Positions 1 through 64,000 are shown, counted from the first letter of the stretch. The stretch is 64,000 bases of DNA from Capsulimonadaceae bacterium (GCA_965215505.1 OZ244065.1:2560001-2624000), one strand, 5' to 3'. Made by a program: numbers and translations. The notes: generated by a model not told the origin, from the sequence alone.

Positions 1-888
1 GCGCAGGGTGACGGACAGGATGCCGCCGTTGGCGGTGTCGATGTTGGAGACGTTCTGGAACGCCTGGCTGTTGTTCAGGGTCAGCAGGGCGCTGAAGGAG
101 AAAGAGCTGAGGACGAACAGGTTCTGCGTCCCGCTCGACTGGGCATCCGAGGTGAAGGCCAGGCTGCCGTCGGTGGGGGTGAGTGTCGGGAAGAACTCGC
201 CGTGCGGAACGGCAGTGTTCTCGCCCATCGTGGCCTGGCTTGTGGTAATCTGGAAGGCCTCGCCGCCGTTCACCGAGATGGCCCAGAGGTGGAACCGCGA
301 CGTGATGCCGTCAATACCCTCATGGTTCACGTCGCCGTTCAAAGAGCGGTTAGAGGAGAAGATCAGGAACTTCTCGTCCGCCGACCAGATCGGCGTCAGG
401 TTGGTCGGGATCAGCGCGTTCAGCGGCTGGAAGATGGGGGCGTTAGCCGGGTTGTTGCCCAGGCTGCCGTCCGCGTTCTGGAAGCCGATCAGCGGCTGGA
501 AGGCCGGGGCCGGGTTGTTGACGTCGAAGGTCTGCTCCGCGCCGGGGATGGGGACGGTGTTGCTGCTGGTGGCGTGCGCGCGGAGCGCGCCGGGCCGCAT
601 CATGTCCCGCCCGAGCAGTACCCGCCCGTTCGGCGTCCGTTCGGCCCCGCTGAAGTCCCCGGAGGGCGCGGCGGCGCGGACCTGGGAGGCGTGCATGGAC
701 GCCATCAGGGAGAGCGCCTGCCCCAAGCCGCCCTGCCCCGCCGCCGGGGCCGCCTGGACGCCGGGGGGCATCAGGCCGGCCAGCAGGGCCAGCAGGCATA
801 GGAAGGAAGAGAAGCGGAGAGCGCGCGGAGTTTTGGCCGAAGCGTTGCGTTTGGACGAAGCGTTGAAAAGGGTGCGTAAAGCGTTCAA
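1..888 (-). CDS. Secreted TolB/PD40-like beta-propeller protein, N-terminal part (runs off the window)
   Basis: Not in the ORF track because it has no stop in the window. Manual minus-strand translation from TTG at 888 (GGAGG RBS upstream) gives a signal-peptide-like FSSFLCLLALLAGLMPPGVQA and PD40-like motifs PIWSADEKFLIFSSNR and FPTLTPTDGSLAFTSD. Confidence 0.75.
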   Translation of the reverse strand, partial: MNALRTLFNASSKRNASAKTPRALRFSSFLCLLALLAGLMPPGVQAAPAAGQGGLGQALSLMASMHASQVRAAAPSGDFSGAERTPNGRVLLGRDMMRPGALRAHATSSNTVPIPGAEQTFDVNNPAPAFQPLIGFQNADGSLGNNPANAPIFQPLNALIPTNLTPIWSADEKFLIFSSNRSLNGDVNHEGIDGITSRFHLWAISVNGGEAFQITTSQATMGENTAVPHGEFFPTLTPTDGSLAFTSDAQSSGTQNLFVLSSFSFSALLTLNNSQAFQNVSNIDTANGGILSVTLR

Positions 889-1114
889 AGGGTACAACCT
901 CCCTGGTTGTGCGCGGGGCCGGGCGCGGCGTCCCCCTTGGGGGGTTACCTGGGGCCGGGGCTTTATCAAACGACAGGTGTCATCGAATCGTTAATTAGTT
1001 CGTGAAGCGCGCCGCCGAGGCAGTGCGGATGGGCATGGTGGGGAGGGAACGGCTGCGGGTCGTGTCGCCCGTCGCTCGGGTGTGATCAGCCCCGGAATTC
1101 TCCCAGGGCAATTG

Positions 1115-1143
1115 ATTATAACACACCGCCCGGTTTTTGGCAA
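1115..1143 (-). promoter_or_regulatory. Sigma70-type promoter for the PD40 gene
   Basis: TTGCCA-N17-TATAAT with extended TG on the minus strand; implies a leader of about 220 nt. Confidence 0.65.
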
Positions 1144-1241
1144 TACGATTCTTTATGAATAATTAGGGAATAACGGAAAACTCCCGAAAATATTCTTTTG
1201 TAGCCCAAGACCCGCGCGGCCGGTGCCGACGAACGCCCGCC

Positions 1242-2804
1242 TCATGCCGTCCCCGGCGCGTCTGGGCGCTTCAGGGCGCTTTCGCGGACGAAGACCAGGG
1301 CGAGCAGCGTGCCCAAAGAGACGAGGACGGAGGCGGCGACGAAGGGCGCGATGTGGCCGACCCGGCCATAGACCTGCGTCCCGATCAGGCCGCCCATCAG
1401 CAGGCCCGCCCCCTGGGCGGTGCTGACGGCGGCGAAGACCGTCCCGCGTTGCCGCTCCCCGCCCAGTTCGGTCAGCAGGGCGAGCCAGGCCGGGAAGGCC
1501 AGCACAAAGCCCGCTCCCAAGACGCCCGAGGCCACCATGAAGCCCGCGATGCCCGCGCCGAAGTGGTGCAGGACGGGGATGCCCCAGATGCCCAGGGCGC
1601 ACAGGAGGAAGCCAAGCCGGACGCACCGCGTCTTGCCCCAGGTGTCCGCCAGGTGCCCCGCCGGGACGGCGATGGCGGCGATGCCCAGCATCGGCCCCAG
1701 GACCAGCAGGCCGAAGGCGCTCTCGGACAGGCCGTACTCGTCCAGGGCGAACTTCTTGACCAGGAGCGAGATGCAGCCGATGCCGAGGAACGTCACGAAG
1801 GCCAGCGCGAGGAACTGCGGCACCGTCTTCAGGGCGGCGGCGAACCCGTCCCAGGTGATCGCCTCCTCGTGCGCGTCGGCCTTTGCGCCCTCCTGCGCCG
1901 CCTGGCCCGCCGGGCGGGACGGGCGCGGGCGCACGCCGAGCGAAGCGATGACAGCGATGCCGAACAGGACGGCGGCGAGGATGAACGACGGGTAGTAGTA
2001 CCCCGGCTGATGGCTCGGCGGGACCGGGGGAGGCCCGGCGGGCAGGGCGACCGGGCGCAGCGCGGAGGGATGCGGCAGGTTCGGGTGTGCGAGCGGGTGG
2101 CGGAGGACGCCGTGGATGCCGTGCCCGGCCGAGTGTATCCCGGTCGTGACGCTGTGGCCCAGGCCGCGGAAGGTGTCGCCCAGAGTCGCCTCGTGCGTGA
2201 ACAGCTTGCCGAAGTGGTCGTCCACGAAGCCGCCGACGAGGAAGCTCAGGGCCAGGCCGAGCATGTACACGACGTTCAGCGCGCCCATCGCCGAGCCGCG
2301 CTTGTTTTCCGCCACCACGTCCCCGACATAGGCATAGACGGCGGGCCAGAGGGCGGCCTGCCCCAGACCGTCGAGCGCGCGCAGGAACCCGAAGACGAGC
2401 AGGGTGATGACGGCGGTGGTCGCCAGCGCGTCGTAGTGCGTCGAGATCAGGATCAGCGGCGTGAAGACGGAGATGGCCGCCCCCCCCAGCATCAGGGGCC
2501 GACGCCCGAACTTGTCTGACAGTATCCCAAGCGGGGACTTGAACAGGACCTCGCTGATGAAGAATGGGGCCATCAGGAACCCGTAGGTGCCTGGCGCGAT
2601 CTTCAGCCCCGTCATGAAGTAGATCGGCAGGGCGGAGTTGTTGAGGACCGAGATGCCGAGTTCGGCGCAGGCGGCGATCAGGATGATCGGCACGATTGCC
2701 GCCAGCCACCTCTCGGGCGCGGCGGCAGCGGGCGCGGCGCCGGCGGGTGCCGCGTAGGCTTTGGCACCCGCGGCGTTTTTCGACTGTGGGAGTGGCTGGC
2801 TCAT
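1242..2804 (-). CDS. MFS transporter
   Basis: About 12 hydrophobic helices; MFS motif A GILSDKFGRR and its repeat GHLADTWGKTR. Confidence 0.92.
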   Translation of the reverse strand: MSQPLPQSKNAAGAKAYAAPAGAAPAAAAPERWLAAIVPIILIAACAELGISVLNNSALPIYFMTGLKIAPGTYGFLMAPFFISEVLFKSPLGILSDKFGRRPLMLGGAAISVFTPLILISTHYDALATTAVITLLVFGFLRALDGLGQAALWPAVYAYVGDVVAENKRGSAMGALNVVYMLGLALSFLVGGFVDDHFGKLFTHEATLGDTFRGLGHSVTTGIHSAGHGIHGVLRHPLAHPNLPHPSALRPVALPAGPPPVPPSHQPGYYYPSFILAAVLFGIAVIASLGVRPRPSRPAGQAAQEGAKADAHEEAITWDGFAAALKTVPQFLALAFVTFLGIGCISLLVKKFALDEYGLSESAFGLLVLGPMLGIAAIAVPAGHLADTWGKTRCVRLGFLLCALGIWGIPVLHHFGAGIAGFMVASGVLGAGFVLAFPAWLALLTELGGERQRGTVFAAVSTAQGAGLLMGGLIGTQVYGRVGHIAPFVAASVLVSLGTLLALVFVRESALKRPDAPGTA

Positions 2805-2868
2805 GGTTGATTCCGTGGCTTCCGGGGCGCGGTAGGTAGGCGAAACAGCAAGGCGAAAAGTTGCGCCC

Positions 2869-3933
2869 TTACAACAGGACTTCGTGGCCCGTCTCGGCGG
2901 ACTCGTAGAGCGCGTCCAGGAGGCGTGTCACCAGCAGGCCCTGCTCGCCGGAGACGGGCACGGGCGTGCCGTCGGCCAGGGCCTTGATGAAGGCGCGCAG
3001 CTCGGCCTCGTGCGTGTTCACGCGGGCCAGGAACGCGGGCGTCGTGTCGGTCAGGGTGCCGCTCTCCTCGCGGAAGAGGCGCGTCTTGGCGTCATCGGAG
3101 GGGTAGAGCAGCGCGCCGCCCTCCGTCCCCAGGAGTGTCGTGTGGAACTGGTTCTCGGCGATGTTCGCCGCAAACGAGGACTCCAAGGTCAGCGTCGCCC
3201 CACCCTTGAACCGGATGAAGCCGGCCGCGAAGTCCTCCACGGTGAACGTCTTCGGGTCCCACTCCCCCATCAGGCCCAGGACGCCCTCGCGCGTCCCGAA
3301 CTTGGCGTAGGTCTGGCCCGTCACCGAGACGGGTTCCGGGTGGCCCATCAGCCACAGCGTCAGGTCGAGGATGTGGACGCCGATGTCTATCAGCGGCCCC
3401 CCGCCCTGCTTGTCCTTCTGCGTGAACAGGCCCCAGCCGGGGATGCCGCGCCGCCGCAGGGCGTGGGCGCGGGCGTAATAGACCTCGCCCAGCCGGCCGC
3501 CGTCCACGAACCGCTTGACGGCCTGCGCCCCGGCCCCGAAGCGCACGTTCAGGCCGACCGCGAGCTGCCGGCCCGAGGCCCGCGCCGCCGCCGTCATCTC
3601 CGCCCCCTCGGCCGCATTAATCGCCAGCGGCTTCTCGCAGATGACGTGCTTGCCCGCCGCCAGCGAGTCCACGACGGGCTGCTTGTGGAGGTAGTTGGGC
3701 GTGCAGACGTCCACGGCCTCGATCCCGTCCATCTCCAGCATCTTGCGATAATCGGTGAACGTGTCGGGGACGCCGTACTTCTCGGAGGCCGCGCGCAGGG
3801 CATCTTCGTTGATGTCGCAGACGGCGACGATCCGTACCAGCCCTTCGTCCTGCATCTTCCGGTAGGCCGGCAGGTGCGCGCCCAGCCCGATATGTCCCGT
3901 GCCGATGATCGCGATCCCGATAGGTTTCGCCAT
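2869..3933 (-). CDS. Gfo/Idh/MocA family oxidoreductase
   Basis: GTGHIG Rossmann motif, CEKP, GGGPLIDIGVH. Start set at MAKPIG (AGGA upstream). Confidence 0.93.
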   Translation of the reverse strand: MAKPIGIAIIGTGHIGLGAHLPAYRKMQDEGLVRIVAVCDINEDALRAASEKYGVPDTFTDYRKMLEMDGIEAVDVCTPNYLHKQPVVDSLAAGKHVICEKPLAINAAEGAEMTAAARASGRQLAVGLNVRFGAGAQAVKRFVDGGRLGEVYYARAHALRRRGIPGWGLFTQKDKQGGGPLIDIGVHILDLTLWLMGHPEPVSVTGQTYAKFGTREGVLGLMGEWDPKTFTVEDFAAGFIRFKGGATLTLESSFAANIAENQFHTTLLGTEGGALLYPSDDAKTRLFREESGTLTDTTPAFLARVNTHEAELRAFIKALADGTPVPVSGEQGLLVTRLLDALYESAETGHEVLL

Positions 3934-4053
3934 GCGTGAGTCCTGCTCCATCCGGCGCGTAATGCTTCTGGGGGTCTGTTCGCCGCCTGCGCGGTCTTTT
4001 CCTGCAAGCCGTGAAATATCTTATTGGGGCGGGTAGCGGGGACAAAGAAGGGA

Positions 4054-4077
4054 GGGCGCGGCAAGCGGCACCCCTAC
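4054..4077 (-). repeat. GTAG-type REP-like palindrome
   Basis: Reverse complement GTAGGGGTGCCGCTTGCCGCGCCC; same design as copies at 49783 and 56752-56940. Confidence 0.6.
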
Positions 4078-4208
4078 GAGGCTCGGAGAATGTTACCAGA
4101 TGGTGTTCTCCGAAGCCCCGAAGGGGCGGCCCACCGGCGAAGCCGGGAGTAGACCGGCCCCTCAGGGCCGGGGCGCACGCGCCGGGACGCACGCGCCGGG
4201 ATGTTCCT

Positions 4209-6581
4209 TCACCGCAAGAACGGGTAGGCGGGCGCGATGTCCGCCGTGTCCTTGCGGGCAAACCCGAAGAAGGGCGCGCGGCCGATGGTCCGGTCCGTCA
4301 GGGTCGTCTCGGTGACTCGGCCGCTGGCCCAGAGCGTGATGAACGTCCGGCCGGTGTTTATGGACTGTGACAGGCGAAAGTCGCGATACCGGGCAAAGTC
4401 CTCCCGGAGATCAATGTCGAGCGGCTCCTGGGACCTCCGCAAATGGGACGGGGTTGGAGGAGCGCCGAGGCCGGTAAATGCCGCCTCTCCCGCAGACGTG
4501 CGGGTGGGAGGCACCTGCGCGTAGACGTTCAGCAGGGCGGTAAAGTCGTCGGGGTTTGCCTGACGCATCCGACGGAGCAGGGCGGCGTTCCGGACGGCCC
4601 AGCCTTGCAGCCTCCCTCGCAGGTGCAGAGCCGTGGCGATGCGCTGCTGCCGGGCGCGGTTACGCGCGGCGGGGTCCTCGTCGAGCGGGTCGAAGACCTG
4701 GGAAACGGGAACCAGCGCGCCGATAGGTAGGTTCGGCTGCAAGGCGACATCGCGGAAGGTGAAGTGGTCGGCCGGGCGTGTCACGAACCGGAGCGTGGTG
4801 ACGTGCCGGCTTTTCAAGTCCGAGGCTTGGTAGAGATAAAGCAGGCGGCGGGTCGGCCCGCTGCCGTCCGCTCCCTGGGGGAACGTAGGCAAGTCGGCCA
4901 CCTTCCCGTCCACCTCCACGGCCTCCAATCTGGAGTCATAATCGGGGGTGTTGAAGCGCACCGGGACGGTCAGCCAGACCTGCGTGACGACCGAAGGCTT
5001 CCTACCTGCCAGGGGACCGGCCCGCAGGCCCGTAGTGGCCTTGGAAAGCGCCACCGTTTCGCCGGACGGCAGGCGACGGGACACGCTCCGGCCCAGGGGG
5101 GCGCTCACGAATGTCGTGAACGGTCCGGTACTGACGCGCAGGCCGACGTTGGCGTGCCCGCGCCGGTTGTCGCTTTCCGATGCCGCGACGACCATGTAAG
5201 GCTTGGAGGACATGGCCGCCATGTGCAGCGAGACGTCGCCGGCCCGGTCGAACAGCGAGTTGACCAAAGCCACCAGGGGATTGCCGCCGGCCGTCTTCGC
5301 CGTGCCGCCCAGGGGGCCGCCGTCCGGCGTCCAGGAAACGCCCACGTCGTGGCCGTGCCGATCCACTCGGCTGACGGCAACGAGTTTGAGCAGGGTGCCG
5401 TCGGACAGCCGCGCCGTCCAGGGCGCACCCGTCAGCGCGGCGACGGTCTGGACTCTGGCAGGCGCGGGCCGGCGGGCCGGGTGCATCGCCGCCAGCGGCA
5501 GGACCAGGACGGGGCCGGCGAGGGCGGCCAAAATTAGCCCGCGCCGCGTCACGCCGCCCCGGCTCTTCGGGTGCGCCAGGATGGTCTGGAGCCGGCCCGC
5601 GATCTCCCGATTCCGGGCCATCGTCACGGCGGCGGGAAACCGGCCACCCCGGCGGGGCAGGGCGCGGACGATCTCCAGCAGGTGATCGGCATAGTCGGGG
5701 GCCGGGACGCCGCACAGGAGTACCCGGTCGTCACACGCCTCTTCGGCCTCGGCCCGGACGCGACGGGCGGCAAGCCAGACGAGCGGGTGGAACCAGTAGA
5801 GCGCGCAGACGGTCTGGGCCAGGAGGAGCGAGGCCCAGTCGCCGCGCCCGATGTGGGCCATCTCATGCAGCAGGACCGCGCGCAGGCGGCCGGCGGGCCA
5901 GTCCGATGCGCTTGGCGGCAGCAGGACGACGGGGCGGAGGTGGCCGAAGGTCATCGGCACGGCGACGGCCTGCCGGTTTGCAGTATCTTGCCGCAAACGG
6001 ACGGGTCGGGTAAGCCCCAGCGCCCGCCGCGCCTCCCCGGCGGCCTCGGCGAGCGGCCCCGTGCAAACCGGGACACACCCACGGATCAGGCGGCGGGCGG
6101 AAGCGAGGCCGAGGGCGAGCCGGCCCAGTACGACTCCGACGCCCAGCACCCAGAGCAAGGCAGGCCAGGTGGCCGGGTCGGGCCGGACGGCGCGGACGGG
6201 GACGGCCTCGGCGGGCAAAGGCTGGCTTGCAGTCGCTCGGTCAGTTTGGCTCTCCAGGGAATGCGCCGGAAGTTGGGCCGCCGGTCGGCCTGTCAGGAAG
6301 AGCGCGCTTCCGCCCGTCATGCTCTGCACAGGCAGGAGGGGGCGCGGCGGGGACGCATCGGCAGGCAGGACGGGGAGCGTCCGGCCGGGGAGCCAGAGGC
6401 AGAGGGCGGGCAGGAAAAGCAGCGTGACGAACGCGGAAAGCCAGAGCGCGTGGCGGGCGGCGGCAGACCGGCGGCGCAGCACAAGGGCGGCCAGTGCCGC
6501 CACCGCGAACACGAACAGGCTCTTCCAGAACACGTCCAGCAGCAGCGGCGCAACGTGCAGGATTTGGGAGGGGGTTTCCAT
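4209..6581 (-). CDS. BlaR1/MecR1-type M56 metallopeptidase with unknown C-terminal extracytoplasmic domain
   Basis: N-terminal TM helices (SAAARHALW), PMTFG, HEMAH zinc motif, WFHPLVW, EEACD; directly downstream of BlaI. Confidence 0.92.
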   Translation of the reverse strand: METPSQILHVAPLLLDVFWKSLFVFAVAALAALVLRRRSAAARHALWLSAFVTLLFLPALCLWLPGRTLPVLPADASPPRPLLPVQSMTGGSALFLTGRPAAQLPAHSLESQTDRATASQPLPAEAVPVRAVRPDPATWPALLWVLGVGVVLGRLALGLASARRLIRGCVPVCTGPLAEAAGEARRALGLTRPVRLRQDTANRQAVAVPMTFGHLRPVVLLPPSASDWPAGRLRAVLLHEMAHIGRGDWASLLLAQTVCALYWFHPLVWLAARRVRAEAEEACDDRVLLCGVPAPDYADHLLEIVRALPRRGGRFPAAVTMARNREIAGRLQTILAHPKSRGGVTRRGLILAALAGPVLVLPLAAMHPARRPAPARVQTVAALTGAPWTARLSDGTLLKLVAVSRVDRHGHDVGVSWTPDGGPLGGTAKTAGGNPLVALVNSLFDRAGDVSLHMAAMSSKPYMVVAASESDNRRGHANVGLRVSTGPFTTFVSAPLGRSVSRRLPSGETVALSKATTGLRAGPLAGRKPSVVTQVWLTVPVRFNTPDYDSRLEAVEVDGKVADLPTFPQGADGSGPTRRLLYLYQASDLKSRHVTTLRFVTRPADHFTFRDVALQPNLPIGALVPVSQVFDPLDEDPAARNRARQQRIATALHLRGRLQGWAVRNAALLRRMRQANPDDFTALLNVYAQVPPTRTSAGEAAFTGLGAPPTPSHLRRSQEPLDIDLREDFARYRDFRLSQSINTGRTFITLWASGRVTETTLTDRTIGRAPFFGFARKDTADIAPAYPFLR

Positions 6582-6593
6582 CGGGGTTCTCCT

Positions 6594-7007
6594 TCAGGCG
6601 TCCGGGTCCGGGTTTCCAGGCTGATCGCCGGGGCGGTGCGCGTCAATCATGGCCTTGAGCCGGTCCAGCTCCTCGGGGGCCAGGTCGCCGGCTTTGACCG
6701 ACAGCAGGGTGGCGACGACCGCCTCCGCCGAGTCATCGAAGAATGTTTGCAGCAGACGCACCAGGGCCAAGCGGGCGGCGGCGGGACGCGCTTTGGTCGG
6801 GCGGTACAGGAACCGGCCATTCTCCTCCGTGTGCGTCAGGTGCCCTTTGCCTTCCAGGATGCGGAGGTGGGTGCGGACGGAGGAGTTACTGAGGGGGTCC
6901 GGCAGCCCGGCCATGACCTCGGCCACGTCTGTCTGCTCCTGCCGGTAAATGACCTCCATGATCTGCTGCTCGCGCCTCGTCAGGTAATTGCCTGCTTTTT
7001 TCGACAT
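6594..7007 (-). CDS. BlaI/MecI/CopY family transcriptional repressor
   Basis: LTRREQQIMEVIY...SVRTHLRILEGKG...FFDDS winged-helix pattern; paired with M56. Confidence 0.93.
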   Translation of the reverse strand: MSKKAGNYLTRREQQIMEVIYRQEQTDVAEVMAGLPDPLSNSSVRTHLRILEGKGHLTHTEENGRFLYRPTKARPAAARLALVRLLQTFFDDSAEAVVATLLSVKAGDLAPEELDRLKAMIDAHRPGDQPGNPDPDA

Positions 7008-7026
7008 CGGCTCTGCCCTCCCGATC

Positions 7027-7087
7027 TATGTTAATAATTTAACATATTCGCGAGGCGTTTGTCAAGCGCAGACGTTAATTTTTTAAC
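7027..7087 (-). promoter_or_regulatory. blaI promoter with two palindromic operators
   Basis: TATGTTAA-TAAT-TTAACATA (7027-7046) and GTTAA-TTTT-TTAAC (7074-7087) flank TTGACA (7065-7060). The -10 TAAATT (7041-7036) lies inside operator 1. Confidence 0.75.
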
Positions 7088-7127
7088 AGTTTTTTTCAGG
7101 CGGGGAGGGCAGCCGCCCGGCCCCGCA

Positions 7128-7331
7128 TCATTTCAGGAACGTCGTCTTCAGGATGTCCCAGAGCAGCCCGAGGGCGGAGATCAGGAACCGCCAGAAGTCC
7201 CAGTCCTTCAGGCACGGCATGGCGCGGGGCGACCGGGGCGGGCGGCCCGGCTCGGTCTGCCTCACTTCAGTCAGCTTCGGCTCGGTTTGCTTGACCTCGG
7301 GAGGCTTCAGCTCGGTCTGTGGTATACTCAT
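7128..7331 (-). CDS. Small 67-aa protein with QTE repeats and a C-terminal hydrophobic helix
   Basis: Purine-rich RBS-like AAAGGGTGAG upstream, GC-rich codon usage, C-terminal FWRFLISALGLLWDILK; GC-rich hairpin just downstream. Confidence 0.55.
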   Translation of the reverse strand: MSIPQTELKPPEVKQTEPKLTEVRQTEPGRPPRSPRAMPCLKDWDFWRFLISALGLLWDILKTTFLK

Positions 7332-7426
7332 CTCGTCTCACCCTTTCGTGGTGATTTCGGGGGGACATGCCGCCGATTTCCACGTCGCCAGCTGTCCCCA
7401 TCCTCTCAGTCTGCGTAGCACCTAGT

Positions 7427-7440
7427 CAAACATATGTTTG
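7427..7440. promoter_or_regulatory. Perfect 14-bp palindrome CAAACATATGTTTG (operator candidate)
   Basis: Lies just downstream of an extended -10 (TGGTATATT, 7461-7453, minus strand) that points toward the 67-aa gene. Confidence 0.5.
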
Positions 7441-7496
7441 CTCTGCCACAATAATATACCACACATAGTAGACATTTTATTCACGCAGTCGGCACG

Positions 7497-7522
7497 AAAA
7501 AAGCGGGGGATTTCTTCCCCGC
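7497..7522 (-). terminator. Rho-independent terminator
   Basis: GCGGGG-loop-CCCCGC followed by T6 on the minus strand, downstream of the ParE-like gene. Confidence 0.65.
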
Positions 7523-7606
7523 CATTCACCGCGGCGTTACATCAGTCAGGACTATGTTCACACTCAGCAGCGGCCTAGACTGGGCGTCTGCGGGTATCAA
7601 AAAGCA

Positions 7607-7985
7607 CTATTCGGCGGGGTCATCAGGGATGAGGGGCTGGGCACCATGCAGCAGGCGCAGCAGGAAGATCACGGACTCGGCAGTTTCTGGTGGGTCGTCT
7701 GGGTCGGGCGGCAGGATCGTGAAGAGGATGGGGACGGGCGTCCCCGACCGCCGCTTGGTCGGCCCGTAATACAGCATCCTTCGTACCTCGCGGCCGTAGT
7801 AGGCCGACACCTCTTCCTCGCGGGCGTGGGAGATGGGGGCCGGGGAACCCTGTGAGTTCCTGGAGCGCCCTCTCAAGATCCGCCTCCCACCGTGCTGCAA
7901 ATTCCGGGCTGCGGCGATCATTGAAAACATTTATCCGTTCGAGGTCTGCGTCCGCCGGGTCGCTGGAGAGAACGGCATAGTTCAA
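7607..7985 (-). pseudogene. RelE/ParE family toxin, frameshifted
   Basis: The N-half (MNYAVLSSDPADADLERI...LTGFPGP) and C-half (SHAREEE...VIFLLRLLHGAQ) are in different frames. Removing one base from the G5 run at 7835-7839 gives one 125-aa ParE-like protein. Confidence 0.75.
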
Positions 7986-8311
7986 AGCAGCCCCTCGCGC
8001 TCTATTTCCATGCGGACCTGTGGGTCCATGGCGGCAACGATGCGCTCGGCATCATCCGCCAGCTCATCGCGCGTCATATGGGATAAGTCGGCAAAGCCGT
8101 ACTTCAAGCGCATCCGTTCGTGTGACTCGGCCAGCGTGTGGCGCGGGCCGTCCAGCATCACCTGCATCTCGGCCCGGCCTCTTGCTTCCCGCTCCCAGCG
8201 GCGGACGGTTTCGGCAAGGGCATCGGCGACGAGCGCGTCAAGGTCGCCGTCCTTGTCGCGCAAGGCCCGCAGCCGGGTCGCCAGTGCATCATCGATGGTC
8301 ACGGTGGTCAT
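7982..8311 (-). CDS. Putative antitoxin
   Basis: RHH-like N-terminus MTTVTIDDALATRLR; ATGA overlap with the toxin; GGAGG RBS. Confidence 0.7.
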   Translation of the reverse strand: MTTVTIDDALATRLRALRDKDGDLDALVADALAETVRRWEREARGRAEMQVMLDGPRHTLAESHERMRLKYGFADLSHMTRDELADDAERIVAAMDPQVRMEIEREGLL

Positions 8312-8358
8312 GGAAGCCTCCCCTAGTTCAATCCCATCCTAACTGTGTTGAGTATACC

Positions 8359-10773
8359 TCATGGGGCGGCCTGTGCCTGTTTGGTCGCGTGGGCCTGGCG
8401 GTACAGGGCGTTGAGCTGGGAGGGGGTGACGGCGACGTAGTCCGGCCCCAGATTAGCCAGCATGTCCCGGAGGTCGGACAGCTTGGAACCCCAGTTCCAG
8501 ACGAAGGCGTTGACGAAGGCGGGGCGGACGGACCCGACGCTGCCGCGCACCTGGTCGGCGAGTTTCTGCGCGCCCGGCCCGAAGGAGACGGCGCGGAAGA
8601 CGGGCTGGCCGGTCTTGGGCAGGGTGTAAGTGAAGTGGCTGTAGGAGTCGCCGCCCTGGGTGCCGTAGTCGGGCATCAGGAAGGCGACGCCGGGGAGGTC
8701 CGCACCGACGCCCGCGATGTCTTCGGTGCGGACGTTCATCAGCCGGACCGTTTTCATGTCCATGCGGTCCATGTAGGTCTGGGTCAGGCCGTAGAAGCCC
8801 GCCGTCGCGCCGGGGCGGTCTTTGAGGGCCGTGGCGAAGTCGGGCGGGTAGATGTAGCCGGCCCCGGACACGTCGCACAGGAACTCGTCGGTCGGGGCGG
8901 CGTGGTCGTAGTACCAGCGGGCCAGGGTCGGGGAGACATCAATCAGCGAGGGGGCCATGCCCCAGCCGATGGGGAATGTCCCGTGCAGAGGGTCGGTGAA
9001 GTACTGCCGGAAGTACCCGCGCCAGGTGCAGAGGTTGTCGCCGTCGGACATGGTGAGTGCGAGATAGACCTTCGTCGGGTCGTAAGGCGGGGCGGGCGGC
9101 TGCGTCTTCTGCTTCAGGGCGGCAATGGGGACGCCGCTCAGGACCGAGTAGTTGGCGACGTAGTCGCTGACCGTCGTGATCTTGCCGAAGCGCGACCCGA
9201 GCGAGACGCCCGGCGTCTCGTCAATGCCCACGCCGTCGCCGTGCCACCAGAAGCCGCGCACGACGCCGCCCAGCGGCATCCGGGCGAAGGTGGCCTCGAC
9301 CTCGGCCCGCTCGGCGTCCTCGTCCGCGCCGGGCCGGTCCTGCGCCTTGGGTCCGGTGATCCAGAAGGCCATGCCTTTGGCGGCGATGATGTCGTCCACC
9401 TGGCTGCCCAGGAGGGGCGGGTCGAGGCAGAGGCAGAGGTACGGGTTCAGGCGGGGCAGGAGAGTCGTGCGGGCGTAGTGCAGGGCGTCGGCGTCGTCTT
9501 TGAACTTCCCGCGCAGGTCGCTCTTGATGGTCAGCCCGAGCCGGGCGGCGAGTTCGGGTGTCGCGATCACCAGGTCATCGGCCCCGGCGATGTCCACGGC
9601 GATGCAGGGAGAGAGGTAAACCTTGGGGTCGGCCACGACCGCGCCCTTGTAGGCACTCTTGAACGTCGTGAGCAGCGTCATCGGGTCGGCGACGGGGATG
9701 GGTGTGTCGGTTTGGCCCTGGTCCTGCATGGCCTGGAGCCAGAACGAGTCGTCATCGCTCGCAACAAGATAAATACGCGGCTGCGTCCGGTTGATCAGCC
9801 CTTGCAGGGACGTGAGCAATAGCTGCTCGTCATGGGAGAGGTGGCGCACGTCGGCGACGTAGAGGTGCCGGGCGGGCGGCGGCGACTTCGGCTGCAAGGT
9901 CGCGTAGGGCCGGCGCGGGGTCGGGAGCGTTAAACCAGCGTAGACGCGCGGGTGCGGCAGACTGCCAAGCGCGGCCAGGGCCGCCGTTCGGCGTGACGCG
10001 GGCAGCAGCCCCTTCTGCGCCAGAGCCGCCACCGCCCCGCGCGTCAAAAGCTGCTCAAGGACGTAGGGTTTGAGGGACTCGTCGCGGAACCCCGTCGCTG
10101 TCCAGACGTCTACGGCCCCGGCGAAGGCATCGCCCTTGTGAACAAGCAGGGCGGCCGTGGGCCGCCCGCCCGCCGTCAGGATGGGGATGATCTGCACCCC
10201 GGCGGGGAGGGTGGCGGGGTCCAAAGCCTGCGCGTCCTCGCCGAACCCCCAGTCCAGTTTGAGGCCGGTCAGTCCCAGCAGGTCATTTGCGGGGATGACG
10301 GCAGGCCCCGCCGGACCGCCCTTGAAGCCCCCCACCCCGATGCCGTTGGCCCCGAATAGGGCCGGGCCGCTGTCATGGCCCAGGTCCTTCCAATCCCCTC
10401 TGGCATCCTGCGCGACGGCGTGGGTGAAGGGGATGCCGGACAAGACCAGGCAGCCGCCGGCCTGATGGAACGCCTTCAGGTTGGCGAAGGCGATCCGGGG
10501 ATAGGCGTTGCCGTAGGGCAGGATGACGGCGGCATAGGTCTTGGCATTCATTCGGATGGGGTCGGCCAGTGCGGCGGCGTCTAATTGGTCGGCGGGCAGG
10601 CCCGCCGCTTGCAGGTCGGCGGCGATCTTCTTGGGCGAGAGGGAGGCGGGTGTCCCGTAGGACGCGAAGCCGGGCTGGGCGAAGACGGCGACGCGCGGGG
10701 CCGCATCAGGAGCGGCGGTGGCGGCTGACGCGAACAGGGACAGGAGCGCAAGGAGCGCGAGGAGCAGTTTCAT
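8359..10773 (-). CDS. Secreted GxGYxYP-domain putative glycoside hydrolase
   Basis: Signal peptide; SLQGLINR, MSDGDN and SGAGYIYP motifs. Confidence 0.88.
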   Translation of the reverse strand: MKLLLALLALLSLFASAATAAPDAAPRVAVFAQPGFASYGTPASLSPKKIAADLQAAGLPADQLDAAALADPIRMNAKTYAAVILPYGNAYPRIAFANLKAFHQAGGCLVLSGIPFTHAVAQDARGDWKDLGHDSGPALFGANGIGVGGFKGGPAGPAVIPANDLLGLTGLKLDWGFGEDAQALDPATLPAGVQIIPILTAGGRPTAALLVHKGDAFAGAVDVWTATGFRDESLKPYVLEQLLTRGAVAALAQKGLLPASRRTAALAALGSLPHPRVYAGLTLPTPRRPYATLQPKSPPPARHLYVADVRHLSHDEQLLLTSLQGLINRTQPRIYLVASDDDSFWLQAMQDQGQTDTPIPVADPMTLLTTFKSAYKGAVVADPKVYLSPCIAVDIAGADDLVIATPELAARLGLTIKSDLRGKFKDDADALHYARTTLLPRLNPYLCLCLDPPLLGSQVDDIIAAKGMAFWITGPKAQDRPGADEDAERAEVEATFARMPLGGVVRGFWWHGDGVGIDETPGVSLGSRFGKITTVSDYVANYSVLSGVPIAALKQKTQPPAPPYDPTKVYLALTMSDGDNLCTWRGYFRQYFTDPLHGTFPIGWGMAPSLIDVSPTLARWYYDHAAPTDEFLCDVSGAGYIYPPDFATALKDRPGATAGFYGLTQTYMDRMDMKTVRLMNVRTEDIAGVGADLPGVAFLMPDYGTQGGDSYSHFTYTLPKTGQPVFRAVSFGPGAQKLADQVRGSVGSVRPAFVNAFVWNWGSKLSDLRDMLANLGPDYVAVTPSQLNALYRQAHATKQAQAAP

Positions 10774-10794
10774 GGCAAAGCCTTTCGTGGGTCC

Positions 10795-13700
10795 TCACTT
10801 CGCCCGGAACACCGCGATCTCGGCCAGGCCTGCGTTCTCCGTTCCGGGTTTGACGCTGGTGACTTTGAATGTCAGCGCCGTGACCGTCTTGGCGGGGAAG
10901 CGCAGCGTGAGCGGCGTCTTGGCGTCGTTCGGCAGCGCGCCGACGGAGAGCGTGGTGCCGTCGCTGAAGGCGATCTCGCCGGACGTGATCTGGTCGGTCA
11001 GGTTGGGGCGGTCGTACAGCAGGATGCGGTCTATCGTCTGTGGCGTCGCCCAGGTCAGCGTCAGGGTCGCGCCGACGGTGCCGCCCGCCGACCACTCCTG
11101 GCTCTTGTCGCCGGGGTAGCCGCCGACGACGCCGTCCGTCGCGCCGTCAATGGAGTAGCCGCCCTCCACGCCACTGGCCGTGACTTTGGCAACCCCTGCC
11201 ACGTTGTCCTCGCTCGTCAGGGCGTCGTCCGTCGGCGGGACGGCGGGCAGGTGGTAGGTCACGCCCTTGATGCGGAAACTGACCTGGGCGGGGCCGAAGA
11301 CCGTCTTGCCGCGCCAGACGTGCGGCGGGCCGCTGACCTGGAGCGGGGCACCGGACAGCGGCAGGGCCACGGCCGCCTGGCCCGCGACCTGGACCTGATC
11401 ACCGTCCAGCACCCCGCGCGGGGCGTAAAAGAGGTCCTGCATCTTCCCGTGGTAGAGGTAAGCGCCCTGGTTCTTGTGGACCAGACCGACGCCGGCGGTG
11501 GCCAAGACCGTTTCCAGATCGGCAGGAACCGGAGCGGCCGGGTTGCTCGTCGGCCCAAGCCCGAGGCCCGTCATTCGCCGCTCGACCGCCAGACGGTGGA
11601 GGGCGTTCCATCCCGTCGGCGCGGCCTGAACGACGACGGCGACCGCCGAGCCGACGGGCCGGGCGGGGAGCGTGATACGGTTCATGTCGGTGACGGCATC
11701 GTAGGCAACAGCAACCGGCCTGCCGCCGACTGTTGCCTTGATCGCCCGCGCCGTGTCCGGGAGTTCAATGACGACAGTGCGCCGGGCGGGCTGGCCGGTG
11801 TAATGTCCTTGCGTCGCGCCCACCGTGATGGTCACAGCCCCGCCGTGGCGCGTGCAGGAGAGCGGCGTGGTCGCGGACTGTCCATGCTCATAGGCCGTGG
11901 TCACGCCGTCGTCTTCGTACAATGTCGAGCGGCCCGTAGCCCCATCCGCGCCGGGATAGCAGCGGACGCGCAGGGTCGTCAAGGGCGCGGTGCCCATGCG
12001 CGGCGTGTAGGGCTGCATGGGAATAGGGACGCCGCCCCGGACGTACAGCGGGAACTCGTTGATGTCAGCGGCGACGAGGGCATCCGTGTCCCCAGCGTAC
12101 CGCTCGCCGGTGAACAGGTCGTACCAGGCCCCGGCGGGGAACCAGACCGTTTGCGAGGCGACGCGGCCCGGCCCGACCCCCGCCGAGACGATGGGGGCGA
12201 CCAGGATGTTATCGCCCAGCTGGAACTCCTGGGCGTTGTGGTAGGCGTCCTCGGCGCGCGGGTTATCGAAATACAGGGGCCGGTCGAGCGGGACTGTTTC
12301 GCGGGCGGACTGGGCGGCGCTGGTGTAAAGGTACGGGAACAGCTCGGAGCGCAGGTGGAACGAGGCGCGCATGGAGTCCTCGGCCCAGGCGGGGTAGTTC
12401 CAGGGGCGGCGGTCGGTCTGTGCGTCGCGCGTGGAATGCGAGCGCAGGACAGGCGAGGTCGCGCCGAACTGGCACCAGCGGGCGTAGGACTCCTCGTTGC
12501 GCCCGCCCATGTGGCCGCCGATGTCGTGCGACCAGAAGAAGCAGCCGACGTTGCCCGCCGTGGCCGTGAAGGGCACTTCGAAGGCCAGCATCGGGAAGCC
12601 GGTGTCGGCGTCCCCGGAGAAGTGGATGGGGTGCCGGTGGTCGCCCCACCCCGCCCAGCGGGAGAAGGACAGGCCGCGCTGCCCGTTTTGGGCGGTGTGG
12701 TCATAGAGCAGCGTGTTCAGCCAGAACAGGTTGGTCAGGTCGGGGACGGAGCGCGTGTCGGGGTACTGCTGCCAGTCCAGCCACCAGAAGTCCACGCCGT
12801 CTTTCTCCAGCGGCGTGAAGACGGTGGAGAACAGCGCACCCATGTACGCCTTGGAGCCGGCGTCAAAGGGCAAGGTCTGCTTCGTCACCGGGTCCGCGCC
12901 CACGGCCCGCATGAAGGCGGCATACCGGTCTTCGTGCGGCGCGACGCCGTCGGCGGGGTGCAGGTTCAGGGTGACGTGCAGGCCCTGCGAGTGGAGCCAG
13001 GGCAGGAGGGTTTCGGCGTCGGGGAGCAGCTTGCGGTTCCAGGACCAGCCGGTCCAGCCGTCCTCGTGCCAGTCCATGTCCAGCACCATGTTGTCCAGGG
13101 GGAAGTCGTGCTGCCCGTATTCCTGGACGATCTTGCGGTAGTCGTCGGAGGAGAAGGGCCAGTAGCGCGAGTACCACACGCCCAGCGCGTACTTTCGCGG
13201 CAACGGAACCGGCCCGCCGACGGCGGTGAGCGACTGCAAAGCGGCCCGGTAGTCGTCGCCGTAGCCGAACAGATAGCAGTCGGTGCCAGCGGTTTTTGGC
13301 CGGGACTGCACCCAGTCGGCTGTTAAAAGCGGCGAGCGCGAGTCGTCGAGCAGATACCAGCCGTCGCGGGACAGGACGCCCTGGCCCAGATCGAACGGCC
13401 CGGTCGCGCCGTCCAAAGTCCGCGCCGTGCCACCTAGATTTCCGGGGTTTGTCGCGCCCGGTGCCCAGAGGGCGGGCTGCGCGCCTCGCCTGATCTCGGC
13501 CCGCAAATTGGAACCCGAGAACGACAGGCCGTTGGGCGTATAGGTCAGCCGGATCGCGCCGGTGTCTATGACGGTCGCGCCGCCGACTTGGGCCAGACGG
13601 AAGCCGTCAAAGCGGGCGGCCCGGTTCGCGGCGAACAGCGACGGGGCATCCACGAACGCGGCATTCGGCGAGTATTCCAGGCGGACGCATTGCGGCGTGA

Positions 13701-13887
13701 TGACAGTGAACCGTGCCGAGCCGACGACGACGGGGTTTGATGCGGCTTTGGCGGACTGAAGAGCGCCCAGGAGCAGAAGCGCCAGCGCGGGCAGGAGAGC
13801 GGGCAGGCGGCGCAGCGAAGCGCCGGGTCGGGGTTTAGAGTGGGTCACAGGGAACCTCGGGCGGTGTGGAAGCATTGCTGCCGTCAC
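10795..13887 (-). CDS. Secreted GH31 glycoside hydrolase (GH31_u1-like) with C-terminal beta-sandwich/CBM-like domain
   Basis: VLDMDWH, nucleophile motif GVDFWWLDWQQ, HFSGD, WSHDIGGH, LYEDDG. Start uncertain (13887 GTG or 13875 ATG). Confidence 0.9.
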   Translation of the reverse strand: MTAAMLPHRPRFPVTHSKPRPGASLRRLPALLPALALLLLGALQSAKAASNPVVVGSARFTVITPQCVRLEYSPNAAFVDAPSLFAANRAARFDGFRLAQVGGATVIDTGAIRLTYTPNGLSFSGSNLRAEIRRGAQPALWAPGATNPGNLGGTARTLDGATGPFDLGQGVLSRDGWYLLDDSRSPLLTADWVQSRPKTAGTDCYLFGYGDDYRAALQSLTAVGGPVPLPRKYALGVWYSRYWPFSSDDYRKIVQEYGQHDFPLDNMVLDMDWHEDGWTGWSWNRKLLPDAETLLPWLHSQGLHVTLNLHPADGVAPHEDRYAAFMRAVGADPVTKQTLPFDAGSKAYMGALFSTVFTPLEKDGVDFWWLDWQQYPDTRSVPDLTNLFWLNTLLYDHTAQNGQRGLSFSRWAGWGDHRHPIHFSGDADTGFPMLAFEVPFTATAGNVGCFFWSHDIGGHMGGRNEESYARWCQFGATSPVLRSHSTRDAQTDRRPWNYPAWAEDSMRASFHLRSELFPYLYTSAAQSARETVPLDRPLYFDNPRAEDAYHNAQEFQLGDNILVAPIVSAGVGPGRVASQTVWFPAGAWYDLFTGERYAGDTDALVAADINEFPLYVRGGVPIPMQPYTPRMGTAPLTTLRVRCYPGADGATGRSTLYEDDGVTTAYEHGQSATTPLSCTRHGGAVTITVGATQGHYTGQPARRTVVIELPDTARAIKATVGGRPVAVAYDAVTDMNRITLPARPVGSAVAVVVQAAPTGWNALHRLAVERRMTGLGLGPTSNPAAPVPADLETVLATAGVGLVHKNQGAYLYHGKMQDLFYAPRGVLDGDQVQVAGQAAVALPLSGAPLQVSGPPHVWRGKTVFGPAQVSFRIKGVTYHLPAVPPTDDALTSEDNVAGVAKVTASGVEGGYSIDGATDGVVGGYPGDKSQEWSAGGTVGATLTLTWATPQTIDRILLYDRPNLTDQITSGEIAFSDGTTLSVGALPNDAKTPLTLRFPAKTVTALTFKVTSVKPGTENAGLAEIAVFRAK

Positions 13888-13932
13888 AGTTCGCCGCTAG
13901 GAGTGGGTTTTCCTGCTGTTTTAGGCCGGGGG

Positions 13933-14271
13933 CTAGGCGACGGCATACCCGGTGTGGGGGCGGACGTTCTCCGGGTGGAAGGCGGGGACGATGTCCGACT
14001 TCGGGATACCCGCCGCTTCGAGATCGTACCCGATGCCGTCTTCCGTCCCATCACGCTGTATCCAGACCTTGCCGCCGATGATGTCCAGATGCACGAGGCT
14101 ATGATAGACGCGGCGCGTCTTCCCCTCCCATCCGGCGGAGACGATGAGGTAGCGGTCGCGGCCTTCATCAAAGACAGCTTCATTGGTCACGTCGGCGTTC
14201 GCATAGCGGCGCTCCGTGAGAGAAAGCAGGAGGTCCCGTATGATCTCCCGATAATGTTCTACCTTATCCAT
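13933..14271 (-). CDS. xisI: XisI family protein
   Basis: HLDIIGGKVWIQRDGTEDGIG...GIPKSDIVPAFH signature. Confidence 0.92.
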   Translation of the reverse strand: MDKVEHYREIIRDLLLSLTERRYANADVTNEAVFDEGRDRYLIVSAGWEGKTRRVYHSLVHLDIIGGKVWIQRDGTEDGIGYDLEAAGIPKSDIVPAFHPENVRPHTGYAVA

Positions 14272-14680
14272 TTCGTGATTTCCTCTTCATCAGGGTCAAA
14301 AACAATCAGGCGCAGAGCATTCTTGTTGAGGAAAAGCTTGCCGATCCCTTCCACAAAAACCTCCTCGTAGACAGTCTTCCGCACTGCGAGGAACAGTCCC
14401 CGATCCGCCTCATACGGCGACTGCCTCAATGCCAGATCGTAAAGCCAGAACTGCCCGACGGCCTCTTTCAAATCCTGCACCGCCGACAGACTAACGAAAG
14501 ACTTAATCTCGACGGCAATACGTTCCCCGTCCCGTTCGGCAGCGACGACCCTTTCCGCCCCGATGTCGATCAGCAGGTTGGTGTCTTCTACCGTCACAGC
14601 GAGCGGTCATGGGTAATCGTCCAACCGTCTTTGCGTAATGCCCGGACGAAGGGCATGTGATAAATGTCTCTTGCCGCCAT
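14259..14680 (-). pseudogene. xisH: XisH family PD-(D/E)XK-like protein, frameshifted
   Basis: ATG at 14680 gives MAARDIYHMPFVRALRKDGWTITHD and then loses frame. Adding one base at GG 14605-14606 restores HDPLAVTVEDTN...IAVEIKSF (140 aa). Confidence 0.82.
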
Positions 14681-14784
14681 GTATTGCACTACTCCTGGGA
14701 CATGATACCACTACTGCCAATGATGTGACATCATTGACGGCGGGTACTTGGGGGCATGGTTCAACGGGGGAGGCAAATGCCGCC

Positions 14785-15561
14785 TCAGCTCCGCTTGCGG
14801 GCGGCGGGGCGCGGCAGGCGGCGGCGGACGACCAGGACGGCGATGTCGTCGTGGAACTCGCCCCGGCAGAAGGCGGAGACGCGGCGCAGGAGGGCGGCGA
14901 CGAGGCGGCGCGGGCCGAGGGGGGCGACGCGGGCGAACAGGGCCTTCAGCCGGTCCAGGCCCAGCCAGTCGCGGCGGGACTGGGACGGACGGGCGTCGGA
15001 AACACCGTCCGTGTAGAGGAGCAGGGTGCCGCCGGGGGTCAGGGTCGCCTCATGCTGCTCAAAGCGGGCCATGTCGGGCGGGAACGCGCCGACCGGCGGC
15101 CCGGTCCCGACCAGCTCCTCCACGGCCTCAGGGCTGCGCGTCCCGGCGGCGGCGATCAGGGCCGGCTCGTGGCCGCCGCTGGCGTAGGTCAGCCGCCCGG
15201 TCCCCGCTTCGAGGGTGCCGACGAAGACGGTGCCGAAGCCTTCAAAGTGGGGGTCGGGCTCGATCATGGCGTTGACGGCGGACAGCGTCTCGGCGGGGGT
15301 CAGCCCGACCGTGATGCAGTCGGAGATCAGCTCGCGCATGTGTTCGGCCTGGAGCGCCTGCTCCGGCCCGTGCCCCGCCACGTCGCCGATGACGACGGCG
15401 ACATCGCCGGTCCCGTCCGCCAGCGCGAAGGCGCTGTAGAAGTCGCCCCCCGAGGGCGGCGTCGCGGGCTGGTCGGCGTGGGCGGCGACATATTCCGTCG
15501 AGAGCTTCTCCTGGTCCTGCCGCAGAGCCGACTTTTCTTCCTGTGGCATCTCTTCAGTCAT
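14785..15561 (-). CDS. Stand-alone PP2C/SpoIIE (RsbU-like) phosphatase
   Basis: GGDFY, IGDVAGHG, GGHEP, LYTDG, HDDIAVL motifs. Start probably 15561 or 15567, just after an extended -10 TGCTATACT. Confidence 0.9.
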   Translation of the reverse strand: MTEEMPQEEKSALRQDQEKLSTEYVAAHADQPATPPSGGDFYSAFALADGTGDVAVVIGDVAGHGPEQALQAEHMRELISDCITVGLTPAETLSAVNAMIEPDPHFEGFGTVFVGTLEAGTGRLTYASGGHEPALIAAAGTRSPEAVEELVGTGPPVGAFPPDMARFEQHEATLTPGGTLLLYTDGVSDARPSQSRRDWLGLDRLKALFARVAPLGPRRLVAALLRRVSAFCRGEFHDDIAVLVVRRRLPRPAARKRS

Positions 15562-15712
15562 CGCCATACAGTATAGCATAGCTTTTAAATTTGTGCCACA
15601 CGGTGATCCCCTCTGCCGGAAGGCTGATTGCTTCGATTTAGAGTTTCAAAGGAAAAGGCTTAAAGAGAAAGGTCTAAAGAGAGTATATCCAGCCTCCGAT
15701 AATTACCGGGTG

Positions 15713-18700
15713 ATGCAATACACACAGACTGTTCACAAGAGTTCCTCGGAAGAAGTCAAAACCACGCCCCACCCACGCACCCTGGAGTGGATCGGGACGG
15801 CCGCAATGGCGATGGGCGGCAGCAACCAGAGCCTGTTTATCATCGGCGCGCTGATTGTCGGCCAAGGCGATATCCGAGGCCAGGGCACTGCGGCGGTTCC
15901 TTTGCTGATGCTCGGGTTGATCTTGGGCTGGATGGCCGCGCCGGGATGGCTGGAGTTAGTCCTGATGTGGCCGAACCGCGTGGGAGGCATTGCGGCGACC
16001 TGCGCCGAAGCGTTCCGGCCCTACAGCCCGGTTCTCGCAAACCTCGCCGGGACTTGCTATTGGTGGGGATGGATTCCTACCTGCGGGCTGACGGCGCTGC
16101 TGTCGGCTTCGGCGATCCATCAATGGTATCTCCCGCAGATCTCAACCCCCTTTCTTGCCTGCGTGCTGGTGCTGCTGTTCGCGGGTGTCAACCTATGCGG
16201 CGTCCGGTGGGTCACGCGGATGACGGTGCCGATCGCCGCCGGGTCGGCCTGCCTGGCTTTTTTGTCGGCGCTCATTCCGATCCTGACCGGACATGTGGAC
16301 TGGCATCAGGCGACGACGTTCCACTTGACCATTCCCTTTTCCGGCCTGTTCGGCAGCCTGACCAGCTTCATGGCCGGGCTATACCTTGTCGGGTTTGCCG
16401 CGCCTGCTTTTGAGGCCGCCGCCTGCCATGTCGGCGAGACGATCAACCCGGCGAAGAACGTCCCACGCGCGATGTTTGCGTCAGGCGCGATGGCGACACT
16501 CTTTTTTGGCGTCCTGCCCATCGTCTGGCTGGGAACGCTCGGCTCTGAGGCGCTGGGCGGCGACCTGGCACAGACCTTGGGGCCGACGTTCGCCCCGCTG
16601 TTCGGGAGCGCCGCCAAGGCAGCCGCGATCTGGTTCATGATGCTGAACATGTTCCATGGGACGATCCAGCCCCTCGCGGGGGCGTCCCGGACGCTTTCGC
16701 AGATGGCCGAGGACGGCTTGCTGCCACAGGTCCTTGCCCGGCGGCTGCCCACGGATGCGCCCTGGGTGGCGACGGCGCTCACGGCAGGGATGGCGATCGC
16801 CTTCCTGCTGGCAGGTGATCCGATCTGGCTGGTGGCGGCGGCGAATCTCACCTACCTCATCGGTATCTGCCTGCCCAACATCGCCGTCTGGCTGCTGCGG
16901 CGGGATGCGCCGGAGATCACCCGGCCCTGGCGCGCGCCGCGCGGGACGATCGAGCTGGGGGTCGCGGCTTCTCTCGTCTGGCTGGCCGCGACGGTCCTCG
17001 GCTTCGAGCAGTTTGGGCTGCCGACTGTCCTCGCGGGCCTGGCGCTGGCCTACTCCGGGTCGGTATTCTATGCCCTCCGGCGCTGGCAGGACCGCCGTGG
17101 GCAGAACATCAGGAAATACACCTGGTCCCTCCATGCCAAATTAACGGGCGCGATGCTTCTCGTGCTGACCTTAGACAGTGCCGGGTACTTGCTGGCAATC
17201 AAGAGCATCCACGTCAGGCATCCAGTCTGGGCTGCGGCGCTGGAAGATATTTTTGTCGCTGTAGCGCTGCTGACGATCTCTGTCGGCCTGATCCTGCCGG
17301 GGATGATCGGCCATGCCATGGCCGAGGTCGCGCAGGCCGCGCGGCGGCTGTCGAGAGGAACGCTGGCTGACTTTTCTCGGGCGATGGCAGCGCTTGGCCG
17401 GGGTGAGCTGGACGGAGCATATGCGCGCGTAGACGTGACGCCGGTCCGCGTACATTCGCACGACGAGGTGGGGGAGATGGCGGACAGCTTCAATGTCATG
17501 CAGGACGAAATCGCCCAGGCAGCCCAGGGGTTGTCGGGCGCTCGCGAGGGCCTGCGGGCCGCCAACACCATTTTGGAGACACAGATGGCCGAGCTGCATG
17601 AGAGCCGGGAGCGTTTCGAGATCGCCGTTCAAGGCTCCCGTGACGGCTTGTGGGACTGGGACATCCTGCGTGACACCGTTTATTTTTCTCCGCGATGGAA
17701 AGCGATCTTAGGCTTCGAGGACGATGAGATTCCCAACAAGTCCGGCGAGTGGATGGCGCACGTCTGGCCCGAAGATAGACCTATGGCGGAAATGGCGGTG
17801 GAGGAATACCTGAACGGCACACGGTCCGAGTATGAGATCGAGTTCCGCATGCGGCACAAAGACAATGAACCGCGCTGGGTGCTGGCACGCGGCGTCGCCC
17901 TGCGTGATGCCGATGGGCAGCCCTATAGGATGGCAGGGTCGCACACGGATATCACCGGGAGGAAGAAGGCGGAACAAGAGCTACTGGCGGCCAAAGCGGC
18001 AGCGGAAGCGGCCTCGCTTGCCAAGAGCCTGTTCCTTGCCAACATGAGCCATGAGCTGCGGACACCCATGAACGCCATCATCGGCTTCTCCGAACTGCTC
18101 CAGGACCAGGTGTTCGGCGAGATGAATGCGCGTCAGACCAAATATGTCGGCAACATCTCGACCAGCGGAAAGCATCTCCTTCAGCTTATCAACGACATTC
18201 TGGACTTGTCTAAAGTGGAGGCAGGTCACATGGAACTGTTCGTACAGGCGGTGGAGGTCTCCGAAGTCCTGCGGGGCGTGCTTGCCGTCGCAAAAGGGCT
18301 GGCTTCCAAAAAGCAGGTGACGCTGACCTTGAGCAGCGCGGAGGACCTGCCGCCGCTGCTGGCCGACCCGGCACGTCTCAAACAGATCCTTTACAACCTG
18401 CTCTCGAATGCGATCAAGTTCACGCCGGAGGGCGGGCAGGTGACAGTCAAAACTCGTATTGTGGCCGATCTGCTGGAAGTCTCCATCTGCGATACCGGCA
18501 TCGGCCTGCGTCCCGAGGATCGCGAGCGGATCTTCGGTCAATTCGAGCAGGTGGACTCGACCTATACCCGTCTTCAGCAGGGCACGGGATTGGGCCTGTC
18601 TCTGACCCGCCAGATGGTCGCCATGCACGGCGGTGAGATATGGGTGGAGAGCGAAGGCCTCGGCTTAGGCTCGACCTTCCGATTTACGCTCCCGCTGGCA

Positions 18701-18766
18701 GCTCCGGAATCGCTGCCGGAAACGACATCCTCCCTGCCGGTCCCCGAACTCCGCTTAGCCGCATAA
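15713..18766 (+). CDS. APC amino-acid-permease::HAMP::PAS::histidine kinase fusion
   Basis: About 12 TM permease region (GGSNQS, GETINPAKNVPRA), HAMP-like DEVGEMADSFN, PAS (GLWDWD...FSPRWK), HisKA FLANMSHELRTPMN, HATPase NLLSNAIKFT / DTGIG / GTGLGL. Start uncertain. Confidence 0.9.
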   Translation: MQYTQTVHKSSSEEVKTTPHPRTLEWIGTAAMAMGGSNQSLFIIGALIVGQGDIRGQGTAAVPLLMLGLILGWMAAPGWLELVLMWPNRVGGIAATCAEAFRPYSPVLANLAGTCYWWGWIPTCGLTALLSASAIHQWYLPQISTPFLACVLVLLFAGVNLCGVRWVTRMTVPIAAGSACLAFLSALIPILTGHVDWHQATTFHLTIPFSGLFGSLTSFMAGLYLVGFAAPAFEAAACHVGETINPAKNVPRAMFASGAMATLFFGVLPIVWLGTLGSEALGGDLAQTLGPTFAPLFGSAAKAAAIWFMMLNMFHGTIQPLAGASRTLSQMAEDGLLPQVLARRLPTDAPWVATALTAGMAIAFLLAGDPIWLVAAANLTYLIGICLPNIAVWLLRRDAPEITRPWRAPRGTIELGVAASLVWLAATVLGFEQFGLPTVLAGLALAYSGSVFYALRRWQDRRGQNIRKYTWSLHAKLTGAMLLVLTLDSAGYLLAIKSIHVRHPVWAAALEDIFVAVALLTISVGLILPGMIGHAMAEVAQAARRLSRGTLADFSRAMAALGRGELDGAYARVDVTPVRVHSHDEVGEMADSFNVMQDEIAQAAQGLSGAREGLRAANTILETQMAELHESRERFEIAVQGSRDGLWDWDILRDTVYFSPRWKAILGFEDDEIPNKSGEWMAHVWPEDRPMAEMAVEEYLNGTRSEYEIEFRMRHKDNEPRWVLARGVALRDADGQPYRMAGSHTDITGRKKAEQELLAAKAAAEAASLAKSLFLANMSHELRTPMNAIIGFSELLQDQVFGEMNARQTKYVGNISTSGKHLLQLINDILDLSKVEAGHMELFVQAVEVSEVLRGVLAVAKGLASKKQVTLTLSSAEDLPPLLADPARLKQILYNLLSNAIKFTPEGGQVTVKTRIVADLLEVSICDTGIGLRPEDRERIFGQFEQVDSTYTRLQQGTGLGLSLTRQMVAMHGGEIWVESEGLGLGSTFRFTLPLAAPESLPETTSSLPVPELRLAA

Positions 18767-18803
18767 AGCATAGAAAAGCATAGAGTAGAAAGGAACAGTC
18801 CAA

Positions 18804-19190
18804 ATGCCGATGCAGACAATATTGATCGTCGAAGACAACATATTGAACATGGAACTGGCAACCGATGTCTTGGAACATGTCGGGTACACCGTCCGACAGG
18901 CGGCGACGGCAGAGATCGGCCTTGCCGAAGCCCTTCGGCTGCCGCCGGACCTCATCCTGATGGATATCGCCCTGCCCGGCATGGATGGCGTGACGATGAC
19001 ATATGAGCTTAAACAGCACCAACAAACGCGTTCTATCCCGATTGTCTTTCTGACATCCCATGCCATGCGGGGCGATCAGGAACGGGCGCTGGCGGCAGGC
19101 GGAACACTTTATCTGACCAAGCCACTTGACACGCGCACCCTCGCCGGAACGCTGAAAGCGGTCCTCGCGGGCCGGGAACAAACTCCATGA
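18804..19190 (+). CDS. Single-domain response regulator (DivK/CheY-like)
   Basis: ILIVEDN, LILMDIALPGMDG, YLTKP. Confidence 0.92.
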   Translation: MPMQTILIVEDNILNMELATDVLEHVGYTVRQAATAEIGLAEALRLPPDLILMDIALPGMDGVTMTYELKQHQQTRSIPIVFLTSHAMRGDQERALAAGGTLYLTKPLDTRTLAGTLKAVLAGREQTP

Positions 19191-20320
19191 CTATCACCGG
19201 CAAAAGGGTGCTGATCGTAGACGATGAAGAAATCAACCGCGAGCTGCTGGCAGCGCAGGTCGAGTCGCTGGGACACACATGGGAGGAGGCGCGGAGCGGC
19301 GCCGAGGCCATTTTACTCCTGCACGAGCGGTTCGACATCCTGCTGGTAGATGGAATGATGCCGGGCATGGATGGCTTCGAGATGACCGCCCGCGTCCGTA
19401 CTCAGGGAGAGAATGCAGATGTCCCGATCATCATGGTCACCGCGCTGAATAGCCGGGAAGACCGCCTGAAGGCAGTGAAGGCAGGCGCGAATGATTTCAT
19501 CTCCAAGCCGGTTGACCGGTATGAGCTGCAAGTGCGGACCGAGTCGCTGCTGAAAATGAAAGCGGCCCAGGACGCGGTCAAGGATCATCAAGCCGAGCTG
19601 GAGCGTGTCGTCGCATTGCGGACTACCGATCTGCAAGACGCCATGAACGAAGTCGTTTTGGGGCGTCAGCAGATCTACGAGGCGCAGCTTGATACGATCC
19701 ATCGCCTGGCCCTAGCCGCCGAACACCGCGATGAGCATACGGCCACCCATATCCACCGCGTCAGCCATTACTGTGGCCTGCTGGCCTGGGCGCTGGACCT
19801 GTCGGCAGACGAGACGGAGCAGATCCAGCAGGGCAGCATCATGCACGATGTCGGCAAGATAGGCATCCCCGATTCGATCCTGCTGAAAGAGGGGCGACTG
19901 AGCAATGCCGAACGCGAGGTTATGGAGCAGCACACGATTATCGGTGCGGATATCCTGCACGGGTCTTCTTCGAAACTGCTTCAAGTGGGTGAGATGATCG
20001 CTCTGACGCACCACGAAAAGTGGGACGGGACCGGCTACCCTCACGGGTTGAAGGGGGAGGAGATCCCTCTGCATGGCCGCATCTGCGCGGTCGCCGATGT
20101 CTATGACGCCTTGACAAGCCGCCGCCCCTATAAAAGATCCTACACCCGAAACGAGGCACGCGACATCTTATGCCAGGGGTACAGCACTCACTTCGACCCC
20201 CAAATATTGGACTTATTCCTCGCCAATTTCGAGGTCGTGGAGGTCATTCAGGACCGATACGGCGACGGAGATGTAACAGGACAAGAGCAGAATGACTTGA
20301 TGGCGACACTGAGCATGTAA
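19187..20320 (+). CDS. Response regulator with HD-GYP phosphodiesterase domain (RpfG-like)
   Basis: Receiver domain plus HDVGK, HHEKWDGTGYP, ADVYDAL, RPYK; ATGA overlap with the upstream regulator. Confidence 0.93.
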   Translation: MTITGKRVLIVDDEEINRELLAAQVESLGHTWEEARSGAEAILLLHERFDILLVDGMMPGMDGFEMTARVRTQGENADVPIIMVTALNSREDRLKAVKAGANDFISKPVDRYELQVRTESLLKMKAAQDAVKDHQAELERVVALRTTDLQDAMNEVVLGRQQIYEAQLDTIHRLALAAEHRDEHTATHIHRVSHYCGLLAWALDLSADETEQIQQGSIMHDVGKIGIPDSILLKEGRLSNAEREVMEQHTIIGADILHGSSSKLLQVGEMIALTHHEKWDGTGYPHGLKGEEIPLHGRICAVADVYDALTSRRPYKRSYTRNEARDILCQGYSTHFDPQILDLFLANFEVVEVIQDRYGDGDVTGQEQNDLMATLSM

Positions 20321-20351
20321 AGTATGCCGCAGGCCGATGCCCCCTATCAGT

Positions 20352-20490
20352 TTAACGCCGCCCTGCGAGGACCTGCTTATAGAAATCTTCCAGATGGGCC
20401 GTGATCGCCGCTCAACCGTACTCGCGCTCGACCAGGGCGCGGCCCTGGCGGCTCAGGGCGGCGGCAAGGGGGAGGCGGCAAGGGGGAGGC
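20352..20490 (-). pseudogene. 3' remnant of a GT4 glycosyltransferase
   Basis: Minus frame reads LAAALSRQGRALVEREYG*AAITAHLEDFYKQVLAGRR*, a typical GT4 C-terminus with a stop where Trp is expected (20412-20414). A 14-bp tandem duplication lies at 20461-20488. Confidence 0.6.
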
Positions 20491-20500
20491 GTCGGTGAGC

Positions 20501-20595
20501 GCCGACTCGCAGCCGCCACTGGCAGAGGTCAGCCGTCCAGTCCCGGCTTCAAGCATGCCGACGGAGACTGTGCCGAAGCCCTCGGAGTGAGGGTC
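20501..20595 (-). pseudogene. Internal fragment of the PP2C gene (diverged direct repeat)
   Basis: Ungapped match 77/95 nt to 15161-15255 (DPHSEGFGTVSVGMLEAGTGRLTSASGG vs DPHFEGFGTVFVGTLEAGTGRLTYASGG). Confidence 0.85.
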
Positions 20596-20652
20596 AGACA
20601 TCTTGGTCGCAGTCTGTCACAGGTTTCGGGATTATGTTAGAAAAGGAGGCTT

Positions 20653-21690
20653 TTACAAGCCTCCTTCCTTTTGGCCAGCGATAGTGCGGCTGAGTATAAG
20701 ACGCCGCATTTCACCCTGCGTACCGACCTCCGACTGTGCACCCTCCAGGTAGCGCAGGTTGTAGATGACGCTAAGGGCCGCGAAAGCTGCCCCGGTGTGC
20801 CGCCCTTGGTAGGCCAATCTGGCCGCGCCCAGCAGGAGGGCGCGCAGGGGCGCGCGCAGGGGGGGCGCGGCGAGCGAGAGGTCGGCGAGCCGGCGGGTCA
20901 GGACGTTCCGGGCGTGGTAGCCGTGGCGGACGGCCTCCCAGCCGGTGTCGCCCCGGCGGGCGCGGACGACGTCGAGCTGGCCGTAGGCGTAGGGGACGGC
21001 GAGCCAGGAGGCGAAGCGGCGGCGGGGGCGGTGGGTGCCGCGCGCCTGGGCCTCGTAGACGAAGCGGACGCCGCACTGGCGCTCCAGGCGGACGGCCAGC
21101 TCGACGTCTTCCTGACGCGGGAACTGCTCGTCGAAACCGCCGACGGCCAGCAGGTGTTCGCGCCGGAGCGAGGCATTGCCGGAGTAGAAGTGGTGCGGGC
21201 CGCAGCCCTCCCATTCGCCGGTGCGCCAGGCCGTGTACTGCTTCTCCAGCATGGCGTGTTCCCAGGCGATCCAGGGGGGTTCCCGCCACTGCAAGGCCGG
21301 GTCGGGGAGCATGGGGGCGATGACGACTTCCTTGTCTCCGTGGCCTTTCCCGGCGTAGTGAGCGGCGTGCCGGGCCAGGAAGTCCGGGGCGGGTTCCACG
21401 TCGTCATCCAGAAAGACGACGACCGCGCCGCACGCCTCGGCGATGCCCCGGTTGCGGGCGCGGGCCGGGCCGCCGTTGGGCTGGGTGATGGGGCGCAGCG
21501 CGAACGGGGCGGCGCGGGCGTACTCGGCCAGCAGGGCGTCCGTGCCGTCCGTGCTGCCGTCCGAGACGACCACGACTTCAAAGTCGTCCGAGGGGTGTGT
21601 CTGGCGGGCCAGGCCGTCCAGAGTGACCCGGAGGCTGTCCGCCCGGTTGAAGGTCGGTGTCACGACGCTCAGGAAGGGCGGGCGGCTCAT
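20653..21690 (-). CDS. GT2 glycosyltransferase
   Basis: SVVTPTFNR, DGSTDGT, ARNRG, FLDDD, GGFDE, EDVEL. Confidence 0.93.
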   Translation of the reverse strand: MSRPPFLSVVTPTFNRADSLRVTLDGLARQTHPSDDFEVVVVSDGSTDGTDALLAEYARAAPFALRPITQPNGGPARARNRGIAEACGAVVVFLDDDVEPAPDFLARHAAHYAGKGHGDKEVVIAPMLPDPALQWREPPWIAWEHAMLEKQYTAWRTGEWEGCGPHHFYSGNASLRREHLLAVGGFDEQFPRQEDVELAVRLERQCGVRFVYEAQARGTHRPRRRFASWLAVPYAYGQLDVVRARRGDTGWEAVRHGYHARNVLTRRLADLSLAAPPLRAPLRALLLGAARLAYQGRHTGAAFAALSVIYNLRYLEGAQSEVGTQGEMRRLILSRTIAGQKEGGL

Positions 21691-22805
21691 GGAATGACCG
21701 CCAGCGACCGGAGGGCTTCCAACTCGCGCGCGAAGTTCTGCGGACCGTCGAACACTTCCTCCGCCCGCGCCCGCGCCGCCCGGCCCATCGCCCGCAGGGC
21801 GGGCCGGTCCGCCTCCAGCCGGGCCAGGGCGGCGGCCAGGGCGGCGTAATCGTCCGGCGGAACGAGCGCGCCGACAAGGGACTCCTGCCCCCGCCCGAGC
21901 ATGTCCGGCAGCGCGGTCATGTCGGTCGTGACGACCGGCAGGCCCGACGCCATCGCCTCCATCACCACCTGCGGCGTGCAGTCCCCGCGCGTCGGCAGGA
22001 CGAACAGGTCAGCGTCGGCGTAGAGCGCCCGCAAGGCGGGGTCGTTCGGCCCCAGTCCTTGGTGGACCGTCACGCGCGGCGTGGGGGGGACGGGAGCGCC
22101 CGTCACCATGTCCAGGAAGCAGTGCGCGGGCGCGTCCTCGCGCATCCAGCGCAGCAGCAGGTCGCCGCCCTTGCGGGTCAGGTCGCCGCCGACGAAGAGC
22201 AGCCGCAGCGGGCCGCCGGGTTCGGGGGCGGGCTTCTCGTCGGGCCGCCACAAGCTCAGGTCCACGCCGGGCGGGAACACCTGGATCTTCAAAGCCGGGA
22301 CGTCGTAGTCCGCCGTCAGCGAGTCCGCCACCCACTGCGTGTAGGCGAACAGGCGGGCGCTGGCCCCGAATGCCCGCCGATACCACCGGTCGCGCCGCCG
22401 CTCCAGGGTCGAGTCCGGGTCATTGAGCAGGCCGTACTGCGGGCCGAGCGCCAGAAACTGTTTGGGGGTCGCGTCCAGGCTGATCGCCGCCGGCGTCCTC
22501 TTCATGAAACCCTGGCAGAAGACCGAAACCATCTGCGTGTGCAGGAAGAGGACGTCCGGCGGGTCCTCCCGGTAGGCCCTTCGTACCTTCGCCCAGGTCT
22601 GGAGGCCTGCGCGCAGGATGATGTCGTTCCGCAGGCGGGGGATGCGGCCCAGGACGCCGGGCGAGTCGAAGGTGATCGGAATCCAGCGGGCCTCGATGTC
22701 GGGGCAGCGCGCCGCCGCCGCCTGCATGTTCTTGTACTGCGTGATGTGCCCCAGGCCGGTTTCCATCACGAACAGGATCTTCGTCTTCTTCGTCGGTTTC
22801 GTCAT
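21687..22805 (-). CDS. GT4 glycosyltransferase
   Basis: PPGVD, FVGGDLTRKG, MEAMASGLPVV. True start MTKPTKK at 22805 overlaps the upstream stop (ATGA). Confidence 0.9.
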   Translation of the reverse strand: MTKPTKKTKILFVMETGLGHITQYKNMQAAAARCPDIEARWIPITFDSPGVLGRIPRLRNDIILRAGLQTWAKVRRAYREDPPDVLFLHTQMVSVFCQGFMKRTPAAISLDATPKQFLALGPQYGLLNDPDSTLERRRDRWYRRAFGASARLFAYTQWVADSLTADYDVPALKIQVFPPGVDLSLWRPDEKPAPEPGGPLRLLFVGGDLTRKGGDLLLRWMREDAPAHCFLDMVTGAPVPPTPRVTVHQGLGPNDPALRALYADADLFVLPTRGDCTPQVVMEAMASGLPVVTTDMTALPDMLGRGQESLVGALVPPDDYAALAAALARLEADRPALRAMGRAARARAEEVFDGPQNFARELEALRSLAVIP

Positions 22806-23338
22806 TTGTTGAGTGTCCGTATCAGCCGGGCGGGGACGCCGCCGACCAGCGTGTTCGGCGCGACGTCCTTGGTCACGACCGCCCCCGCCGCCACCACCGC
22901 GCCGCGCCCGATGGTGACGCCCTTCAGGACCGTGACGCGGGCGGCGAGCCAGACGTCGTCCTCGATCACGACGGGGCGCGCTTCGGGCGCGACCGTGTGG
23001 TCGTGCGTGGAGTGAAAGTCCGTGTCCATGATCAGGGTCATGTTGCCGATGGCGCAGCGCGCCCCGATCTTCACCGAACACTGGGCGGCGATGGACGTCC
23101 CGGCGTTGATGTAGGTGCGCTCGCCGATCTCCAGGGTGCCGCCCGGCAGGGCGGCCAGCTCGATGGGCGTCGGCACCCCGCGCAGGCGCACGCGCTCCCC
23201 CAGGCGGATCGTGCCCCCGTTGTCCACGAACAGGCCGCCCTGGACGCGCACCCAGCGGCCGACCGAGGTGCAGCGGCGCGTCTTCCAGCGGCTGGTCAGA
23301 ATCAGGATGGAGAACCTCGCGGCCTCAAGCACTTTCAT
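22802..23338 (-). CDS. Hexapeptide-repeat (LbH) O-acetyltransferase
   Basis: DTDFH, VWLAARVTVLKGVTIGRGAVVAAGAVVTKDV, GGVPAR. Confidence 0.92.
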   Translation of the reverse strand: MKVLEAARFSILILTSRWKTRRCTSVGRWVRVQGGLFVDNGGTIRLGERVRLRGVPTPIELAALPGGTLEIGERTYINAGTSIAAQCSVKIGARCAIGNMTLIMDTDFHSTHDHTVAPEARPVVIEDDVWLAARVTVLKGVTIGRGAVVAAGAVVTKDVAPNTLVGGVPARLIRTLNK

Positions 23339-24333
23339 CGAGCGCGCCCCCGTCCCGGCGGCACGGGCGGCAAGGGCGGCTCAGGCGCGGACACGTCAGG
23401 GGCGGCATGGTACAGACGGGTCCGCCGGTCCACTCCCAGGCGCAGACTGGACGCCAGCCCCCGGCACAGGCCGCGCATCAAGGCGGCGTCATTGTTGGGG
23501 CGGCGCAGGAGCGCCTTGGCCCCCGCACGGGCGGACAGCGAAACCAGGCGGCCGGCGAGCTGCCGCGCGGCCCAGCCGTCGCCGCAGCGCGCGTGCTTGG
23601 CGAAAAAGGCGGCGTCCCCCGCGCCATAGCCGTGGAGGACGGATCGCCAGTGGTCCGGCGTCCGCCAGGCCCGGTGGTACAGCCGCAGGGCGGGGCGCAG
23701 CGCGGCCCGCGCGCCCGCGCGCCGGAGCCGGTAGACGAAGTCCCCTTCCTCGCCGGCGGGGAACGGGGCACCGGGGCCGAGGGCCGGGTCGAATCGGGGG
23801 CCGTCGGGCAGGCGGGCGAGCGCCGCGCGGCGCAGGGCCATGTTCGCGCCCATCCCGCACACCTCGCCGGGGCGCAGGTCACGCGCCTCGGGGAACGACC
23901 AGGCGGGGACGCAGACACTCTGGACTTCGGGGATGGCCGGGGACGGCAGGACGGGGCCGAACAGGATGTCCACTCCGGGGGCAGCCTGGAACTCGGCGGC
24001 GATGCGTTCCAGCCAGTCCGGCGGGGCCTCGCAGTCGTCGTCCGTGAAGGCCAGGATGTCGCCCCGCGCGTGGACGATCCCGATGTCGAGGGCGCGGGAC
24101 TTGCCTACCGTCGCCGTCGGCAGATAACGGAGGGACGGGTGGGCGGCCGCCAGGCGCTCGGCGACGGCGCGCGTGTCCGGGCCGTCGCTCTGATCCACCA
24201 GGACGACTTCCCAGTCGTCGCGCAGGCAGGCGAGGATCGTGGGCAGGCAGACATCGACGTCCTGCGGGCGGTTACGGGTGCAGATGACGACCGAGAGTTT
24301 GACGGTTGAGGGTTTGACGACCGAGAGTTTCAC
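23335..24333 (-). CDS. GT2 glycosyltransferase
   Basis: SVVICTRNR, VDQSD, AFTDDD, GANMA. GTG start at 24333 overlaps the upstream stop. Confidence 0.9.
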   Translation of the reverse strand: MKLSVVKPSTVKLSVVICTRNRPQDVDVCLPTILACLRDDWEVVLVDQSDGPDTRAVAERLAAAHPSLRYLPTATVGKSRALDIGIVHARGDILAFTDDDCEAPPDWLERIAAEFQAAPGVDILFGPVLPSPAIPEVQSVCVPAWSFPEARDLRPGEVCGMGANMALRRAALARLPDGPRFDPALGPGAPFPAGEEGDFVYRLRRAGARAALRPALRLYHRAWRTPDHWRSVLHGYGAGDAAFFAKHARCGDGWAARQLAGRLVSLSARAGAKALLRRPNNDAALMRGLCRGLASSLRLGVDRRTRLYHAAPDVSAPEPPLPPVPPGRGRAR

Positions 24334-27002
24334 GAGGCCCCCATCCGCCCCTTCACGATCTGGCGCACCATCCGGACGTCCGAGGGGTGGAGGCAGCGCA
24401 GCAGCCAGCACAGGGGGGCATACAGGAGCAGGCCGGGGACCAGGATCAGCAGGCCGTTCCGGTCGTGGACGAAGTAGAACAGGCCCACGAGCGGCAGGGC
24501 GGCGGCGGCGGCCCGCGCCAGCGTGCCGAGAGTGCCGCCGCCCACGAGGCCGGGGGGCAGGGCGCGCACATAGGCCGTGACCATGTACGCCTCGATCAGC
24601 ACGTCGCCGAGGATCGCGCCGATGGCCCCGTTGTGCAGGGCGCGCTGCGTCAGGAAGATCAGGGTCCCGGTGATGGGGATGCAGATCAGCGCGGAGACGG
24701 CGGTGATGCGGCTCAAGGCCGCTTGGCGGTCACTGGCGATCAGGGCGGTCGCGGCCGCCTGGGACACGAACCACAGGATGATCGCCGCGCCGAGGATCAT
24801 CAGGACGGGCGCGGCGGGGGCGAAGCCCGCCTCGCGGCCCGTGACCAGGGCGATGATCCGTCCGGGGACCATGACGAGGACGGCGGCGAAGGGGACGGCG
24901 CAGATGAGGATGAAGTTGAACATGCGCTGGACCGCCCCTTCAAACGCGCTCCGGTCCTCATGGTAGATGCGGGACAGGGCGGGCAGCATCGCGCCGGTCA
25001 GGGCGACTGGGATGAAGAGCGCGGCCCCGCCGAGCCGCTTCGCCAGCCCGTACCAGCCGATGGCCTCCAGGCTGCTCATCTTGGACAGCAGCAGGGCGTC
25101 ACAGTTGCCGTACACGGAGATGAAGACGGCCGTCGCCAGAAACGGCATCCCCTGCCGGGCCAGGGCGCGCAGCGTGGCCCAGGACGGGAGGGCGACGGCC
25201 TTCCGATACGGCTGGAAGGCGGAGAGGTTGATGAGCAGGGCGACGGCGGCGCTGACTCCGCCCGCGCCGGCGATGGCCCACAGGGGCGCATGGAGGCGGA
25301 TGAACAGGACGGTGAGGGCGGTCATGACGGCCTTGTCGGCGAGGGCGGCGGCGTTCTGGCGCGGGATCTCTTGGAGTCCGCGCAGGGCCGCACTCAGGGC
25401 CTCGTTGAGCAGCCCGACGAGCAGGGCGGTCAGCGCGACGAGGACGAGGAGGCGCATGGGCGGCGAGTAGCCGAGCGCATAGGCGACAGCCCAGCCGAGT
25501 CCGATGGAGAGCAGGCCGAGCGGCAGGCGCATGGCGAGCGCGGCCAGCGTCAGTTCCGCCGTCCGCGAGGTGTCCCGCGCGATGTCCCGCGTCAGCACGG
25601 TCGAGGTGCCGAGAAGGATGCCGACCGCGAAGACGCCGGCGAACGAGGCGGCCAGCGTCAGCGCGCCCAGGCCGGACGCGCCGATGTAGCGCGTTAGGTA
25701 GACCGTCAGCACGAAGGTCATGCCCCACGACAGGAGCTGCGAGGCAAGGGTCGCCGCGACGTTGCGGGCGACCAGCCCGGAGCGACTCAGCGGGGCCGCC
25801 GGGGGTGCCCCAGGCGGCCCTCCCGCCGGCGGGTCCGGCGTCCGGCGGACGTGGGACAGGCGCTTCCTCAGACGCGCGGCGGGCTTTTCGACGGCGTAAA
25901 GAATCAGCGTCGAGAGACTGAGGCACAAGGCGAGCGCGGCGACGCCGACGGCGACGGGCGGCCAGTGGGTCCAGTGTTCCACGCCGAACAGGACGGTGTT
26001 GTGGAGCAGGTACAGCGAGTACGACAGCAGCCCCACGAACCGGACCGGAGCGAGGTTCAGCCAGCGGAAGACGCCCCACTGGGGGCAGCGGATGGCGAGG
26101 ACGAAGACGGGGAACAGCGCCAGCCCTTGCAGGGTGTAGCTGACTGTGTGTTGGAACCAGAACGAGCGGACCGCGTAACTGAGCAGCATCGCCGCCGCGC
26201 CTAGCGGCAGCCAGAGCGTTTTCAGCCGTCGCTCGGAGACGGGGCCGCCGTCGAGGGCCGGGTTGCCGTGGACGGCGAGGAGGCAGCCGAACAGGATCGA
26301 GTCCACGCGCGTGTCGGTGCCGACGTACAGGCGCTCGTGGCCGGCGTGGAGGCCGAAGACGAGGACAAAGCGCCAGGCGAGGACCGCCGCGCACAGGCCC
26401 GCCAGGACCTGCATCTGCCGCCGCCCCGACAGCCCGCGCCGCCGCATCAGGAGGTAGACGAGCGGGAAGACGAGGTAGAAATGCTCCTCGACGGCCAGTG
26501 ACCAGAAGACCCATGTTCTGGGCGCGAAGCCCTCCCACCAGCCGTGCCGTGCGATATAAAAGTTCGTCAGGTGGGACACCTGGAACGGAATCGCAGCCGT
26601 CCAGTTCGGGCAGTCCCGCAGACCGCCCGCCGACAGCAGGTAGGCCGCGCCCAGCACGAGGTAGAACGGCGGGAAGATCCGCAGGACGCGGCGCAGGTAG
26701 AAGTCGCGGAAGTTGATCCGGCCCGTCTGGTCGAACTCCATCCGCAGCAGAGTCGTGATCAGGTAGCCGCTCAGGAAGAAGAAGACGACCAGGCCCAGGT
26801 CGCCGGGGACCCAGCGCTTGGTGCTGGCATGGGCCAGGAACACGAGGAGGAACGAGACGGCGCGCAGCCCGTCCAGCGAGGGGATGGCGAACGGCTTCCG
26901 GCCCAGCGCCGGCATGGGCACGGCCGGCGCGGGTGCGGGCGGCGCGGGTGCGGGCGGCGCGGGTATGGCCGGCGCGGGCGGGGGGGTGACCGGCTGGATC
27001 AT
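24330..27002 (-). CDS. Acyltransferase-3 (OafA-like)::Wzx-type polysaccharide flippase fusion
   Basis: N-half LDGLRA, FFFLSGYLIT, FYLRRVLRIFP, WSLAVEEHFY, SYSLYLLH, VEKP. A Pro linker leads to a C-half flippase (ARNVAA...YLTRYIG, DALLLSKM, IGWYGLA, LPALSR). Start MIQP at 27002. Confidence 0.88.
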   Translation of the reverse strand: MIQPVTPPPAPAIPAPPAPAPPAPAPAVPMPALGRKPFAIPSLDGLRAVSFLLVFLAHASTKRWVPGDLGLVVFFFLSGYLITTLLRMEFDQTGRINFRDFYLRRVLRIFPPFYLVLGAAYLLSAGGLRDCPNWTAAIPFQVSHLTNFYIARHGWWEGFAPRTWVFWSLAVEEHFYLVFPLVYLLMRRRGLSGRRQMQVLAGLCAAVLAWRFVLVFGLHAGHERLYVGTDTRVDSILFGCLLAVHGNPALDGGPVSERRLKTLWLPLGAAAMLLSYAVRSFWFQHTVSYTLQGLALFPVFVLAIRCPQWGVFRWLNLAPVRFVGLLSYSLYLLHNTVLFGVEHWTHWPPVAVGVAALALCLSLSTLILYAVEKPAARLRKRLSHVRRTPDPPAGGPPGAPPAAPLSRSGLVARNVAATLASQLLSWGMTFVLTVYLTRYIGASGLGALTLAASFAGVFAVGILLGTSTVLTRDIARDTSRTAELTLAALAMRLPLGLLSIGLGWAVAYALGYSPPMRLLVLVALTALLVGLLNEALSAALRGLQEIPRQNAAALADKAVMTALTVLFIRLHAPLWAIAGAGGVSAAVALLINLSAFQPYRKAVALPSWATLRALARQGMPFLATAVFISVYGNCDALLLSKMSSLEAIGWYGLAKRLGGAALFIPVALTGAMLPALSRIYHEDRSAFEGAVQRMFNFILICAVPFAAVLVMVPGRIIALVTGREAGFAPAAPVLMILGAAIILWFVSQAAATALIASDRQAALSRITAVSALICIPITGTLIFLTQRALHNGAIGAILGDVLIEAYMVTAYVRALPPGLVGGGTLGTLARAAAAALPLVGLFYFVHDRNGLLILVPGLLLYAPLCWLLRCLHPSDVRMVRQIVKGRMGAS

Positions 27003-28606
27003 TTGACCGCCCCCTGTGCGTCCTGCCGGGAGTCCTTGAGCAGGGGGGCGGCGGCCAGGGCGCCCGCCCAGATGCCGGCGAAGAGGACATCGCGGAAGTT
27101 GGACAACTGCACGTCCAGCAGGCCGAAGATGACCAGCATGGCGGTCGTGAGCAGGGCAAAGATGCAGACGGACTTGAGTACCGCGTCCGCGCCCGGCGCG
27201 CGGAGGGTTTGGCCCGCGAAGATCAGGATGGACGAGATCATCATCCAGAAGGCCAAGAATCCGAAGCTGCCGACGCGCTCCCAGATCCACAGGATCTGGT
27301 TGTGCGGGATGAACGGCTCCAGCTCGTAGACCTTGGTGATCTCGGGCAGCGGGATGATCTGGAAATAGGGCCGCCCGTAGCCGTAGCCCTGGAGCGGCGC
27401 GGACTTGATCGTCGCCATCAGGTCGATGTTCTCCTCGTCGCGCGAGGTGTTCGAGGAGGCGTCGCGCGCGTCCGGCTCGAAGTTAGACTTGACCGCCCGC
27501 GCCGGCTGGGCGAAGGTGCTGTTACTGTTCTTGAAAAGCGGGTAGTAGATCGAGAACGCGACGGCCACCGTCACCCCGAGTACGGCGACGAGGCGGCGGC
27601 GCTCGGGCAGCGCCTGATAGGCGGCCAGGAACAGCAGGGGGACTACGAAGATCAGCGCCGCCGTCGCCGCTCGGCGATTCAGGGCGAGGTTGCCCAGCAC
27701 GACGAACGGCAGGAGGCTCCACATCACCCAGCGCAGGCGCGGCAGGGCGCGGCACAAGCTCAACGCGACCAGGAGCAGCAGGAAGGCGTCCATGAAGAAC
27801 GCTTCTTCGTGCGCCCCCACCCCTTGATCCGGGAGGGGCAGCCCGTGTATGGTCACATAGCGGCGGAACGTCAGCAGCACCGCCTTGAAGCCGACGCAGA
27901 CGACGGTGACCCAGAGGAGCGTCAGGAGGTCACGCCGCTCGCGCACGATGTTGACGGCCATGAGGTAGGCCAGGCCGAAGTAGAACTGCGGGCGGACCTC
28001 CTGGAGCGAGATTTTGAAGTCCCCGCCGGTCAGCATGCCGTTGACCCAGCCCATCATGACGAACGCCATGTACATGCAGACGGGCAGCAGCAGCGGGCCG
28101 CCGCGCAGGTTGGTGTTCTGGCTATAGACCGCGCGCAGGCAGGAGCAAACGCCGGCAATGAGGATGAAGATCTCGAACAGGTTCAGCGGCACCCCTTTGA
28201 AGTTGACGTGGGCATAGGACTGGAAGATGGTGTTGACGTTCCAGAAGAGGGGGACGCGGTCGGTCAGGGCGTCGGCGAACTGCTGCCCGTCCGCCCCGAC
28301 GACCGGCCCCAGCTCGAAAAGGCACGCGGCGACTAGCGTTTCATACAGCACCAGGCGTGGGAAGCGCCAGAGGAGGACCGGCGTCATGACGACGACGAGC
28401 AGGGCGATGGGCAGGAAGATGTTGTCCAGGCCGAAGGCGACGAAGGCGGCGGCGACCAGACCCGCCAGCAGGCCGCCGCCAAGCAGGAACCAGCGCGTGC
28501 GGGCGCGCGCGCCCGCCGCGTAGTCCTCGGCGGTGGGCATGGCGCTGTAGGGGATCTCGTCCTCCGCCTCTTCGGGGGCGGCAGGTTTTTCCTGTAAAGT
28601 ACTCAT
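26999..28606 (-). CDS. Wzy/O-antigen ligase family polymerase
   Basis: Multi-TM protein with a C-terminal loop PLQGYGYG...PHNQILWIWERVG. Confidence 0.8.
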   Translation of the reverse strand: MSTLQEKPAAPEEAEDEIPYSAMPTAEDYAAGARARTRWFLLGGGLLAGLVAAAFVAFGLDNIFLPIALLVVVMTPVLLWRFPRLVLYETLVAACLFELGPVVGADGQQFADALTDRVPLFWNVNTIFQSYAHVNFKGVPLNLFEIFILIAGVCSCLRAVYSQNTNLRGGPLLLPVCMYMAFVMMGWVNGMLTGGDFKISLQEVRPQFYFGLAYLMAVNIVRERRDLLTLLWVTVVCVGFKAVLLTFRRYVTIHGLPLPDQGVGAHEEAFFMDAFLLLLVALSLCRALPRLRWVMWSLLPFVVLGNLALNRRAATAALIFVVPLLFLAAYQALPERRRLVAVLGVTVAVAFSIYYPLFKNSNSTFAQPARAVKSNFEPDARDASSNTSRDEENIDLMATIKSAPLQGYGYGRPYFQIIPLPEITKVYELEPFIPHNQILWIWERVGSFGFLAFWMMISSILIFAGQTLRAPGADAVLKSVCIFALLTTAMLVIFGLLDVQLSNFRDVLFAGIWAGALAAAPLLKDSRQDAQGAVK

Positions 28607-30879
28607 AGTGAAGACGCGCCCCCGAATGCGGCACGGAGTCCGGCACCGGGCGCGGCAGGCTCCAGCGGGACGCGCAGCAGGGTCATGGACTGCGGCGGCA
28701 GGGTCAGCACGGAAGGCAGGAGAGCCGACGGGTAGGCGGCGATCCCTTTGGGATTATCGGCGTCGCAGCGCCACATCTTCACGGTCCCGGCGGGCGAAAC
28801 GCCCTTAATAGTGAGGGGGGCCGTGATTGTGGCCTTAGACATCTTGTTGATGAGCATCAGCGTCAGCTCGCCCGTGCGGCTGTCGGTCGCGGCGTAAACG
28901 CCCAGCCGGCCTTGGTCGGCGCTCGACGCCGCGCAGGAGACGTCCCCGAAGCCGTTCCCGCGCCCGTCCGGACTGCGGTAGAGTTTGAAGGCGAGGTAGC
29001 CCGGCGAATCCTTGTTCGGGTAGGCCCAGTAATCGGCCAGGTAGACATCTTCACGCCCAAAGATGCCCAGCACGTCGGCGATGGCAAGCCCACCGTTGAT
29101 CTGAGGATCCGCGCCGAAGTTCCACTCGGTGATGCCCAGACGGGTGCCTGGGTAGCCCGAGGCGATCCACTCCTTCAGGCGTGGGATCAGGCGCACCGGC
29201 ACTCCCACCCACGACTCGTCGCTATAGGTGGGGTCCCACAGGCTGCGCGTGGCCCGCAGGCGCAGGGCCTGGGTCGCCTTGTCGGTCTGCCCGGAAAACA
29301 CCCCGGCGGCCTGGGGATAGAAATGCACGTCCAGCACGTCCAGACTCCGCGCGCCCGTCCGGGCATCGTGGGCGCGGACCTGGCCCAGAAACCAGGGCAG
29401 GAACGGCGTGCCGCCGTGCCGGGCCTGGTCCGCGCTGGTCTTGAAGTTGTCGTCGCCTCGGTCCAGGGCGGAATGATTGTACCCGGTCCAGCCCCACGAG
29501 ACGGGGCCGGTGACCAGGGCCGTCGGGTCCACGGCCTTGACGGCGGTGGCGTAGTCCAGGAAGCTGCGGAGGACATCGTCGTAGCCCATGCGGGCCGGGT
29601 GGACGTCGGTGTGGGTCGAGTCCCACAAATCAGGCTCGTTGTCCATTGCGAAGAACTGCACCCCGCCATGCGCGCCGTCGCCGAAGGTCTTTTTCAGATG
29701 GTAGACCCACTCGTCCTGGTAGACGACGCCGCCCGTAAGACTCGGGCGGTCCGTGAACGGCGCCCCCTTGCGGGCGACCGACCGGACGCTGGTCCGGCTG
29801 CGGTTGGCGGCGGGGTTATAGCCCGCGATTGCGCCTTCCGCACCGGCCAGCCCCGGCCCGCCGCCGTCGGGGACGTTGGTCGAGGCGTTCCCGTTGTCCG
29901 CATCGCGCGCTACCCAGCCGATGGTCGGCACGGTCAGAAGCGTCGCCGCCCCGTGCGCGCGGTCGGCCCGGACGAGGGCGTCGGCGGCGGACGACGAGGC
30001 GGGCGGGAGGACAGCGTTGGACGCCGTCCGGTTCCGGTAACCCCAGTCGTGCGCGGCGTTCTCGGCGTTGCCCAGCACCCAGTCGTAGCGGCTCTTGTCG
30101 TTGCCCCCCCAGCGGTTCAGCGGCAGGCGCAGGTCGGAGACGTAGTCCTCGGGGGCCATCGCCATGCCGTAGATGAGGGGCGAAATCGCGTGACGGCCCG
30201 CCCGCGCGTTGACCGTGACGGCGACTGTCGCGGCCGTCGGCGCGGCGGGCAAGGACGGGTCCGGCATCAGCGAGAGGTCGTCCACCAGGAGCGGCGTCCG
30301 CGCGGCGATCTCGGGCTGGAAGACGACTCCGCTGACGGCCTGACCGCCGTGTGGCACGTCCAGGGCGGCGAGAGGGATGCGGACGAGGTGCCAGCCGATC
30401 CGGCCCGCCGGGTCGGGATGCAGATAGCGCGTCAGGACGGCATACGGCAGGAACTTGCCCGCGCCGTCCACCAGGCACACGCGCGTGGCCGTATCGCCGG
30501 AGACGAAGGCCTGGAAAGACCCGTAGCCGCCCGTGTCGAAGGCGTCATGGTGGAGGTAGATGCCCCGGTTGCCGGCGGGCGAGAGGAAGATCGCCGCCTT
30601 ACCCGCGTGGCCGGGGTGCTTGAGGTCGTGCGTCCCCCAGGACCAGTCCTGCCAGCCGTCGCCCGCCGTACCGCCGTAAAGGAGCATCGGGGCGTCTGCC
30701 CGCTCGGCGGGCAGCGAGGCGGCCCGCGCCTGAGCGCCCTGAGCGGCGTGATAGAGGTTCCTGGCGAGCGTGTTCCACCGCCCATGTCCGCTTTTCACGC
30801 GGCGGGCGGCATCCGCCCCCGCCAGCAGGACGGCGGCCAGGGTGGCAACGAGGATGAGGGGCTTGACGGGCAGTTTCAC
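28603..30879 (-). CDS. Secreted GH44 endoglucanase with N-terminal CBM-like domain
   Basis: ISPLIYG, RWGGN, MDNEPDLWDSTH, LDVHFYPQ, TRSLWDPTYSDESWV, GITEWNFG. Confidence 0.9.
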   Translation of the reverse strand: MKLPVKPLILVATLAAVLLAGADAARRVKSGHGRWNTLARNLYHAAQGAQARAASLPAERADAPMLLYGGTAGDGWQDWSWGTHDLKHPGHAGKAAIFLSPAGNRGIYLHHDAFDTGGYGSFQAFVSGDTATRVCLVDGAGKFLPYAVLTRYLHPDPAGRIGWHLVRIPLAALDVPHGGQAVSGVVFQPEIAARTPLLVDDLSLMPDPSLPAAPTAATVAVTVNARAGRHAISPLIYGMAMAPEDYVSDLRLPLNRWGGNDKSRYDWVLGNAENAAHDWGYRNRTASNAVLPPASSSAADALVRADRAHGAATLLTVPTIGWVARDADNGNASTNVPDGGGPGLAGAEGAIAGYNPAANRSRTSVRSVARKGAPFTDRPSLTGGVVYQDEWVYHLKKTFGDGAHGGVQFFAMDNEPDLWDSTHTDVHPARMGYDDVLRSFLDYATAVKAVDPTALVTGPVSWGWTGYNHSALDRGDDNFKTSADQARHGGTPFLPWFLGQVRAHDARTGARSLDVLDVHFYPQAAGVFSGQTDKATQALRLRATRSLWDPTYSDESWVGVPVRLIPRLKEWIASGYPGTRLGITEWNFGADPQINGGLAIADVLGIFGREDVYLADYWAYPNKDSPGYLAFKLYRSPDGRGNGFGDVSCAASSADQGRLGVYAATDSRTGELTLMLINKMSKATITAPLTIKGVSPAGTVKMWRCDADNPKGIAAYPSALLPSVLTLPPQSMTLLRVPLEPAAPGAGLRAAFGGASSL

Positions 30880-30988
30880 AGGGAGTGACCTTCCGCGCCG
30901 GGCGACAAGTGGCGCGACACGGTAATTCTACCATACTGCCTTGCAAGAATCATGCCAATTGTACCGGGGCGCCTGCCGCGCTCGGTGG

Positions 30989-31537
30989 TCAGGGCCTAGC
31001 GGCTCCAGGCCCACCGCCCCCTGGACCGCCGCCCCCTGGACCGCCGCCCGGACCGCCGCGCCCGCCGGGGGGCCGGGTGCGGATGACGATCTCGTCGGCG
31101 CTCTTCTCGTCTTTGCTGACGATGCGCGCGCGCAGCCCCATCTTCAGGGCCGCCGCCGAGGCCGGCTTTTGGTCCACGGTGATCTTGGTGGCGGGGGTCA
31201 CGGTGAAGGTCTTGGGGACTCCGTCGCGGCCCTGGACCGTGATCGAGGTCGCGCTGAGGGTCGTGATCTGGCCGCGCGTTCCCGGTGCCCGCTGTCCGCC
31301 CGGAGCGCCCGCACCCGGAGCGCCCGCCGGGGGGCCGCTGCCCGCCGCGACCATGGCCCGATATGTGGCGGGGTCAACGGCCGGGGCGGAGGGCGGGATC
31401 TGGCGGATGATGGTCAGCGCGGAAACTCCCACGGCGGCGAGGCAGGCGGCCCCGATCACCCACTTCTTTTTCTTGTCCTCGGCCGGCTTCTCACCCGTCG
31501 GCATTTCTCCCGCCGGCATCTCTTCAGGGATTGACAT
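30989..31537 (-). CDS. Membrane-anchored Gly/Pro-rich protein with DUF5666-like OB domain
   Basis: GAAGGAGG RBS before the ATG at 31537; one TM helix; GQITTLSATSITV...FTVTPATKITVD...LKMGLRARI. Confidence 0.7.
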   Translation of the reverse strand: MSIPEEMPAGEMPTGEKPAEDKKKKWVIGAACLAAVGVSALTIIRQIPPSAPAVDPATYRAMVAAGSGPPAGAPGAGAPGGQRAPGTRGQITTLSATSITVQGRDGVPKTFTVTPATKITVDQKPASAAALKMGLRARIVSKDEKSADEIVIRTRPPGGRGGPGGGPGGGGPGGGGPGAARP

Positions 31538-31667
31538 CTTTGCGCCCTCCTTCTTCGGGCGACAGGACGCCCTTAGTGGCATCGTAGCAGGCGATCGTGA
31601 AAAGCACATGAAAAACGGGACACAATACGGGACACACTCTTTGCAGGTCCGGCCGGGCCGCCCCATC

Positions 31668-32870
31668 CTACTCGCCGTATTCCCGCCGGTCGCCCAGGCG
31701 GGGTCCCGCCTCGTCCCCGCCGCCGCGCCGGGCCGCGATCAGCTCCTCGTAGACCGCCACCATGCGCCCGCCGACGTGTTCGGGCGTCCGCGCCTGAGCG
31801 CCCCGCCTGGCCTCCTCGGAAAAGCGCCGGCGGGCGTCCGGGTCCGCCAGGAGGGCGAGCGCCCGGTCGGCCATCGCGCGGGCGTCGTCTGCGACCAGCA
31901 GGCCGTCCACGCCGTCCCGGACCGACTCGGGTGCCCCGCCCGCGTTGACGACGACGCACGGCAGGCCCGCCGCCAGGGCCTCGCCGACGGCCAGGCCCTG
32001 CGTCTCGGTCTTGGAGGGGAACAGGAACAGGTCAGAAGCCTGGTACAGCGGGTCCAGCTTGGTCCGGCCCAGGAACCCGGCGAAGCGGGTCCTGCGGTGG
32101 ATGCCGAGCGTGCGGGTGCGGGCCTCCAGCGCCCCCCGGCTCTTGCCGCTGCCGGCGAGGATCAGGTAAGTGTCGTTGGTCTTCTCGGCGATCAGGGCGA
32201 AGGCGCGCAGCAGCAGATCCAGGTTCTTCTCGGGGGCCAGGCGTCCGACATATAGCAGCAGGCGGGCGTCGGGCGGCAGGCCGAACTCGCGCTTGGTTTC
32301 GGGCGGGCGCTGGAGCAGGTAGGGCGGGGCGGGGATGGCGGTCGGGACGACCGAAACGGGCGTCCGGACCCCGTACCCTTCCAGCACGCTCTGGGTGAGG
32401 CGCGAGGGGGCCAGGACGCGGTCGCAGGTGTCATAAAAGCCGCGCATCCAGCGGACCAGCATCCAGCGCGTCGCCCCGACCGTCGGCAGGGGCAGATAGT
32501 GGGCGTATTCGGTATAGAGGGTGTGGTTGGTGGCGACGTGCGGCAGTCCGAGCGACCGGGCGACGCGCCGGGCGAGCAGGCCCAGGAAGAAGGGTGAGTG
32601 GGAGTGGACGATGTCCAGCCCCAATCCGGGGATGGCGCGGGCGATGCGCGGCGAGAAGGTGATCGGCAGGACATAGTCCGGCTCGACGAGGGCGTTGACG
32701 GAGGGGAACCGGAAGACGCCGGGGCGCTCGTCCCGGTAGCGCGGGTAGCGGGAGGTGAAGACGAACACCTCATGCCCCGCCTGTTCCAGGTGGGCCGTGA
32801 GGGTCTGGACGGACGTGCTGACGCCGTTGATGAGGGGCGGGTAGCTTTCGGTGAAAATTCCGACGCGCAT
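31668..32870 (-). CDS. GT4 glycosyltransferase (diacylglycerol glucosyltransferase-like)
   Basis: MRVGIFTESYPPLINGVSTS, HSHSPF, YVGRLAPEKN, FPSKTETQGLAVGEA. Confidence 0.9.
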   Translation of the reverse strand: MRVGIFTESYPPLINGVSTSVQTLTAHLEQAGHEVFVFTSRYPRYRDERPGVFRFPSVNALVEPDYVLPITFSPRIARAIPGLGLDIVHSHSPFFLGLLARRVARSLGLPHVATNHTLYTEYAHYLPLPTVGATRWMLVRWMRGFYDTCDRVLAPSRLTQSVLEGYGVRTPVSVVPTAIPAPPYLLQRPPETKREFGLPPDARLLLYVGRLAPEKNLDLLLRAFALIAEKTNDTYLILAGSGKSRGALEARTRTLGIHRRTRFAGFLGRTKLDPLYQASDLFLFPSKTETQGLAVGEALAAGLPCVVVNAGGAPESVRDGVDGLLVADDARAMADRALALLADPDARRRFSEEARRGAQARTPEHVGGRMVAVYEELIAARRGGGDEAGPRLGDRREYGE

Positions 32871-32879
32871 GAGGCGGCC

Positions 32880-33299
32880 TTATCCCTCCGGGGCCCGATC
32901 GTCTTGGGCATCTTGGGGCTTCTGCTGGTCTTCTTTGAAGGCCAGGACGCTGGACAGCTTGAAGCGACGCTGGTTGCCCGCCGACCGCTCGTGGGGGAGG
33001 ATACCCCGGTTGGTGTAGCGGCGGACGGTAGTCGGGCAGACCTCCAGAATGCAGGCGGTCTCTTCCAGAGTCAGGGTCGGGTCCACCAGACGCCGCAGCA
33101 GCTCCTCGCGCGTCTCTTCTTTGCGCGGTCCGCGCGCCTTGCGCGGCGGAGCCTGCCGGGGCGGGGCTTCGTCGGGGGGGCTTGGGGGCGAGGCACGCAC
33201 CGGCTCGAAGCCGTTCCGGGGGGCGGGGGGCGCTTTTTTGGCGACCGCCTTCCCCAGCATGTCCACATACTTGTTCCAGTCCTGAACGTTACGCAACAA
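32880..33299 (-). CDS. MerR/excisionase-like HTH protein (BldC-like)
   Basis: LTLEETACILEVCPTTVRRYTNRGILPHERSAGNQRRF; GGAGG RBS. Confidence 0.75.
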   Translation of the reverse strand: MLRNVQDWNKYVDMLGKAVAKKAPPAPRNGFEPVRASPPSPPDEAPPRQAPPRKARGPRKEETREELLRRLVDPTLTLEETACILEVCPTTVRRYTNRGILPHERSAGNQRRFKLSSVLAFKEDQQKPQDAQDDRAPEG

Positions 33300-33320
33300 C
33301 GAGATCCTCCCCGGCGGCCC

Positions 33321-34376
33321 TCAGATAATCAGCATGGCGTCGCCGAACGACAAAAAGCGGTAGCCCTCGTCCAATGCCTCGCGGTAGGCGCGGCGGATGG
33401 CGTCCGACCCTGCCAGCGCGCTGACCAGCAGCAGCAGCGTGGAGCGCGGCATGTGGAAGTTCGTCACCAGCCCGTCCACGGCCTGGAACCGGTAGCCCGG
33501 CGTCACATACAGGGACGTCTCGCCGTCCATGGGCGCGATGCGGCGCGGGCCGACGGCGGCGCTCTCCAGAGTCCGCGCCGAGGTCGTCCCGACCGCGATG
33601 ACGCGGCCCCGCGCGGCGTTGACGATCTCGGCGGCCTCGGGGGTGACGGTGACGCGCTCGGCGTGCATCTGGTGGGCCAGGACGTCTTCGGACTCGATTG
33701 GCCGGAAGGTCCCCAGCCCGACATGGAGGGTGACGCGGGCGAGGGTGACGCCGCGCGCCTCGATCCAGGCGAGCAATTCGGGAGTGAAGTGCAGCCCCGC
33801 CGTGGGCGCGGCGGCCGACCCGCCTGCGTCGGCGTAGACCGTCTGATACCGCTCGCGCCGGCCTGACGGCAGCGGAATCCCGATGTAGGGTGGCAGTGGG
33901 GCGGAGGACCGGGCCGCGATGGCGTCTTCCACGAAGACGCCGGGCGGCGCGTGGAACTGGAGAAGACGCCCGCCACGATCATCGGTCTTCTCGACGACGA
34001 GGGCCGAAAGCCCATCGCCAAACTCGACCAGGGTGTCCGGCAGCATCTTTTTTCCCGGACGCACCAGCGCGCGCCACAGGCCGTCGGCGACCCGGTGGGT
34101 CAGGAACGCCTCGATGCGCTCGTCGGGGCGGCCGGGCCGCGCGCCGAAGAGGCGCTGGGCGGTCACGCGCGTGTCGTTGAGTACCAGCACGTCGCCGGGG
34201 CTGAGGTAGTCGGGTAGGTCGAAAAAATGCCGGTGCGCCATCGTCGCCGCGCCCCGGTCCAGCACCAGCAGCCGCGAGCCGTCGCGCGGCTCCAGCGGCG
34301 TCTGCGCGATCCGGTCGGCGGGAAGGGGGTAGTCAAAGTCGGAAAGGCGCAGGGCTGGCGTGGGTTGTTCTTCCAT
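33321..34376 (-). CDS. queA: S-adenosylmethionine:tRNA ribosyltransferase-isomerase
   Basis: DFDYPLP..IAQTP, PLPPYI, YQTVYA, AAPTAGLHF, LHVGLGTF, TNFH, FLSFGDAM. Confidence 0.97.
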   Translation of the reverse strand: MEEQPTPALRLSDFDYPLPADRIAQTPLEPRDGSRLLVLDRGAATMAHRHFFDLPDYLSPGDVLVLNDTRVTAQRLFGARPGRPDERIEAFLTHRVADGLWRALVRPGKKMLPDTLVEFGDGLSALVVEKTDDRGGRLLQFHAPPGVFVEDAIAARSSAPLPPYIGIPLPSGRRERYQTVYADAGGSAAAPTAGLHFTPELLAWIEARGVTLARVTLHVGLGTFRPIESEDVLAHQMHAERVTVTPEAAEIVNAARGRVIAVGTTSARTLESAAVGPRRIAPMDGETSLYVTPGYRFQAVDGLVTNFHMPRSTLLLLVSALAGSDAIRRAYREALDEGYRFLSFGDAMLII

Positions 34377-34405
34377 AGGGTGCGGGCGTAACGGGCCACA
34401 CCACT

Positions 34406-34434
34406 ATTGTAGCGGAAGGGGGGGGTGCTGTCAA
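34406..34434 (-). promoter_or_regulatory. Sigma70 promoter of queA
   Basis: TTGACA-N17-TACAAT. Confidence 0.75.
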
Positions 34435-34458
34435 GGGGCTGCCGGAGAAGAAGGGCCG

Positions 34459-34896
34459 TCAGGGGAGGCGTTTACGGAGGTGAGCCACCATGCCCGCCCC
34501 GTTGTGGTGCAGCTCCACCTGATCCATCAGGGCCTGCATCAGATGGATGCCGCGCCCGCCGAGGGCGTCCGTGTCCTCCGCCCCGTGCTGCGCGGCAGGG
34601 TCGAAACCGTGTCCCTGGTCGCGCACCTCAATGAAGAACGCGCCGTCGCCCAAGCCGATGACGATGACGATGGGGCTGGCCGCGCTGGGCGAGCCGTACA
34701 GGATGGCATTGGTGACGGCCTCGCCCGCCGCGATCTCCACGTCGGCCAGGTCCAGGCCGCTGAGGCCAGCCCGCACCGCCAGCGCCCGCACCCGTTCCCG
34801 TGCCTGCCCAGCGCTCTGCGGATGGGCGGTGATCTCGAATTGCTCGTGGAAATCGTTCAAAAAAGTCCTCGCGGCAAAAGCTCTGCGGCGTTCCAT
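34459..34896 (-). CDS. RsbW-like anti-sigma factor / serine kinase
   Basis: EAVTNAILYG, VRDQGHGF, GGRGIHLM. Confidence 0.88.
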   Translation of the reverse strand: MERRRAFAARTFLNDFHEQFEITAHPQSAGQARERVRALAVRAGLSGLDLADVEIAAGEAVTNAILYGSPSAASPIVIVIGLGDGAFFIEVRDQGHGFDPAAQHGAEDTDALGGRGIHLMQALMDQVELHHNGAGMVAHLRKRLP

Positions 34897-35039
34897 GGTT
34901 GACCGGCGCGGAAGGCTGGCATATCCGGCAGATTACCCGGAAAGCATGAACGCCAAACGCGGCACAAAATGTTTCATAAGAAGCCAACCCGAAAGCAGGC
35001 ACTTTCCCGCCGCTCGCGTGGTTACTGGTATCGTCCGCG

Positions 35040-35069
35040 TTGACAGAGGCGTGCCCGCCAAAGTATAAT
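35040..35069 (+). promoter_or_regulatory. Consensus sigma70 promoter of the nitrite/sulfite reductase
   Basis: TTGACA-N18-TATAAT. Confidence 0.8.
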
Positions 35070-35122
35070 GGTGTATTGGCAACCAGTTTGCTAGGGAATC
35101 GGCGATTAGCAGGGAACTTCAC

Positions 35123-36793
35123 ATGAGCGACGTCAAGAGCGAGATCAAGATCACCAAAGAAGAGCGGCTGAAGAAGGAAAAGGCGGGCCTGGACGTTCTG
35201 GCCGACATCTACCGGTACGCCGAGACCGGATTCGACGCCATCGAGCCGGGCGACTTCATGCGCTTCAAATGGTACGGCGTGTACCAGCAGCGGCCCAACG
35301 AGGGCCACTTCATGATGCGGATCAAGGTCCCCGGTGGGCGCATGACGAGCGAGCAGCTCCGCACCGTCGCCGACCTGACCGAGACCTACGCGCGCGGCAT
35401 CGGCGACATCACCACCCGCCAGACCATCCAGCTCCACTGGCTGACCATCCAGGACATGCCGGACATCTTCGCCCGGCTCAATGCAGTCGGCGTGACCACA
35501 GCCGGTGCCTGCGGCGACATCACCCGCAACCTGACTTCGTCCCCGGCGGCGGGCTTCGACCCGCAGGAGCTTGTTGACACCCGGCCCGCCGTGGACGCCA
35601 TCCAGGACTTCTTCCACCTGAACCGCGACTTCGGCGACCTGCCGCGCAAGTTCAAGATCGCCGTGGAAGGCTCCCCCGTCCAGAGTACGCTGCCGCAGAT
35701 CAACGACGCCTCGCTGATCGCCCACAGGCGCGAGTCCGACGGCGTGGTCGGCTACCACTTCTTCGTCGGCGGCGGGCTGTCCCTCCAGCCCTTCTTCGGG
35801 CAGATGATCGACGTCTTCGTTCCCGCCACCGAACTCGACAAGATCGTGGACGTCATGCGGGCCATCGCCGAGTGCTACCGGGACGCCGAGCAGCTCCGCG
35901 CCAAGCGCACCCGCGCCCGGCTGAAGTACCTGATGGCCGAGTGGGGGCCGGAGAAGTTCACCGCCGAGGTCCGCGCCAAGCTCGACTGGACGCCCGACTC
36001 GGCCGCGCCGGGCTTTGAATTCTCCGATGAGACCTACCGGGACCATATCGGCGTCCACGCCCAGTCCCAGCCGGGCCTGAATTGGATCGGCCTGTGCGTC
36101 CTGGCCGGCCGGCTCACCGACACGCAGATGCGCCTGGCCGCCGACGTCGCCGCCAAGTACGGCGGCGGCGAGGTCCGCACGACGAACGTCCAGAACCTGC
36201 TGATCCCGCACATCACGACCGAGGACCTGCCCGCCGCTCAGGCGGAGCTTGCGGCGGGCGGCTTCGCCTGGGACGTGCCCAACATCCGGCGCGGGGCCAT
36301 CGCCTGTACGGGCATCGAGTTCTGCAACCTGGCGATCACCGAAACCAAGCTGCGGATCAAGGAGGTCCTCGTCCACCTGGAAGAGGTCGCCCCGAACCCC
36401 TACGAGCGCGGCCTGAAGATCAACATGAACGGCTGCCCGAACTCCTGCGCCCAGCACCACGTCGGCGACATCGGCCTCCAGGGCTGCCTCGCCCGGCTCG
36501 ACGACGGCTCCCAGGTGGAGGCTTACGATGTCCACCTGGGCGGCGATCTGGGCGCGCACCCGTCCTTCACCCGCGCCATCCACCGCAAGGTGCCCGCCGA
36601 GAAGGTCAAGTACGCCCTGGGCAACGTCATCCGGCGCTTCCAAGAAACCCGCGAGGGCGAGGAGCGGTTCGCGCAGTGGGCGCACCGCCACACCAACGAG
36701 GAACTGGACGCTTACCTTGGCGTCGAAACCATCGTCGGTGCCCCCGACCTGCCGGCCTCGGCCCAGGGGGCAGGCGTGACGACTTGGCGGTAG
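35123..36793 (+). CDS. Ferredoxin-dependent nitrite/sulfite reductase (siroheme/4Fe-4S)
   Basis: FMMRIKVPGG, DITTRQTIQLH, LPRKFK, CTGIEFC and NGCPNSC ligand motifs. Nitrite versus sulfite specificity not resolved. Confidence 0.93.
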   Translation: MSDVKSEIKITKEERLKKEKAGLDVLADIYRYAETGFDAIEPGDFMRFKWYGVYQQRPNEGHFMMRIKVPGGRMTSEQLRTVADLTETYARGIGDITTRQTIQLHWLTIQDMPDIFARLNAVGVTTAGACGDITRNLTSSPAAGFDPQELVDTRPAVDAIQDFFHLNRDFGDLPRKFKIAVEGSPVQSTLPQINDASLIAHRRESDGVVGYHFFVGGGLSLQPFFGQMIDVFVPATELDKIVDVMRAIAECYRDAEQLRAKRTRARLKYLMAEWGPEKFTAEVRAKLDWTPDSAAPGFEFSDETYRDHIGVHAQSQPGLNWIGLCVLAGRLTDTQMRLAADVAAKYGGGEVRTTNVQNLLIPHITTEDLPAAQAELAAGGFAWDVPNIRRGAIACTGIEFCNLAITETKLRIKEVLVHLEEVAPNPYERGLKINMNGCPNSCAQHHVGDIGLQGCLARLDDGSQVEAYDVHLGGDLGAHPSFTRAIHRKVPAEKVKYALGNVIRRFQETREGEERFAQWAHRHTNEELDAYLGVETIVGAPDLPASAQGAGVTTWR

Positions 36794-36803
36794 GTTACAG
36801 AAG

Positions 36804-36843
36804 TAGGAGAGGCCGCCGGGGATACTCCCGGCGGCCTCTCCTA
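36804..36843. terminator. Strong hairpin after the reductase
   Basis: TAGGAGAGGCCGCCGGG / CCCGGCGGCCTCTCCTA 17-bp stem. Confidence 0.75.
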
Positions 36844-36864
36844 TGCTCAGAAGTAGAGGCTACC

Positions 36865-36893
36865 TTGCCTTTTCTGACCGGTCTTGTTATAAT
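36865..36893 (+). promoter_or_regulatory. Promoter of the island gene
   Basis: TTGCCT-N17-TATAAT with extended TG. Confidence 0.7.
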
Positions 36894-37068
36894 AGGCCTA
36901 GAGCTATCCTCAGCCCAAAATGTTCAGCATATCGTCTGACATATCGCAGGAAGTACAACAGAACTTTCCTAAGACTTGCGAACAGGTTCAAGCGGGCTGG
37001 TGCGGCTCTTTGGAGCACATTCCAAGCAAGACGTTTCGTAACGGTATATACCCCCGGTGTAACAAATC

Positions 37069-39507
37069 ATGGCTTGGAAATCTCCGTCACAGATCAAGAA
37101 ATTTTTGCAGGAATATGATAAGGCGGGGCGATTAGAACAATTATTCGCCTTGAGCGAGTTCGGGAAGTGGGCGATCTTCCCACTCGATTATGTCGCATCA
37201 CCTCGTTGGGTCGAGTTGGTTGAACTGACAGAAGCGGGGAAAAGCCTGCTCGCCCGAGATCCCGGAATATACGACGATGTCGCAATTGGCGACATATACT
37301 TCGCAATCTTTGGCCTCTTCTATGCCCAAGACATTCTGATTGATGTAGAGGGAAGCGACTTGGAAGGCATAAGGGCCGTTCTAGATGTAGAAGCCCTCAA
37401 AGGCCGGATCAGGTGGCCTTACAGATTTGGGCGTCTTCTCTATAATAAATACAATTCCCAGTTTCCGGAGGGGGAGATCGCTTTTCTTATTTCAGAGCAA
37501 ATTGCTGAGTTTCTGAATGATACTCCTCAAGGTGTCTATCAGATTGGAACGCTCCTATCAGGCCCACTCGGTTTTCTTACAAGCAGAGAGAACAGATTCA
37601 TTCCCCCATCGCTAGAAATGCCTTTATGGCACTGCTCTGACCCAGGATGCTCGCGGTTTCATACAGTGGGCTTTCTCCCACCAAACATAGCACCTGTTGT
37701 TGAAGCATATGCACGTCTGGATGAGGGCGCAAGAAAACTCGGCCCTCCCTCTCCATGGAGATCACAGTTGGCTCGTCTTGGTCGAAAGGATAAAGTAGTC
37801 GAGGCCGATGGTAGGCTTTATGCAGACCTCCCGGCTGTTCTTGGAGGAAACATCGTTGGAGTAGAACGGACGAAGCTATTGGCAAGGGTGCTAAAATCAG
37901 AGCATGCTTCTTGGCTTCGTCAAATCATTGGTGCGCCTCCGCGCCGAAAGCAACAGGCAGAGGGTATTGCCGAAGACGTTGCTTCTAAACTGAGTGAGGC
38001 AGAGCAAGTGCAATTGCTCCTCCTGTTGCCAGACAGTGATTTAGTTACTCAGATTGACCAAGCCATATTCAGCCGCGAAATACCCATCCCTCCTAACGAG
38101 GTAAGGAAATCGGATGCCACACAAGTTGTTTGGCGGAATGACCCTTCAAGTGAGGTTTCTTCATTAGGGATACGCGCAGCAAGGACGCGACCTTTGATCA
38201 CTTTGTTCTCCGTTGTTTGGGAGGCGTATCAGGCGCTCAACCTTGTCGATGAGTTGGATTGGAAGCTTCACAAAGGCCCAGAGAGGTCTTCTCGCGACGC
38301 TTTGGCTAGTTATGTCGAAGGCGCGGGTCCAGCGGCGGCTGTCCGCCAACTCATCATGTCTAGTAAGCCAATCAGCCTAAGGATCAGTGATGAGCTGGGG
38401 TTGGCATTAAATGAGCAGGACGATCCTGATGTATTAGCTGATAGGTTCCTATGGAAATTAGGGTTTAGTCCCTTCCGTTACGACACGGAGTACAGTGTTC
38501 TGCGCGCACGCATGAATCAGTTCCGGGAGACTTTGCTCCAGATAGGAGAAATCAAAAGTGAAGCGAGTCGTGAAGCGATTCGCAGCACCGGGGTAAACCT
38601 TTTTGTATCTGTTGAACATTTTCTAGAACATTTGATTGCCTTCAATATTTGGCTCCTTGTCTCGGACCATTTTCTCAAAACTCGCTTTGTTTACGAAGCA
38701 GAAGCGGCTGTCGCTTCAGTCAGCTCCGCTCTGGAACCAATCAACACCACAGAAGGGCAATCTATCCAGTGGAACAAGAACGGTGGTAACACACTTGGTG
38801 TACTCCTTGCCTATCTGAGCCAGGCTGTGAAGTGGATTGAGGCACTGCCCGAGCGGGAACGGCACCCTTTGGCAAGGGAAGAGCATGATATTCCTAGTTA
38901 CGCCAACAGTAGCGAGCGTGTCTTTCCACTGAAACACTATGAGATGTGGGCGGATAGCGACTCAAGAGAGTTATCGCTTTTTGCACACGGCTTCAAGACA
39001 GTAGCGAATCAGCTTTCCAGAGCCAATCTTGCATCCATAAGGAACGGCCTTGACCACCATCGTTCAGAGGATGCCTTTCCAACAGCGGAAGGCATGATTG
39101 CTTGTGTGACTTGGCTGAAAGACGGTTTGGACTATGCTGACCTACATCGCTACATCCCAAAAACGTTTTGGCTTCAGTCGCGCAGTGAGGATCAATTTGG
39201 AGGACGGCAATACATGTTGCAAGATTATTTAGACCGCCCACTAGCATTACGAGGACCATCGATATTGACTGGAGTGCCGCTCGCGACATTCAACAAGCCT
39301 CTAATAATCGCGCCTGGAAATCTTCTCGGCTTACCAAATGCAGAACTGAAGTTTCGTGTAGAAGATCGTAGCGCGTTCTCTAAATATTGGGAGGGTTTCC
39401 CACTTAGGCGTCAAGTAGAAAAGAAAGGTTCTGATCCAGACGAAAACCTGGATAACACGCCTCTAGTGAACGATGCGGAGGCAGGGGATTTGGTTCAACC
39501 TGTTTAG
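37069..39507 (+). CDS. 812-aa hypothetical protein with putative Zn site and C-terminal HEPN-like motifs
   Basis: Long low-GC ORF; HCSDPGCSRFH; NLFVSVEHFL...TLGVL...IRNGLDH (RxxxxH). Function inferred only. Confidence 0.8.
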   Translation: MAWKSPSQIKKFLQEYDKAGRLEQLFALSEFGKWAIFPLDYVASPRWVELVELTEAGKSLLARDPGIYDDVAIGDIYFAIFGLFYAQDILIDVEGSDLEGIRAVLDVEALKGRIRWPYRFGRLLYNKYNSQFPEGEIAFLISEQIAEFLNDTPQGVYQIGTLLSGPLGFLTSRENRFIPPSLEMPLWHCSDPGCSRFHTVGFLPPNIAPVVEAYARLDEGARKLGPPSPWRSQLARLGRKDKVVEADGRLYADLPAVLGGNIVGVERTKLLARVLKSEHASWLRQIIGAPPRRKQQAEGIAEDVASKLSEAEQVQLLLLLPDSDLVTQIDQAIFSREIPIPPNEVRKSDATQVVWRNDPSSEVSSLGIRAARTRPLITLFSVVWEAYQALNLVDELDWKLHKGPERSSRDALASYVEGAGPAAAVRQLIMSSKPISLRISDELGLALNEQDDPDVLADRFLWKLGFSPFRYDTEYSVLRARMNQFRETLLQIGEIKSEASREAIRSTGVNLFVSVEHFLEHLIAFNIWLLVSDHFLKTRFVYEAEAAVASVSSALEPINTTEGQSIQWNKNGGNTLGVLLAYLSQAVKWIEALPERERHPLAREEHDIPSYANSSERVFPLKHYEMWADSDSRELSLFAHGFKTVANQLSRANLASIRNGLDHHRSEDAFPTAEGMIACVTWLKDGLDYADLHRYIPKTFWLQSRSEDQFGGRQYMLQDYLDRPLALRGPSILTGVPLATFNKPLIIAPGNLLGLPNAELKFRVEDRSAFSKYWEGFPLRRQVEKKGSDPDENLDNTPLVNDAEAGDLVQPV

Positions 39508-39683
39508 CAGGGCGGTTCTTCGCAACATACCCGCAATGAAAGATCGTATGATGGTTTACTCACTGTTATCAATTTGTGCAAGCAGTTATAACTACGGATA
39601 AATCAGTGAGAGTGCCATACGCTCGCACCTGCCGACCTCGGCCCAGGGCGCGGGCGTGACGACGTGGCGGTGAGTTGATCCAC

Positions 39684-39714
39684 AAAGGGCGGGCCTTACG
39701 GCTCGCCCTTTTTT
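39684..39714 (+). terminator. Rho-independent terminator after the second copy of the reductase 3' end
   Basis: AAAGGGCGGGCC-TTAC-GGCTCGCCCTTT followed by a T run. Confidence 0.8.
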
Positions 39715-39743
39715 GTTGCCAGCCTTCGGGTAGAATACGCGCT

Positions 39744-40826
39744 ATGAAACTCGATAAGCTGACCATTCGCGGCTACAAGTCCATCAAAGAGTTGAAAGAC
39801 TTTGAGCTCCGCAACCTGAACGTACTCATCGGTGCAAATGGCGCGGGCAAGAGCAACCTCCTGAGCCTCTTCCGCTTGTTAAATGCGATAGCGGAAGGCA
39901 ATTTGCAGGTGTATATCCAAAAGCAAGGCGGGCCGGATGCGCTGCTGTTCGGCGGGCGCAAGCGCACAGCACAACTGGATGCTCTGTTCTACTTTGGTGA
40001 CAATGGGTATTGGATTAGGCTGGCTGCCACTGCCGATAACCGCCTTATCTTTGAGCGCGAAGAAACACTATTCAAAGGGAAGATGAACCAAGTGAGTTAT
40101 CCACCCCTGGCTGGCTATCCAGAGGCATGGCTGCTGAACAATCTCACACCCGAAAGCCAGTCTGTCCGTCCCCCTTTGCAGCGCTGGCGGCTGTATCACT
40201 TCCAAGATGCAAGCGACGCAGCGGCAGTCAAGCAGCCCCACCCGAGTAATGACAACCTGCGATTGAAACCCGACGCAGCTAACCTTGCGGCGTTCCTGGC
40301 AAGCCTCCGCGCGGGCTTCCCAAGCGAATACAGGCGAATCGTAGAAACCATCCGGCTGGCTGCGCCGTTCTTCGGCGATTTCGTGATCCGCGACCCGCTG
40401 CCGCCGACTGTGGAACTGGAATGGACCGAGCGTGGAGACCCGGACACCCCCTACCGCGCCCATGTGCTGTCCGACGGCACCCTGCGCTTTATCTGCCTGA
40501 CGACCCTGCTGCTCCAGCCCCTCGCCCTGCGCCCCGACACGATCCTCATAGATGAGCCGGAGCTGGGACTGCACCCTTACGCCATCAACCTGCTGGCCGA
40601 GATGCTGAAACAAGCCTCCGCCGACAAACAGGTCATCGTCTCCACGCAGTCCGTCGAACTGCTCAACAACTTCACGCCCGAAGACGTGATCGTGGCGGAC
40701 CGTGAGGACGGCGCTTCTGTCTTCAAGCGGTTGGATGCGGATGAGTTAAAAGACTGGCTGGAAGACTACACCCTGGGCGAGTTGTGGAAGAAGAACATTC
40801 TGGGCGGGAGGCCGACGCGCACATGA
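39744..40826 (+). CDS. AAA_21/ABC-type ATPase
   Basis: Walker A GANGAGKS, signature LSDGT, Walker B ILIDEPELGLHP, STQS. ATG at 39744 is 7 nt after TAGAAT. Confidence 0.9.
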   Translation: MKLDKLTIRGYKSIKELKDFELRNLNVLIGANGAGKSNLLSLFRLLNAIAEGNLQVYIQKQGGPDALLFGGRKRTAQLDALFYFGDNGYWIRLAATADNRLIFEREETLFKGKMNQVSYPPLAGYPEAWLLNNLTPESQSVRPPLQRWRLYHFQDASDAAAVKQPHPSNDNLRLKPDAANLAAFLASLRAGFPSEYRRIVETIRLAAPFFGDFVIRDPLPPTVELEWTERGDPDTPYRAHVLSDGTLRFICLTTLLLQPLALRPDTILIDEPELGLHPYAINLLAEMLKQASADKQVIVSTQSVELLNNFTPEDVIVADREDGASVFKRLDADELKDWLEDYTLGELWKKNILGGRPTRT

Positions 40827-41527
40827 ACGCCCCCATGCGCCTGGTGTTCGTGGTGTGCGAGGGGCAGACCGAAGAAACATTCGTGCGCGACGTGCTGGCA
40901 CCCGCGTTTTATCCTCAGCTTAACCTTATCGGGCAGATCATCGAGACTTCGCCGGGTCATAAGGGCGGCGGCCTCTCGTATCAGCGGGTGCTGAGGCATC
41001 TGCGGGACACGCTCCGCCAGTCGAGCGCGCCGTTCGTGACCACGCTGTTTGATCTATACCAATTGGACACCGACTTTCCTGGTCACCGCGAGGCGACGGG
41101 AAAACCTCTAGAGCAACGGCTCAACCTTCTGAACGCCAGCCTCCATAGAGCTGTCGTTGCTGCCACAGGCTGTCAGCCCGACCGCTTCCTGCCCTACATC
41201 CAGCCTTACGAGTTTGAAGCCTTGCTGTTCAGTGATGTGGCGGCTTTGACCGGCCTGAACGACACTTGGGCGGGCGCAGAGGCGAAGCTGCAAGCCATCC
41301 GAGACAGTGCCGAGACGCCGGAGCATATTGATGACGGACCGACCACGAAACCTGCGGCCCATCTAGAGCGGCATCTGACACAACCGAACTACAGCAAGAG
41401 GCTGGATGGGCCGAGGGCTATATCAAGGATCGGCCTCGCCAAGATCGAGCAGGAGTGCCGCTACTTTGCCGCGTGGCTCGCCTCGTTGCGTGAACTCGCC
41501 GCTCTGGAAGCGGCTGGGATGGACTGA
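40823..41527 (+). CDS. DUF4276-family TOPRIM-like protein
   Basis: VVCEGQTEETFV, TTLFDLY, YEFEALLFSD, PEHIDDGP..KP; ATGA overlap with the ATPase. Confidence 0.82.
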   Translation: MNAPMRLVFVVCEGQTEETFVRDVLAPAFYPQLNLIGQIIETSPGHKGGGLSYQRVLRHLRDTLRQSSAPFVTTLFDLYQLDTDFPGHREATGKPLEQRLNLLNASLHRAVVAATGCQPDRFLPYIQPYEFEALLFSDVAALTGLNDTWAGAEAKLQAIRDSAETPEHIDDGPTTKPAAHLERHLTQPNYSKRLDGPRAISRIGLAKIEQECRYFAAWLASLRELAALEAAGMD

Positions 41528-41560
41528 GACGCTTTACGCAACAGGCACACCAACCCAGGG

Positions 41561-41588
41561 AGGCCGCCGGGGGTGTCCCCGGCGGCCT
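41561..41588. terminator. Hairpin between convergent genes, near-copy of the 36809 hairpin
   Basis: AGGCCGCCGGGG-GTGT-CCCCGGCGGCCT. Confidence 0.7.
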
Positions 41589-41601
41589 TTGTCATGCGAC
41601 C

Positions 41602-42105
41602 CTACCGCAAGTCTTGGAGTGCCGCTGCGCCGTCGCTCATCCGCCCACGATAGCTGCCCAGGCTTTGCGGGTAGTGAACGGGCAAGATCGTCCCCAGGAA
41701 CTGGAAGAGGTTCGCCAGGGAGAACAGCAGGCAGAGCATCCGCAGCGGCGGGCGCAGACGTACCCTGCGGCGGAACACGATCCCGAACGACAGCGCCAGC
41801 AGGAGCGAGACACACGGCCCCGCCAGATTGATCAGCGCCCGCCGCTGACGGCTCACGCCACGCCGGTCGTAGTCGGAGAACCCGTAAATGGCCGGCAGCG
41901 GTGCCAGGTGTATGTGGAGCCTGCCCACGGAGAAATCGAGTCCCCTTTGCCCGAACCCGGTGTTCAGCGTCACGTTCCCGCGCGTCGTGAGCAGAGCCAT
42001 CGCCGCGTGGCCGCCCTCGTGCAGCGTGGTATCCAGGGGAAACACGAGAAGCAGGAGTGCGAGTAAGATGAGGGCAAAGCGAGCTGCGAAGCGGACTGGT
42101 TTCAT
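41602..42105 (-). CDS. M50 (site-2-protease-like) membrane metallopeptidase
   Basis: HEGGH in a TM helix, LAGP, SDG. Confidence 0.75.
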   Translation of the reverse strand: MKPVRFAARFALILLALLLLVFPLDTTLHEGGHAAMALLTTRGNVTLNTGFGQRGLDFSVGRLHIHLAPLPAIYGFSDYDRRGVSRQRRALINLAGPCVSLLLALSFGIVFRRRVRLRPPLRMLCLLFSLANLFQFLGTILPVHYPQSLGSYRGRMSDGAAALQDLR

Positions 42106-42187
42106 GGACCAAGCGAGGAGGATACTGACTTCAGGCAGCAGTGGACCTGCCTCCTGTTTGCCGCAGTCTCCCCTCAGACCTCCCGTT

Positions 42188-43462
42188 TTAGTGAACGGCT
42201 GAAGTAGACGGCTGACGTTCAGCCAGCGCTTCCCGGAGCGCCGGGCAAAGCAGTGGCGGGTCGGATTGACGGATCACGATCTCCGGCGTGCCGTGCCACC
42301 GCGCCAGCGGAGCCAGCACCCCCGCAAGTCCATGAACCAGTGCTTCGGTCATGGGTGTGGCCTCCTCAAGATGAATTGACTTGACCTCAAACAACCCCTC
42401 GCGCCGATGCGCTTTCGCGTCCAGGCGTCCGACAAGGCCGCCCCGGTGCAGGATGGGAAGGCTGAAGTATCCATGGCGACGATGCGCGGCGGGCGTATAG
42501 ATTTCGATCCGGTAGGCGAAGCCGAACAGTGACAAGGCGCGCGCACGGTCAGACACAATGGGGTCGAACGGGGACAGCAGCGTTGTCACTGTGGAGCGAA
42601 GCGCCCCGGCGGTGGCCTGCTCCAACAAAGCCCGATTATCCCGGTGGACATAGACCGGCCCAGGCAAACCCTCCACCGCGACGGTAAAAACTTCGCCTGT
42701 ACGGGAGGCTTCTTCCAGCGTGGCCCGGATGTCCCGTGCGGACGTCCGGGAGCGCAGGAAGTCGGGGAAGTAGGGCGACAGCCAGACATCCCGTGCGAGG
42801 CCAAGCGCGCGGACGGCTTTGAGGACCAGTGCCTTCTGCCCTTCCTCCCGCGCAAGAGCGTGGGCGTCATCCCAGCCAGGCAGCACTCGTTCGCGCAGGT
42901 CGTACACGCGCTGGAACCCTTCCCGGCGGGCGATCATCAGGGCGCCCGCATTGAACAGGTGTTCCAGCGCGGCTTTCTCCGGCTTCCAATCAAACCAGGC
43001 CCGCGCCCTCTTGTCGGTCCTCTCGAAGTCTGCGGAACGGACAGCCCCCTTCTCCCGGATACGTTCGAGTACGCTCTGGGTCGCGGCTTCCTGTTCCGCA
43101 TCACGGCCGTTCAGGTAAGCGTCGCCGCCCGCATAGTCCAGCATCCGACGCCGGTAGATGCCGAAGTCTTCGATGGGCAGGAAGCAGGCAGCGTGCGACC
43201 AATACTCAAACAGCGCGCCTTCCGCCAGCAGCTCGTCCAGCCAGCGCGGTTCGTAGTCCCCGACACGGCTCCACAGCACCAGATAAGGACTGCGGGCGAC
43301 TACACTGATGGTGTCGATTTGCAGCAGGCCCATCCGCCGGATGGCCGTCAGGCAGTCCTGCTTCTGAGCCGGGGCAGAGGGGCGTCCCTCGACCGCCTTG
43401 ATTCCTTGTGCCGCAAGCAGGAGTTCTCGCGCGGCTGTCAAGGAAAGTGACACTTCCTTCAA
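42188..43462 (-). CDS. ycaQ: YcaQ/AlkZ (HTH_42) family DNA glycosylase
   Basis: LQIDTISVVARSPYLVLWSR, FEYWSH, LLSPFDP, YRIEIYTP, GRLDAK. Confidence 0.88.
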   Translation of the reverse strand: MKEVSLSLTAARELLLAAQGIKAVEGRPSAPAQKQDCLTAIRRMGLLQIDTISVVARSPYLVLWSRVGDYEPRWLDELLAEGALFEYWSHAACFLPIEDFGIYRRRMLDYAGGDAYLNGRDAEQEAATQSVLERIREKGAVRSADFERTDKRARAWFDWKPEKAALEHLFNAGALMIARREGFQRVYDLRERVLPGWDDAHALAREEGQKALVLKAVRALGLARDVWLSPYFPDFLRSRTSARDIRATLEEASRTGEVFTVAVEGLPGPVYVHRDNRALLEQATAGALRSTVTTLLSPFDPIVSDRARALSLFGFAYRIEIYTPAAHRRHGYFSLPILHRGGLVGRLDAKAHRREGLFEVKSIHLEEATPMTEALVHGLAGVLAPLARWHGTPEIVIRQSDPPLLCPALREALAERQPSTSAVH

Positions 43463-43706
43463 TACGGCCTTCCTTCTGAGCGGCTCGCTCTATTGGCTTG
43501 ATTGTTCCACGCCCCACGTCCCGGTTCCTTCCCCGCCTGCTACGCCGGACGCCTGCATGGCGGCAGAAAGCCATCCGCGTCTTTTTTCACAAACGCCGCC
43601 GCCCGAGCAGGATTCCTTCCTCCCCGCCTTGAACTGACCCGCGCGATATGGTACAATGCTGGAAACAACACGGCTCTCGCGCATAGCAAGGACGGGCCTC
43701 CCCCTT

Positions 43707-45671
43707 ATGGCTGAAGAAAAGCAGACACCCTACCGGGTCAAAGTCCCGGACATCGACTACTGGCGCGGCAAGATCGGCTGCCAGACCGGCTGCCCCGTCA
43801 AGACCGACGCGCGCGGCTACGTCATCGCCATCGCCGAGGGGCGCTACAACGACGCCTACGCCATCGCGCGCGCCCCGAACCCCTTCGCCTCCATGTGCGG
43901 GCGCATCTGCGGCGCCCCCTGCGAGGTCAAATGTACGCGCGGCAACATCGGGACGGACACGTCCGGCCCGGTCGCCATCCGCGCCCTGAAGCGATTCGCG
44001 ACCGAGCAATACGGCGTCGAGAACCTGCACGACCTGCACAAGTCTCTGGAGTACTCTAACGCGCGCGGCTCGGCCTACCCCATCCTGGACAAAGAGAAGA
44101 TCGCGGTCGTCGGCGCGGGTGTGGCCGGCATGACGGCGGCCCACGACCTGGCCCGGCTGGGCTACCGCGTGACGGTCTTCGAGGAACTGCCCGTGCCGGG
44201 CGGGCAGATGGCGACCGGCGTCCCCATCTACCGGCTGTCGCGCGAGCTGATGAACCTCGAAAATGCGGCCATCTGCGAGCTGGGAGTGGACCTGCGGCTG
44301 GGCGTCTCGGTCGGCAAGGATGTCACCATCCCGCAGCTGCGCGAGGAGGGCTACAAGGCCTTCATCATTGCGGCGGGCTTCATGCTGGGGCGGCCATTGA
44401 CCATCCCCGGCGCGGACAAGAAGGGCGTCCACATCGGCGTGGACCTGCTGCGTGAGGTCAACCTCGGCCACGAGTACCATGTCGGCGAGAAGTGCGTCGT
44501 CATCGGCGGCGGCAACGTCGCCATGGACGTGGTCCGTATGACCGTCCGGACGCCGGTCGTGCCGGGCCTGTCCAACCTGGCGAAGCCCAAGAATTACGCC
44601 ATGACCGACATCGCCCGGACACTGGCGCTGACCGCCAAGTCCATTGACTGCATCTTCGGCGAGTCGCGCGCCCAGATGAACGCCGACGAGTACGAGATCG
44701 AAGAGGCCGTGCTGGAAGGCGTCAAGCTCTGGCCGAAGCGCCTGCCGGTCGAGATCTTGGGTGAGGAGAGCGTCACCGGCGTCAAGACCAAGAAAGTCTC
44801 GTCGCTGATCGACGCCCAGGGCCGGTTCAACCCGCAGTACATTGACGGCAGCGAAGAGGTCTTCGACTGCGACTCGGTGATCGTCTCCATCGGCCAGATG
44901 GTCAACTGGAACTTCCTCACCGGCGTCGAGGACCTGAAGCGGACGCCGCGCGGGACGGTCGAGGTGGACCCGGAAACGCTGCAATCTACGTCCCACCCGG
45001 ACATCTTCGCGGTCGGCGACATCGCCCTGGGCGCGCGGCTGTTCATCGACGGCATCGCGTCCGCCCAGAAGTGCGCGGTGGGCGTGGACGAGCATTTGTC
45101 GGGCGTCACGCAGAAGCTGGTCAAGCGCGGCTACATGCGCGCCCTGCCCATCGTCAACTACTCCATGCCGACGAAGTACGACAACTTCATCCGGCAGGAG
45201 CCGCCGGAGCGCGAGATCACCAACCGCTCGGCGGGCTTCGACCTCGTGGAGTTCAACTACACCGAGAAGGCCGCGCGGGAACAAGGCATGCGCTGTTTGC
45301 GTTGTCATGTTAACGTGGTCTTCGACGCCGAGAAGTGCATCCTCTGCGGCCTGTGCATCAACATCTGCCCCGAGAGCATCCTGAAGATGGTCCCGGTGAC
45401 CGATGTGGTGGGCGACGAGGAGGTGGCCCGGCTGATCGAGGCCAAGTACGGGGTCCCGCAGGAAGAGCTGCGGCCCGATGACGGCACCATCATGCTGATG
45501 GATGGGACGAAGTGCATCCGGTGCGCTTTGTGTGCCAAGATCTGCCCGATGGACTGCATCTCGATGGAGGCCTTCGAGTACGAGGAGGAGCTGGTCCCGG
45601 TCAGCACCCCCACCCGGACGGTGACGCCGCCCGAGCCGTCCCTGATCGGCTACAAGTCCGTCGGGGTATAA
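43707..45671 (+). CDS. GltD/DsrL-like FAD/NAD(P)H oxidoreductase with C-terminal 2x[4Fe-4S] ferredoxin
   Basis: CQTGCP, CGRICGAPCEVKC, GAGVAG, GGGNVA, RCLRC, CILCGLCINICP, CIRCALCAKICP. Promoter TTGAAC-N17-TACAAT at 43629-43657 supports the 43707 start. Confidence 0.88.
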   Translation: MAEEKQTPYRVKVPDIDYWRGKIGCQTGCPVKTDARGYVIAIAEGRYNDAYAIARAPNPFASMCGRICGAPCEVKCTRGNIGTDTSGPVAIRALKRFATEQYGVENLHDLHKSLEYSNARGSAYPILDKEKIAVVGAGVAGMTAAHDLARLGYRVTVFEELPVPGGQMATGVPIYRLSRELMNLENAAICELGVDLRLGVSVGKDVTIPQLREEGYKAFIIAAGFMLGRPLTIPGADKKGVHIGVDLLREVNLGHEYHVGEKCVVIGGGNVAMDVVRMTVRTPVVPGLSNLAKPKNYAMTDIARTLALTAKSIDCIFGESRAQMNADEYEIEEAVLEGVKLWPKRLPVEILGEESVTGVKTKKVSSLIDAQGRFNPQYIDGSEEVFDCDSVIVSIGQMVNWNFLTGVEDLKRTPRGTVEVDPETLQSTSHPDIFAVGDIALGARLFIDGIASAQKCAVGVDEHLSGVTQKLVKRGYMRALPIVNYSMPTKYDNFIRQEPPEREITNRSAGFDLVEFNYTEKAAREQGMRCLRCHVNVVFDAEKCILCGLCINICPESILKMVPVTDVVGDEEVARLIEAKYGVPQEELRPDDGTIMLMDGTKCIRCALCAKICPMDCISMEAFEYEEELVPVSTPTRTVTPPEPSLIGYKSVGV

Positions 45672-45743
45672 CACATGGGACGCCGCTCCCATTCAACCGC
45701 ATCATCACCAGCGGGCCTTGAACCCGCACAGGAGAATTAGAAA

Positions 45744-46190
45744 ATGCCCGCAACGCTCGAAATGCCGACCACGGCACCCGAATCCATGGTCCAGACCTCC
45801 CCACTGACCCTGACCGACGCCGCCGCGCTGGAAGTCAAGTCGCTCATCGAGCAGCAGGACCGCGACGACCTCGCCCTGCGCGTCTATGTCGCCGGCGGCG
45901 GCTGCTCCGGCCTCCAGTACGGCATGGCGCTCGACGAGAACATCGAACCCGGCGACGAAACCTTCCAGGTTTCGGGCGTCAGCCTCGTCGTAGACTCCAC
46001 CTCGCTGAAGTACCTCGTCGGCGCGGTCGTGGACTACATCCACACCGACCTCGGCGGCGGCTTCAAGATCGAGAACCCCAACGCCACCAAGTCCTGCGGC
46101 TGCGGCTCTTCTTTCTCCGCCGGTGATGACGAAGCTTCCGGCCTCGACACCCGGCAGGGCGGCGGCTGCGGCTCCTGCGGCAGCCACTAG
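45744..46190 (+). CDS. A-type Fe-S cluster carrier (IscA/ErpA/HesB)
   Basis: GGGCSGLQY and NPNATKSCGCGSSF. Confidence 0.94.
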   Translation: MPATLEMPTTAPESMVQTSPLTLTDAAALEVKSLIEQQDRDDLALRVYVAGGGCSGLQYGMALDENIEPGDETFQVSGVSLVVDSTSLKYLVGAVVDYIHTDLGGGFKIENPNATKSCGCGSSFSAGDDEASGLDTRQGGGCGSCGSH

Positions 46191-46202
46191 TCGTTAGGTG
46201 GG

Positions 46203-46236
46203 AACAGGGGCGGGCCATCTGGCCCGCCCCTGTTTC
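46203..46236 (+). terminator. Terminator hairpin
   Basis: AACAGGGGCGGGCC-ATCT-GGCCCGCCCCTGTT. Confidence 0.8.
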
Positions 46237-46255
46237 GGTTTATGGAGGCATTATC

Positions 46256-46585
46256 ATGTCGCAGACTTTGGAACAACCCACAGCGAAGGAACTGTTCGCA
46301 CCGCGAGTCCTTCCTGACGACTACTGGGAGGGTGAAATCGTCGCGCACAACGATCTCCGCTTTGGTGTCGTCTCGGCGAACCTAGAGCGCGTTAGTGGAA
46401 CGCCTTGCTTCGTTGGGACCCGTGTGCCGATCCGAAATCTTTGGGACTACTTGGAAGAAGGCCCAAGCATGGATGAGTTCCTAGACAGCTTTCCTGGCGT
46501 TACACATGAACAGGCCAAGGCGGCGCTCCGTCTGGCCTGTGAGCGGCTTTTGGAAGGCCTGCCCCCGGACACCTGCCACCCATGA
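46256..46585 (+). CDS. DUF433 antitoxin-like protein
   Basis: SGTPCFVGTRVPI...FLDSFPGVT. Confidence 0.85.
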   Translation: MSQTLEQPTAKELFAPRVLPDDYWEGEIVAHNDLRFGVVSANLERVSGTPCFVGTRVPIRNLWDYLEEGPSMDEFLDSFPGVTHEQAKAALRLACERLLEGLPPDTCHP

Positions 46586-46926
46586 GAGTCCTGCTGGATC
46601 ACTGCCTCAACTGGCGACTAAAACGACACCTGCCAGGCCATGTAGTGCAGGCCACGTCCGAATTGGGCTGGGACGCAATCAGGAATGGGCGTCTGTTGAC
46701 GCTCGCGGAAGCCGAGTTCGACGTGTTCCTGACCGTGGACAAAGGGATCAAGTATCAGCAGAACTTCGCCGGGCGCAACATCGCGGTCATTACCCTACGC
46801 GGCATTAATAACAGGATCGCGACCCACGTCCCGCTCATGCCCCAGGTCCTCGCGCTCCTGCCCACCGTCGAGCCGGGCCGCGTCTACGTCGTGCCGACGG
46901 GCGACGAGGACGGCCCGGAGCCTTGA
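46582..46926 (+). CDS. DUF5615 PIN-like toxin
   Basis: MRVLLDHCL, GW..NGRLL, FLTVDKGIKYQQN; ATGA overlap. Confidence 0.85.
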   Translation: MRVLLDHCLNWRLKRHLPGHVVQATSELGWDAIRNGRLLTLAEAEFDVFLTVDKGIKYQQNFAGRNIAVITLRGINNRIATHVPLMPQVLALLPTVEPGRVYVVPTGDEDGPEP

Positions 46927-46996
46927 TTTTCTCCTGCTGCAATGAGGCCAGACAGGAACATCAGAACACCGTTCTTATCGAAAGGAAGCCTCATTC

Positions 46997-48703
46997 ATGC
47001 TCCGGGATTTTGTTCGCCTCGCCCGCCCTTTCTGGACCTCGGAGGAGCGTGTCAAGGCCCGGTGGACGGCGGCCCTCCTCGCCGTCTTGACCTTGATGCT
47101 CGTCGGCGTGTCTGTGGTCCTGGTTCAACTCGGCGGCGGCATCTTCGACGCGATCCAGAACTACAACTTCAAGGCGTTCCTGCGCGCGCTGGAGTTGTGG
47201 TCCCTCGGGGCCTTCCTGTACTGCATCGTGGGCGTGTACCAGAGCTACGTCGGCATGGCGCTCACCATCCGCTGGCGGCGCTGGATGACCGACCACTTCG
47301 TGGGGCAGTGGCTCGGCGGCAAGGCCTTCTACTTCTGGCAGATCTCAGGCCAGCCCTCCGACAACCCGGACCAGCGCATCTCGGAGGACGTCCGCGACTT
47401 CATCGGCACCAGTGACGGCCTGAGCGGCACCATCCCACTCGCCTTAGGCCTGCTCCGGCAGATCGCGACCCTGCTGGCGTTCGTCGCCCTGCTCTGGAAG
47501 ATCGGCGGTGCCCTGCCGCTGATGCACGGGCACCTGCTCGTCCACGGCTACCTCGTGTGGTGTGCGCTGCTCTACGCGGGCCTCGGCTCCGGCCTGATGG
47601 CGTGGATCGGCTTCCCGATCATCCGCCTCAACTTCAGCCAGCAGCGCTACGAGGCCGACTTCCGGTTCGGTCTGGTTCGCCTGCGCGAGAACGGCGAGAG
47701 TGTCGCCCTCAGCGACGGCGAACCCACCGAAAAGGCGGACCTGATGGGCCGCTTCGGCGGCATTTATGAGAACTACCGAAGGATCATGAGCCGGTCCAAG
47801 AAGATCAACGGCTTCAGCATCGGCTACCAGCAGGTCGCCAACATCATCCCCTACTTCCTCTGCGCGCCCATCTATTTCGCCCACCACATGACCCTTGGCG
47901 GCCTGAACCAGTCCGCGCAGGCCTTCGCCTATGTCCAGGGCGCGGTTTCGTTCTTCATCACCTCTTATGCCGCCATCGCCCTGTGGCGGTCCACCATCCA
48001 GCGGCTTTCCGGGTTTACGCAGGCCGTGGAAGCCGCCCGCGCCCTGTCCGAGCAGCCCGCCGCCGCCCGCCACGCCGGGCGGAACGGGACGCTGGCCTTA
48101 GACGGCCTGACGCTGGCCCTGCCGGGCGGGCGGACGCTGTTCCACGGTCTGGACCTGACACTTGAAGAGGGCCGCTCCGCGCTTATCAGCGGCCCCTCTG
48201 GCAGCGGCAAGAGTACACTGCTCCGGGCAATCTTCGGCCTGTGGCCCTACGCCGGCGGCGACATCCGCCTGCCCGCCGACTTCAGCCCAATGGTGCTGCC
48301 GCAGAAGCCCTATCTGCCCATCGGTTCGTTGCGCGCCGCCCTTACCTACCCCGCCGCCCCCGACCGCTTCCCGGAGTCAGAGGTACAGGATGCCCTTGCC
48401 CGCGTGCGCCTGCCCGTCTTCGCGGACCGGCTGGACGAGTCGCTGAACTGGGCGCTCCAGCTCTCGCCGGGCGAGCAGCAGCGGGTCGCCCTGGCCCGCG
48501 CCTTCCTGCACCGGCCTCGGTGGCTGTTCCTGGACGAAGCCACGTCCGCCCTGGACGAGCCGACCGAGACGGCTCTTTACAAGGAACTCGCCGCCGCCCT
48601 GCCCGGCACCACCGTGGTCAGCATCGGCCACCGGGGCAGCCTCCACGCCCTGCATGATGTCTCGCACCGGCTCACGCCGACAGCCGAGGCGGTCCCTGCT
48701 TGA
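46997..48703 (+). CDS. Fused ABC transporter permease/ATPase (YddA/BacA, ABCD-like)
   Basis: DNPDQRISED, EADFRFGLVRLREN, GPSGSGKS, PQKPYLP, LSPGEQQR, LDEATSALD. Confidence 0.92.
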   Translation: MLRDFVRLARPFWTSEERVKARWTAALLAVLTLMLVGVSVVLVQLGGGIFDAIQNYNFKAFLRALELWSLGAFLYCIVGVYQSYVGMALTIRWRRWMTDHFVGQWLGGKAFYFWQISGQPSDNPDQRISEDVRDFIGTSDGLSGTIPLALGLLRQIATLLAFVALLWKIGGALPLMHGHLLVHGYLVWCALLYAGLGSGLMAWIGFPIIRLNFSQQRYEADFRFGLVRLRENGESVALSDGEPTEKADLMGRFGGIYENYRRIMSRSKKINGFSIGYQQVANIIPYFLCAPIYFAHHMTLGGLNQSAQAFAYVQGAVSFFITSYAAIALWRSTIQRLSGFTQAVEAARALSEQPAAARHAGRNGTLALDGLTLALPGGRTLFHGLDLTLEEGRSALISGPSGSGKSTLLRAIFGLWPYAGGDIRLPADFSPMVLPQKPYLPIGSLRAALTYPAAPDRFPESEVQDALARVRLPVFADRLDESLNWALQLSPGEQQRVALARAFLHRPRWLFLDEATSALDEPTETALYKELAAALPGTTVVSIGHRGSLHALHDVSHRLTPTAEAVPA

Positions 48704-48706
48704 CAG

Positions 48707-48741
48707 AAGAGAGGGGCAGGCCGCGCGGTCTTCCCCTCTTT
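48707..48741. terminator. Bidirectional terminator hairpin
   Basis: AGAGGGGCAGGCC / GGTCTTCCCCTCT between convergent genes. Confidence 0.6.
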
Positions 48742-48744
48742 ATC

Positions 48745-49548
48745 CTAAAGACTTCGTGATCCCCGACATTTTGGAAACGCTCGACAACTCCAGAACTCAT
48801 TCCCAGCGTTCCCGCCTCGGCTTGCGAGTTTCTTTAACATTGGGCCTCCACACCTGGGGCATGAAGGCTCATTCTTTTCGCTCACAACTTCCATCTTAGT
48901 TGTAGGCACCGCTGCTGAGACTACTTCCGGGGGGTGAGATTTCTCCTGCTGGGGTTCGGTGTTCTTGGTCTGCACGTCCTGAACCAGCTTCAGTAATTTA
49001 GGACCATCAATCAGTTCGAGCGGTTGCCCTTGAGACTCAGCAAGTGCCTCATGCGTGAAACTGCCGCTAATAACAAAAATGCCCCGTGTCGCCTTCTCCC
49101 TAGCAACAACCCCCCGAAGCTCCCGCACAGGAGAGACACCTACTCTTTGCGTCTTCCACTGTTTGCACTGTACTATGACTTTTTCTGAGCGCTTGTGAAG
49201 CACGAGGTCAATTCCACCATCTGCGGCAGCCCCACCCCGTTCAACAACGATATATCCCTGACGACGGAACGCTTCACCCACCATCAACTCAAAGTCGCGC
49301 CAATCCATGTCACGGATTGCTTTTATATCGGTTACGCTGGCTAGGAGTTCGTTTCTCTTCCATTTTACGAAAGGGAGAACCAGGCCAATAAACACAAATA
49401 TGCAGGCCCACTCTAGAGCCACCAACACTGAATAGCGAGCCAGAACCGCATAAGCGCCTCCCGCAAGCAGAAAAGGGACCCACCAAGGAAGAAGCATCGT
49501 GAGTGCGAAGAAAAGATCGTCAGACTTCCGGTTGTTACGTCTTGCCAT
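48745..49548 (-). CDS. Membrane-anchored Mrr-like endonuclease with topoisomerase-type C4 zinc ribbon
   Basis: Two N-terminal TM helices; DFELMV, DGGIDL, VQCKQW; CPRCGG...FWSCRAFPKC; AGGAGG RBS; low GC. Confidence 0.88.
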   Translation of the reverse strand: MARRNNRKSDDLFFALTMLLPWWVPFLLAGGAYAVLARYSVLVALEWACIFVFIGLVLPFVKWKRNELLASVTDIKAIRDMDWRDFELMVGEAFRRQGYIVVERGGAAADGGIDLVLHKRSEKVIVQCKQWKTQRVGVSPVRELRGVVAREKATRGIFVISGSFTHEALAESQGQPLELIDGPKLLKLVQDVQTKNTEPQQEKSHPPEVVSAAVPTTKMEVVSEKNEPSCPRCGGPMLKKLASRGGNAGNEFWSCRAFPKCRGSRSL

Positions 49549-49782
49549 TCCAGCCTCCTTTCACACCACTTCTTCTACTGGTTCTATTCAGTTTCCTCCT
49601 CGCATTGGGGAATGTCACCGGCGTTCTATGCGGCAGGTGCATTTCGACCGTATGCCCCAGTCACCCGGCGGGCCGGACCCCCACATCGCTGGTTAGCGGT
49701 GGATATTCGGAGGAAAACGGCTTTGCTTCCTCGTCAGGGGACCTGAGACAACGACCAGACAAAAATCCCGACAAGGACCGGA

Positions 49783-49805
49783 GGGCAGGGGGAACCCGCC
49801 CTTAC
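49783..49805 (-). repeat. GTAG/GTAA-type REP-like palindrome
   Basis: Reverse complement GTAAGGGCGGGTTCCCCCTGCCC. Confidence 0.5.
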
Positions 49806-49824
49806 ACAATCATATCCTCTGCCT

Positions 49825-52338
49825 TCACGTCTTATCTTCCGTCCCCTGGACGCTGGGCTTTTCGGTGCCTCCCCCCAATAGAGCCTGGGTTTCAACCCGT
49901 GGCTCCTTCATCTCATCCTTCTTCTCCTCTTCGTCCTTCTCTGCCGCCGGCACTTCGAGCGTAACGGGGGGGAAGTCGCGGAAGCGGAACTGGTAGGTCC
50001 CGCCGGTCTTGGGCAGGCGGAAGGTGACGGCCAAGGGCGCGGCGAGGGCGCGGTCGTCCTTGGCGGGGGCGAAGCGGAAGGACCAGCCGGTTCCTTCGGC
50101 GAGGGCGGTCTGGCCCAGGACGACGACGGGGAGGCCGACGGGGCGGGCGGGGCGGCCCGGCGGGGCGGCGCGGGTGAGCGACAAGTCGGCAGGGGTGACG
50201 GTCAGCGTCCGGCGCGTCTCCGTCGTGTCGCGCAGGGTCAGGGCGACCTCGACGTGGCGGCGGCCCTCGTCGTCGCGCCCGGCGTAGGTCTCCAGTGTGG
50301 CCCCGGTCATGGTCAGCTCCCAGCCGTCGTGGACGATCTTGTCGCCGGCTCGGAAGGCGGTCTTCTGGCCCGCGCCGTGCAGGTGCTTGTCGAACCAGGC
50401 GAGGCAGCGGCGCAGCTCGTCCAGGCGGTGCTGCGGCTCGCCCAGGCCGTGGCCTTCGCGCGGGTAGTGGACGTATTCGACCGTTTTTCCCAGCAGGCGG
50501 AGGGCCTGGTACATCTCCTGGGAGTTCGCGATGAACGTATTCGGGTCGCCCTCGCCGTGCAGGATCAGCACGGGCGTGTTGATGTCCTGGAGGTAGGTGG
50601 AGGGGGAACGCTCGGCGTACAGCGCTGGCTCCTCCCAGGGGTAGCCGCCGAGATATTCGGTTTCCCAGCGCGGGGCCTGGGAGTTGGAGAAGTCCGTCAC
50701 GAGGGAGAAGATGCCGAACTGGGACACGGCGGCCTGGAAACGGTTCGTCCGGCTGATGAGCCAGTTGACGAGGTAGCCGCCGTAGGACGATCCGATGACG
50801 GCCACTTTGGAGCCGTCGGCGACGCCCTCTTTGATGACTTCGTCGATGCCGGCCAGCACGTCCACGGCGTCCCCGCCGCCCAGATCCTGGCGGCTGGCGG
50901 TGCTGAAGGCGTTGCCGTAGCCCTCGCTGCCCCGGTAGTTGGGGGACAGGACGGCGTAGCCCTCGGCGGCCCAGATTTGGGAGGCGGTGTAAGGCGAGAG
51001 TGCCTGGACGGTGCGGCCGTGCGGCCCGCCGTGCAGGGAGACGACGAGGGGGCATTTGGTGCCTTCCTCATAGTCCGGCGGCAGGGTCAGTAGGCCCTCG
51101 ATTGTCAGACCGTCGGGCGTCTCCCAGGTCAAGATGTCGGTGGGGGCGATGGCGTGGCCGTCCGCCCAATCGCCGTTGAGGTCGGTCAGGGCCTCGGCCT
51201 CTTTGGCACCCGGCGCGAGCCAGAGCAGCTCGGGGACGTCCGCTGCGCCGCTTGCGACCAGGGCCAGGCCGCCGTTGGGCGCGACGTGGTAGTCGTGGAG
51301 GTGCTGGTCGTCATCCGTCACCTGCTCCCACTGACCGCTCTCCGGGGCGGGGTCCAGGCGGAACACGACGGTCATGGTGCCGACGGCGGCGAGGGCGTAG
51401 ATGCGGCCCGCGCCGTCGGTCCAGACGCCGTGCCAGCCGGTCAGGTCGTGCGGGAAGTCCTGGGTCAGATTGACGGGGTGGCCGCCCTCGAGTGGCACGG
51501 CGTAGAGGTTCGGCTGGGAATACGAGAGGTCGGGGTCGAGCGGGGCGATGTAAAGGACCCGGTCGCCATCCCTGGTCCAAACAGGATGGAACTTGCCGCC
51601 CGGCCCGTCGGCGACCGGACGCGCCGCGCCGCTGCCGATGTCCACCACCCAGACGTCGCTCTTGTGGTAGTCGTTGACCTCGCCGGTGTAGTTTGTCGTG
51701 AAGGCGACGGTTTTGCCGTCGGGCGAGGCGGCGATCTCGCCGACGCCGTAGTCGCCCGCATGAACAAGTTTGGCCTTCTTCTTGTCCCGGTCTATCCGCC
51801 AGATCTGCTGCCTGAACTTTTCGAATCGCTCCACGACGGCATCGTCCTTGCGCTCCTGCTTGTCGTCGTGTTCGGTCTGCAAGGGCTTGGGGCGCGGCTC
51901 CTGGGCCAAATAGACGATGCCGGAGGAGTCGGGCAGCCAGTCGTAGTCCCCCACCCCTTCGGGCGCGTCGGTCAGCTTCTCGGACTCGCCGCCCCCGCCG
52001 TCCATCGGCAGCAGCCAGACCTGGACCTTCGGGTCGTCCTCGTCATAGTCGTCGCCCGCGTCCTCGTCCTCGCGGCTCGTGAGGAAGGCCAGCCACTTGC
52101 CGTCGGGGGACCAGCGCGGGTCGGTTTCGCTGTCCCGCCCGCGCGTCACCTGCCGGGGTTCGGCCTCGTCGCCTACCTTCGCGACGTACAGGTGCTGCAC
52201 GACGCTGTTGTCTTCCCAATCCGTCTCGCTGACGCCGTAGGCGATACGGACGCCGTCCGGCGCGGCCTGTACGTCACCCGGCATCTTCAGTTCCAGCAGT
52301 GCGCGCGGGGTGATCTTCTGCTTCCGTCGTTTTGCCAT
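49825..52338 (-). CDS. S9 family (prolyl oligopeptidase/acylaminoacyl peptidase) serine peptidase with C-terminal extension
   Basis: WSPDG propeller repeats, HGGP, NYRGS, GSSYGG, HGEGD, EGHG. Confidence 0.93.
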   Translation of the reverse strand: MAKRRKQKITPRALLELKMPGDVQAAPDGVRIAYGVSETDWEDNSVVQHLYVAKVGDEAEPRQVTRGRDSETDPRWSPDGKWLAFLTSREDEDAGDDYDEDDPKVQVWLLPMDGGGGESEKLTDAPEGVGDYDWLPDSSGIVYLAQEPRPKPLQTEHDDKQERKDDAVVERFEKFRQQIWRIDRDKKKAKLVHAGDYGVGEIAASPDGKTVAFTTNYTGEVNDYHKSDVWVVDIGSGAARPVADGPGGKFHPVWTRDGDRVLYIAPLDPDLSYSQPNLYAVPLEGGHPVNLTQDFPHDLTGWHGVWTDGAGRIYALAAVGTMTVVFRLDPAPESGQWEQVTDDDQHLHDYHVAPNGGLALVASGAADVPELLWLAPGAKEAEALTDLNGDWADGHAIAPTDILTWETPDGLTIEGLLTLPPDYEEGTKCPLVVSLHGGPHGRTVQALSPYTASQIWAAEGYAVLSPNYRGSEGYGNAFSTASRQDLGGGDAVDVLAGIDEVIKEGVADGSKVAVIGSSYGGYLVNWLISRTNRFQAAVSQFGIFSLVTDFSNSQAPRWETEYLGGYPWEEPALYAERSPSTYLQDINTPVLILHGEGDPNTFIANSQEMYQALRLLGKTVEYVHYPREGHGLGEPQHRLDELRRCLAWFDKHLHGAGQKTAFRAGDKIVHDGWELTMTGATLETYAGRDDEGRRHVEVALTLRDTTETRRTLTVTPADLSLTRAAPPGRPARPVGLPVVVLGQTALAEGTGWSFRFAPAKDDRALAAPLAVTFRLPKTGGTYQFRFRDFPPVTLEVPAAEKDEEEKKDEMKEPRVETQALLGGGTEKPSVQGTEDKT

Positions 52339-52398
52339 AGGGGGAGATTGTACCCGCTTCCAGGCCCTGCCAGCACGACCCGCCCTGAATAGGCCGGG

Positions 52399-53592
52399 TC
52401 ACACCTGGTCCAGCGGCGCGACGTAGGGCTGCCGGGCGGGGAACAGGCGGTCCGCTAGGGCCAGGGTCGCGGGCGAGTCGCAGGCGATCAGGCCCCGCTC
52501 GGCGGCCTCGGAGGCGCTGCGGTAGCCAAGGTAGAGCTGGGCGAGGATGCGGATGTCGGCGCGCAGCCAGGCCGCATCGTGGTTCGTACCGAGGGCGACG
52601 CCGTCCGGGGCCAGGCGCAAGGGGCGCGTATTGGCGGGGCGGCCCGTATCCGTGGCGCGGATCGTCAGTGTGCGGCCCGCCTCGGCCAAGGCAGGAGCGT
52701 AGAGGGCGGGGTGGACGGCGGCGAGTGCGGCGGCGAGGTCCACGATCCGCAGCATAACGCCCGGCTCGGACGACCCGCCGCCCGGCAAGCCGGAGCGTTC
52801 CAGGAGGGCGGGGGCGGCGGGCCACTCGACGATCGGCTCGGGGCGGCAGGCGAGGTGGCCGGCCAGCCCGCGCCGGGCGGCCGGCGTCAGGCCGTGCATC
52901 TCCAGCAGGAACAGGCTCTCACGCCGCTCCCAGATCAGGTAGCCGAGGATTCGGAGGCCTTCACAATAAACGAACGTCTCGCGGCCCGGCACGGGCAGGC
53001 CGATCAGACGCCAGCGGCGGTCGTCGCGGACACTCGCCCCGGTCTCGGTGCAGGTCAGCTCGGCCTGGATTCGCCGGATCGCAGGCCAGTCGGATTGGGC
53101 GGCGGGCCGGACACGGGCGGCCTCGGGGTGCCGGGGTAGGGCGGAGGGCACGGCAGTCCAGCGGAGTGTCCGGGACGCGGTTTCCCAGCCGAAGCGGCGG
53201 TAGAAGGGGGCGGAAACGGGGTGCAGTTGGGACAGCGGGTAGCCCAGCTCGTCCCACAGGGCGGGCACGGTGGCTTCCAGGAGGGCGGCGGCGTGGCCCC
53301 GGCGGCGATATTCGGGCCGGGTGGCGACCCCGGCGATGCCGCCCGCCCCGACGGAGACGCCGCCGACCAGCAGCAGGGCGGGCACGACGGTGAGGCAGGA
53401 GACGATCCCCTCCGAGGGGGTGACGAGGACCCGCTTATGGGTCAGGTCGTAGTAAGGGTCGGCATGGAAGATGGGCCAGGCGGCCTCGGCGTTCAGGTCG
53501 AAAGCGGCGCAGAGGGTTTCGAGGACGGCTTCGGCTTCGGCGGGCCGGGCGGCGCGCGCGACCGGCGCTAGGGCGTGGTGGAGGCGGGCCAT
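52399..53592 (-). CDS. Eis-like GNAT acetyltransferase
   Basis: GVATRPEYRRRGHA, FYRRFGW, MLRIVDL, LAQLYLGY. Confidence 0.88.
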   Translation of the reverse strand: MARLHHALAPVARAARPAEAEAVLETLCAAFDLNAEAAWPIFHADPYYDLTHKRVLVTPSEGIVSCLTVVPALLLVGGVSVGAGGIAGVATRPEYRRRGHAAALLEATVPALWDELGYPLSQLHPVSAPFYRRFGWETASRTLRWTAVPSALPRHPEAARVRPAAQSDWPAIRRIQAELTCTETGASVRDDRRWRLIGLPVPGRETFVYCEGLRILGYLIWERRESLFLLEMHGLTPAARRGLAGHLACRPEPIVEWPAAPALLERSGLPGGGSSEPGVMLRIVDLAAALAAVHPALYAPALAEAGRTLTIRATDTGRPANTRPLRLAPDGVALGTNHDAAWLRADIRILAQLYLGYRSASEAAERGLIACDSPATLALADRLFPARQPYVAPLDQV

Positions 53593-54164
53593 TGGCTCAG
53601 GAACTGGGACGAGAGGGCGTCCCGCCGCAGAAGCAGAGTGGGATCATTGGTATAGAAGGAGAAGGCTTCGGCAAACCCTTCCTCGACGTCCGTCTGGGCA
53701 TAGGGAGTGACAAGGCGGCGCGCGGCCTTCTGCTTCCGGTAAAGGCCCTCGTAGCGCCGCCGGTCGTCCCGACTCAACAGGTTGAACCAGACGTAGTGCC
53801 CGTACTCGTGGGCGAAAGTGTACAGATCAGGCTGGCCCGAGGCGGGGATGCGGAGGGTGATGCGGTCCGGGTCCGGCTCGAAGACGCCGTCTATCTCGCC
53901 GTCGTCGGCGTGCGAACTCTGGTCCGGGCTGTCGTCACCGTCCCGGAGGTACGCCGCCATCTCGTCGTCGTTCAGGGGGCGGACTTCAAATCGCCCGCGT
54001 GCGGCGAAACGGGCGGGGATGTGGTGGGCGAACCAGCCCGTCAGCGACCGGGACGTGGGCGTGGCGGGGCCGGTAACGACGATCTGCGCCCCGGCCGCAT
54101 GCGCGGAGAACAGGAGGCCGGCCGCCAGGAGCGGGACGATGATCTGCGGGGGGACGCGCGACAT
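53568..54164 (-). CDS. Secreted zincin metallopeptidase (ATLF/M34-like)
   Basis: C-terminal part of the track ORF 53568-55220; signal peptide; HEYGH...YAQTDVEEGFAEAF. Confidence 0.7.
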   Translation of the reverse strand: MSRVPPQIIVPLLAAGLLFSAHAAGAQIVVTGPATPTSRSLTGWFAHHIPARFAARGRFEVRPLNDDEMAAYLRDGDDSPDQSSHADDGEIDGVFEPDPDRITLRIPASGQPDLYTFAHEYGHYVWFNLLSRDDRRRYEGLYRKQKAARRLVTPYAQTDVEEGFAEAFSFYTNDPTLLLRRDALSSQFLSQWPASTTP

Positions 54165-54362
54165 GCTTGATTTTACCATAGGTGTGCCGGTTACGCAAGA
54201 AGAATTACAAGAATTGTCGGGCCGACGGGGGCAGAAGTTCAGGGGACGCCGACGCCCTTGCGCGCGGGCGTAAGGCGTGGTACAATGGCACAAGCAAGCA
54301 ATCCGCACCACGCTTGGCTCCCCCCGGTCGTGCAGAGTCCCGCTCCGAGAAGGGTGGCCGAC

Positions 54363-54737
54363 ATGCCCAAGTCTTTTTTCTCCGATGACCCGCTGGCGGC
54401 AGCCGCTGAAGGCCGCCGCCCCGCCTCCGTCCTGCTCCTCCTGGTCGTCCCCTTCCTGGGGTTCATCCTGCTGGGCTTCGGGATGCATGCCCGGCCCGGT
54501 GCGGGCGCGTCGCCCCTGGCCCTGTCCGTGGACAGGCCGAGCCGCTGTGAGGGCCGGGCGCATCAGCTCGCCGCCATCGAGACGGCCCGCAGGAACGTCC
54601 TCCACTGGCGGCAGGAGAACTGCGGCAGCGCATCCAGTCCGCACAGCCGGGCGAAGCTGCGGGCCTGGGAAGACAACTACCGGGGGCGTCTCGAACTTTA
54701 TGCGCGCATGTACCCGCCACGGCGACATTCGGAATAG
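54363..54737 (+). CDS. Hypothetical single-TM protein
   Basis: ATG at 54363, TM helix VLLLLVVPFLGFILLGFG, host-like codon usage. Confidence 0.55.
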   Translation: MPKSFFSDDPLAAAAEGRRPASVLLLLVVPFLGFILLGFGMHARPGAGASPLALSVDRPSRCEGRAHQLAAIETARRNVLHWRQENCGSASSPHSRAKLRAWEDNYRGRLELYARMYPPRRHSE

Positions 54738-54760
54738 GCAACACTCGGAATAGGCAACAC
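54729..54760. repeat. 16-bp tandem duplication
   Basis: TCGGAATAGGCAACAC x2 immediately before the recQ start. Confidence 0.9.
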
Positions 54761-54761
54761 C

Positions 54762-56702
<1,941 letters not shown>

Positions 56703-56751
56703 GAAGGCGGGGGCAGGGCATCAGGAGCAGACAGGGCGGGGTCGGAAAGAA

Positions 56752-56940
56752 GGGCGGGGGGACCCCGCCCCTACACGGATGTGAAGGCATTGCGTAGGGA
56801 CAGGGCTTATCCTACCTTTTCGCTTGACGCAAGGCGGTTGCACATGACTGGGGGCAGGAGCAACCATAAGGGAGGGCAACCACAGGGGGGTTGCCCCTAC
56901 CGGGACTGGACTGCGTAGGGGCAGGCCCCCGTGCCTGCCC
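56752..56940. repeat. Cluster of four GTAG-type REP-like palindromes in alternating orientation
   Basis: 56752-56774 (-), about 56794-56816 (+, degenerate), 56874-56900 (-), 56915-56940 (+, GTAGGGGCAGGCCCCCGTGCCTGCCC). Confidence 0.75.
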
Positions 56941-56973
56941 TTCCTTGCCCGTGTTTGCCGGACAACAGCCTCG

Positions 56974-59169
56974 TCACCGCCCAGCCGCCAGCGTCGCCGT
57001 CGGGGCGGGCAGGACGGCGGGTGGGGCGGAGGCTTGGGCGGTGGAGACGCCCTTCTCGCCGGGCGCGGGCGGGGCGATGCGCCACATTCCGTAGCACTGG
57101 CCGTTCACCCAGGCTTCGCGCGTGACGGGGTGAACGCGGATGGCGGAAACCTCGTGCGGGCCGTCGGCGAGGCCGGGGCGGAGGGGCGTGGTGACGGTCA
57201 GGTTCTCCCAGGTTTGGCCGCCGTCGAGGGAGCGGCAGACGGTGGATTTGTCGGCGTAGGTGTTGCGCGGGCCGCCGACGTAGACGACATTCGGGGCCTG
57301 CGGGTCGGTCGCCACTGTCCACACGCGGCTGTTGCCGAACTGGTCGCGGGGCGTGTCCAGGGTGGTCCAGGCGGTGCCGTCCCAGACCTTCAGCTTGTCC
57401 GACGAGGCGGCGTAGACCCGGTGCGCCTTCTCGTCTACGGCCAGGTCGGTCAGGCCGCCTTCCACGTCGGCGACCTTTTGCCAGGTCGCGCCGTGGTCGG
57501 CGGAGCGCACGACGCTGTCCCCCTTCTTGCCGTAGAGCGCCTGGGTGATGGGGCCGGAGATGAACACGCCGTCGCAGCCCGGCATCGGCAGCCAGGTCAG
57601 GCCCTTGTCGCCGGAGCGGAGGTTTGAGGCGAACAGGACGTTCGCGTCGGCGGGGTCACTCAGGGAGACGTCCGGGCCGGAGAAGGCGAGCGGCTTGCCG
57701 CCGGGGCCGGGGACGAACGCCCAGGTCTTGCCAGCGTCGCGCGACAGGCGCAGGCGGCGGGGGGGACCCCAGGATTCGGAATCGCCGCACCACATCACCT
57801 GGGCGTCCACGGCGTGCGCGCCGTACTCCTGGCCGCCCCAGCCCTTGCCGGAGATGTCCCGGTAGTTCCAGGTCTTACCGCCGTCGGTCGTGAACGCGCC
57901 GTTGTAGTCCTGGAAGCCGAGGAAAACGGTGTCGGGGGCGTGCGCGCTGAAGTTGAACAGGCCGCCGACCATGACGCCGTTGTAGCCGTTGTTGGACCAG
58001 TGAAAGGTCTTGCCGCCGTCAACCGACTTCGTCACCCAGTCCCCGCCCAGGCTGTAGGCGACGTTCGGGTCGGACGGACTCCAGGTGGCGTACCCCTGGC
58101 GGGCATTGTACGGCAGGGCGGCGTTCGCGCTGTCCAGGGTCACTTTCGCGAACGTCGCGCCGCCGTCCTGAGAGACGTAGCGCGTCCACTGCCAGTTGTC
58201 GCCGGCCACCCAGCAGAGCATCCGGCGCGGGTCGGCGGGCGAGACGGCGAGGTTCTGGACGGGCTTGCCGCCCAGGGTGTCCAGCCCGGCGCAGGCCAGG
58301 GCGGTCCAGGTCTTGCCGCCGTCGCGCGAAACGGCGGCTCGGTCCGCGCCGCTCGCGTAGACCGCGCCATCCGGCGCGAGCGACAGGCCGAAGGTGTCGG
58401 ACTCGCGGACGTGCGCCCAGGTCTGCCCTTTGTCGCGCGACAGGAAGACGCCGCCCGCGCCGCCGATCCAGACCGCCCCCGTTTGACCATTCACGGCCAG
58501 GCTCGCGGTTAGCCCGCCGCCCGCCGTCCAGTCCCGGTCCTTGATGCCGGGCGTCGGGCCGTCCCCGAGCCGCGCCCAGGACGCCCCGCCGTCGTCCGAC
58601 CGGAACAGGCCCTGGTGGGGGGCGAGGTAGTAGGCGGTCAGGCAATAGCCCCGCGTTGTGCTGTAGGAATGGGCGTCGTAGGCGACGGCCCCGCCGACGC
58701 CGGGTGTCGCAGACAGGACGTGCCGCCAGGACGCGGCCTTGTCTGTGGACAGGTACAGGCCGTGCGGGGAGGGTCCCCAGCCCCCATTCCACTCCATCGA
58801 GTTGCTGGCGACGCCGATGGCCCGGCGGGCGTTCTTGGGGTCAATGGCGAAGGCATTCGCGCCGCGCGCGTCCCACCCCACCATGCTGACCTCCCAGTGC
58901 GCGCCGCCGTCGAGACTGCGGTACAGGCCGCCGACATCAATGGGCAACAGCAGGAAGTTGGGGTCGGCGGGCGAGACGGCGACCGGCCCGCGCGGCCACT
59001 GCGCCCCCTCGCCGCCGGGGAAGACCCCCGCCGCCTTGGCCTGGGGCGTGAGGATGGGCATCTTGGTCCAGTGGGGGACGAAGGCGGGGGGCGGCGCGGG
59101 AGGCGCGGCGAGGGCGGGGGTGAGTGTCAGCCCCAGCAGCGCCATCGAGAGTGCAAGTGTCGCGTTCAT
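56974..59169 (-). CDS. Secreted BNR/Asp-box beta-propeller protein (GH74/sialidase/VPS10-like)
   Basis: Signal peptide; DVGGLYRSLDGG; more than ten S/TxDxGxT/SW Asp-boxes. Confidence 0.85.
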   Translation of the reverse strand: MNATLALSMALLGLTLTPALAAPPAPPPAFVPHWTKMPILTPQAKAAGVFPGGEGAQWPRGPVAVSPADPNFLLLPIDVGGLYRSLDGGAHWEVSMVGWDARGANAFAIDPKNARRAIGVASNSMEWNGGWGPSPHGLYLSTDKAASWRHVLSATPGVGGAVAYDAHSYSTTRGYCLTAYYLAPHQGLFRSDDGGASWARLGDGPTPGIKDRDWTAGGGLTASLAVNGQTGAVWIGGAGGVFLSRDKGQTWAHVRESDTFGLSLAPDGAVYASGADRAAVSRDGGKTWTALACAGLDTLGGKPVQNLAVSPADPRRMLCWVAGDNWQWTRYVSQDGGATFAKVTLDSANAALPYNARQGYATWSPSDPNVAYSLGGDWVTKSVDGGKTFHWSNNGYNGVMVGGLFNFSAHAPDTVFLGFQDYNGAFTTDGGKTWNYRDISGKGWGGQEYGAHAVDAQVMWCGDSESWGPPRRLRLSRDAGKTWAFVPGPGGKPLAFSGPDVSLSDPADANVLFASNLRSGDKGLTWLPMPGCDGVFISGPITQALYGKKGDSVVRSADHGATWQKVADVEGGLTDLAVDEKAHRVYAASSDKLKVWDGTAWTTLDTPRDQFGNSRVWTVATDPQAPNVVYVGGPRNTYADKSTVCRSLDGGQTWENLTVTTPLRPGLADGPHEVSAIRVHPVTREAWVNGQCYGMWRIAPPAPGEKGVSTAQASAPPAVLPAPTATLAAGR

Positions 59170-59175
59170 GCACCG

Positions 59176-59204
59176 ATTTTATCAGCGTGGCGGGATTTTG
59201 TCAA
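59176..59204 (-). promoter_or_regulatory. Sigma70 promoter, probably leaderless transcript
   Basis: TTGACA-N17-TAAAAT (extended TG); the ATG is 6 nt downstream. Confidence 0.75.
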
Positions 59205-59258
59205 GGCGGGCGGTTGAAACCGCGCCATGCGGTTCGGGCCGCGTCGGGCCATGCGGTC

Positions 59259-59358
59259 CGGGCCGTGCCGCGTCGGGCCGTGCCGCGTCGGGCCGTGCCG
59301 CGTCGGGCCGTGCCGCGTCGGGCCGTGCCGCGTCGGGCCGTGCCGCGTCGGGCCGTGC
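59259..59358. repeat. 15-bp tandem repeat (VNTR)
   Basis: CGGGCCGTGCCGCGT x6 plus a partial copy, with no spacers. Confidence 0.95.
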
Positions 59359-59495
59359 GTTGAAACGCACGGCTAGACGGCGAAGACGCCACGAAGTACC
59401 GCTTCGCGGCACTAGGAACGACCATCCTTAGCCCCGCGAAGCGCGGGCTTGTCGGCGTCCGCGCCGTTTAGCCGTGCGTTTCAACGCATGGTCCC
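59350..59495. repeat. REPIN/MITE-like long inverted repeat (GTTGAAAC-loop family)
   Basis: Arms 59350-59416 and 59426-59495 are imperfect reverse complements, each with a CCRTGCGTTGAAACGCACGG hairpin. Confidence 0.85.
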
Positions 59496-59505
59496 GCACC
59501 CCATT

Positions 59506-59534
59506 TTGTAATGCGCCGCCCCGCGTGGTATAAT
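59506..59534 (+). promoter_or_regulatory. Promoter of the peptide ABC operon
   Basis: TTGTAA-N17-TATAAT with extended TG. Confidence 0.75.
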
Positions 59535-59587
59535 AGCCCAATCTTTCCGCGCGCATCGTGCCGCATCCCGACAGGAGTGACCTTCTT

Positions 59588-61207
59588 TTGACCTCCCGCT
59601 TTCGCCTGACCCCTCTGCTGCTGATCGCCACGGGCCTGACCCTCGCCGCCGGCTGCGGCCACAAGGACGGCGCGGCCACGGGCGGCACGGGCAACGTCTT
59701 CCGCTACCCGATCAAGACCTCGCCCACGACTTTTGACCCCGCCATGGTGCAGGATGGGGACACGATTGACCTGCTCCAGCAGGCATTTGAAGGGCTGGTG
59801 CAGTGGTCGCCGGATAATAAAGTCGTGCCGTGCCTGGCCGCCAAGTGGGACGTGAGCAAGGACGGCCTCACTTACACCTTCCACCTGCGCCCGAATGTCA
59901 AGTTCCAGGATGGGGCATCCGTTTCCGCCTCGGACGTGGCGTACTCCATGACGCGCGCGCTTAACCCGAAGCTCGGCTCGCCGGTCGCCCTCAACTATTT
60001 GGGAGACATCGTGGGGGCCAAAGAGGTCAGCACGGGCAAGGCGGCGGACCTGAAGGGCGTCAAGGTGGTTGACCCTATGACGGTCGCCATCACGATCACC
60101 AAGCCCAAAGCCTACTGGATCTACACGCTGACCTACCCCACCGACTATGTGGTGTCCAAGGCCGAGGCGCGGCCCGACGCCGCCCTGACCGACGCGGACC
60201 TTGCCAAAGGGCCGGGGACGGGGCCGTTCAAGGTGACGAACTATGTGCGCGACTCCAAAGTGACCCTCGCCGCGAACCCCGCGTATTGGGACGGGGCACC
60301 GAAGATCGCGGGCATCGAGCGGCCCGTCGTGGTGGATGCCGGGACGCGGCACGACATGTACGTCAAGGGCGACGTGGACATGCTCCAGTTCGTCTCGCCG
60401 GGCGACCTGGACAACGACGCCAAGGACCCCGCCTTGAAGGACCAGGTGAAGCTGTTCCCCCGCGCTGCCACCTACTACATCGGCCTGAACCAGAAGGCGT
60501 ACCCGGCCTTCAAGGACGTGCGCGTCCGGCAGGCCCTGGCCTACGCCACCGACAAGCAGAAGATCATCCAAGTGGTCTTCGCGGGCAAGCGCGATCTGGC
60601 CGAGGACATCCTGCCCAAAGGCATCCCCGGCTTCGACCCCGCCTTCAAGGGCCTGCCCTATGACCCGGCCAAGGCCAAAGCCCTGCTGGCGGCGGCGGGC
60701 TACCCGAACGGGAAGGGCCTGCCGCCCGTCCCAGTCTTCTACCGCCAGTCCCAGCCCGAGCTGCAAAAGACGGTCGCCCTGGTCCAGCAGATGTGGAGCG
60801 ACAATCTGGGCGTCGAGGTCAAGGCCCAGGTGACCGAATGGGGTTCCATGCTCGACCAGGAGAACAAGAACGCGCTCCCGTGCTACCACATGCGCTGGGC
60901 CGCCGACTATCTGGACCCCCAGGACTATTATTCGGTCCTGCTGCGGACGGCGGCCCCCGAGGACCATGTCGTCTACTCCAACCCCAAGTTCGACGCCCTC
61001 TGCGACGCCGCCGATGTCTCGCAGAACCCCGCGCAGCGCAGCGCCCTCTACCGCCAGGCCGCCCGCATCGCCGCCGACGAGGTGCCGATGATCCCGCTCT
61101 ACTACCAGCAGGACGTCGAGCTGATCAAGCCCGGCGTCTCCGGGATTGATGACGGCCTGATGGGACACCTCCCGTACAAACACCTCACCCTCGCAACGGC
61201 GCGATAG
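59588..61207 (+). CDS. Peptide ABC transporter substrate-binding lipoprotein (family 5)
   Basis: Lipobox LAAGC; LAAKWDVSKDGLTYTFHLRPNVKFQDG; GTGPF; WAADYLDP. TTG start after AGGAG. Confidence 0.93.
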   Translation: MTSRFRLTPLLLIATGLTLAAGCGHKDGAATGGTGNVFRYPIKTSPTTFDPAMVQDGDTIDLLQQAFEGLVQWSPDNKVVPCLAAKWDVSKDGLTYTFHLRPNVKFQDGASVSASDVAYSMTRALNPKLGSPVALNYLGDIVGAKEVSTGKAADLKGVKVVDPMTVAITITKPKAYWIYTLTYPTDYVVSKAEARPDAALTDADLAKGPGTGPFKVTNYVRDSKVTLAANPAYWDGAPKIAGIERPVVVDAGTRHDMYVKGDVDMLQFVSPGDLDNDAKDPALKDQVKLFPRAATYYIGLNQKAYPAFKDVRVRQALAYATDKQKIIQVVFAGKRDLAEDILPKGIPGFDPAFKGLPYDPAKAKALLAAAGYPNGKGLPPVPVFYRQSQPELQKTVALVQQMWSDNLGVEVKAQVTEWGSMLDQENKNALPCYHMRWAADYLDPQDYYSVLLRTAAPEDHVVYSNPKFDALCDAADVSQNPAQRSALYRQAARIAADEVPMIPLYYQQDVELIKPGVSGIDDGLMGHLPYKHLTLATAR

Positions 61208-61232
61208 TTCCGACCCGACAGAAAGACGTGCC

Positions 61233-62963
61233 ATGTTTCGCGCATTCGGGCGAGGGGTTGAAAACCCTCTCGCTAGGAGAAGCACCCTCCGGGTGTGGGA
61301 GGGGGTTTCTCGTCGTCCGCAGGACGCCCCTCCTAGCGAGCGGTTTTCAACCGCTCGTCTCATCTTCGCTCCCTTGCTCCCCGCCGCCCTGCTGGCACTG
61401 ACCGGCTGCGGCCACCACGGCGGCACGTCCGCCGGCGCGGGGGGCGGGAACGTCCTGCACGTCGCCATGGCGACCGCCCCCGTCACCTTCGACCCGGCCA
61501 TGTGCCAGGACGTCGAGACCACCCAGATGCTCCAACAGACCTATGAAGGGCTGGTGCAGTACGGCCCGAAAAATACGGTCGTTCCGTGTCTCGCCGAGAA
61601 GTGGGACGTGAGCAAGGACGGCCTCACCTATACCTTCCACCTGCGCCCCGCGACCTTCCAGAACGGCATGCCCGTCACTGCCGATGACGTGGCGTTTTCG
61701 CTGCGCCGCGCCCTGGACCCCAAGCTGTCCTCTCCCGTCGCCGCCCAATACCTCGGGGACATCGCGGGCGCTCTGGACGTCTTCAACGGCAAGGCGACCG
61801 ACCTGAAAGGCGTGAAAGTCGTTGACCCGAAGACGGTCGCCATTACCATCACCAAGCCCAAGGCCTACTGGGTGGACACGCTCACCTACCCGACCGGATG
61901 GGTCGTCTGCAAGGCCATCGCCGTCAAGGACGGGACGAACCCGATGACCGAGGCCGATGCGGAGGCCGGCGCGGCGAGCGGGGCGTTCAAGATCACCCGC
62001 TTCCTGAAAGACCAGGAAGTAGACATGGACGCCAACCCGCACTACTGGGATGGTGCGCCGAAGATCGCCGGGCAGGTGGAGCGCGTCCTGCTCGACCCGA
62101 CCACGCGCCACGCCGAGTTCGCCGACGGGCAGATCGAGGTCATGCGCGCCCTGCAAGTGGGGGACCTGGACAGCGACCGCAAGGACTCGAAGCTCAAGGA
62201 CCGGATCAAGATCTGGCCGCGCGCCGGCATCAACTATCTCGGGCTGAACGAGGCCGTTTACCCGCCCTTCAAAGACCCGCGCGTCCGGCAGGCCTTCGCC
62301 TATGCCACCGACAAGCAGAAGATCATCAGCGTCGTGACCGAGGGCGTCTACCCCGCCGCCCCGGACCTGCTGCCGGCGGGCATTCCGGGCGGCGACCCGG
62401 ACTACAAGGGCATCCCTTATGATCCGGAGAAGGCGAAGCAACTGCTGGCGGCGGCGGGCTTCCCCGGCGGGCGCGGGCTGCCCCCGCTGGAGGTCTACGG
62501 CAACGAGAAGAACCCACTGTCGGAGAAGACCGTGGACGTCCTGCGCCAGATGTACGGCACGACTTTGGGCGTCCCCATCAGCGTCCGTCAGATGGAACTC
62601 GGCTCATTAATCGCCGCCATCAACAAGAATACGACCGTCCCGTGCTTCGTCCTGGGCTGGTACGCTGATTATCTAGACCCGCAGGACTTTTACAGCCTGC
62701 TGCTGTCCTCGCAAAGTCCCGAGAACCACACCGGCTACCGCAACCCGACTTTTGATGCCCTCTGCACCCGCGCCGACACCGAGCAGAACCCGGCCGCCCG
62801 GACCGCCCTGTACCGTAAGGCGGCGCAGATCGCCGGGGCCGAGCCGGACCGCATCCCGCTCTACTACGCCGTAGACCCCGAGCTGATCAGCCCGCGCGTC
62901 CAGGGGCTGGAGGACTGCCTGATGGGGCACCTGCCCTACAAGCGGCTGACGCTGACCCACTGA
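61233..62963 (+). CDS. Second peptide ABC substrate-binding lipoprotein (paralog)
   Basis: Lipobox LTGC; same family-5 motifs; N-terminus extended by a repeat insertion. Confidence 0.92.
   Translation: MFRAFGRGVENPLARRSTLRVWEGVSRRPQDAPPSERFSTARLIFAPLLPAALLALTGCGHHGGTSAGAGGGNVLHVAMATAPVTFDPAMCQDVETTQMLQQTYEGLVQYGPKNTVVPCLAEKWDVSKDGLTYTFHLRPATFQNGMPVTADDVAFSLRRALDPKLSSPVAAQYLGDIAGALDVFNGKATDLKGVKVVDPKTVAITITKPKAYWVDTLTYPTGWVVCKAIAVKDGTNPMTEADAEAGAASGAFKITRFLKDQEVDMDANPHYWDGAPKIAGQVERVLLDPTTRHAEFADGQIEVMRALQVGDLDSDRKDSKLKDRIKIWPRAGINYLGLNEAVYPPFKDPRVRQAFAYATDKQKIISVVTEGVYPAAPDLLPAGIPGGDPDYKGIPYDPEKAKQLLAAAGFPGGRGLPPLEVYGNEKNPLSEKTVDVLRQMYGTTLGVPISVRQMELGSLIAAINKNTTVPCFVLGWYADYLDPQDFYSLLLSSQSPENHTGYRNPTFDALCTRADTEQNPAARTALYRKAAQIAGAEPDRIPLYYAVDPELISPRVQGLEDCLMGHLPYKRLTLTH
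61251..61357. repeat. REPIN-like inverted repeat inside the 5' end of the second binding-protein gene
   Basis: CGAGGGGTTGAAAACCCTCTCGCTAGGAG ... CTCCTAGCGAGCGGTTTTCAACCGCTCG. Confidence 0.85.
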
Positions 62964-62973
62964 AGACATTACT

Positions 62974-63903
<930 letters not shown>

Positions 63904-63907
63904 ACCG

Positions 63908-64000
63908 ATGAGCATCACACTGGAACAAGAGCGCGAGGAGTTGATGGAGCTGGGGGAGGCTGCGCCGAGTCCGACCCGGCAGGTCTGGCACCAGATGCGC
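63908..64000 (+). CDS. Second permease (OppC/DppC-like), 5' fragment
   Basis: ATG 4 nt after the previous stop with GGAGG upstream; MSITLEQ...SPTRQVWHQMR; operon position. Confidence 0.7.
   Translation, partial: MSITLEQEREELMELGEAAPSPTRQVWHQMR

Follow-up and report, generated by a model that had tools for sequence, protein, structure and literature searches.

Two copies of a reductase gene end

The window, i.e. the whole stretch of DNA that was analysed (64,000 nt; GCA_965215505.1 OZ244065.1:2560001-2624000), belongs to a Capsulimonadaceae bacterium whose genome (G000) is one 6.18-Mb contig (6,177,771 bases); all positions are window coordinates. The target gene of the insertion described here codes for a sulfite/nitrite reductase (35123-36793, + strand; Pfam NIR_SIR, 3.9e-48, and NIR_SIR_ferr, 9.9e-42) and is present in 41 of 41 genomes, G000 included. 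Its frame is whole, at 556 residues, despite the insertion.

The 3' end of this gene occurs twice. The copy in use (tail1; 36747-36796, + strand) comprises the last 15 codons with the stop, plus GTT, and an orphan copy (tail2; 39627-39676, + strand) is found at a spacing of 2880 nt. The two are identical at 44 of 50 positions, and their coding 47 nt (36747-36793 vs 39627-39673) at 41 of 47, as an earlier note on this DNA had reported. Their local-alignment score is 35 (z = 22.7, with shuffled flanks as the control), their overall identity 87% and their longest identical run 13 nt (repeat positions 10-22). A search of both strands of the genome with up to eight mismatches returned just these two copies, so the 47-mer is not a dispersed repeat. 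Upstream of tail2, no reading frame continues from a reductase.

Five codons differ between the tails, namely GCC/ACC (Ala/Thr), GGG/GGC, GCA/GCG, ACT/ACG and TAG/TGA; four of these differences are synonymous and one is not, in agreement with the earlier note. That note had also set A/T-ending codons in the copy in use against G/C-ending ones in the orphan, which stands in part: ACT is indeed unusual among the relatives (2 of 23), but GCA is their commonest state (17 of 23) and GGG ends in G.

A hairpin follows each copy, as had been noted. T1 (36804-36843), behind tail1, pairs two 17-bp arms without a mismatch around a 6-nt loop; it is devoid of a T run and absent from the list of the terminator scan. 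It aligns to the hairpins behind the reductase genes of G011, G019 and G020, and G005 shows a similar stem; T1 is thus of a reductase terminator type native to the genus. T2 (39684-39711, + strand), identified by its intrinsic-terminator score, has 12 pairs and a T run and is the terminator of the resident allele; terminators of its type are kept behind the single tail of G022 and G013. A second copy of the native terminator, T1' (41560-41597; 79% identical to T1 over 38 nt), had not been noticed before. Taken as an inverted pair, T1 and T1' have 29-nt arms that are 93% complementary, and a genome search showed the pair to be specific to this locus.

Between T2 and T1' are two resident genes, coding for HEC-01A (39744-40826, + strand; an AAA_21 ATPase; PADLOC 1.6e-139, Pfam 8.2e-30) and HEC-01B (40784-41527, + strand; DUF4276; PADLOC 5e-67, Pfam 1.2e-41). 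Both components of the PADLOC candidate system HEC-01 are therefore present (39744-41527), adjacent and with overlapping reading frames. HEC-01A is outside the inserted DNA, and it shares 77% identity with the G013 gene in the equivalent position. The DNA behind the reductase gene differs among 24 relatives; HEC-01 is found there in G000 and G013, and G000 also has the gene described below.

A foreign cassette with a single gene

A foreign low-GC cassette of ~2.78 kb (36847-39626, + strand; left edge approximate) separates T1 from tail2. G+C content is 0.46-0.52 in the inter-tail segment, 0.67-0.72 in the DNA upstream of it and 0.665 genome-wide, which bears out the low-GC cargo of the earlier note. 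On its left side, likeness to G011 stops near 36846, and the cassette has no match in the DNA downstream of the reductase gene in 24 relatives.

Its sole gene, ORF812 (37069-39507, + strand), codes for an 812-residue protein of an unnamed family, with no family match in Pfam, NCBIfam, PHROGs or PADLOC. It is preceded by a promoter-like site (TTGCCT, 17 nt, TG-TATAAT; 36865-36893, + strand) that fits the consensus at 10 of 12 positions; the scan gave four sites vs 2.6 by chance, and this site is to be read as a consensus match alone. ORF812 has 100 homologues, with a top identity of 46%. The gene is single-copy, and it occurs in none of 40 relatives' genomes (one genome per species). Two other metagenomes contain pieces of it that match the window at 97-99% identity.

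The AlphaFold model of ORF812 has a pLDDT of 88.8 and includes a HEPN-like C-terminal domain (approximately residues 470-700). R658, N659, G660, D662 and H663 do not vary among 26 sequences of the family, and this R658-N-G-x-D-H663 stretch conforms to the Rx4-6H motif of HEPN proteins. The best VIA match of the domain is the HEPN toxin 8xdj (Z 7.5, rmsd 3.0, 122 of 130 residues aligned); five further HEPN entries have Z values of 6.2-7.3 and are interleaved with unrelated helical proteins of equal Z. HEPN Pfam models match none of the 26 family members at E <= 1, and Atlas gave weak leads only, to RnlA / HEPN_RnaseLS (0.79-0.84). The N-terminal 465 residues have a confident predicted fold (pLDDT 90.9) that matched no known fold, and neither half of the protein shows likeness to a recombinase, transposase or nuclease fold. 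An invariant W-H-C-x-D-x-G-C...H motif of the family suggests metal binding. ORF812 is probably a HEPN-type RNase with a defence or toxin role; the defence role is deduced from the HEPN-like domain, the patchy spread of the family and the defence-type genes that adjoin its homologues in some of the neighbour-scanned loci.

Empty sites and the origins of the two tails

Empty sites were found in two relatives, G022 and G013, whose reductases are 93% and 89% identical to that of the window at the amino acid level. Both have a single tail, followed by a T2-like terminator and a 'gggtagaat' promoter. The HEC-01 ATPase gene comes next; G013 has it in full, and G022 retains its first 18 codons alone. 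The third empty site is that of a metagenome contig in run X1, from a separate study, in which position 36789 is joined to 39685. The insertion proposed in the earlier note is thus established.

The two ends of the bracket are of different alleles, as tail1 and T1 are of the G011/G019/G020 type and tail2 and T2 of the G022/G013 type. Tail2 is closest to G022 (42 of 47 positions, vs 38 of 47 for tail1) and is joined to downstream DNA of the G022/G013 type, so it is the displaced original gene end. The match of T1 to G011, G019 and G020 shows in turn that the cargo came with the tail of a relative. On both points the earlier note was right. G011 itself harbours an 18-nt partial tail, 3 nt past its reductase stop.

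At the level of single positions, tail1 has the common state at repeat position 9, rarer states at positions 23 and 38 and, like G011, a TAG stop, and tail2 has the G022 state at positions 23, 26 and 38 and at the stop. One crossover, placed between positions 9 and 23, would give this pattern. The tails also have in common three states that relatives rarely show (positions 8, 31 and 44), which requires that the donor was very close or that gene conversion followed. With G022 and G011 taken as the ancestral state, the changed codon is in tail1 for four of the five codons and in the orphan for one. The reductase gene gives a weak mosaic signal: G000 is nearer to G022 upstream of ~36225-36250 and nearer to G011 and G012 downstream, with best-breakpoint p values of 0.026 and 0.0005 that are uncorrected for ~56 breakpoints, and the last 150 nt are back to parity.

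The cassette has no Phage_integrase or Resolvase match, and the nearest ones in the genome, which has five of each, are ~360-400 kb away; the earlier statement that no recombinase is present therefore stands. None of 24 relatives (one genome per species; 1.3-12.3 kb examined) has an integrase-bearing element at the reductase tail. G015 codes for a serine recombinase ~6-7 kb downstream of its reductase gene, and a second tail is absent from its 12.3 kb.

Brackets around homologues of ORF812

The cargo family is similarly bracketed elsewhere, which the earlier note did not cover. In other phyla, homologues of ORF812 lie between copies of the rpoC end (two loci), of half of a tRNA-Glu gene or of terminators. 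Five of the 36 homologue loci that could be tested, from several phyla and with several targets, resemble the window in that their bracket encloses the ORF812 gene alone; the spacing is 2749-3561 nt. The enrichment is modest (5 of 36 loci vs 4 of 52 shifted control windows), and 31 of the 36 loci have no clear bracket. No non-coding, arm-like or end sequence is common to the homologue cassettes, near-identical pairs excepted.

Where the two copies of a bracket differ in a codon, the change is nearly always synonymous: L054 has 5 of 5 such codons, G047 4 of 4 (counted by eye) and the window 4 of 5. This sum of 13 of 14 argues that both copies were functional ends of the gene while they diverged in different lineages. 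At L054, the imported end extends far into non-coding host DNA. The rpoC-end brackets of related genomes vary in length, from 41 nt in G047, where the partial rpoC tail lies 46 nt past the stop, to 176 nt in G041 and >535 nt in G050. None of the ORFs called in the 7.4-kb insert of G050 (>=90 aa) codes for an integrase. The bracket of L072 corresponds to the 3' 44 nt of tRNA-Glu and begins exactly at the anticodon loop; in its relatives G073 and G070, tyrosine-integrase islands with 32- and 62-nt repeats are found at the same tRNA-Glu. For L072 at least, these features suggest that integration was site-specific. Finally, further low-GC segments of the genome of the window are bracketed by 32-74-nt repeats.

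Possible import by homology or mobilization in trans

Integrative islands that target gene 3' ends, such as the tRNA-targeting islands and the ICESt3-type elements at fda, carry a replacement for that end. The locus resembles them in that the repeats correspond to the 3' end of the target, the element's copy keeps the gene intact, the original end is orphaned at the far side and relatives have empty sites. It differs from them in lacking an integrase gene, both within the cassette and close by, and in having one gene as its cargo, a host-type terminator within the imported end and a sulfite/nitrite reductase gene as its target.

Of the two mechanisms put forward in the earlier note, a minimal element mobilized in trans and homology-primed capture, we favour capture: the cassette may well have been imported from a related strain by homology, with no dedicated recombinase of its own, a reading to which we give an even chance. 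The resident chromosome would have had the order reductase, tail, T2, HEC-01 and T1', as in today's G013 and, partly deleted, in G022. The donor would have been a closely related strain with the other allele, in which the reductase, its tail and a G011-like T1 were followed, just past T1, by the foreign ORF812. Donor DNA and resident chromosome would then have recombined via their common reductase end, by one of two routes. In the first, a circularized fragment with tail, T1 and ORF812 would have been taken in by one reciprocal crossover within the 13-nt block at positions 10-22. The second would be homology-facilitated illegitimate recombination that used the final ~500 nt of the reductase gene as its anchor and made an illegitimate right joint at 39626/39627. 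By either route, the reductase body would now be followed by the imported tail1 and T1, by ORF812 and by the displaced resident tail2, T2 and HEC-01, and the reductase would remain intact because the import brings a working end.

In favour of this import count the empty sites, the different alleles at the two ends of the bracket, a tail-plus-T1 order that local duplication of the resident allele cannot yield, the changed codons that lie mostly in tail1, the tail states that one crossover would give, the mosaic signal, the lack of nearby Phage_integrase or Resolvase matches and of non-coding sequence common to the homologue loci, the varying length of the rpoC brackets, the other bracketed low-GC segments and the synonymous differences between bracket copies. 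Against it count the tRNA-Glu bracket of L072, the modest bracket enrichment, the weakness of the mosaic, the rare states shared by the tails and the donor itself, which was not found (ORF812 in none of 40 related species, with a single genome each). The first route would moreover be inefficient unless catalysed, since 47 nt with 87% identity and a longest run of 13 nt are a poor RecA substrate. Recombination of the second type has been described for naturally competent bacteria (PMC6382021); foreign DNA then lies beside a one-sided anchor from a relative and no dedicated recombinase is needed. Unlike in that scheme, the right joint of the cassette would precede the end of the anchor, so that 47 nt are duplicated and the recipient suffers no deletion. 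The site is also akin to defence-gene hotspots between core genes, as the DNA behind the reductase is variable and includes HEC-01; it differs in that ORF812 matches no PADLOC model.

A possible but clearly less probable explanation is that the cassette is a minimal integrative element akin to a cis-mobilizable element (CIME). The tails would be its attachment sites, and a tyrosine or serine recombinase, from elsewhere in the genome or from an element in transit, would have integrated it in trans and might excise it. CIMEs are defined (PMC5704250) as elements that keep attL and attR and have lost the integration and transfer genes; the cassette likewise has flanking attachment-like repeats and no such genes. 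This explanation accounts for the succession of attL, cargo and attR with a replacement gene end, for tail states that one crossover within the 13-nt identical run would give, and for the L072 bracket at a tRNA gene that hosts integrase islands in relatives; the integrase and resolvase matches elsewhere in G000 might supply the enzyme. However, no parent integrase-bearing element was found at the site in the 24 relatives, the serine recombinase of G015 comes without a second tail, and nothing in the cassette shows decay from a larger element. The imported end includes host-type T1 and, in L054, long non-coding host DNA, the rpoC brackets range from 41 to >535 nt around inserts that include the integrase-less one of G050, and the cassettes have no conserved arm-like sequence. 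An excised circle should give a backward joint; none is among the joints listed for the contigs of four runs, and contigs drop rare forms.

Other explanations

It is improbable that the target was duplicated in place, by filling in of a staggered break and end-joining of foreign DNA, with later divergence of the copies. Short scars of like geometry do exist (the 18-nt tail of G011 and the 41-nt rpoC tail of G047), and the three rare states common to both tails and the other bracketed segments of the genome would suit such an event, as opposed to the clean empty sites of close relatives. In-place duplication predicts changes mostly in the orphan, and the opposite is observed; 13 of the 14 codon differences are synonymous. 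A local duplication of the resident allele cannot yield a tail followed by T1, because HEC-01 separates the tail from T1' there. The tails are furthermore 13% apart, yet the metagenomic pieces of ORF812 keep 97-99% identity to the window.

We also consider it quite unlikely that ORF812 is itself a mobility enzyme, i.e. a recombinase of a new kind in an autonomous one-gene integrative element. If so, the element would insert just past the terminators of housekeeping genes (rpoC, tRNA-Glu, sulfite reductase) and carry a spare gene end, with the N-terminal half as the new recombinase and the HEPN-like half as an addiction or defence module. The brackets that enclose ORF812 alone in several phyla, the confident but unmatched N-terminal fold and the putative metal-binding motif would agree with this. 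In contrast, the protein is unlike any recombinase, transposase or nuclease fold, its C-terminal domain resembles HEPN RNases, most homologue loci have no clear bracket, the ends are not conserved, the gene ends that came in are alleles of the host type and other cargo is bracketed in the same way.

Misassembly, by which two locus alleles of a mixed sample would have been joined, is highly unlikely: the genome is one contig, and short-read contigs of two runs, which may represent the sample behind the genome assembly, cover 36725-40607 (3883 nt) and 36739-39751 (3013 nt) and span both tails with no differences, although minor reductase-end variants also occur in the runs with the locus. In one of these variants, a contig of depth 3.8, a T1-like hairpin is followed by unlike DNA. 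A contig from a lichen metagenome of a separate study crosses the right joint (39495-39693). One metagenome contig that covers the tail2 junction lacks 6 nt at 39646.

Repeated reductase end and layout of the locus

The gene for a sulfite/nitrite reductase of 556 aa (35123-36793; Pfam NIR_SIR, 3.9e-48, and NIR_SIR_ferr, 9.9e-42) ends in 47 coding bases (tail1, 36747-36793) that are present again at 39627-39673 (tail2), with 41 of the 47 positions identical. Extended by 3 bases past the stop, the repeat has 44/50 identities at a spacing of 2880, and its score relative to shuffled flanks gives z = 22.7. Five codons differ between tail1 and tail2, namely GCC/ACC (Ala/Thr), GGG/GGC, GCA/GCG, ACT/ACG and TAG/TGA. 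The G+C content of the DNA between the copies is 0.46-0.52, as against 0.67-0.72 upstream and 0.665 for the whole genome.

These measurements agree with those of the earlier note, which had reported the recurrence of the 47-nt end 2880 bp downstream at 41/47 identity. That note had also considered that the 47-mer might be dispersed or the locus misassembled. A dispersed repeat is ruled out, as tail1 and tail2 are the sole copies in the 6,177,771-base, single-contig source genome (G000) at up to 8 mismatches on both strands. Contigs from two public runs, which possibly correspond to the source sample, span 36725-40607 and 36739-39751, thus crossing both copies with 0 differences, so the two-tail arrangement is not an assembly join. 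The repeat and the cassette that it encloses are real.

From its leftmost bracket copy, tail1, the cassette continues with a hairpin that is a perfect 17-bp inverted repeat (T1, 36804-36843), a promoter-like site (36865-36893) upstream of the single long gene, ORF812 (37069-39507), and a 119-nt spacer that leads to the orphan tail2. Beyond it come a terminator (T2, 39684-39711), the two genes of the candidate defence system HEC-01, HEC-01A (PADLOC 1.6e-139; Pfam AAA_21) and HEC-01B (PADLOC 5e-67; Pfam DUF4276), and a second copy of the first hairpin (T1', 41560-41597). The T1/T1' pair was found at this locus alone in the genome. By eye, the 9-mer CAGAAGTAG flanks T1 at 36799-36807 and 36848-36856, and this pair may indicate where the left joint of the cassette lies.

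There is no tRNA gene anywhere in the window, and the two Rfam matches in 36600-39900 are both far under gathering scores. Genome-wide Pfam matches place none of the five Phage_integrase and five Resolvase hits of G000 within about 360 kb of the cassette, which bears out the earlier statement that it lacks an integrase.

The site in related genomes

The reductase was found in all 40 related genomes searched, and ORF812 in none of them. We compared stretches of 1.3-12.3 kb downstream of the reductase in 24 relatives, 23 of them from the same genus and the other from the same family; neither a second reductase tail, at the protein level, nor ORF812 is present there in any of them.

In G022 and G013, whose reductases are 93% and 89% identical in amino acids to that of G000, there is one tail, behind which lie a T2-like terminator and the 'gggtagaat' promoter that G000 also has. 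Behind this promoter G013 has HEC-01A and HEC-01B (77% and 62% identity), and G022 has HEC-01A cut to its first 18 codons, then a stop. These two genomes are empty sites for the cassette. A further empty site is found in the metagenome run X1, from another study, in which 14 other letters are all that separates 36789 from 39685 on a contig. X1 also contains pieces of ORF812 at 97-99% identity, as does the lichen metagenome X2. A contig of X2 that crosses the right joint lacks 6 nt of the orphan tail; the evidence from both runs relates to the window parts covered by their contigs. Among the contigs of the public runs, no backward joint of the kind that a circle would give is listed.

The other state of the site is represented by G011 (reductase 93% identical), where a single tail precedes a hairpin that aligns with T1. 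The post-reductase hairpins of G020 and G019 also align with T1, and G005 shows a similar stem. Tail2 matches G022 at 42/47 positions and tail1 at 38/47. Given the states of G022 and G013 on the one hand and of G011, G019 and G020 on the other, tail2 with T2 corresponds to the resident allele, and tail1 with T1 to another allele native to the genus. The interpretation of the earlier note thus holds: the downstream copy, closest to G022 and lying on DNA of the G022/G013 type, is the displaced original, the cargo came with the tail of a relative of the G011/G019/G020 type, and the empty sites for which that note proposed to look exist in G022, G013 and the X1 contig.

Several additional features were observed behind the reductase. 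A gene for a 263-aa membrane protein lies directly behind it in G011 and G022. The G000 counterpart is at 2,697,171, about 95.5 kb past T1', and intergenic homology with G011 picks up again about 110 nt ahead of it; this displaced position indicates that ~95 kb were inserted or moved in at the reductase site. The stretch (G000:C1:2601600-2697060) has no Phage_integrase or Resolvase match. Contigs C16 and C132 of G002 (L012, L041) share an exact overlap of 141 bases, all identical, and diverge at the stop codon of the reductase gene; the G002 sample probably contains at least two different sequences behind the reductase. The G015 reductase is read in pieces in its assembly, and the DNA behind it (L050, 1044-7322) codes for a DDE_Tnp_4 transposase, an ATP-grasp R2K protein and a large serine recombinase, with no second reductase tail found within 12.3 kb. 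An 11-nt match noticed by eye between this DNA and the right end of the cassette was dropped, being at the estimated chance level.

The cassette gene belongs to a widespread unannotated family

ORF812 is present once in G000. Searches of Pfam, PADLOC, NCBIfam and PHROGs with it found nothing, and its profile does not match any PDB sequence. There are at least 100 homologues among the matches listed, of about 800 aa, the best 46% identical and nearly all unnamed. They come from several phyla, with genome records from Acidobacteriota, Planctomycetota, Chloroflexota, Rubrobacteraceae, Verrucomicrobiota, Luteimonas, Hymenobacter, Massilia and others.

The AlphaFold model of the protein has a pLDDT of 88.8 (90.9 for residues 1-465 alone). 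With Foldseek, neither the full-length protein nor residues 1-465 had a PDB match at E <= 0.001. With VIA, HEPN toxins came out on top for residues ~470-700 (8xdj, Z 7.5, rmsd 3.0, 122/130 aligned; also 1wwp, 7ae2, 1jog, 5yep and 2hsb at Z 6.2-7.3), with unrelated helical proteins interspersed at equal Z. HEPN proteins have a motif of the pattern Rx4H, which is fitted by the R-N-G-x-D-H of residues 658-663, invariant in 26 sequences. None of these 26 aligned family members matched the HEPN Pfam models, and a Pfam search with all of them found no family. We consider with moderate confidence that the C-terminal half is probably a HEPN RNase domain. The best VIA match for residues 1-465, a death-fold-like helical bundle over 374-465 (Z 5.3), is taken as uninformative. 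ORF812 represents a widespread, unannotated family of about 800-aa proteins and a candidate HEPN effector.

Brackets recur around ORF812 homologues

We gathered 23 homologue loci from genomes, 62 from metagenomes and two from viral contigs, of which 36 have a whole gene and usable flanks. Left out were L060, L065, L096, L098 and L099, with short or broken frames, six loci with too-short flanks and two with incomplete genes. A flanking direct repeat scoring at least 20 was found in 6/36 loci. One of them, L080, was removed, as its 73-nt bracket sequence is also found elsewhere in the locus and is a dispersed repeat. L052, with a partial protease-gene duplicate, and L069 and L100, with 23-nt repeats, were excluded as unclear.

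The five remaining brackets contain the ORF812 homologue alone. In L054, the repeat comprises 176 nt from the very 3' end of rpoC, its copies being 96% identical at a spacing of 2998 and each followed by a similar terminator. That of L127 consists of an rpoC-like end and terminator of at least 195 nt, cut by the contig start (spacing 3144), and that of L072 of the 3' 44 nt of tRNA-Glu(CTC), from the anticodon loop on, 100% identical (spacing 3561). L067 has a 51-nt repeat (spacing 2749) and L059 a 41-nt terminator repeat (spacing 2826). Relatives of the cargo thus sit in such a bracket at a tRNA, at terminators and, in two unrelated bacteria, at the end of rpoC. In control windows shifted by 4-5 kb, 4/52 score at least 20, two by paralogous or weak coding similarity, one by the dispersed repeat already removed and one by a true 59-nt repeat (L085); the enrichment around the homologues is modest. 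The L085 repeat (3690-3748 and 8145-8203) starts 150 nt past the ORF812 homologue and encloses the next 4.4 kb, which may be a second cassette in tandem.

The rpoC end occurs in three states among the L054 genome and its relatives: with the 3.0-kb ORF812 insert, with a 7.4-kb insert (G050) and with a 41-nt orphan tail 46 nt past the rpoC stop (G047, L165). For the G050 insert (L163, 622-8590), the bracket consists of 442 + 93 nt from the end of rpoC, 96-98% identical; the insert codes for an FHA/Trans_reg_C regulator and a PD40 Ser/Thr kinase but no integrase, and its G+C content is like that of the host. Bracket length at this site thus ranges from 41 nt to >535 nt. G011 has an 18-nt partial reductase tail 3 nt past the reductase stop (L003), which, like the 41-nt tail of G047, looks like the remnant of a bracketed insert.

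The neighbours of the homologues (114 ORFs, two per side) are for the most part housekeeping genes. Some loci have defence-type neighbours (AAA_15/21 ATPases, OLD-like TOPRIM, MmeI, HEPN-MNT and HEPN_Toprim_N). Among these 114 ORFs, resolvases are present in L063 only, and there is no tyrosine integrase. No conserved end or other non-coding sequence is shared across the homologue loci, except by near-identical pairs. The closest genome homologue of ORF812 (L060, 50% identity, in a Rubrobacteraceae MAG), apparently frameshifted in the record, lies ~200 nt past a tRNA-His (7473-7547), with no partial copy of this tRNA downstream.

Origin of the tail in use and possible routes of entry

Four of the five codon differences between tail1 and tail2 are synonymous. 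The same is true of all five in the rpoC-end copies of L054, the orphan of which has one frameshift, and of all four, counted by eye, in G047. Over these three brackets, 13/14 differences are synonymous, compared with an estimated neutral share of about one in four under no selection, which argues that each copy of a pair was a working gene end while it evolved, in a lineage of its own, before the two were joined. If G022 and G011 represent the older state, the working copy has four of the five changed codons and the orphan has one; a freely drifting orphan is expected to change faster, not slower. Furthermore, tail1 and T1 could not have been copied locally, because HEC-01 separates the tail from T1' in the resident allele. 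As judged from these sequence comparisons, the tail in use was most likely imported rather than duplicated in place.

We see about an even chance that this import was primed by homology with the allele of a relative. By one route (a), a circle made of tail, T1 and ORF812 would enter by a single crossover inside the repeat. Of only five informative sites, position 9 has the common state in tail1, and positions 23, 26 and 38 and the stop codon have the G022 state in tail2; the switch of state falls in a 13-nt identical block, which supports this route. By another (b), the cassette would be acquired by homology-facilitated illegitimate recombination, with the reductase body as the anchor. Such recombination is documented in competent bacteria (PMC6382021). 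The reductase gene is weakly mosaic: upstream of ~36225-36250, G000 is nearer to G022 (64:49 vs G011; 117:47 vs G012), and downstream it is nearer to G011 and G012 (23:38 and 24:30), with best-breakpoint p values of 0.026 and 0.0005 that are uncorrected for about 56 breakpoints.

The product of route (a) would also be expected from a recombinase acting in trans. G000 does code for candidates, its five Phage_integrase and five Resolvase matches, and in relatives of the L072 genome tyrosine-integrase islands are found at tRNA-Glu (with a 32-nt repeat in G073 and a 62-nt repeat in G070), where action in trans is a real possibility. All of the G000 matches lie at least 360 kb from the reductase site. 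For this site, we give action in trans about half the weight of homology priming. Duplication in place is highly improbable, as tail1 with T1 is not a local copy and the changes are mostly in the working copy. Least probable of these explanations, by a little, is that ORF812 is its own recombinase, since neither fold nor family searches found any likeness to one.

Relation to known elements

Where an island restores the end of the gene that it targets, its own integrase is the usual explanation. The cassette shares the anatomy of such integrative islands, replacement gene end included, but no Phage_integrase- or Resolvase-family gene lies within about 360 kb of it. In lacking an integrase, it corresponds to a cis-mobilizable element (CIME) as defined in PMC5704250; in contrast with what is expected of a CIME, none of the 24 relatives has an integrase-bearing element at the reductase tail. 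In the accessible parts of the literature on CIMEs and on integrase-less, direct-repeat-flanked defence cassettes, we found no account of the ORF812 family, of this arrangement or of rpoC-end brackets.

This analysis adds to the earlier note where each bracket copy came from, the existence of empty sites, a second copy of T1 and, to the extent possible, the identity of the cargo, and it shows that the same bracket recurs around this cargo family at the ends of other housekeeping genes. The imported reductase end is a host allele, terminator included. If homology-primed import of a gene end plus passenger is regular, it would account for solitary defence-type genes beside essential genes in soil bacteria, with no mobile-element signature, and orphan gene ends could be a dated record of such events.

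Other bracketed segments in the source genome

A genome-wide scan of G000 for isolated repeats around low-GC DNA yielded the reductase case and a few others. A 32-nt terminator repeat (G000:C1:3269866-3272349) encloses 2.45 kb of low-GC DNA, a 74-nt repeat of a gene's 5' end (G000:C1:4241323-4242798) encloses 1.4 kb and a 43-nt repeat of a signal-peptide start (G000:C1:103232-104452) encloses 1.2 kb, each with one or two low-GC ORFs; a 36-nt repeat at 2,628,186 encloses 3.4 kb. Thus, the bracket anatomy is not peculiar to ORF812.

Two other repeat-rich regions were observed. At G000:C1:4775230-4779600, repeats of 35-115 nt with GCCTAAC/GTTAGGC pairs, which resemble integron attC sites, are spaced 1.3-4.3 kb apart in lower-GC DNA; with no Phage_integrase match nearby, the region may be a cassette array without an integrase. 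Finally, G000:C1:4697783-4702504 contains a long array in which a repeat of ~31-35 nt recurs roughly every 67 nt and which looks like a CRISPR array.
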